Below are positions 1 to 32,000 of a DNA stretch of 32,000 bases, piece after piece. The notes beneath the pieces are model-generated. The model ran no database searches and was not told the DNA's origin. It saw only the letters and a program-made list of their open reading frames with translations. The stretch comes from Arthrobacter terrae. GTDB lineage: Bacteria; Actinomycetota; Actinomycetes; Actinomycetales; Micrococcaceae. The stretch spans positions 61,708-93,707 of the forward strand of contig NZ_JADNYM010000018.1 of NCBI RefSeq assembly GCF_015708085.1, in the 5' to 3' direction. The translations under genes and the position numbers were made by a program. Each line of letters starts with the position of its first letter. Position 1 is the stretch's first letter.

Positions 1-82
1 CAGCGCCGGATCTTGACCGCCCGCGACCTCTTGCGGATCACGGGCGGTAAGCCTACATTGATCTCACGAGGTGGCATAGCCC

Positions 83-412
83 ATGCACGAACTCTCTATT
101 ACCCAAAGCCTGGTCGACGCGGTGCTTGACTGCACCGGCGATCGCACTGTCACCGGCGTCAATCTGCGGATCGGACGGCTAAGTGGTGTTCTGCCGGATG
201 CCTTGCGGTTCTGTTTCCAGCTGCTGGCCGAGGGAACACCGCTGGCCGGAGCCGATCTGCGCATCGACGAGCCGGCGGGCCGGGCCACCTGTCACACGTG
301 CCGGCAGAGTTTCATTCTCCCGGATACGATCCCGCTGTGCACCTGCGGCAGCGCCGACGTCGAAATCACAGGCGGCCGCGAGCTGATGCTTGCGTCCGTG
401 GAAGTGGGGTAA
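83..412 (+). CDS. hypA: hydrogenase nickel-insertion maturation protein HypA
   Basis: 109 aa. N-terminal MHE nickel-binding motif (MHELSI). C-terminal Cys zinc site (CHTC ... CTCG). GAGGTGG RBS about 9 nt upstream. Stop lies 3 nt before hypB. Confidence 0.93.
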   Translation: MHELSITQSLVDAVLDCTGDRTVTGVNLRIGRLSGVLPDALRFCFQLLAEGTPLAGADLRIDEPAGRATCHTCRQSFILPDTIPLCTCGSADVEITGGRELMLASVEVG

Positions 413-415
413 AAA

Positions 416-1378
416 ATGTGCTCCACCTGCGGTTGCAGCGACGACGGCGGAGTCCGGGTGTCAAGCGTTGACGGCAGTGTTGCCGTTCCGGAGCCGGTCC
501 ACGGAGATCAGCATCGGCATCTACACGACGGTGAACACCACGACGGGCACCAGCACGAACATGAGCACGACGACGACGGCCGCCAGCACCCGCACGATCA
601 CGACCACGGCGGTGGCCAGGCGCACTCGCACGACGGCGCGCACGACGGCGGTCAGGAGCACAGCCATACTCCGGTGACCACTATCACGCTGGAGCAGAGT
701 CTGCTCGCCAGGAACGACCTGTCGGCCGCGCGAAACCGGGGTTGGCTGGCCGGGCGTGCCATCCAGGCATTCAATGTGATGAGTTCCCCCGGAGCAGGCA
801 AGACGACTTTGCTGGTCCGCACCATTGAAGAGCTGGGAGAAAGGCTGAGCATCGCGGTCATCGAAGGTGACCAGGAGACGTCGCTGGATGCCGACCGCAT
901 TAGAAGGGCCGGGCGTCCAGCTGTTCAGATTAATACCGGAGCCGGCTGCCATTTGGACGCCGATATGCTCCGACGGGGGCTCGATGCCCTGAACCCGGAT
1001 CCGGGATCAACGCTCTTCATTGAAAATGTCGGGAATCTGGTCTGTCCGGCACTTTTTGATCTCGGAGAAACAGCCAAGGTAGTGATTATTTCGGTCACGG
1101 AAGGTGATGATAAGCCGCAAAAGTATCCGCACATGTTTATGGCCGCAGATCTGGTGATTATCAATAAGTCGGATCTGCTCCCTTATGTTGAATTCGACGT
1201 GGATGAATGCTTCCGCCAGGCACGACAGCTGAATCCGCACGTCGAGATGCTCGCCATTTCCGCCACGGGCGGTGCTGGTCTGGACAGCTGGTACGACTGG
1301 CTGATCAAGAACACTCAAACGCCGGCGTCGCACGCGGGCGCCCAACCGCATCCGATGACGTCCGCGTCGCAGGTGTAG
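416..1378 (+). CDS. hypB: hydrogenase nickel-incorporation GTPase HypB with His-rich nickel-storage tract
   Basis: 320 aa. N-terminal MCSTCGC high-affinity Ni motif. 19 His in 56 residues (aa 29-84). P-loop GAGKTTLL, ENVGNLVCPA and NKSD GTPase motifs. Confidence 0.95.
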   Translation: MCSTCGCSDDGGVRVSSVDGSVAVPEPVHGDQHRHLHDGEHHDGHQHEHEHDDDGRQHPHDHDHGGGQAHSHDGAHDGGQEHSHTPVTTITLEQSLLARNDLSAARNRGWLAGRAIQAFNVMSSPGAGKTTLLVRTIEELGERLSIAVIEGDQETSLDADRIRRAGRPAVQINTGAGCHLDADMLRRGLDALNPDPGSTLFIENVGNLVCPALFDLGETAKVVIISVTEGDDKPQKYPHMFMAADLVIINKSDLLPYVEFDVDECFRQARQLNPHVEMLAISATGGAGLDSWYDWLIKNTQTPASHAGAQPHPMTSASQV

Positions 1379-1431
1379 ACAAACGCATAATGGGCCCGGC
1401 TCGGTGAGCAGGACTCCCAAAGGAGGCAACG

Positions 1432-2490
1432 ATGCCTACAGAAGCTTCGATTAAAGCCGAAGAAACCCTTATTCATGTCCTGTGGATCAACGCGGGCCTC
1501 AGCTGCGACGGCGACTCGGTGTCGCTGACCGCGGCTACGCAGCCCAGCGTAGAGGAAATAGCGCTCGGTGCCCTGCCCGGTCTGCCGCAGGTTGCCATGC
1601 ATTGGCCGCTCATTGATTTTGAATGCGGCCCGCAGGAGGGAGCAGATGACTTCCTCGAGTGGTTCCGGAGGGCGGACCGTGGGGAACTGGAGCCTTTTGT
1701 CCTCGTGGTTGAGGGTTCCATTCCCAACGAGAAATTGCATGACGCCGGCGGATACTGGTCGGGGTTCGGCAACGATCTGGAAACGGGGCAGCCCATCACG
1801 ACAAGCGAGTGGCTGGACCGGCTTGCACCGAAGGCAACTGCGATTATTGCCGCCGGAACCTGCGCGGCCTATGGCGGTATCCATGCCATGGCCGGCAATC
1901 CCACCGGTGCGATGGGCGTTCCCGATTACCTCGGATATGACTGGAGGTCCAAGGCCGGAATACCGATTGTCTGTGTTCCGGGCTGCCCGATCCAACCGGA
2001 CAATCTCTCCGAAACCATCACCTACCTGCTCTATCAGGCGACCGGGCAGGCACCCATGATTCCATTGGACGACGCGCTGCGGCCGACGTGGCTTTTCGGC
2101 CAGACGGTGCATGAGGGATGCGACCGGGCGGGGTACTACGAGCAGGGCGATTTCGCCACCGAATACGGCTCCCCGAAGTGCATTGTGAAACTGGGATGTT
2201 GGGGCCCGGTGGTTAAATGCAATGTGCCCAAGCGCGGCTGGATGAATGGAATTGGCGGGTGCCCGAACGTTGGAGGTATCTGCATCGGCTGCACCATGCC
2301 GGGATTCCCCGATAAGTTCATGCCGTTCATGGATGAGCCTCCGGGCAGCATTCTCTCCACGAATGCCGTGCGGCCCTACGGCGCTGCCGTGCGGACGCTG
2401 CGGCACATCACCATGAACACCCTCGACAAGGAACCACGCTGGCGCAGGACCGGCCCCGAACTGCTCACCGGCGCCACCCGCACCTGGTAA
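1432..2490 (+). CDS. hhyS: [NiFe]-hydrogenase small subunit, group 1h/5 type (no Tat signal)
   Basis: 352 aa. Fe-S ligand contexts typical of small subunits: LSCDGDS, GTCAAYGGIHA, VPGCPIQPDN, and a C-terminal Cys-rich block CIVKLGCWGPVVKC...GGCPNVGGICIGCTMPGFPDKF. The N-terminus MPTEASIKAEE lacks the RRxFxK twin-arginine motif. AAAGGAGG RBS upstream. Confidence 0.93.
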   Translation: MPTEASIKAEETLIHVLWINAGLSCDGDSVSLTAATQPSVEEIALGALPGLPQVAMHWPLIDFECGPQEGADDFLEWFRRADRGELEPFVLVVEGSIPNEKLHDAGGYWSGFGNDLETGQPITTSEWLDRLAPKATAIIAAGTCAAYGGIHAMAGNPTGAMGVPDYLGYDWRSKAGIPIVCVPGCPIQPDNLSETITYLLYQATGQAPMIPLDDALRPTWLFGQTVHEGCDRAGYYEQGDFATEYGSPKCIVKLGCWGPVVKCNVPKRGWMNGIGGCPNVGGICIGCTMPGFPDKFMPFMDEPPGSILSTNAVRPYGAAVRTLRHITMNTLDKEPRWRRTGPELLTGATRTW

Positions 2491-2516
2491 GAACGGCACG
2501 AGAAAGAGGCAAGGCA

Positions 2517-4310
2517 ATGACCTCCACGATTCCGTTACCCGCATCGGGCAACGCCGCAGACGACTCACTGGTGGAGATGGCGTGGGATCCCATCACCCGG
2601 ATTGTCGGCAGCCTTGGCATCTATACCAAAATAGATTTCAAAAACAAAGAGGTGGTGCAGTGCAACAGCACTTCCTCGATTTTCCGCGGCTACTCGATCT
2701 TCATGCGCGGCAAGGACCCGCGCGACGCGCACTTCATCACCAGCCGGATCTGCGGGATCTGCGGCGACAATCACGCCACGTGTTCCTGTTATGCGCAAAA
2801 CATGGCCTACGGGGTGAAGCCACCGCATTTGGGCGAATGGATCGTCAATCTCGGTGAAGCCGCGGAGTACATGTTCGATCACAATATCTTCCAGGAGAAT
2901 CTGGTGGGCGTGGACTACTGCGAGAAAATGGTCTCCGAGACCAACCCGGCGGTACTGGCCAGGGCGGAAAACACCCGGGCCCCGCATGAAGGCGAACACG
3001 GCTACCGGACCATCGCGGACATCATGCGTTCGCTGAATCCTTTTACCGGCGAGTTCTACCGCGAAGCGCTGCAGGTCAGCCGGCTCACCCGGGAGATGTT
3101 CTGCCTGATGGAGGGTCGCCATGTGCACCCCTCCACGCTTTATCCCGGCGGGGTCGGCACCGTCGCCACGATCCAGCTGATGACGGATTACCTCACGCGG
3201 CTGATGCGTTATGTGGAGTTCATGAAGAAGGTCGTGCCCATGCACGATGATCTCTTCGATTTCTTCTACGACGCGCTACCGGGCTATGAGCAGGTCGGGC
3301 TGCGGCGGACGCTGCTGGGGTGTTGGGGCTCCTTCCAGGATCCGGAATTCTGCAACTTCGCCTATAAGGACATGACCGACTGGGGCCGGAAGATGTTCGT
3401 CACCCCGGGCGTCGTCGTCGACGGAAAACTAGTGACCACAGATCTGGTGCGGATCAACCTCGGCATCCGGATCATGCTGGGCTCCTCCTACTACGAGGAC
3501 TGGAACGATCAGGAAATGTTCGTCACGAACGACCCGCTCGGGAACCCGGTGGACCGCCGTCATCCGTGGAACCAGCACACCAATCCCCGCCCGCAAAAGC
3601 GTGATCTCGCGGACAAATACAGCTGGGTGATGTCGCCGCGCTGGTTTGACGGACAGGACAATCTGGCGCTGGATACCGGCGGCGGCCCGCTGGCGCGGCT
3701 CTGGTCGACGGCACTGGCCGGACTGGTCGATATCGACTACGTCAAATCCACCGGACACAGCGTGGAGATCAACCTGCCCAAGACGGCCCTCAAGGGACCA
3801 GTCTCACTCGAATGGAAGATTCCGCAGTGGAGCAATACGATCGAACGCAACCGGGCCCGCACCTATTTCCAGGCCTATGCGGCGGCAGCGGCCCTGCATT
3901 TCGCGGAGAAGGCGCTCGAGGAAATCCGGGCCGGACGGACCAAGACCTGGGAATCGTTTGAGGTCCCGGACGAGGCGGTCAGTTGTGGCTTTACCGAAGC
4001 GGTCCGCGGCGTTCTTTCACACCATATGGTGATCCGCGACGGCAAGATCGCCAACTACCATCCGTATCCGCCAACCCCGTGGAATGCCAGCCCACGTGAC
4101 GCCTCCGGAACTCCCGGACCCTACGAGGACGCCGTGCAGGGGCAGCCCATCTTCGAAGAAAACGACCGGGAGCATTTCAAGGGGATCGATATTATGCGCA
4201 CGGTCCGCAGTTTTGATCCCTGTTTGCCCTGCGGCGTGCACATGTATCTGGGCGAGGGTAAAACGTTGGATATGCTGCACTCCCCCACGCAGTCACTCAC
4301 CGGAGAATAA
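2517..4310 (+). CDS. hhyL: [NiFe]-hydrogenase large subunit, group 1h/5 high-affinity type
   Basis: 597 aa. DPITRIVGSLG N-terminal motif. L1 motif TSRICGICGDNH and L2 motif SFDPCLPCGVH match, as I recall them, the published group 5/1h signatures. A 22-aa C-terminal extension after the L2 His (nt 4242-4307) fits endopeptidase processing. Confidence 0.95.
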   Translation: MTSTIPLPASGNAADDSLVEMAWDPITRIVGSLGIYTKIDFKNKEVVQCNSTSSIFRGYSIFMRGKDPRDAHFITSRICGICGDNHATCSCYAQNMAYGVKPPHLGEWIVNLGEAAEYMFDHNIFQENLVGVDYCEKMVSETNPAVLARAENTRAPHEGEHGYRTIADIMRSLNPFTGEFYREALQVSRLTREMFCLMEGRHVHPSTLYPGGVGTVATIQLMTDYLTRLMRYVEFMKKVVPMHDDLFDFFYDALPGYEQVGLRRTLLGCWGSFQDPEFCNFAYKDMTDWGRKMFVTPGVVVDGKLVTTDLVRINLGIRIMLGSSYYEDWNDQEMFVTNDPLGNPVDRRHPWNQHTNPRPQKRDLADKYSWVMSPRWFDGQDNLALDTGGGPLARLWSTALAGLVDIDYVKSTGHSVEINLPKTALKGPVSLEWKIPQWSNTIERNRARTYFQAYAAAAALHFAEKALEEIRAGRTKTWESFEVPDEAVSCGFTEAVRGVLSHHMVIRDGKIANYHPYPPTPWNASPRDASGTPGPYEDAVQGQPIFEENDREHFKGIDIMRTVRSFDPCLPCGVHMYLGEGKTLDMLHSPTQSLTGE

Positions 4311-4316
4311 CCCGCC

Positions 4317-5369
4317 ATGAACGCGCAGAACGGTTTGCTGGAGGAAAGCGGGGCCGCTGCGCCTGTAGCTGCTGCGCCTGTAGCTGCTGCGCCGTGGGCA
4401 GCAGCGCAGCAGGCAGCAGCGGCCGGATCCGGCGCCGACCAGCTGCGGAATTCGGGGACACGGATCGGAACACTGCTGGATGCGCTGTCCTCCAACGGTG
4501 CGGTGGCCCGTGAGCGTGCCGAGGAGCTGGTCCGGCAGGTCACGGACCTCTACGGTGCCGGACTGGAGCGCATGCTCGGCGTTATTTCGGCCCGGGGAGG
4601 TGGCACCAATGGCACCTTGGAGGCCCTGGTCAAGGACGAGCTGATCTCCGGTTTGCTGCTGGTCCACGGCCTGCATCCACAGGACGTGCCGACCAGAGTC
4701 GCCGCCGCACTCGATAGTGTGCGGCCGTACCTTGGCTCCCATGGCGGCGACGTCGAGCTGCTGGGCATCAGCGCGAACGGGATCGTGAGTTTGCGTTTAT
4801 TGGGGAGCTGCCATGGCTGCCCGTCATCGTCCGTCACTCTCAAGCTCGCCGTCGAGGATGCCATTGAAACGGCGGCCCCCGAGGTGACATCCATCCAGGT
4901 GGTGGAGCAGGAGCCGATCCATTCCGCAGCAGTCATTCCCGTGAATGCGCTGCGGCTGCGCCTGGATCAGCAAACTGATCGGGATCAGCAGGCCAAACCC
5001 GCTGTTCCCGGCCCAGCGGGTGGGTCCTGGGAGCCAGCGGCGGAGCTTGGCGGACTTCAGCCAGGCGAGGTGGCAGGCTTCCTGGTCGGCGGGGCCCGGC
5101 TGCTGACCTGCCGGATCGGCGAGGATATTTTCGCTTACCTGGACTACTGTCCGCGGTGCGCGAAGTCTATGGCGGGGGCGTCATTGCAGCGCGCCCTCGC
5201 GGCCCCGACCGGTGGCGGTCTGCTGCGCTGCCCCACCTGCCGGGCCCATTTTGATGTACGGCTGGCCGGTGCGTGCCTGGAAGACAAGTCACTGCATCTG
5301 GATCCGCTTCCCTTGCTCGTGCGCGGCGGCGTGATTTCCGTTGCCATTCCCGTCGGGACTGTTTCATGA
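4317..5369 (+). CDS. NifU-like (Nfu C-terminal type) domain fused to a Rieske-like Cys4 module; putative hydrogenase-associated Fe-S protein (HhyE-like)
   Basis: 350 aa. Ala-rich repeat N-terminus. Nfu-type core HGGDVELLGI...LLGSCHGCPSSSVTLKLAVEDAI (aa ~118-195). C-terminal CPRC (aa 278-281) and CPTC (aa 305-308) lie in a context resembling the Rieske motifs CPH.../CP.H..FD (here RCPTCRAHFD). GGAGAA RBS. Stop overlaps the next start (ATGA). Confidence 0.8.
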   Translation: MNAQNGLLEESGAAAPVAAAPVAAAPWAAAQQAAAAGSGADQLRNSGTRIGTLLDALSSNGAVARERAEELVRQVTDLYGAGLERMLGVISARGGGTNGTLEALVKDELISGLLLVHGLHPQDVPTRVAAALDSVRPYLGSHGGDVELLGISANGIVSLRLLGSCHGCPSSSVTLKLAVEDAIETAAPEVTSIQVVEQEPIHSAAVIPVNALRLRLDQQTDRDQQAKPAVPGPAGGSWEPAAELGGLQPGEVAGFLVGGARLLTCRIGEDIFAYLDYCPRCAKSMAGASLQRALAAPTGGGLLRCPTCRAHFDVRLAGACLEDKSLHLDPLPLLVRGGVISVAIPVGTVS

Positions 5370-6064
5370 CCCCCCGAACAGGCAGCACCTCGGCCGCGGG
5401 GCCGGTAGCCATGCTCCGGCGCATCGCTGTCAGCCGTTCCGCCGCGGCCGACGGCGAGCGCTGCGAGATGTGCGCTGAGCCTCTTGCAGAAAAGCACCAG
5501 CACGTGGTGGATGTGGAAAGCCGCGCCCTGATGTGCACCTGCCGCCCGTGCTATTTGCTCTTTACCGATTCAACGGCACACCTGCGGTACCGTTCCGTGC
5601 CCGAGCGTTACCTCTCCTTTCCGGCATTCGAGCTGGGGACCGGGGTGTGGGATGAACTGGAGATACCAGTTGGGCTGGCATTCTTCTTCACCAATTCCCG
5701 GATGGCGCGGACCGTGGCGTTTTATCCCGGCCCCGCCGGTGCCACCGAGTCGGAGCTGCCGCTGGGTGCGTGGGAACCGGTGCTGGCACGCAACCCTGCC
5801 GTTGGCACTGCCGTGCCGGACACGGAGGCTTTGCTGATCCGTGCTCCTGGGCGGGAGCGTCTGCAGGCCGATTGCCATCTGGTACCGATTGATGCCTGTT
5901 ACGAACTGGTCGGTCAGCTGCGCAAAGTCTGGCGGGGCTTCGACGGCGGCCAGGACGCGCGTGCCCAACTAGCCGCTTTCTTTGAGCGGGTAGTCAATCG
6001 CAGCAGGCCCTACGTCGGCACCTCCTCTTCAGCGGCCCGGACCGGAAGCGGGCCCTGGCCATGA
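5366..6064 (+). CDS. conserved hydrogenase-cluster protein of unknown function, Cys-rich (I recall DUF5947-type proteins at this position in actinobacterial hhy loci; needs an HMM check)
   Basis: Track ORF 5273-6064 trimmed to the ATG at 5366, which overlaps the upstream stop (ATGA). 232 aa. CxxC-x20-CxCxxC cluster (CEMC...CTCRPC). Balanced amino-acid composition, unlike the antisense ORFs. Confidence 0.75.
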   Translation: MTPRTGSTSAAGPVAMLRRIAVSRSAAADGERCEMCAEPLAEKHQHVVDVESRALMCTCRPCYLLFTDSTAHLRYRSVPERYLSFPAFELGTGVWDELEIPVGLAFFFTNSRMARTVAFYPGPAGATESELPLGAWEPVLARNPAVGTAVPDTEALLIRAPGRERLQADCHLVPIDACYELVGQLRKVWRGFDGGQDARAQLAAFFERVVNRSRPYVGTSSSAARTGSGPWP

Positions 6065-6702
6065 CGGAACTTGGCTTCAGCATTGTGGACATTATTCCCG
6101 AACGCTACGCCGCCTCCCCACAGCTGACTGCCCGGCTGTGCCTCACAGAATCCACGGGTACGGCCATCCACGCGATAGCGTTGCGCTGCCAGGTGCGGAT
6201 TCAGCCGCAGCGCCGGGGCTACACTCCGGAGGAGGAAGCCGGTCTCCTGGATCTCTTCGGCACCCGCGTGCGCTGGCCCTCGACGCTGAAGCCCTTCCTC
6301 TGGATGCAGTGCAGCACCACGGTGCAGGGCTTCCGCGGTACGACCACGGTGGATCTCGCCCTTCCCTGTACGTTCGATTTCGAGGTCGCCGCGGCGAAAT
6401 ACCTGCATGCGCTCCGTGAGCGCAGCATTCCGGTGGAACTGCTGTTCTCCGGAACCGTCTTCACCAAAGGAGTCACCGGGTTCGGCGTCGAACCGGTGCC
6501 GTGGGACCGCGAGGCGTCGTTCCAACTGCCGGTTGCTACCTGGACCGAACTAATGGACCAGCATTTCCCCAACAGCGGCTGGCTCCGGCTTGACCGGGAT
6601 GTCATCAAAGCGCTGGCACACTATAAATCAAGTCTCGGACTGACCACCTGGGAAGCGGCTGTCGAAGGATTACTGGCGGCGGCCGGTGACCCGGTCCGAT
6701 GA
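6061..6702 (+). CDS. conserved hydrogenase-cluster protein of unknown function (I recall DUF6084-type proteins at this position; needs an HMM check)
   Basis: 213 aa. ATGA overlap with the upstream stop at 6061-6064 and with the downstream start at 6699-6702. No recognisable catalytic motif. Confidence 0.75.
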   Translation: MTELGFSIVDIIPERYAASPQLTARLCLTESTGTAIHAIALRCQVRIQPQRRGYTPEEEAGLLDLFGTRVRWPSTLKPFLWMQCSTTVQGFRGTTTVDLALPCTFDFEVAAAKYLHALRERSIPVELLFSGTVFTKGVTGFGVEPVPWDREASFQLPVATWTELMDQHFPNSGWLRLDRDVIKALAHYKSSLGLTTWEAAVEGLLAAAGDPVR

Positions 6703-8177
6703 TGAATCCGACCCTAAGCCTGGCCAGGGCCATCGCGGATGCGGTCCTTTACGAGGGCTACCTCCTCTATCCCTATCGTGCCTCGTCGCAGAAAAATCAG
6801 TCACGCTGGCAGTTCGGCATCCTGGGCCCGCCCGGTGCGGCCGCCGCGGGAGCAGGCGAAGAGTCAACCATGTTCGCGGACACCCTGCTGCGTTCCGGCC
6901 CGGATGCCCGGCTGGAGGTGCATCTGCGTTTCCTGCAGCTGCAGTCCCGGACCTGTGAAAAGTTCGACGACGGGACCTTCAGCCCGGTGCCTGCGCTGCA
7001 GATCGGCGCTGCACGATGGCTGACATGGGACGAGGCGACCGAACAGGAGATCACCCTGGGCCCGTTCACGCTCGATCAACTGGCCGGTGGATTAATAACG
7101 GCCGTCCGGGTTCCCGGCGCCGAAGAGACCGAGCTGCTCTACGATGCGGCAGGGGCGGCGGCAGGACGGCTCGTGCGCAGACGGCAGCCCCTTTTGGGCG
7201 AAGTCCGGCTGGGCGCCAGCGCTCTCCACGACTCTGCCGACGGCGGCGAATCCGTCTCCGGGCTGCTGCGCCTTCGGGTGAGTGCGGTAAATACCGCAGC
7301 GGGCCGAACGGTTCAGAAGCAGGAAGCAATCGCGCTGTCGTTCATCGGCACGCACCTGTTGCTGAGCGTGCAGGACGCGGACTTCATCTCGCTGCTGGAC
7401 CCGCCGGAGAACGCACGTGCCGCAGCGGCAGCCTGCAGCCAGCACCGCTGCTGGCCCGTCCTGGCCGGGCCAGAGGGGCAAAGCGACGTTCTGCTGATCT
7501 CCCCGATCATTCTTTATGACCATCCCGCTGTGGCGCCGGAAAGCTCGGTGGCGCTCTACGATTCAACCGAAATTGATGAGATCCTCACGCTGCGGGTGCT
7601 GACGCTCACCGAGGATGAAAAAGCCGAGGCAAGGGCCACGGATCCGCGGGCTGCGGCGATCATTGACCGCTGCGAGGCTATGAGCGATGACCAATTGCAG
7701 GCCCTGCATGGCATCCTCCGCAACCCCCATGCGGAGGTAGCACTTGAGCCTGATTTCGAACGGGGGGCAGGAATCCTGGGCGGACCCCGGGACGGCGCTG
7801 CCCTTACCCCTGCGTTCCCGGCCCTCGGCGATAGTCCCCTCACGGAGGCTCCCTGGTGGGATCCTGCGGCAGATTCCAGTGTCAGGCCGGAAACCGACGC
7901 TGTCGTGATCAAAGGGGTGCCCGTTGCCAGGGGCAGCCGCGTTGTGGTCATGCCGCGCCGCCGGGCGGATGCGCAGGACCTGTTTTCGGCCGGGCAGAGC
8001 GCGCGCGTCACTGGCGTTCATTTCGACGTCGACGGCAGCACTCACGTCGCGGTCGTCATTGAAGCGGATCCGGCCGCGGAACTGCAGGAGTGGTACGGAC
8101 GGTACCTCTACTTCTCTCCGGACGAGCTGGAGCCTCTCGACCCGGTACCCGCTACGGGAAATGGAAAGGAAACCTGA
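6699..8177 (+). CDS. large conserved hypothetical protein of the hydrogenase cluster
   Basis: 492 aa. Translationally coupled start (ATGA). N-terminal YEGYLLYPYR motif. Central ILYDHP...STEIDEILTLRVLTLTEDEK segment. No domain I can name from sequence alone. Confidence 0.72.
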   Translation: MMNPTLSLARAIADAVLYEGYLLYPYRASSQKNQSRWQFGILGPPGAAAAGAGEESTMFADTLLRSGPDARLEVHLRFLQLQSRTCEKFDDGTFSPVPALQIGAARWLTWDEATEQEITLGPFTLDQLAGGLITAVRVPGAEETELLYDAAGAAAGRLVRRRQPLLGEVRLGASALHDSADGGESVSGLLRLRVSAVNTAAGRTVQKQEAIALSFIGTHLLLSVQDADFISLLDPPENARAAAAACSQHRCWPVLAGPEGQSDVLLISPIILYDHPAVAPESSVALYDSTEIDEILTLRVLTLTEDEKAEARATDPRAAAIIDRCEAMSDDQLQALHGILRNPHAEVALEPDFERGAGILGGPRDGAALTPAFPALGDSPLTEAPWWDPAADSSVRPETDAVVIKGVPVARGSRVVVMPRRRADAQDLFSAGQSARVTGVHFDVDGSTHVAVVIEADPAAELQEWYGRYLYFSPDELEPLDPVPATGNGKET

Positions 8178-8179
8178 AC

Positions 8180-8299
8180 ATGAAAACCCTGGGAAAGCTG
8201 TCCGCCGTGATGCTGGCACTGACCGCCCTGACAGGAATCGCGGTGATGGTGCGCTCGATTCCGGACATTGTCCGCTACGTGAAAATCAGCCGGATGTGA
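8180..8299 (+). CDS. 39-aa predicted single-pass membrane peptide
   Basis: Internal ATG of track ORF 8090-8299, 2 nt after the upstream TGA, preceded by GGAAAGGAAA. Sequence MKTLGKLSAVMLALTALTGIAVMVRSIPDIVRYVKISRM has one hydrophobic helix and a basic tail. Its stop overlaps the GTG start of the protease gene. Confidence 0.55.
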   Translation: MKTLGKLSAVMLALTALTGIAVMVRSIPDIVRYVKISRM

Positions 8300-8901
8300 G
8301 CGGCATCGATCCTGCCCCCGCCTGCATACTCGTGGCCGGAGTCGGCAATATGTTCCTGCGCGATGACGGGTTCGGTCCGGAGGTCGCGCGTCTGATGGCA
8401 ACAGATGCGGCGATGCTCCTGCCCGGCGTCCGTGCGGTGGACTATGGCATCCGCGGAATGCATCTGGCCTATGATCTGCTTGACGGCGTGGATGCCCTGA
8501 TCCTGGTCGACACCGTGCCGGCACGGCGGGCAAGTGGCGGCAACGGATCCGGGAGTTCAAGTCCGGCGGCGGAAACGTACGGAGCCATCCGTGTTCTGCA
8601 GGTCCGCTCCGAGGATCTGCAGAACAATCACGGCGGCGGGCCAGCGGCCCTGGACCCGCACGGAATGGACCCGGTGGCTGTGCTGGACAGGCTGACGTCA
8701 CTGGGCGGCGGTGTTCCCCTGACATTTGTTGTGGGTTGCGTGCCCGGTGACTTGGCGGAAGGAATCGGACTTTCCGCTGCCGTGGCAGCCGCCATCCCGG
8801 AAGCGCTGAGCGCAATCGGGCAGCTAATCGAGGAAATTACTGAACGTCTTCCAGCGATAAGGAGAAATGGATCATGTGCCTGGGAATCCCTGGCCGGGTG
8901 A
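8296..8901 (+). CDS. hupD: hydrogenase maturation endopeptidase (HupD/HyaD/HybD family)
   Basis: Track ORF 7924-8901 trimmed to the GTG at 8296, which overlaps the upstream stop. Conserved ILVAGVGNMFLRDDGFG, ALILVDTV and DPHGMD metal-ligand contexts. A Gly/Ser-rich insertion is present. Confidence 0.88.
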   Translation: MSGIDPAPACILVAGVGNMFLRDDGFGPEVARLMATDAAMLLPGVRAVDYGIRGMHLAYDLLDGVDALILVDTVPARRASGGNGSGSSSPAAETYGAIRVLQVRSEDLQNNHGGGPAALDPHGMDPVAVLDRLTSLGGGVPLTFVVGCVPGDLAEGIGLSAAVAAAIPEALSAIGQLIEEITERLPAIRRNGSCAWESLAG

Positions 8902-9134
8902 TTGAGCTGCTCGCCGGCTACGGTGATCAGCTGGCTCTGGTGGACGTCGCCGGTGTACGGCGGAAAATCAACATCGGCCTGCTGGATGAGGGCCCGTTGA
9001 AGGCCGGAAGCTGGGTGATTATCCACATGGGCTTCGCGTTGGAGCGGGTGGACGCTGCCGGCGCCGAGCAGGCGATGGGGGGCCTGAAACTCATGGGTTC
9101 CGGTCCGGACGAGGACGCGTCAGCCCCAGGCTAA
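8874..9134 (+). CDS. hypC: hydrogenase assembly chaperone HypC/HupF family
   Basis: 86 aa. Diagnostic N-terminus MCLGIPGRV with essential Cys2. AGGAG RBS. 28-nt overlap with the protease gene. Confidence 0.92.
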   Translation: MCLGIPGRVIELLAGYGDQLALVDVAGVRRKINIGLLDEGPLKAGSWVIIHMGFALERVDAAGAEQAMGGLKLMGSGPDEDASAPG

Positions 9135-9904
9135 TGTTCCAGCGCTACGGCAGTGCCGCGGTGTTCGACGCCGGTGTTGGCGATCTTCAGATGCCGGACG
9201 GTAAAGTGCTGCAGCCGCTGCAGCTGCAGCGGGGTGAGCCTGTCGCAGACCCAATCCCAGTGCAGCGAGACCGCATCGCCGACGGCCAGATCGGTGACAA
9301 AGCCGGTGCCCGCAACGGCATGCTTGGCGGTCTCCACGATTGCCGGGCCCAGGCTGAGCACCGCACCGTCCCAGACCAGCGGCTGCGAGCGCACCAATGC
9401 CTCATCCCCGGTCACGGCCAACACCTCGCCCCAGCGGATCCGGCACTGGTCCAGCACGTTCAGCGCTGTCGGGTATCTGCGGTCATCGCGGAGCAGCCCC
9501 AGCCATGGATAGATCTCGAAGACGTGGAAACTGTGGTGCGGCACCCCGCCGGCAAGCACCCCCTCGACCAGATGCGGGAACTGCATTCCCGTCCGGGCCC
9601 GGAAGCGGTCCTCCATCGAGTTGCCGATGTTCCGCACGCCGACAGTGTCCAGCAGCGTGTTACCGACCCAGTAGGCCTCCACCACCCGGTAATCCAGTGG
9701 ATCGGCTATTTTGGTGGCCCCGGCGATCAGTTCAAGATACGGCCACGCGCCGGCGAATCCTTTTGCCAGCTCCTTCAATCCCCGGTCCGTCACTCCGGAC
9801 TGACCATAGTGCAGAAGGGCATCGCTGTCTTCGGGCCCGCAACTACCCCGCGAATTGGGCGGATACGCGTAACGGACAAACAGCTGGGCACCGTTAATAA
9901 CCAT
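9131..9904 (-). CDS. conserved hypothetical protein convergent to hypC (I recall DUF6390-type proteins near hyp genes; needs an HMM check)
   Basis: Track ORF 9131-10378 trimmed to the ATG at 9904 (MVINGAQLFVRYAYPP...) with a GGAGCGAGG RBS. 257 aa of protein-like composition. The overlapping plus-strand ORF 9134-9931 is R/Q/H/P-rich antisense noise. Its stop (9131-9133) overlaps the hypC stop (9132-9134). Confidence 0.7.
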   Translation of the reverse strand: MVINGAQLFVRYAYPPNSRGSCGPEDSDALLHYGQSGVTDRGLKELAKGFAGAWPYLELIAGATKIADPLDYRVVEAYWVGNTLLDTVGVRNIGNSMEDRFRARTGMQFPHLVEGVLAGGVPHHSFHVFEIYPWLGLLRDDRRYPTALNVLDQCRIRWGEVLAVTGDEALVRSQPLVWDGAVLSLGPAIVETAKHAVAGTGFVTDLAVGDAVSLHWDWVCDRLTPLQLQRLQHFTVRHLKIANTGVEHRGTAVALEH

Positions 9905-10009
9905 GATTTGGCCTCGCTCCACAACAGGTGATTTTGACGCTAGCACCACCACCCGCAGCCCACAAGGATCAGTACCGGAGCCGGAGCCGGAGAAGATCTC
10001 GCAGTGCCG

Positions 10010-10038
10010 TTGACAGCCCTGCCGTTCGGGCGGATGCT
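10010..10038 (+). promoter_or_regulatory. candidate sigma70-type promoter for the ABC importer operon
   Basis: Perfect TTGACA at 10010-10015, a 17-nt spacer, then GATGCT at 10033-10038. It lies about 55 nt upstream of the GTG start at 10094. Confidence 0.35.
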
Positions 10039-10093
10039 GTGAGCAATCGAAGAGAACATACTTTGCTGATCTTTCCCATAAGGAGGCCAGCCC

Positions 10094-11251
10094 GTGAGCA
10101 ACCCCGACATGAGCCGCCGTTCGGTTCTGTCCATGATGATGCTCGGCGGCGGCGCGGTTCTTCTGTCCTCGTGCGGGGATAACAGCGCTGCGGCCCCGGA
10201 AGGCACCACTGCGCGAAGCAGCACTCCGGCGTTGGCCCAACGCATCAGTGTCACCGACCAGCGGGGCAGGACATTGACGTTCGACAGGCCTGTTACCAGC
10301 GTGGTGACCATTCCGATGCCCGCCGCGTCTTTGCTGGTCGCCGTTGATCAGAGCGCTGACCATCTGAGCGGGATGCATAATGCCTCGTGGCTGGCCATGC
10401 GGGACGGCACCATGGGCAAATTATTTCCGAATGCCTTGAAGGTCCCGCACGAGATTGCCACGGCGGACTTTACCCCGAATGTGGAAAGCATCCGGGCGCT
10501 GAACCCGGATGTCGTGGTGCAGTGGAGCGATTCCCAACTCACCGAACCACTGGAGAACGCCGGGCTGAAGGTTCTTGGCTTGACCAACACCGGACAACAG
10601 TCGGACGTTGACACCTGGGTCACCCTGTTCTCGGAAATGCTGGGCAAGCCGGAGCGGGCCAGTGCGATGAAATCCCGCAGCGACCATGAGCTCACCAGGA
10701 TCCGGGCTCTGGCGTCCGGCCGGTCGCGCCCAGGACCGGGGATTCTGTATTTCAACCGCTTCACGGGAGGTCTCAAGGTAGCCGCGAACGGGAGCTACAA
10801 CGATTTCTATATCAAACTGGTGGGCGGCAGCAATCCCGCCACCGCGGATACCGGAGTCAAGGGCTCCGGCATGGTGGGCGTGGACGTGGAGCAGGTCCTG
10901 GCATGGAATCCCGAGGTCATCCTGCTGGGCAACTTCGATGGCGCCCTGCCTCAGGATCTCTATTCAGACCCGGTCTGGCAGAACGTTGCGGCGGTGCGTC
11001 ATCGGAGGGTCTATAAGGTTCCCCTCGGCGGATACCGCTGGGACCCACCGGGCCAGGAATCGCCGCTCATGTGGCAGTGGCTCACGGACATCAGCTTTCC
11101 AGGCCAGGTCCCTTCCCCGCTGCGCGGTGCCATCCCGGACTATTACCGCTTCCTGTATGGCCGGGCTCCCGATTCGGCGGAAATAGACACCATGTTGTGG
11201 ATGAGCGTGAACAGCCAGTCAGCTGACTACGAACAGTTCCGTGGCGCGTGA
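10094..11251 (+). CDS. ABC transporter substrate-binding lipoprotein, Fe-siderophore/heme/B12 class
   Basis: 385 aa. GTG start with AAGGAGG RBS. Tat-like SRRSVL motif followed by lipobox LLSSC. Overall periplasmic-binding-protein (FecB/BtuF-like) layout, and genetic linkage to a FecCD permease. Confidence 0.85.
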   Translation: MSNPDMSRRSVLSMMMLGGGAVLLSSCGDNSAAAPEGTTARSSTPALAQRISVTDQRGRTLTFDRPVTSVVTIPMPAASLLVAVDQSADHLSGMHNASWLAMRDGTMGKLFPNALKVPHEIATADFTPNVESIRALNPDVVVQWSDSQLTEPLENAGLKVLGLTNTGQQSDVDTWVTLFSEMLGKPERASAMKSRSDHELTRIRALASGRSRPGPGILYFNRFTGGLKVAANGSYNDFYIKLVGGSNPATADTGVKGSGMVGVDVEQVLAWNPEVILLGNFDGALPQDLYSDPVWQNVAAVRHRRVYKVPLGGYRWDPPGQESPLMWQWLTDISFPGQVPSPLRGAIPDYYRFLYGRAPDSAEIDTMLWMSVNSQSADYEQFRGA

Positions 11252-12317
11252 GGTCCGGGAGCTGAGGCCTAAGAGACTCGGTGCACCGGCAGTACGGTCT
11301 GTTCCGCGGATAATCGGCCCGATGGCAGGCACGGCACTTTTGCTGCTCGCCTTGGCAGTGCTCGCGCTGACGGTAGGCCGCTACCACGTACCGTTCTGGC
11401 ATGTAGTACAGATCCTTGCCTCCCGGGTACTTCCGCTGGATACGCCCATGAACAGTTCCGAAGAAACCGTAGTGCTCTTGGTCCGGCTCCCCCGGGTTCT
11501 GCTGGCGCTGCTGGTGGGCGGCGGCCTTGCCATTGGCGGCGCCGCGCTGCAGGCCATCTTTCGTAATCCGCTGGTCAGCCCGGAAATCATCGGCGTATCG
11601 GCCGGGGCGTCCTTTGGCGGTGCACTGGCCCTGCTGTTTGGCCTGGGCTCCCTGGTGCTGGTGAGCGGATCCTTTGCCTTCGGGTTAGCGGCGCTTGGCC
11701 TGCTCTTCCTGATTACCTCCGGTCGCGGCGGCACACCGATGCTCATGATCGTGCTCGGCGGCGTCGTCGTGGGATCGTTCTTCTCCGCGCTGGTGGCACT
11801 GATCACCTACATCGCCGATCCGTTCACCACCTTGCCTGCGATCGTCTTCTGGCTGCTGGGAAGTGTAGCGACGGCGAATTATGCAAAGGTCCTGATCGCC
11901 GTTATCCCGATTCTGGCCGGGACCGGTGTGCTGTTGGCCCTGCGCTGGCGGATCAATGTGCTGTCCCTCGGTGATGAGGATGCCGCCGCACTGGGTCTGC
12001 GGCCCCGCACCTTACGTGTGGTGGTCCTGATCGCCGTCGCACTCATCGTGGCCGGCGCGGTGGCCGTCAGCGGAGTGATCAGCTGGGTGGGACTGGTCAT
12101 CCCGCACCTGGCCCGCATGTGGGTGGGGCCCGACCACCGGGTGCTGCTGCCGGTGTGCTTTGCGCTGGGCGGGTGCTACCTCATCGCAGTAGACACTGTG
12201 GCGCGCACCGCCACAGCCGGGGAGATCCCGTTAGGTGTGCTGACCGCACTGATCGGTGCGCCGGTTTTCTTTTTGTTGCTGCGCCATAACCGGGACAGGA
12301 TTTGGGACAGTGCTTGA
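11241..12317 (+). CDS. FecCD-family ABC transporter permease
   Basis: 358 aa and multi-TM. Motif LQAIFRNPLVSPEIIGVSAGAS is typical of the FecCD/BtuC family. The start is uncertain: the 11241 alternative start overlaps the SBP gene by 11 nt, and ATG at 11322 is also possible. Confidence 0.88.
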   Translation: MAREVRELRPKRLGAPAVRSVPRIIGPMAGTALLLLALAVLALTVGRYHVPFWHVVQILASRVLPLDTPMNSSEETVVLLVRLPRVLLALLVGGGLAIGGAALQAIFRNPLVSPEIIGVSAGASFGGALALLFGLGSLVLVSGSFAFGLAALGLLFLITSGRGGTPMLMIVLGGVVVGSFFSALVALITYIADPFTTLPAIVFWLLGSVATANYAKVLIAVIPILAGTGVLLALRWRINVLSLGDEDAAALGLRPRTLRVVVLIAVALIVAGAVAVSGVISWVGLVIPHLARMWVGPDHRVLLPVCFALGGCYLIAVDTVARTATAGEIPLGVLTALIGAPVFFLLLRHNRDRIWDSA

Positions 12318-13110
12318 GCTGGACCACGTTGCCTATGGATACCGGGCGGCCGAACACATTTTCCGCGATGTCAGTTTCCGGGTGTCGGCGGGTACCGCGA
12401 CGGCGGTCCTGGGGCCCAACGGCAGCGGCAAGACCACGCTGGTCCGCTGTGCGGCCGGGCTTCTGGCGCCTACCGAGGGCACCATCACCAGGCTGGAAAC
12501 GGTGGGCTATGTACCGCAGGCCCACAGCAGCTCCTTCGCCTACCGTGCGCTGGATATGGTGCTCATGGGCAGGGCGCGCCAGGTCCGCATTTTTCGTTCC
12601 CCGGGTGCGGCCGATCGGTTCGCAGCGCTGCGGGCCATGGAGCGGGTCGGTATCGCGGACCTGGCAGACCGGCTCTTTCCCACACTCAGCGGAGGCGAAC
12701 AGCAGCTGGTCTTCATTGCCCGCGCCATCGCCACGGGCTGCCCGCTGCTTGTCCTGGATGAACCATCCACCGGATTGGACCTCAAGAACCAGGTGCGTGT
12801 GCTGACCCTGCTGCGGGATTTGAAAGCGGACGGGATGGCCCTTTTGCTCAGTACCCACGAGCCGGATCATGCGCTGTACCTGGCCGATTCTGTGGTCCTG
12901 ATGCACCGGGACGGCGTAGTGGCCGGGAGTGCCGCGGAATTATTGACCGCCGCCCAGCTGAGCGGCCTTTACGGCGTCGGCGTCAGCACCCTGGAGTACC
13001 AGGAGGGCAACGGGGCCCGGCGCCGGACCGTCGTCCCGCGGTACGGGTCCGCGAAAACCCTGCTGTCCGGTGATAGCCAGTTGCCGCCGTCGGCCCCGAT
13101 CAACAGTTGA
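12310..13110 (+). CDS. ABC transporter ATP-binding protein (FecE/BtuD-like)
   Basis: Track ORF trimmed to the GTG at 12310, which overlaps the permease stop by 8 nt. Walker A GPNGSGKTT, signature LSGGEQQ, Walker B LLVLDEP. Confidence 0.9.
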   Translation: MLELDHVAYGYRAAEHIFRDVSFRVSAGTATAVLGPNGSGKTTLVRCAAGLLAPTEGTITRLETVGYVPQAHSSSFAYRALDMVLMGRARQVRIFRSPGAADRFAALRAMERVGIADLADRLFPTLSGGEQQLVFIARAIATGCPLLVLDEPSTGLDLKNQVRVLTLLRDLKADGMALLLSTHEPDHALYLADSVVLMHRDGVVAGSAAELLTAAQLSGLYGVGVSTLEYQEGNGARRRTVVPRYGSAKTLLSGDSQLPPSAPINS

Positions 13111-13138
13111 GGCCCACGTTCTCCCGCGAACATGGGCC
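13111..13138. terminator. candidate bidirectional hairpin between convergent ABC ATPase and dctA genes
   Basis: GGCCCACGTT (13111-13120) pairs with AACATGGGCC (13129-13138) at 9 of 10 positions around an 8-nt loop. It sits in the 48-nt convergent gap. There is no clear U-tract. Confidence 0.4.
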
Positions 13139-13158
13139 CGAACCGCACGCTCGATCCG

Positions 13159-14598
13159 CTAGACGCCGACTTTTTCTTTGTGCGCCAGCGACCCTCCCGC
13201 TGGGACTTCCTGAAGGGGCTCCACAGCGGCTTCCGCCACCTGCGCAGGCTGCCGTACCCCGTCCTCGTGCGCAATCATTGTCGCTTCATCGAACGGCTCA
13301 AGCCGATCCAGGACCCGGTCAACGCGGCCCCGGTCGATTTCCTTGACCCAGGTGCCCATCAGCACCGTGGCCACCGCGTTGCCGGTGAAGTTTGTCAGGG
13401 CACGCGCCTCGGACATAAACCGGTCAATGCCGACGATGAACGAGACGCCGCCGACCAGATCAGGCCGGTGCGAGGCCAGCCCGCCGGCCAGCGTGGCAAG
13501 TCCGGCGCCACTGACCCCGGCCGCACCCTTGGACGCAATAATCATGAAAACCAGCAGCCCGATCTGCGAACCGATGTCCAGCGGCTTACCCATCGCCGAA
13601 GCGATGAACAACGCGGACATGGTGAGGTAAATAGCTGTGCCGTCCAGATTGAAGGAGTAGCCGGTGGGTACGGTGATGCCCACAACCGGCTTGGAAACGC
13701 CCAGGTGCTCCATCTTGGCGATCAGCCTTGGCAGCGCCACCTCGGAGGAGGAGGTGGAAACGATCAGCAGGTATTCCCGGCCCAGGTACCGCATCAGCTT
13801 GAAAATGTTCACGCCGGTGGCGAGCTTTAGGATGGTCCCCAGGATGAACACGATGAAGATTGCGCAGGTCAGGTAGAACGCACCCATCAGGGACAGCAGG
13901 CTCAGCACCGCCTGCCAGCCGGTCAGTCCGACGACGGCGGCAATGGCACCGAAGGCGCCTACCGGGGCCAGCCACATGACCATGATCAGAATGCGGAACA
14001 CCACGGCCTGGATATGCGCGATTCCGGTGAGGATCGGCTTCCCTGCTTTGCCCATTTTCTGCAGCGCAAACCCAACCAGCAGCGCCACCAGCAGCGTCTG
14101 CAGAATGTTAGTGCCGGTCAGTGATGAAAGCAGCGAGGTGGGAATGATACCCAGCAGGAATTCGGTGCTGGAAGCACTTTCCGCGGGTGCCTTGTAGACG
14201 GCATCCTGCAGGTGCAGGCCGGCACCGGGCTGGATGATGTTTCCGACCAACAAGCCAATAGCCAGGGCGAAGGTGGACATCACCATGAAGTAGATCAGTG
14301 CCAGGCCGCCCACCTTGCCGACCGTTGCGGCCTTGGCTATCGAGCCAATCCCGAGCACAATGGTGCAGAAGATAATCGGCGCGATCATCATTTTGATCAA
14401 TGCGATGAAAGCGTCGCCCAGCGGCTTCAGCTGGGCCGCCACGCCGGTTTTGCCCGGGAAGACCAATCCGACAACGACGCCCAGGATCACCGCAACGACG
14501 ACGGCAATGTACAACCAGTGGGTCCTGTCGAGTCCCTTGCGGCGGACCGCAGGTCTAGCTGATCCTGCTCGAGACGAATGTTCCTGCCGTGAGCTCAT
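13159..14598 (-). CDS. dctA: C4-dicarboxylate/cation symporter DctA (DAACS family)
   Basis: 479 aa and multi-TM. Family motifs SSSEVALP and VPTGYSFNLDGT. AAAGGAA RBS. Confidence 0.92.
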   Translation of the reverse strand: MSSRQEHSSRAGSARPAVRRKGLDRTHWLYIAVVVAVILGVVVGLVFPGKTGVAAQLKPLGDAFIALIKMMIAPIIFCTIVLGIGSIAKAATVGKVGGLALIYFMVMSTFALAIGLLVGNIIQPGAGLHLQDAVYKAPAESASSTEFLLGIIPTSLLSSLTGTNILQTLLVALLVGFALQKMGKAGKPILTGIAHIQAVVFRILIMVMWLAPVGAFGAIAAVVGLTGWQAVLSLLSLMGAFYLTCAIFIVFILGTILKLATGVNIFKLMRYLGREYLLIVSTSSSEVALPRLIAKMEHLGVSKPVVGITVPTGYSFNLDGTAIYLTMSALFIASAMGKPLDIGSQIGLLVFMIIASKGAAGVSGAGLATLAGGLASHRPDLVGGVSFIVGIDRFMSEARALTNFTGNAVATVLMGTWVKEIDRGRVDRVLDRLEPFDEATMIAHEDGVRQPAQVAEAAVEPLQEVPAGGSLAHKEKVGV

Positions 14599-14791
14599 CG
14601 CGTGTTCCTTTAGCTAGTCTTGAGGGGCGGTGTGTGCACCGCGTCTTGACCAGCATGGCCGCTGATGTGATTGTGATCACCGTTGCGTTCATATTGTTCA
14701 CAGTTTTTATCCCGGCAGCTTTCAATATGTCAGTTTCCGATTTGTCAGTTGTCAGCCGCGCAGGTGCCCGCACCGGGAGGAGTCAATACTC
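14599..14791. promoter_or_regulatory. divergent dctA / sensor-kinase control region with repeat motifs
   Basis: 193-bp region of lower GC. Three TGTCAG copies at 14728, 14743 and 14750. Tandem TGTGAT TGTGAT (14666-14677) running into the palindrome GTGATCAC (14673-14680). Inverted repeat GCGGTG-n4-CACCGC (14627-14642). Confidence 0.45.
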
Positions 14792-16534
14792 ATGATCCGT
14801 AGTTGGAGCCTTGCACGCCGGCTCTTTACCGCGCACGTCCTTTTTGTGCTGCTGCTCACCGCGGTGCTGGGCGTGCTGCTGTTCACCGAAGCACGCAACC
14901 AGTCATACAGCCAGGCACGGGAGCGAATGGTGTCCATAGCAGGAACGGTGGCAGACAACCCACTGGTCCTCACGGCCGCCGATTCGGCCGATCCGGCCGG
15001 ATTGCTGCAGCCCTACGCGCTACGGGTAATGGCCGACGCAGGGGTGGATTTCGTCACCATCATGGCACCGGACCGCACCCGCTGGACCCATCCGGACCCG
15101 GCAGAAATCGGCCGTCGCTACATCGGCTCGATCGATCAGGCGCTTGCCGGAAATACGTATACGGAAGTGACCACCGGGACTCTGGGCCCCTCCGTGCGCG
15201 CAATAGTCCCGGTCAAGGACTCAACCGGGAAGATCCGCGCACTGGTGGCATCCGGGGTGACCGTTCCCACCGTGGAGGTTGCGCTGGAGGCAAGACTCCC
15301 GGCCGTCATCGGTATCGCCGCAGCCCTGCTGCTGGGCGGCTCATTGATTTCCTGGCTGCTCGGGCGCTATCTGCGCAAGGTCACTCTGGGATGGGGGCCC
15401 GAACGGCTCGGACAGCTTTTTGTTTATTACGAATCCGTGCTGCACTCGGTCCGTGACGGGCTGGTGTTGACGGATCACCAGGGCGAACTGGTGATGTACA
15501 ACGACCAGGCAGCGCAGCTGCTGGGGATTGCGGCGCCCGGCGGGAACGGGCAGGCCCCAAGACTGGCGGAACTGGATTTGCCACCCTCGCTGGCGGAACT
15601 GCTTCATAGCGGACGGACGGCCAAAGACGAGCTGCACCTGACGCAGGAGCGCCTGCTGGTGGTCAGCCAGGAACCGGCACGCGCTCCCGGATCCGGGACA
15701 TCCGCCGGTTCCGGCGCGCCCAGCATCGGGACCGTGACCACGGTGCAGGACCACACCGTCATCGCCGAGCTTGGCGACGAGCTCCGTTCGACCCAGACGC
15801 TAACGGATGCGCTGCGCGCACAGACCCATGAGCATGCGAATCGAATCCACACGCTGGTGTCGTTACTGGAGCTGGGCCGGACGGATCAAGCGCTGGAATT
15901 TGCCACGGCGGATCTGCAGTTAAGCCAGCGGCTCGCGGACGAGGTTCTGAATGCGGCGGACGAGCCGGTGCTCAGCGCCCTGTTAATGGGCAAGATCGCC
16001 CAGGCCAACGAACGTGGGATTGAGCTGCGGGTCAGCACCGAAACGCGAACCCGGTTTTCCGGTCTGCGCGCACACGACGCCGTCACAATTCTGGGTAACC
16101 TGCTGGACAATGCGATGGATGCGGCGGCTGAAGGGGAAGAGCCGCGCTGGGTTGCCCTCCACCTCGGGCCTACCGTGGACGGACTGCAGCTGGAGGTCTC
16201 CGACAGCGGGCCTGGTCTGGATCCGGTACAGACCGCCGGCATCCTCGCCAAGGGTTTCAGTACCAAGCAGTCCGGCGGCGCCGGTCGCGGAATCGGGCTG
16301 GCGCTGGTCCGGCAGACGGTCCAGCGCCTGGGCGGGCAGCTGATCATTGCCGGACGCGCAGGCGTGCCTGACACGGCAGGAGCAGCAGGGACAGCCGGTG
16401 CCGACGGGACAGCCGGTGCTGTATTCACCGTCGTTCTTCCCTTAGCCCCGGACCCGGACTCTTTTGCGCCCGTTGGCGAACACCCCGTTGGCGGACGCCC
16501 TTTTAGCGAACACCCCGTCGGTGAGCGCGGATGA
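14792..16534 (+). CDS. DcuS/CitA-family sensor histidine kinase
   Basis: 580 aa. Two TM segments flank a periplasmic sensor domain. H-box LRAQTHEHANRIHTLVSLLELG is typical of the CitA/DcuS family. N-box LLDNAMDAA, then DSGPGL and GRGIGLALV. GGGAGGAG RBS. Confidence 0.9.
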   Translation: MIRSWSLARRLFTAHVLFVLLLTAVLGVLLFTEARNQSYSQARERMVSIAGTVADNPLVLTAADSADPAGLLQPYALRVMADAGVDFVTIMAPDRTRWTHPDPAEIGRRYIGSIDQALAGNTYTEVTTGTLGPSVRAIVPVKDSTGKIRALVASGVTVPTVEVALEARLPAVIGIAAALLLGGSLISWLLGRYLRKVTLGWGPERLGQLFVYYESVLHSVRDGLVLTDHQGELVMYNDQAAQLLGIAAPGGNGQAPRLAELDLPPSLAELLHSGRTAKDELHLTQERLLVVSQEPARAPGSGTSAGSGAPSIGTVTTVQDHTVIAELGDELRSTQTLTDALRAQTHEHANRIHTLVSLLELGRTDQALEFATADLQLSQRLADEVLNAADEPVLSALLMGKIAQANERGIELRVSTETRTRFSGLRAHDAVTILGNLLDNAMDAAAEGEEPRWVALHLGPTVDGLQLEVSDSGPGLDPVQTAGILAKGFSTKQSGGAGRGIGLALVRQTVQRLGGQLIIAGRAGVPDTAGAAGTAGADGTAGAVFTVVLPLAPDPDSFAPVGEHPVGGRPFSEHPVGERG

Positions 16535-17238
16535 GCGTTGACCCGCAGCCCATCCGCGTCCTCGTGGTCGATGACGAACCGATTGCCGCTGACGCGCACG
16601 CCATCTATCTGCAACGGGTCGGCGGTTTTTCTGTCGGCGGCATCGTCAACGACGGTCAGTCTGCGCTGCGTGCCCTGCAGCAGGGCGCCGAGGCCGGCGC
16701 GCCGATCGATCTCATGCTGCTGGACATGAATCTTCCCGACCTGCACGGGCTCGATATTGCCCGTCGCGTCCGCTCGGCGGGGCTGACCGTGGACATTATC
16801 GCCATCACCGCCGTGCGGGATCTAAAAGTGGTCCGGACTGCCATCTCAAGCGGCGTGGTCCGATACCTCATCAAGCCGTTCAGTTATGCGATGTTTGCGG
16901 AAAAGCTTGTTAACTACCGTGACTTCCGGCAGCAGCTGGCCTCTCCGACCGCTCATGCCTCACAAACCGACGTCGATCTGGCGTTTGCGAGTTTACGGGC
17001 ACCCACGGCGGCTGCACTCCCTAAAGGCCTGTCCGAGAGCACACTGACCGCCGTCGTCGTCCTGCTGAAAGCCCACGCCGGTCCGATTTCAGCGTCCGAA
17101 GTTATGGATCAATTGGGCGTATCGCGCGTCACCGCCCGACGCTACTTGGAGTATCTGGCGGATCAGCAGACCGTGCGCCGCAGAGCCCGTTACGGGACGC
17201 CGGGCAGGCCCGAAAATGAATATCTCTGGCGGAGTTAG
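16531..17238 (+). CDS. CitB/DcuR-family response regulator
   Basis: 235 aa. ATGA overlap with the kinase stop. Receiver motifs VLVVDDEP, LLDMNLPD and KP. C-terminal HTH (SEVMDQLGVSRVTARRYLEYL). Confidence 0.9.
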   Translation: MSVDPQPIRVLVVDDEPIAADAHAIYLQRVGGFSVGGIVNDGQSALRALQQGAEAGAPIDLMLLDMNLPDLHGLDIARRVRSAGLTVDIIAITAVRDLKVVRTAISSGVVRYLIKPFSYAMFAEKLVNYRDFRQQLASPTAHASQTDVDLAFASLRAPTAAALPKGLSESTLTAVVVLLKAHAGPISASEVMDQLGVSRVTARRYLEYLADQQTVRRRARYGTPGRPENEYLWRS

Positions 17239-17246
17239 CCAACTGT

Positions 17247-18167
17247 TTAGCTGATGTTGACTATGATTTTTCCGCGCGTGTGGCCCTCCATGCTGAGCCG
17301 GTAGGCGTCCGCCGCCTGCTCCAGCGGGAACGTCTTCGCAATCTCCACCGTGAGTTTGCCCGCGTCGGCAAGGTCGGCGAGCGCCTGCAGGTCATCCCCG
17401 TCTGGACGCACCCACATCCAGGTTCCGCCGTGCTGCTCGGCTTCGGGATCGGCGATGGATGCGTGCCGGCCGCCGGATTTAAGCACCGCCAGCGTCACAT
17501 CCATGACGCCGCCGACAAAGTCCACAACGACGTCGGCACCATCGGGAGCCAGCGCACGGAACTGCTCGGTAAGACCGTCCCCGTAACTGACCGGTTCGGC
17601 GCCGAGGGAACGCAGGTAATCATGGTTCTTTTCCGACGCCGTGGCAATGACCCGTGCGCCGCGGTGCGCCGCCAGCTGGATGGCCACTGAGCCGACACCG
17701 CCGGAGCCGCCGTGGATGAGTATGGTTTCCCCCGCTGCCAATTCGAGCCGGTTAAGTACCTGGAAGGCCGTCAGCCCCGTCAGTGGCAGCCCGCCGGCCT
17801 GCTCCCAGCTCAGGGCTTGCGGTTTGTGTGCCAGCACGCGCACCGGCAGGGCGATGTAGTCAGCAAAGCTGCCCCCGTGCAGGTAGTCCTTGCGGCCGTA
17901 GGCAATCACCTCATCACCTGTCTTGAACTCCGGGGCGTCAACTCCGACGGACTCCACCACTCCAGCGACATCCCAGCCGGTAGTGGCAGGAAATTGGATG
18001 TCCATCATGGCGTCAAGGCCGCCAGCGAGAACCTTCCAATCCACCGGATTCACAGAAGCACTTTTGACCTTGACCAACACCATGCCCGGGCCTACCTTGG
18101 GCATCGGCTGGTCCGTCAGTTCCAGAATGTCGGGGTTTCCATAGCTGCTAAAGGTAATGGCTCTCAT
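17247..18167 (-). CDS. NAD(P)-dependent oxidoreductase, MDR/quinone-oxidoreductase family
   Basis: Track ORF 17247-18338 trimmed to the ATG at 18167 (MRAITFSSYGNPDILEL...). Cofactor-binding motif IHGGSGGVGSVAIQLA. Confidence 0.85.
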   Translation of the reverse strand: MRAITFSSYGNPDILELTDQPMPKVGPGMVLVKVKSASVNPVDWKVLAGGLDAMMDIQFPATTGWDVAGVVESVGVDAPEFKTGDEVIAYGRKDYLHGGSFADYIALPVRVLAHKPQALSWEQAGGLPLTGLTAFQVLNRLELAAGETILIHGGSGGVGSVAIQLAAHRGARVIATASEKNHDYLRSLGAEPVSYGDGLTEQFRALAPDGADVVVDFVGGVMDVTLAVLKSGGRHASIADPEAEQHGGTWMWVRPDGDDLQALADLADAGKLTVEIAKTFPLEQAADAYRLSMEGHTRGKIIVNIS

Positions 18168-18261
18168 ATGTGGGCTAACCGGGCCTTTCCTGCGCTTATT
18201 CCATCTATTCGAGCCCCTTCGGCTATCCGGCCGCGCGCGGCAATGTCCAGGTGTGGCCGGA

Positions 18262-20172
18262 TCAACCCGGTTGTACCGGACGGAGAATAGGCAGCAGCGA
18301 GTCAATGACGCCGGCATCCTCAATTGTCGATGGGACACTATAGTCTTCGCCGTCAGCGATCTGGCGCATGGTCTTGCGCAGGATCTTCCCGGACCGCGTT
18401 TTGGGCAGCGAGTCGACCACCACCGCCTGCTTGAAGTCCGCTACCGGGCCGATTTTTCTGCGGACCAGTGCCACCAACTCCTTCACCAGCTGCTCTTGGT
18501 CCATCTCGGCGCCGGATTTGAGCACAACATAGGCGCTGGCCCGCTGACCTTTGAGCGCGTCGACGAGCCCGATGACGGCGCATTCGGCCACTGCCGGGTG
18601 CTGGGCCAGAACCTGTTCAATGGCGCCCGTGGAGAGCCGGTGACCGGCCACATTGATCACATCATCGGTACGACCCATCACGAAGACGTATCCGTCCGCG
18701 TCCACATAGCCGGAATCACCAGTTGTGTAATATCCCGGGAAAGCGTTCAGATAAGAGGAGACATAGCGTTCGTCACTGCCCCACAACGTCATTAGGGTGC
18801 CGGGCGGAAGCGGCAGGCCGAGCACAATGTTCCCCTCGGTGCCTGGCGGTACCGGATCGCCCATGCCGTCGACGATGCGCAGATCAAACCCCGGCATCGG
18901 GATCGACGGCGAACCGGCCTTGATTGGCAGCGGTTCAAGCCCGCGCGGATTGCCGCAGATGGCCCAGCCCGTCTCGGTCTGCCACCAGTGATCCACCACG
19001 GGAACGTTCAGCACCCTTTCGGCCCAGTGATACGTTTCCGGATCCAGCCGCTCCCCAGCCGCAAAAAGCGTCGTCAGGGAAGAGACGTCGTATTTTGCCA
19101 GTTCGGTGGCTTCCGGATCCACCTTGCGGATAGCCCGCAGCGCGGTGGGCGCCGTAAAGAGCACTCGGACCCGGTGGTCGCTGACCACGCGCCAGAAGGC
19201 TCCGGCGTCCGGCGTGCCGACGGGTTTACCCTCGTAAAGCACGGTGGTGGCGCCGGCCAGCAGTGGTCCGTAGACGATGTAGGAGTGGCCGACAACCCAG
19301 CCCACATCGGAGGCGGTCCACATCACGTCGCCGGGATGAATGTTGTAAAGGTTGGTCATGGTCCACATCAGCGCCGTAGCATGGCCGCCGTTGTCGCGGA
19401 CAACTCCCTTAGGCGCACCGGTGGTTCCCGAGGTGTACAGGATGTACAGCGGATCCGAAGCCGCGACCGGCACCGGTTCCGCGCGCCCGGCACCGCGCAG
19501 CTCGGCATCCCAGTCGAGCCAGGTCTCGTATTCGGTCCCGCGGCCGCCGACGGCCGCCTCGAAGCCGTCCCGCGCCTTGACGATAACGGGCGTATGGTCC
19601 GCGTCCGCCAGCCGCAGGGCCTCCGCCACGGCAGGCAGGTACTCAATTTTCCGGCTCGGTTCCAACCCTCCGGATGCGGTCACAACGACGGCCGGCTTGG
19701 CATCGGCAATACGGGCCGCCAGTTCGGCGGCGGCAAAGCCACCGAAGACGACCGAGTGCACCGCGCCCAGGCGGGCCGTTGCCAACATCGCGATGACGGC
19801 TTCGGGGATCATCGGCAGGTAAATAACTACCCGATCACCCTTCCCGACACCCTGTGAACGCAACACCGAGGCGAAGCGGGCCACCAGATCAGTCAGCTCC
19901 GCGTAGCTGTAGTGCCGTTTGATGCCGAGCATGGCCGAGTCATAGATCAGCGCATCCTGCTCCCCACGGCCAGCCAACACGTGGCGATCCAAGGCATTGA
20001 ATGAGGTATTCAGCCGGGCGCCCGGAAACCAAGTGGTGACGGGTGCGGCGGAACTGTCCAGCGCGCGCGACGGTTCCTTGTCCCAATCGATGGCCTGGGC
20101 AGCGCCAAGCCAAAACCCTTCCGGATCTTGCAGACTGCGCGCATAAACGGCCCTGTAGCTCTCTTCTGTCAT
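18262..20172 (-). CDS. prpE: AMP-forming acyl-CoA synthetase, propionate-CoA ligase-like
   Basis: Track ORF trimmed to the ATG at 20172 (MTEESYRAVYARSLQDPEGFW) with a GGGAGAG RBS. AMP-binding motif YTSGTTGAPKG. Acs/PrpE-type N-terminus. Divergent from the prp regulon. Confidence 0.82.
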   Translation of the reverse strand: MTEESYRAVYARSLQDPEGFWLGAAQAIDWDKEPSRALDSSAAPVTTWFPGARLNTSFNALDRHVLAGRGEQDALIYDSAMLGIKRHYSYAELTDLVARFASVLRSQGVGKGDRVVIYLPMIPEAVIAMLATARLGAVHSVVFGGFAAAELAARIADAKPAVVVTASGGLEPSRKIEYLPAVAEALRLADADHTPVIVKARDGFEAAVGGRGTEYETWLDWDAELRGAGRAEPVPVAASDPLYILYTSGTTGAPKGVVRDNGGHATALMWTMTNLYNIHPGDVMWTASDVGWVVGHSYIVYGPLLAGATTVLYEGKPVGTPDAGAFWRVVSDHRVRVLFTAPTALRAIRKVDPEATELAKYDVSSLTTLFAAGERLDPETYHWAERVLNVPVVDHWWQTETGWAICGNPRGLEPLPIKAGSPSIPMPGFDLRIVDGMGDPVPPGTEGNIVLGLPLPPGTLMTLWGSDERYVSSYLNAFPGYYTTGDSGYVDADGYVFVMGRTDDVINVAGHRLSTGAIEQVLAQHPAVAECAVIGLVDALKGQRASAYVVLKSGAEMDQEQLVKELVALVRRKIGPVADFKQAVVVDSLPKTRSGKILRKTMRQIADGEDYSVPSTIEDAGVIDSLLPILRPVQPG

Positions 20173-20243
20173 GGCAACTCTCCCATTCACGAAGCTGTGA
20201 TGTCTGTCATAGTAGCCGCAAGCCGTATCGCAAAGCAATGGTT

Positions 20244-20253
20244 ATGTATACAT
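20244..20253. promoter_or_regulatory. candidate GntR-family operator, palindrome ATGTATACAT
   Basis: Perfect 10-bp palindrome with a GT-n-AC core, in the AT-rich prpE/GntR divergent intergenic region. Confidence 0.45.
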
Positions 20254-20306
20254 AAAATTAAGATTTGAGAAATTATTTGCTTTCAGCGCTCTTTTTCACC
20301 GGTCTT

Positions 20307-20314
20307 TGTATACA
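20307..20314. promoter_or_regulatory. second candidate GntR-family operator, palindrome TGTATACA
   Basis: Same TGTATACA core, 62 bp centre-to-centre from the first site and about 80 bp upstream of the regulator ATG. Confidence 0.45.
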
Positions 20315-20391
20315 CTTGATCAAAAGGTTGGCCGTGGTCGAGAACATCGGCCCGCCGGGGCTAATCAGGTAAACGCAGGCAAGGAGGCAAC

Positions 20392-21030
20392 ATGCGCGCC
20401 AGCGACCGTGCTTATGCTGCCCTTCGATCCGACATCGTCGAATGGCGTCTCCCGCCCGGATCCGTGCTGGCCGAGGTCGAGCAGTCCGAACGGCTGGGCG
20501 TTTCCCGGACGCCACTGCGGGAAGCTTTGGCCAGGCTCACGGCGGAGGGACTGACGGCGGCACAGCGGGGCCGGGGTGTGGTTGTCAGCAATATTTCCCT
20601 GGCCGATGTGCGGGAACTCTTTGAACTTCGTGCCGCGCTGGAGTGCCGAGCCGCCGAACTTGCCTGCGAGCGCGGCGACCGCGACGTATTCCGGCAATTG
20701 CATCAGGAACTCGTAGGCGCGTCTGGACTGCTGAACGAAGCGGATCCCTCCCGCGCTGCGTACTACGAACTGGTGGGGCGCCTCGACGCCGCGATCGATG
20801 CCGCCGTCGACAATAGTTACCTGGCGCAGGCGCTCAGAAACCTCCGTGTGCACCTGGTCCGGGTCCGTCGGCTCTCGCAGGACAACCCGGCACGACTGCT
20901 GGAGGCGGCCAAGGAACACGCCACCATCGCGGCGGCGATCGCGAAAGGTAATGCCGGAGTCGCCAGTGCCGCCACCACCGTCCATTTGGACAACAGCCTC
21001 GACCATCTACTTTCAACGAACACGCCCTAA
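20392..21030 (+). CDS. GntR/FadR-family transcriptional regulator, likely prp regulator
   Basis: 212 aa. N-terminal wHTH (SERLGVSRTPLREALARLTAEGL) plus an all-helical FCD-type C-terminal domain. AAGGAGG RBS. Lies immediately upstream of prpDBC. Confidence 0.88.
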   Translation: MRASDRAYAALRSDIVEWRLPPGSVLAEVEQSERLGVSRTPLREALARLTAEGLTAAQRGRGVVVSNISLADVRELFELRAALECRAAELACERGDRDVFRQLHQELVGASGLLNEADPSRAAYYELVGRLDAAIDAAVDNSYLAQALRNLRVHLVRVRRLSQDNPARLLEAAKEHATIAAAIAKGNAGVASAATTVHLDNSLDHLLSTNTP

Positions 21031-21073
21031 CAACCACTAATCGGCCGGCAGCCGGCAAACCCGAGAGGAAATC

Positions 21074-22621
21074 ATGGTGCTCACCCATCACGTCCGCGTC
21101 CATAAAAGCGAGGAAAACCTCCCCCGCGAAGAACAGCTCGCCTGTAAGATCGCCAAGGTGGCAGCGGATCCGGTCGCAGTCACCGATGAAGTCACCGACA
21201 TGGTCATCAACCGAATCATCGACAACGCCTCCGTGGCCGTGGCCTCGCTGAACCGTGCCCCCATTGTTGCAGCCCGGGCGCAGGCGCTGACACATGGACC
21301 AAGCAGCAACGGTAAGGGCTCCTGCATTTATGGTATTGCGGACCGCGTCTCCCCCGAGTGGGCGGCCTGGGCCAATGGCGTCGCAGTGCGCGAGCTGGAC
21401 TACCACGACACGTTTCTGGCCGCGGAATATTCCCACCCCGGGGACAATATCCCCCCGATCCTTGCCGTGGGCCAGCACGTCGGCAGCAGCGGCGCGGATC
21501 TGATCCGAGGCATCGCCACCGGTTATGAGATTCAGGTGGATCTGGTGAAATCAATCTGCCTGCATGAACACAAAATTGATCACGTGGCCCACCTCGGACC
21601 GTCCGCAGCGGCAGGCATCGGCACGCTGCTCGGACTGGATGCGGAAACGATTTTCCAGGCGGTGGGCCAGGCACTGCACACGACGACGGCGACGCGCCAG
21701 TCGCGCAAGGGCGAAATCTCCACCTGGAAGGCCTATGCACCGGCGTTTGCCGGAAAAATGGCCATTGAAGCGGTGGACCGTGCGATGCGCGGGCAGACGT
21801 CCCCCACCCCGATCTACGAGGGCGAAGACGGCGTCATCGCCTGGCTGCTGGACGGCCCGGACGCTTCCTACCAGGTCCCGCTGCCGGCCGAGGGTGAAGC
21901 GAAACTGGCCATTCTGGACACTTACACCAAGGAACACTCCGCGGAATATCAGGCACAGGCCTTGATTGACCTGGCGCGGAAGCTGCACGGCGAGTACCCG
22001 GAGCTGGCAGATCCGGCGAGGGTGAATGACCTGGTGCAGAAAATTGTCATCCACACCAGCCACCACACACACTTTGTGATCGGCTCCGGGGCCAATGATC
22101 CGCAGAAGTATGACCCCACGGCGTCCCGCGAGACGCTGGACCATTCCATTCCGTATATTTTCACCGTTGCCCTGCAGGATGGTGCCTGGCACCATGTGAA
22201 TTCCTATGCCCCGGAGCGAGCCGGTCGTGCCGATACGGTGGAATTGTGGCACAAGGTCAGCACGGCAGAGGACCCGGAATGGACCCGGCGCTACCACTCC
22301 TTGGACCCGCAGGAAAAGGCCTTTGGCGGCTCGGTGGAAATCACGCTTACGGACGGCCGGACCATCACCGACCAGATCGCCGTTGCCGACGCCCACCCGC
22401 TGGGTGCGCGGCCCTTCGCCCGTGCGCAGTACATCAACAAACTCCGCACGCTGGCTGCCGGGGAAAACGGCCAGCGGCTGGTGGACGAGGCGGAAATTAC
22501 CCGGTTCCTGGACACCGTCCAGCGACTACCCGAATTGGGCGCCGGAGAATTGGATGGCCTGAACATCCGGGCCTCAGCCGGTGTCATCAACCTGGCGAAT
22601 ACACCGAAGGGACTCTTCTAA
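21074..22621 (+). CDS. prpD: 2-methylcitrate dehydratase (MmgE/PrpD family)
   Basis: 515 aa with PrpD-family similarity over the full length (e.g. [16 protein letters not shown]). Operon context with prpB and prpC. Confidence 0.9.
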
Positions 22622-23526
22622 TGCTGTATTCCGCCACCACACCCGAGCAGAAACGCGTTGCCTTTCGGGCCGGGCTGTCCTCAGGCACCCTTCAGCAATA
22701 CCCCGGCGCGTTCAACCCGCTCTCCGCGCGGCTCATCCAGGAAAAAGGCTTCGACGGCGTCTACATCTCCGGCGCGGTACTCGCCAATGATTTGGGTCTG
22801 CCGGATATCGGCCTGACTACCCTTACCGAAGTTGCCGTCCGTGCAGGGCAAATCGCCCGGATGACGGACCTGCCGTGCATTGTGGATGCCGATACCGGTT
22901 TCGGCGAACCGATGAACGTCGCCCGCAGCATCCAGGAACTGGAGAACGCCGGTCTGACCGGCTGCCATATCGAAGACCAGTTCAATCCCAAAAGGTGCGG
23001 TCATCTGGACGGCAAGAACGTCGTCGACCTTGACACGGCCAGCAAGCGGATCCGCGCCGCCGCCGACGCCCGCCGGGATCCGAACTTCCTGATCATGGCC
23101 CGCACGGACGTCCGTGCAGTGGACGGGCTGAAGGCTGCGCAGGACCGCGCACGGGCGCTCGTGGATGCCGGCGCGGACGCCATCTTCCCCGAGGCAATGA
23201 AAGACCTCACGGAATTCGCTGCCATCAGGGCGGCGGTGGACGTGCCGGTCCTGGCTAACATGACCGAGTTTGGCAAGAGTGAACTTTTCACCGTGGATCA
23301 GCTGGCCGCCGTGGGCGTAAATATGGTCATCTACCCGGTGACCCTGCTGCGCAGCGCCATGGGCGCGGCGGAGCGGACGCTGGATGCCATCAAAGCCAAC
23401 GGAACGCAGGAATCCGCCGTTGGTCAGATGCTCACTCGTGCGCGTTTGTATGAATTGGTGGATTATGAATCCTACAATCACTTCGATACTTCAGTCTTCA
23501 ACTTCCAGATACCCGGCAAGCACTAA
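22621..23526 (+). CDS. prpB: methylisocitrate lyase
   Basis: Track ORF 22246-23526 trimmed to the ATG at 22621 (TAATG junction with the prpD stop). Begins [16 protein letters not shown]. Catalytic loop KRCGHLDGK of the isocitrate lyase/PEP mutase family. Confidence 0.92.
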   Translation: MLYSATTPEQKRVAFRAGLSSGTLQQYPGAFNPLSARLIQEKGFDGVYISGAVLANDLGLPDIGLTTLTEVAVRAGQIARMTDLPCIVDADTGFGEPMNVARSIQELENAGLTGCHIEDQFNPKRCGHLDGKNVVDLDTASKRIRAAADARRDPNFLIMARTDVRAVDGLKAAQDRARALVDAGADAIFPEAMKDLTEFAAIRAAVDVPVLANMTEFGKSELFTVDQLAAVGVNMVIYPVTLLRSAMGAAERTLDAIKANGTQESAVGQMLTRARLYELVDYESYNHFDTSVFNFQIPGKH

Positions 23527-23534
23527 GGACGGCT

Positions 23535-24680
23535 ATGACACCGACATCTGAAACCACCATCCACAAGGGTCTTGCGGGCGTGGTGGCGGACACCACGAAG
23601 ATCTCCAAGGTCAACTCGGAGACCAACTCGCTGCTGTACCGCGGCTATCCCGTCCAGGAGCTGGCAGCCAGATGCAGCTTCGAACAGGTCGCCTACCTGC
23701 TGTGGTACGGCGAACTGCCGACGGCGGACCAGCTGGCCGAGTTTGAGAAGGCCGAACGTGACGGTCGGGGGCTCGAGCGGATCGTCAAGGAAGCCATTGA
23801 TTTGCTGCCCACCACAACGCACCCGATGGACGTCTGCCGGACCGCCGCGAGCATCCTCGGCGCCACACATCCGCAGGCGGCGGACAACTCCCGCGAAGCC
23901 AACCTCAAGAAGGGCATTGACCTGCTCGCGGCCATGCCCGCCGTCGTCGCCTATGACCAGCGTCGCCGTCGCTCGCTGGAAGAAGTGCCCGCCCGCGGGG
24001 ACCTGAGTTACTCCGCCAATTTCCTGTACATGACCTTCGGTGAGGAGGCCGCACCGGAGGTGGTGGAGGCGTTTAATGTCTCGATGATCCTCTATGCGGA
24101 GCACTCCTTCAATGCCTCCACCTTCACGGCCCGAGTGATTGCTTCCACCTTGGCGGACCTGCATTCCGCCGTGACAGGAGCCATCGGTGCGCTTAAGGGT
24201 CCGTTGCACGGCGGCGCGAATGAGGCCGTTATGCACACCTTTGACGAGATCATCAAGGCCCTGCCCGACGGCGGCGATGTCACCGAAGCGACGCAAAAGT
24301 GGCTCGAGGACGCACTGGCCAACAAAAAGAAGATCATGGGTTTTGGACACCGTGTCTATAAGAATGGTGATTCCCGCGTTCCCACCATGAAGACCTCGCT
24401 GGACAAAATGGTGGAACACTACAACCGACCTGATCTGGGTGAGCTTTATGCTGCCATGGAAGCGGCCATGGCCAAGGAAAAGAACATCAAGCCGAACCTG
24501 GACTACCCGACCGGGCCGGTCTATCACCTGATGGGATTCGACACGGAGATGTTCACCCCACTATTCGTGGCCAGCCGCATCACCGGCTGGACCGCGCATG
24601 TCATGGAGCAGCTGGAGGCGAATTCACTGATCCGTCCGTTGAGCGAATACAACGGCGTGGACGAACGCCAGCTGCCCTGA
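23535..24680 (+). CDS. prpC: 2-methylcitrate synthase (citrate synthase family)
   Basis: 381 aa. Citrate-synthase motifs GPLHGGANE and GFGHRVYK. prp operon context. Confidence 0.92.
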   Translation: MTPTSETTIHKGLAGVVADTTKISKVNSETNSLLYRGYPVQELAARCSFEQVAYLLWYGELPTADQLAEFEKAERDGRGLERIVKEAIDLLPTTTHPMDVCRTAASILGATHPQAADNSREANLKKGIDLLAAMPAVVAYDQRRRRSLEEVPARGDLSYSANFLYMTFGEEAAPEVVEAFNVSMILYAEHSFNASTFTARVIASTLADLHSAVTGAIGALKGPLHGGANEAVMHTFDEIIKALPDGGDVTEATQKWLEDALANKKKIMGFGHRVYKNGDSRVPTMKTSLDKMVEHYNRPDLGELYAAMEAAMAKEKNIKPNLDYPTGPVYHLMGFDTEMFTPLFVASRITGWTAHVMEQLEANSLIRPLSEYNGVDERQLP

Positions 24681-24723
24681 GAAACCAGTTCCCCTGAAAA
24701 CCACTAGAAGTTGGAGCACCAGC

Positions 24724-25056
24724 ATGGAAAAATCCTCACTCAAGGCCCTGGCCAGAGAACAGCTCGCCGCGGCGCAGGCATCCTCCAGCGGTCGGAGCGC
24801 CAAGACCGTCTACGGGGGTCATGAGCACATTCTGCGCCAGACAGTCATCGCCTTGGATACGGGGCAGCGGCTCGATGACCACGATAATCCGGGCGAAGCC
24901 ACCGTTTATGTTCTCAGCGGCCGGGTTGAGCTGGCATCCGGCGGGACAACGTGGGAGGGCTCACCCGGAGACCTGCTGATCGTGCCGGAGGCCAGGCATT
25001 CATTGCATGCCATCGAAGCGGCCTGCGTGCTGCTGACGGTGGCCAAGAGCCGCTGA
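24724..25056 (+). CDS. cupin domain protein
   Basis: 110 aa. Cupin-like beta-barrel motifs (GEATVYVLSGRVEL...GDLLIVPEARHSLHA). Confidence 0.75.
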   Translation: MEKSSLKALAREQLAAAQASSSGRSAKTVYGGHEHILRQTVIALDTGQRLDDHDNPGEATVYVLSGRVELASGGTTWEGSPGDLLIVPEARHSLHAIEAACVLLTVAKSR

Positions 25057-25079
25057 CGGTGCCCCTGGCTGACGACCGG

Positions 25080-25565
25080 TCAAACCACGGGCTCAGCCAG
25101 GTAGTCGGCCACGGTTTCGTTGTCCGTATTGAGCACTACCCGCACCGCCAGCCGTTCCCCGGCCAACATGGGCGGCAGCCACCGGAGGGAGTCAGCCCAC
25201 ATCAACTCGCGCGGCAGTGCGCTGATCGGATACCACTGCGGGGCGATCTCTGAGCTTTCGGTGGGCTCGCCCTCCCATTGCCTGCTGAGAAACACCGTGG
25301 TGTGCATATCCCACTCAGGTTTTGCGGGGAAAACAAAGTCCACCGTCCCGGCATAGAGTAGGTTGGATTCCTCGACGTGAACATGTACTTCTTCGGCCAC
25401 CTCGCGGCAGATCGCCTGTGCGGCGCTCTCTCCGGGCTCCAGATGACCGCCAATTCCCACCACTTTACCGGTGCCGAAGCCGATCTTTTTCAGCCCCAGC
25501 AGCACATTCCGGCGCCCATCCACATCACGGAGCAGGAAGCACAGGGTTACGTCGGCAGCAGTCAT
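25080..25565 (-). CDS. NUDIX hydrolase (MutT-like)
   Basis: 161 aa. Nudix box GGHLEPGESAAQAICREVAEEVHV. Confidence 0.85.
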   Translation of the reverse strand: MTAADVTLCFLLRDVDGRRNVLLGLKKIGFGTGKVVGIGGHLEPGESAAQAICREVAEEVHVHVEESNLLYAGTVDFVFPAKPEWDMHTTVFLSRQWEGEPTESSEIAPQWYPISALPRELMWADSLRWLPPMLAGERLAVRVVLNTDNETVADYLAEPVV

Positions 25566-25582
25566 CGTCCCAGCCTACGTCT

Positions 25583-25607
25583 CCTGCGGCTCATCAACTG
25601 AGCCGCA
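25583..25607 (-). terminator. candidate terminator hairpin downstream of xerD
   Basis: Perfect 10-bp stem CTGCGGCTCA / TGAGCCGCAG with a 5-nt loop, followed nearby by a second 6-bp stem (TCCTTT/AAAGGA). No U-tract. Confidence 0.4.
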
Positions 25608-25665
25608 GGTGTCCTTTAGGAGCCTCAAAGGAGCATCTACGGCTCAGTCGATTCGAAGAGCCACG

Positions 25666-26640
25666 TTACCCCAGGGCCCGCGGGTGCGCGGCGGCGTAGA
25701 CCTCCCGCAGCGTTTCCACTGTCACCAGCGTGTAGACCTGCGTCGTGGTCACCGACGCGTGGCCTAACAGTTCCTGGACAACGCGTACATCGGCCCCGCC
25801 CTCCAGCAGATGCGTGGCGAAGGAATGCCGCAAAGTGTGCGGTGAGACGTCGGCACTAATGTCCGCCTTCCCAGCCGCTACCTTCAGAATGGTCCACGCA
25901 CTTTGCCTGCTGATTCGCCCGCCCCGGGCATTGAGGAACAGCGCCGGGCTGCCCTTGCCCTTGGCCGCGAGCAGGGGCCGGCCGCGCACCAAGTAAGCCT
26001 GCACGGCCCGCGCGCCGTAGGAACCCAGCGGCACCATGCGTTCCTTGGAGCCCTTGCCAAAGAGCCGCACCACCGCGGGCGCACCAGCCAGCGCGGACAA
26101 TTCGTCGCCGCCGTTACCCGCATCGACCGCGACGTCGTCCACGTCCAGTCCTACGGCCTCGCTGATCCGGGAACCGGTGGAGTAGAGGAACTCCAGCAAT
26201 GCGCGGTCCCGCAATCCGGTGGCAGTGTCCGCTCCGGCGGCCTCAAGCAATCGGGTGACCTCGGCAACGCTGATAGCCTTTGGCAGGCGCCGGCCCGCCA
26301 TTGGCGGGTGTACATCCGCGGCAGGATCCGTCGCCGTCATCCCTTCCAGCGCCCAGAATTTATGCAGGCCCCGGACGGCGACGATGGTCCGCGCCGCAGA
26401 CCGAACGCCCAGCGCTGCGGAGCCGTCCGTGCCCTCGGCAATGGTCAGCGAGAAGCCCGTGACATGGTGCCGGGTAATCTCCCCCGGTGCCTGCACCCCG
26501 GATGCAGTTAGGAAACGCTGATACCTTCCCAGATCCCGACGGTAGGCGCTGAGAGTATTGGGCGCCAGACCGCGCTCAACGCCCACATGCTGCAGGTAGT
26601 CGGTCACGGCCCGCTCCAACGCCGGCGGGAGTGGATTCAC
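25666..26640 (-). CDS. xerD: site-specific tyrosine recombinase XerD
   Basis: Track ORF 25666-27000 trimmed to the GTG at 26640, 1 nt after the upstream gene's stop. Catalytic-region motifs [37 protein letters not shown]. Housekeeping synteny with pyrG and nudix. Confidence 0.9.
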
Positions 26641-26641
26641 G

Positions 26642-27322
26642 TTACTGGCGCTGGTCCGGATGCGCCGGCCAGGGAGCATCAGCCGGACGCAGCGTGGAAA
26701 AACCGCTGGCGCGTGCGGCGGCTGCGGCGAGAATGCCGACAACGGCAGAGGGGTTATGCAGGGAACCGTCCAGGACCGCGGCGACGGCGTCCTCCAGCGG
26801 GACCCAGGCGAAACGTATCTCCGCTTCCTCCTCGGTGCGGGTGTGCCGGCTCCCCGCGTCGACTTCGGTGAGCCCCCGAGCAAGATAAATCCTGATCGCT
26901 TCGCTGGAGGAACCGGGCGAATTGAAAACATCCGCCAGGACCAGCCACGCGGAAGCGACCAAATCCGCTTCCTCGGCCAGCTCACGGGCAGCGGCGGCAA
27001 CGTGGTCCTCGCCGGAAACGTCCAGGAGCCCGGCCGGGATCTCCCACAGGGTCATCCCCACCGGATGCCGGTATTGGCTGATCATCAAGACTTCACCGGC
27101 AGTATTCATCACCAGCACAGCCACTGCCCCGGGATGGGTAATGTAGTCCCGCGTCAGCTGCTTTCCGGCATCCTGTAAAACGAAAGTATCACTGACTACA
27201 TCCCAGATCCGGCCGCGGTAGACCGTTTCGGAAGACACAAGTTCACGCGGGCTCAGCGAGTCCGCGAGGTCCTCGCCATCGTCCACGGTTCTACCCAGTG
27301 CACCGTCCGGATTGACCATCAT
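26642..27322 (-). CDS. NUDIX hydrolase, ADP-ribose pyrophosphatase-like
   Basis: 226 aa. Nudix box [24 protein letters not shown]. Its start lies 2 nt downstream of the pyrG stop. Confidence 0.85.
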
Positions 27323-27324
27323 GC

Positions 27325-30617
<3,293 letters not shown>

Positions 30618-30697
30618 GCCATGATCCTACGGCCGCTCACCGACAGGATGAAAGTTTCCGCACCGGGAACGGGAAGCCGCCACCGTTGGCCATGGGT

Positions 30698-32000
30698 TCA
30701 GCGGCCGCTGCGCGCCTCATCCAGCAGTTCGCGGGCATGGGCCTGGGCCGTGGCGGAATCTTCCTGCCCCGCCAGCATCCGGGCCAGCTCCCGGACCCGG
30801 CCGGCGTCGTCGAGCAGGGTTACGTCGCTGGACGTGAACCCGCCCCCGGAGGTCTTAATGACCCGGATGTGCTGATCTGCGAAGGCAGCAACCTGCGGCA
30901 GATGCGTAACAACCAGCACCTGCACATGCTTGGCCAGCATGGCCAGCCGGCGGCCGATCTCCACGGCTGCCTTGCCGCCCACCCCGGCGTCGACCTCGTC
31001 GAACACAAAGGTGGGCACCGGGTCCACCGCAGCGAGCACGACCTCGATGGCCAGCATCACCCGCGACAGTTCGCCGCCGGAGGCGCCCTTGCCCAGCGGC
31101 CGGGGTGCTGCGCCCGTGTGCGGCTGCAGCAGGAAGACGATCTCGTCCGCACCGTTGATTCCCGGTGCGGACGCAGCGGAAATATCGATTACGAGTTTGG
31201 CGTCAGGCATGGCAAGGGCCGTCAGCTCGGCGCTGACCCGGCGGGACAATTCAGCTGCAGCCTTGGTCCGCGATGCCGTCAGCCGTGCGGAGAGAGCCGC
31301 CAGCTCCACCGCGGCCGCCGCCACCTCCGTCTCCAGCGCCTCGATCCGGCCGGAATCGTCCTGCAGTTCGTCCAGCCGGACGCGTGATTCTTCGGCCCAG
31401 GTCAAGACGCCGTCCACGGATGGAGCGTACTTGCGCACCAGCACGGCGAGAGCGCCCCTGCGGTCCTCCACTTCGGCGAGCCTGCCCGGACCGTCTGAAT
31501 CCAAGGATGTGGAATAGCCCGCCAGGTCACGGGCAATGTCCGCCAGAATGATGCCTGCTTCGGTCAGTCGTGCGGCGGCCGATCCAAGTTCCTCGTCATG
31601 GTCCGCGACCCCCTCCAGCAATCGTTTGGCCGTATCGACCAGGGTGGTGGCATCCGCGCCGGCGCCGAAATCGTCCGTGATCAGCGCCTCGCGTGCCTGC
31701 TGCGAAGCGAGCCGCAGTTCCTCCAGATTGGCCAGCTTGATGGACTCCGCCTTCAGCACGTCGTCCTCGCCGGCCTGCGGGTCCACCTCGTCAATCTCCG
31801 CCAGGGCCAGCCGCAGGGCCTCGGCCTCCCGGAGCCGCTCCCTGCCGTTGTGCCGCAGTTCCTCAAGCTCCGTCTGAGCATGCTGCCAGCGGCGGAACAA
31901 GGTCCGGTACTGCTCCAGCCCGGCGGCAAAAGTCTTCTGGAAATCCCCGGCAAACCTGTCCAGGGCATCGCGTTGGGCTGCGTTGCTCTTGAGCCGGATC
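30698..32000 (-). CDS. recN: DNA repair protein RecN (5' end outside window)
   Basis: Coiled-coil region plus a C-terminal SMC-like ATPase half (GGELSRVMLAIEVVL, FVFDEVDAGVGG). The frame stays open upstream of the track start at 31900 to the window edge (…IRLKSNAAQRDALDRFAGDFQK…). Confidence 0.9.
   Translation of the reverse strand, partial: IRLKSNAAQRDALDRFAGDFQKTFAAGLEQYRTLFRRWQHAQTELEELRHNGRERLREAEALRLALAEIDEVDPQAGEDDVLKAESIKLANLEELRLASQQAREALITDDFGAGADATTLVDTAKRLLEGVADHDEELGSAAARLTEAGIILADIARDLAGYSTSLDSDGPGRLAEVEDRRGALAVLVRKYAPSVDGVLTWAEESRVRLDELQDDSGRIEALETEVAAAAVELAALSARLTASRTKAAAELSRRVSAELTALAMPDAKLVIDISAASAPGINGADEIVFLLQPHTGAAPRPLGKGASGGELSRVMLAIEVVLAAVDPVPTFVFDEVDAGVGGKAAVEIGRRLAMLAKHVQVLVVTHLPQVAAFADQHIRVIKTSGGGFTSSDVTLLDDAGRVRELARMLAGQEDSATAQAHARELLDEARSGR

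Follow-up and report, generated by a model that had tools for sequence, protein, structure and literature searches.

Group 1h [NiFe]-hydrogenases account for a large share of the soil sink for atmospheric H2. In the AH cluster of C. necator, which lies on pHG1 with hofKG, PHG066-069 were published as four ORFs of unknown function, and in M. smegmatis the hypothetical genes MSMEG_2714-2716 are found between hhyE and the gene of an M52 peptidase, where they are co-induced with hhySL; co-induction of the whole cluster has been reported for both organisms (MSMEG_2713-2720 in M. smegmatis). Deletion of hhyE (MSMEG_2718) abolished the activity of M. smegmatis Hhy, making HhyE essential, and removed both NBT zymogram activity and respiration, the artificial acceptor giving no rescue (PMC6883350). 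Islam et al. reported co-localisation of HhyE with HhyS and HhyL in native gels and favoured an electron-transfer role for it; MSMEG_2717, which they relate to PHG067, has already been proposed, as MSMEG_2717/PHG067, to be an electron acceptor (PMC6883350).

A paralogue of HhyE, HucE of the group 2a hydrogenase Huc, also has a NifU-like domain and is likewise essential in vivo, but it carries a true Rieske motif (CxH...CxxC) and is ~27% identical to HhyE (PMC6883350). Purified Huc that is active and reduces menaquinone consists of HucS, HucL and HucM only, with HucE absent, and the HucE/HhyE paper is the reference given for "additional assembly and maturation proteins" in a review which the same groups wrote in 2023. 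For the membrane-bound hydrogenase of group 1d, enzyme-specific helpers (HoxO/Q/R/T/V, HupG-K) are encoded in the operon between the structural and the hyp genes; among them, the rubredoxin-type HoxR has a CxxC...CxxC metal site which protects cofactors during aerobic assembly (cited in PMC6883350).

The group 1h locus of Arthrobacter terrae

The analysed window (32,000 nucleotides of Arthrobacter terrae) encodes proteins 93-99% identical to those of Arthrobacter sp. H14-L1, and all features described here lie on its + strand. The locus begins with hypB (416..1378), a nickel GTPase gene (PF02492 at 1.2e-25) whose product has a His-rich N-terminal region (24 His), followed by the genes of the small subunit, hhyS (1432..2490, recognised by the NCBIfam hydrogenase small-subunit models), and of the large subunit, hhyL (2517..4310). 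HofG of C. necator (5AA5, 1076 bits), an entry which presumably contains just the two catalytic subunits, is the sole PDB match to HhyL at E<=1e-50. Both the L1 motif TSRICGICGDNH and the L2 motif SFDPCLPCGVH are present in the translation of 2517-4310 and agree with those quoted for group 1h/5 (PMC5364354); these motifs, together with the closeness to HofG, place the locus in group 1h. A tail of 22 residues beyond the His of the L2 motif is predicted to be removed by the protease. As expected of this group, neither an RRxF motif nor a twin-arginine signal occurs at the N-terminus of HhyS (MPTEASIKAEETLIHVLW), and the ORF translations and family profiles of the cluster revealed nothing like a cytochrome b. 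HhyS is 80-99% identical to the small subunits of all related genome loci.

Five chained ORFs occupy 4317-8299, between hhyL and a maturation endopeptidase gene of the HupD/HycI type (8296..8901, TIGR00072 at 3.7e-25), and reading of the junctions confirmed what the preliminary description had stated about them. The stop of hhyL at 4310 and the ATG of ORF1 at 4317 are separated by 6 nt; ATGA overlaps at 5366-5369, 6061-6064 and 6699-6702 connect ORF1 to ORF4; ORF4 stops at 8177, 2 nt before the ATG of ORF5 at 8180; the GTG start of the protease gene at 8296 forms a GTGA overlap with the TGA stop of ORF5 (8297-8299); and the chaperone gene hypC/hupF (8874..9134, PF01455 at 5e-21; TIGR00074) starts at 8874, within the protease gene that ends at 8901. 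The composition of all five ORFs is of the coding type (GC3 0.73-0.78, GC2 lowest), and a promoter and terminator scan across the run gave no signal above the shuffled background. The arrangement of the five ORFs is far beyond chance: in a set of 82 loci from genomes and plasmids, ORF3 and ORF4 overlap by -4 in 78 of 81 cases, ORF1 and ORF2 by -4 in 46 of 78, and ORF2 and ORF3 by -4 or -8 in 57 of 80. To take this coupling as a sign of stoichiometric co-expression with the hydrogenase, as was done at first, is to over-read it, given that 5AA5 is the one solved 1h structure with a relative of HhyL, that ORF2-4 are without PDB relatives and that purified active Huc is without HucE.

The order of the block is kept in 80/80 genome loci, as far as each contig extends, and in 31/33 metagenome loci selected via HhyL, with the protease after the block in 78/80 genome loci; it had been asked whether the genes keep their linkage to hhyL elsewhere, and they clearly do. 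These genes form a genuine set, coupled in translation, that is conserved across bacterial phyla and specific to group 1h. In the rearranged loci L110, L116, L127 and L165 the DUF5947-DUF6084-ORF4 trio and the protease form a unit upstream of hhyS, with the NifU-like gene remaining by hypB (after hypB and hypA in L110, whose ORFs were read), and since the trio moves with the protease, we consider it tied to a maturation step. As locus L157 is without ORF4, and Methylacidiphilum and Thermomicrobium are group 1h organisms without HhyE, the block is not an absolute requirement for 1h maturation.

The block was at first regarded as an undescribed functional module, with a recognisable domain in the first of its ORFs only. 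Neither statement stands: its members are orthologues of PHG066-069 and, by gene order, of MSMEG_2718-2714, so that four of these ORFs have been published, hhyE has been deleted and MSMEG_2717/PHG067 proposed as electron acceptor; moreover, Pfam DUF5947, DUF6084 and DUF6893 match ORF2, ORF3 and ORF5 well above threshold. As in the window, the pHG1 cluster has NifU-like, DUF5947, DUF6084 and hypothetical genes in the same order from large subunit to protease and with overlapping starts and stops, the DUF5947 and DUF6084 counterparts being 42% and 44% identical to the window proteins. Unlike ORF1, PHG066 has 192 aa and neither the Nfu CxxC nor the C-terminal Cys domain, and, unlike the window, pHG1 has no DUF6893 peptide, its ORF4 counterpart overlapping the protease directly. 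The gene order of Mycobacterium and Mycolicibacterium loci is the same as that of the window, and M. smegmatis HhyE has the NifU-like CxxC and two C-terminal CxxC motifs of ORF1 (PMC6883350), although MSMEG_2718-2714 share ~50% amino-acid identity with the window proteins and the genetics come from M. smegmatis only. The details that are new are the Cys/His set of DUF5947, the Cys-less NifU-like orthologues, the linkage of the trio to the protease and the Actinobacteria-only peptide of 39 aa.

HhyE and DUF5947

ORF1 (4317..5369, 350 aa) is indeed NifU-like (PF01106 at 8e-22), as first described, and is composed of an Ala-rich N-terminus, a helical domain in which LLxHGLHP is invariant, an Nfu/NifU domain bearing C165-x2-C168 (kept in 97-99% of 74 aligned sequences) and, at the C-terminus, a Rieske-like domain whose two CxxC pairs are C278/C281 and C305/C308. 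Nfu domains in the PDB match it at 6.5e-15. It adjoins hhyL and has the NifU-like CxxC and two C-terminal CxxC motifs by which HhyE is recognised (PMC6883350), and is accordingly an HhyE orthologue. It is not NfuA or NifU proper, with which the Nfu domain alone is common (TIGR03341 38 bits, cut-off 269; TIGR02000 33 bits, cut-off 273), nor a Rieske [2Fe-2S] protein, as Rieske_2 reaches 20.1 bits (cut-off 27) and the ligand positions are all Cys, with no CxH...CxxH.

The Nfu CxxC and the two C-terminal pairs occur together in 76/80 aligned actinobacterial loci, whereas 50/67 complete metagenome NifU-like proteins, and likewise those of pHG1 and Methylocystis, have neither the Nfu CxxC nor any of the C-terminal Cys domain; in these Cys-less proteins the gene and the helical/Nfu fold are still kept. 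Since most non-actinobacterial orthologues are Cys-less, the shared function of gene 1 cannot be electron transfer via these clusters, and the Fe-S motifs of HhyE are lineage-specific and cannot account for a function common to the whole set. The Nfu domain and the rubredoxin-like CxxC pairs resemble protectors of aerobic maturation such as HoxR, and Hhy works in air during starvation (PMC6883350); with the co-induction of the genes and the enzyme, this would also suit loosely bound proteins which re-reduce or rebuild the clusters of mature Hhy in air, serving its long-term operation instead of biogenesis alone. Such protection or repair of O2 damage seems to us a distant prospect, and the NifU-like orthologues without Cys speak against gene 1 having a redox role.

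ORF2 (5366..6064, 232 aa) belongs to DUF5947 (PF19372 at 7.6e-72; 241 bits against a threshold of 25, over profile positions 1-176 of 177) and, by the pHG1 annotation, is the orthologue of PHG067. It contains the constellation C33-x2-C36-x7-H44-x-H46-x10-C57-x-C59-x2-C62, plus C178, which we regard as a putative metal or Fe-S site. This set of six Cys and two His does not vary across 142 sequences (Actinobacteria, Proteobacteria and metagenomes), save for C178 missing in one, and DUF5947 is the only block member with a universally invariant Cys/His set of the metal-ligand type. Conceivably, the site is a Cys6His2 centre of a new kind, with Fe-S or Ni, and the physiological electron exit.

An electron relay could be built on these two proteins, in which HhyE and/or DUF5947 would be reduced by the distal [4Fe-4S] cluster of HhyS and in turn reduce menaquinone, with ORF3 and ORF4 as scaffolds and DUF6893 as membrane contact, the set replacing the missing cytochrome b subunit. 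It would agree with a locus in which neither cytochrome b nor another membrane subunit is encoded, with the association of the genes with the structural genes, and with the role proposed in the literature for HhyE and PHG067 (PMC6883350). The invariant DUF5947 site would fit an Fe-S relay centre equally well, and together with the strict conservation of the HhyE Cys motifs in Actinobacteria and the co-localisation of HhyE with HhySL on native gels it counts for the relay and against a role restricted to assembly. Nevertheless, we find a relay rather unlikely. The hhyE mutant was not rescued by NBT (PMC6883350), and since NBT cannot compensate, the phenotype fits an unassembled enzyme, not a missing downstream relay; the cluster ligands are missing in most non-actinobacterial NifU-like orthologues; and Huc reduces menaquinone analogues without HucE. 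Furthermore, ORF2-4 are without PDB relatives, with or without hydrogenase, ORF3 and ORF4 lack a cofactor motif, no membrane protein resembling a quinone site is present, and DUF6893 has 39 aa and is missing outside Actinobacteria.

DUF6084, the PHG069-type protein and the DUF6893 peptide

ORF3 (6061..6702, 213 aa) is a member of DUF6084 (PF19562 at 2.9e-91; 305 bits against a threshold of 25, profile positions 1-209 of 213) and an orthologue of PHG068. Its AF2 model (pLDDT 76, moderate confidence) predicts an Ig-like beta-sandwich with helical inserts, for which Foldseek returned just generic Ig-like sandwiches (Af_0446, LEA-2/TMEM106B, the Kir cytoplasmic domain) at TM 0.3-0.5.

ORF4 (6699..8177, 492 aa) matched no family in Pfam or NCBIfam, and its relatives, at least 7998, are all named "hypothetical". 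By tblastn it is 35% identical over 96% of its length to the hypothetical pHG1 protein encoded between DUF6084 and the protease, a slot which is filled in the same way in Methylocystis and in all 80 genome loci, so that we class it as PHG069-type; the number PHG069 follows from gene order and the published cluster description. The protein has a universal N-terminal motif, YEGYxLYPYRxxxxKNxxR, and near-universal H219, C246 and H337. Its AF2 model (pLDDT 67, moderate confidence) shows a confident beta-rich core at ~40-270, a conserved helical segment at ~282-340 and an SH3-like C-terminal domain, and the highly conserved segments are partly of low pLDDT. For the C-terminus, Foldseek found an SH3-like match to PetP that is structurally convincing (TM 0.64-0.78) and carries no functional information. 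The top Foldseek match, DrmA of DISARM (E 4e-5), was rejected as a local beta-sheet match (TM 0.23, rmsd 21 A). Phage_TAC_7 (PF10109) was rejected as well: relatives score 15-20 bits (best E 0.0007) against a cut-off of 25, the weak matches, in 37/42 relatives, fall on one conserved segment of ~50 residues, and none is found in the window ORF4 or the proteobacterial members.

No cofactor motif was seen in the conservation alignments of ORF3 and ORF4, and their modelled folds are typical of binding modules. Single-sequence and profile searches of the PDB with ORF2, ORF3 and ORF4 gave nothing significant, profile-profile comparison of DUF5947, DUF6084 and ORF4 revealed no homology among them, and the hydrophobicity profile shows no transmembrane segments in ORF1-4. 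One short, non-significant resemblance of conserved segments was noticed between DUF5947 (VAFYPGPAGATES) and ORF4 (IILYDHPAVAPES).

ORF5 (8180..8299, 39 aa) is a small DUF6893 protein (PF21833 at 1.9e-8; 34.6 bits against a threshold of 24.6) with one predicted N-terminal transmembrane helix (maximum Kyte-Doolittle hydrophobicity 1.94) and a conserved basic tail, RS(I/V)PD(I/L)xRY(L/M)(K/R)xRxM, whose final Met is invariant. The peptide is present in 74/78 actinobacterial loci, nearly always with exactly 39 aa, and was found in Actinobacteria only, with none in pHG1, Methylocystis or 80 HhyL-side metagenome loci. Among the best 120 family members listed, 119 have 39 aa and one has 41 aa, and the three family members sampled all stand in the same slot of actinobacterial 1h loci. 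The M. smegmatis counterpart is probably MSMEG_2714.

M. smegmatis Hhy is membrane-associated despite having no predicted transmembrane region, while the AH of C. necator is described as cytoplasmic. It is conceivable, although we would not expect it, that the DUF6893 peptide is the membrane anchor of actinobacterial Hhy, its basic tail (RSIPDIxRYLKxRxM) docking ORF4 or HhySL; if true, it would bring the otherwise soluble Hhy to the menaquinone pool and explain the difference between the membrane-associated mycobacterial enzyme and the cytoplasmic one of C. necator, whose locus is peptide-less. The conceptual parallel, for both DUF6893 and ORF4, is HucM, a small additional subunit and scaffold which accounts for how Huc, lacking cytochrome b, associates with the membrane, but HucM is present in the complex stoichiometrically, has a solved structure and is unrelated to DUF6893 in sequence and size. 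Extended to the whole block, a scaffold and tether would have ORF4, possibly with DUF6084, bind mature HhySL and DUF6893 anchor it to the cytoplasmic membrane face, as a functional analogue of HucM unrelated to it in sequence. This we think improbable: it agrees with the behaviour of the M. smegmatis and C. necator enzymes, with a conserved single-pass peptide whose basic tail is predicted to be cytoplasmic and which is seen only in the actinobacterial 1h slot, and with conserved low-pLDDT segments of ORF4, as expected for folding on a partner, but tethering alone leaves it unexplained why the hhyE mutant has lost its zymogram activity and, because loci without DUF6893 conserve ORF1-4 just as well, tethering cannot be the core function of the block.

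A possible role in assembly and maturation

The preliminary description proposed an electron relay, a membrane tether or a specialised maturation system; of these we favour maturation, find the relay less favoured, and see the tether as plausible only for the 39-aa ORF5. Its remark that no biochemical role has been assigned holds for four of the five products. With about even confidence, we propose that the block is a dedicated assembly and maturation set and not a set of permanent electron-transfer subunits. Its position in every locus examined, with the structural genes on one side and the protease, hypC and hyp genes on the other, was counted in favour, and in this it is like the group 1d helpers, to which no sequence or profile similarity was detected with Pfam and NCBIfam profiles; since the 1h enzyme has no Tat signal, a Tat-proofreading role is inapplicable.

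What was observed is the order and coupling of the genes, their conservation, motifs and classes of fold and, in the literature, that HhyE is required; each biochemical step below we infer. The Hhy-specific accessory set comprises HhyE, DUF5947, DUF6084 and the PHG069-type protein, plus DUF6893 in Actinobacteria, and on this reading is transcribed together with hhySL and the endopeptidase of HhyL and coupled to them in translation. The apo-subunits of a cytoplasmic, O2-insensitive hydrogenase would be held and loaded in air by its products, which would then leave. DUF5947 could bind a metal or an Fe-S cluster and serve as a redox guard of the rubredoxin/HoxR kind or as a cofactor carrier, DUF6084 and ORF4 could be client-binding chaperones or scaffolds working with the protease step, and HhyE would dock via its conserved helical and Nfu fold, the CxxC cluster site and 4-Cys domain of the actinobacterial protein delivering or protecting the Fe-S clusters of HhyS. 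DUF6893 may position the assembly process, or its product, at the membrane.

The block is the obvious candidate for the aerobic assembly, membrane contact and electron route of 1h enzymes, and because the field already treats it so, no new object is added here. What the comparative results do is narrow the experiments, to DUF5947 as the metal-ligand member, to the evolutionary link between the trio and the endopeptidase, and to the Actinobacteria-only peptide of 39 aa.

The hydrogenase locus and its five chained genes

The + strand of the window encodes a group 1h [NiFe]-hydrogenase (Hhy) cluster, in which hypB (416-1378), hhyS (1432-2490) and hhyL (2517-4310) are followed by five ORFs (4317-8299), a maturation endopeptidase gene (8296-8901) and hypC (8874-9134), all on that strand. 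HhyL carries the L1 and L2 motifs of group 1h (motifs quoted in PMC5364354), and its closest and sole close relative in the PDB is HofG of Cupriavidus necator (5AA5). The junctions given in the preliminary description match the sequence: hhyL and ORF1 (4317-5369) are separated by 6 nt, ATGA overlaps at 5366, 6061 and 6699 lead into ORF2 (5366-6064), ORF3 (6061-6702) and ORF4 (6699-8177), a 2-nt gap precedes ORF5 (8180-8299), and the ORF5 stop and the protease start share a GTGA overlap. All five ORFs have a coding-type composition (GC3 0.73-0.78), and a promoter and terminator scan of the ORF run gave no signal exceeding background.

A recognisable domain had been attributed to the first ORF only, which proved wrong, as profile matches identify ORF2 as DUF5947 (7.6e-72), ORF3 as DUF6084 (2.9e-91) and ORF5 as DUF6893 (1.9e-8). 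ORF1 contains a NifU/Nfu domain (PF01106, 8e-22) bearing CxxC and, at its C-terminus, a weak Rieske-like domain whose ligand positions are two CxxC pairs, which is the architecture published for HhyE (PMC6883350). ORF4 gave no match to Pfam and NCBIfam models; at 90% clustering its relatives still number at least 7998, every one labelled hypothetical. It is still true, as first described, that families other than that of ORF1 have no assigned biochemical role. Two repeat tracts lie in the N-terminal part of ORF1, which is rich in Ala and poorly conserved: an exact 15-nt tandem repeat GCTGCGCCTGTAGCT (4356-4393, 2.5 copies, encoding AAPVA repeats) and, after it, a GCA/GCAGCAGC run (4398-4421). 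This region is probably slippage-prone and length-variable.

Among the neighbouring genes, HypB (416-1378) has a long His/Asp-rich N-terminal region with 24 His residues, which presumably stores or binds nickel. Immediately past hypC lies a convergent DUF6390 gene (PF19927, 3.6e-89; 9131-9907, - strand); its listed ORF extends to 10378 (415 aa), and since the Pfam match begins only at residue 161, translation probably starts at the Met near 9907. Of 80 related loci, 73 have a homologue, which in other genera is co-directional and lies within the hyp cluster, so that DUF6390 looks like a further uncharacterised gene linked to 1h hydrogenases. An ABC uptake system with overlapping genes (10094-13110, +) adjoins the hydrogenase cluster and comprises a lipoprotein-type substrate-binding protein, a FecCD-type permease and an ATPase, the candidate substrates being of iron-siderophore, nickel or cobalamin type.

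Conservation of the block

A genome scan with ORF4 as query yielded 80 loci from Arthrobacter/Pseudarthrobacter, Nocardia, Mycobacterium/Mycolicibacterium, Rhodococcus, Streptomyces, Acidimicrobiales and one MAG labelled Acidobacteriaceae, the closest being that of Arthrobacter sp. H14-L1. Every genome locus with sufficient contig has the order hypB, hhyS, hhyL, HhyE, DUF5947, DUF6084, ORF4, protease, hypC on a single strand. The overlaps persist as well: across the genome and plasmid loci, the ORF3/ORF4 junction is -4 in 78 of 81 cases. Plasmid pHG1 of C. necator and a plasmid of Methylocystis parvus have the same four genes (ORF1-4 type), placed after the large subunit gene and ahead of the protease gene. 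To avoid bias toward block-bearing loci, a second sample was taken from metagenomes, the query being an alignment of HhyL sequences in which the C. necator protein stood first; among the 33 loci whose contig reaches 4.6 kb or more past hhyL, 31 have all four genes directly 3' of it. The co-occurrence with 1h loci that the preliminary description wished to see checked was borne out in genomes, plasmids and these 31 metagenome loci.

The conservation of the block with 1h enzymes is strong, though not absolute, because there are deviating loci as well as published organisms without HhyE or its paralogue HucE of the group 2a hydrogenase Huc. Two metagenome 1h loci are without an ORF4-type gene: in L157 (3130-6051) the protease comes directly after DUF6084, while in L122 (9373-12324) an unrelated gene does, with no protease nearby. 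Surveys place the Huc/Hhy organisms without HucE or HhyE at about 9.5%, Methylacidiphilum and Thermomicrobium included (PMC5364354, PMC6883350). Reading of the ORFs in locus L110 placed DUF5947-DUF6084-ORF4-protease upstream of hhyS-hhyL and the NifU-like gene downstream, after hypB and hypA; L116, L127 and L165 are laid out likewise; in L116 and L165 the NifU-like gene is next to hypB, and the L127 contig ends before it.

On pHG1 (L081, 3208-4263) and the Methylocystis parvus plasmid (L082, 3287-4366) the small subunit gene is annotated 'hydrogenase expression protein HypE', which is an annotation error, because it is 67-68% identical to the window HhyS. In the MAG labelled Acidobacteriaceae (L035, CAJCHX010000440.1) HhyS and HhyL are 84-86% identical to the Arthrobacter genes and ORF4 55%, and HhyE is truncated, without the C-terminal CxxC domain; mis-binning or horizontal transfer could be the reason.

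Conserved sites, folds and possible roles

The most economical reading, which we consider about as likely as not, is that the block would be an assembly and maturation set specific to the Hhy enzyme, because it sits among maturation genes, the trio of DUF5947, DUF6084 and ORF4 is linked to the endopeptidase, the hhyE mutant loses in-gel activity, purified Huc is active without HucE, and ORF3 and ORF4 have binding-module folds. In M. smegmatis, neither respiratory H2 uptake nor activity in the NBT zymogram survived deletion of hhyE; according to the authors the artificial acceptor cannot make up for the loss, a part in assembly or as a scaffold is still possible, and MSMEG_2717/PHG067, the DUF5947 protein, is a further electron-acceptor candidate (PMC6883350). 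A review later than this paper cites it for 'additional assembly and maturation proteins'. The purified Huc enzyme consists of HucS, HucL and HucM only and reduces menaquinone analogues, HucE being unmentioned in the purification paper. MSMEG_2713-2720 are co-induced in M. smegmatis, and a C. necator study reports, within PHG064-070, co-induction of hofK, hofG, PHG066, PHG067 and PHG070.

In DUF5947, residues C33, C36, H44, H46, C57, C59, C62 and C178 are identical in 142 sequences of both sample sets, except that C178 is missing in one. The pattern CxxC-x7-HxH-x10-CxCxxC includes a rubredoxin- or zinc-ribbon-like knuckle pair with extra ligands, and this set is the sole universally conserved candidate metal site of the block. 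Among aligned actinobacterial NifU-like copies, 76 of 80 have the CxxC of the Nfu domain together with both C-terminal CxxC pairs; the CxxC pair and the entire C-terminal domain are missing in 50 of 67 complete metagenome copies, and likewise in PHG066 and the Methylocystis protein. The Nfu fold is retained in these Cys-less copies, as is the helical domain with its HGLHP motif. Since the Cys sites and the C-terminal domain are absent from many orthologues, a function common to all of them cannot depend on clusters at the CxxC sites. The Cys-less orthologues speak specifically against the NifU-like protein as a universal electron wire. A rival reading, which we regard as rather unlikely, is that electrons are relayed by DUF5947 and, in Actinobacteria, by HhyE; in its favour are the invariant ligands of DUF5947 and the reported co-localisation of HhyE with HhySL on native gels.

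ORF3 is modelled as a beta-sandwich of Ig-like type into which helices are inserted (pLDDT 76); in the ORF4 model the beta-rich core is confident and the C-terminal domain SH3-like. Low pLDDT marks the parts of ORF4 that are conserved most, namely the YEGYxLYPYRxxxxKNxxR motif at the N-terminus and residues about 250-345, which is what one would expect of parts that fold on a partner. No cofactor motif was found in ORF3 or ORF4, no transmembrane segment in ORF1-4, and no PDB entry holding a relative of ORF2-4. An assignment of ORF4 relatives to Phage_TAC_7 (tail assembly chaperone) was rejected; the matches, in 37 of 42 actinobacterial relatives, are weak and below threshold and fall on one conserved helical segment (residues about 282-350, corresponding to about 282-331 of window ORF4), and window ORF4 and the proteobacterial members give none. 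Highly conserved segments of DUF5947 (VAFYPGPAGATES, window 5714-5752, ORF2 residues 117-129) and ORF4 (IILYDHPAVAPES, 7506-7544, residues 270-282) are alike; the likeness is non-significant (hhalign E 0.55) and could be a shared short motif.

ORF5 encodes a single-pass peptide, nearly always exactly 39 aa, with a near-invariant basic tail and Met at the end. It occurs in 74 of 78 actinobacterial loci, and three independently sampled DUF6893 family members occupy the identical slot; it was not found in pHG1, Methylocystis, three deep actinomycete MAGs or any of 80 HhyL-side metagenome loci. A scaffold or tether role, plausible mainly for ORF5, perhaps together with ORF4, seems improbable to us, more so than the relay. 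The ORF5 distribution fits the reported Hhy localisation: mycobacteria, in which Hhy is reported membrane-associated, have the peptide, and C. necator, whose enzyme is described as cytoplasmic, lacks it, a correlation over two organisms that is only a lead. One or two extra acidic low-complexity ORFs of about 70-105 aa separate DUF6893 from the protease in Nocardia, in a Streptomyces and in several MAGs, beginning M(G/A)EHREEPQSARGAPGSRD... (loci L036, L040, L043, L044, L048, L050-L052, L055, L058-L060, L063, L065, L067-L072 and L078), and L084 has a 68-aa ORF there.

Standing relative to the literature

The block had been put forward as the best candidate in the window for an undescribed functional module; published work already covers both the gene set and its conservation, one member having been genetically characterised, and what was correctly recognised is a known gene set of unsettled role, not a new module. 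New within the literature searched are the invariance of the DUF5947 ligands, the wide loss, outside Actinobacteria, of the cysteines in the Nfu and C-terminal domains, the movement of the trio together with the protease, and the restriction of the 39-aa peptide, with its tail motif, to Actinobacteria.
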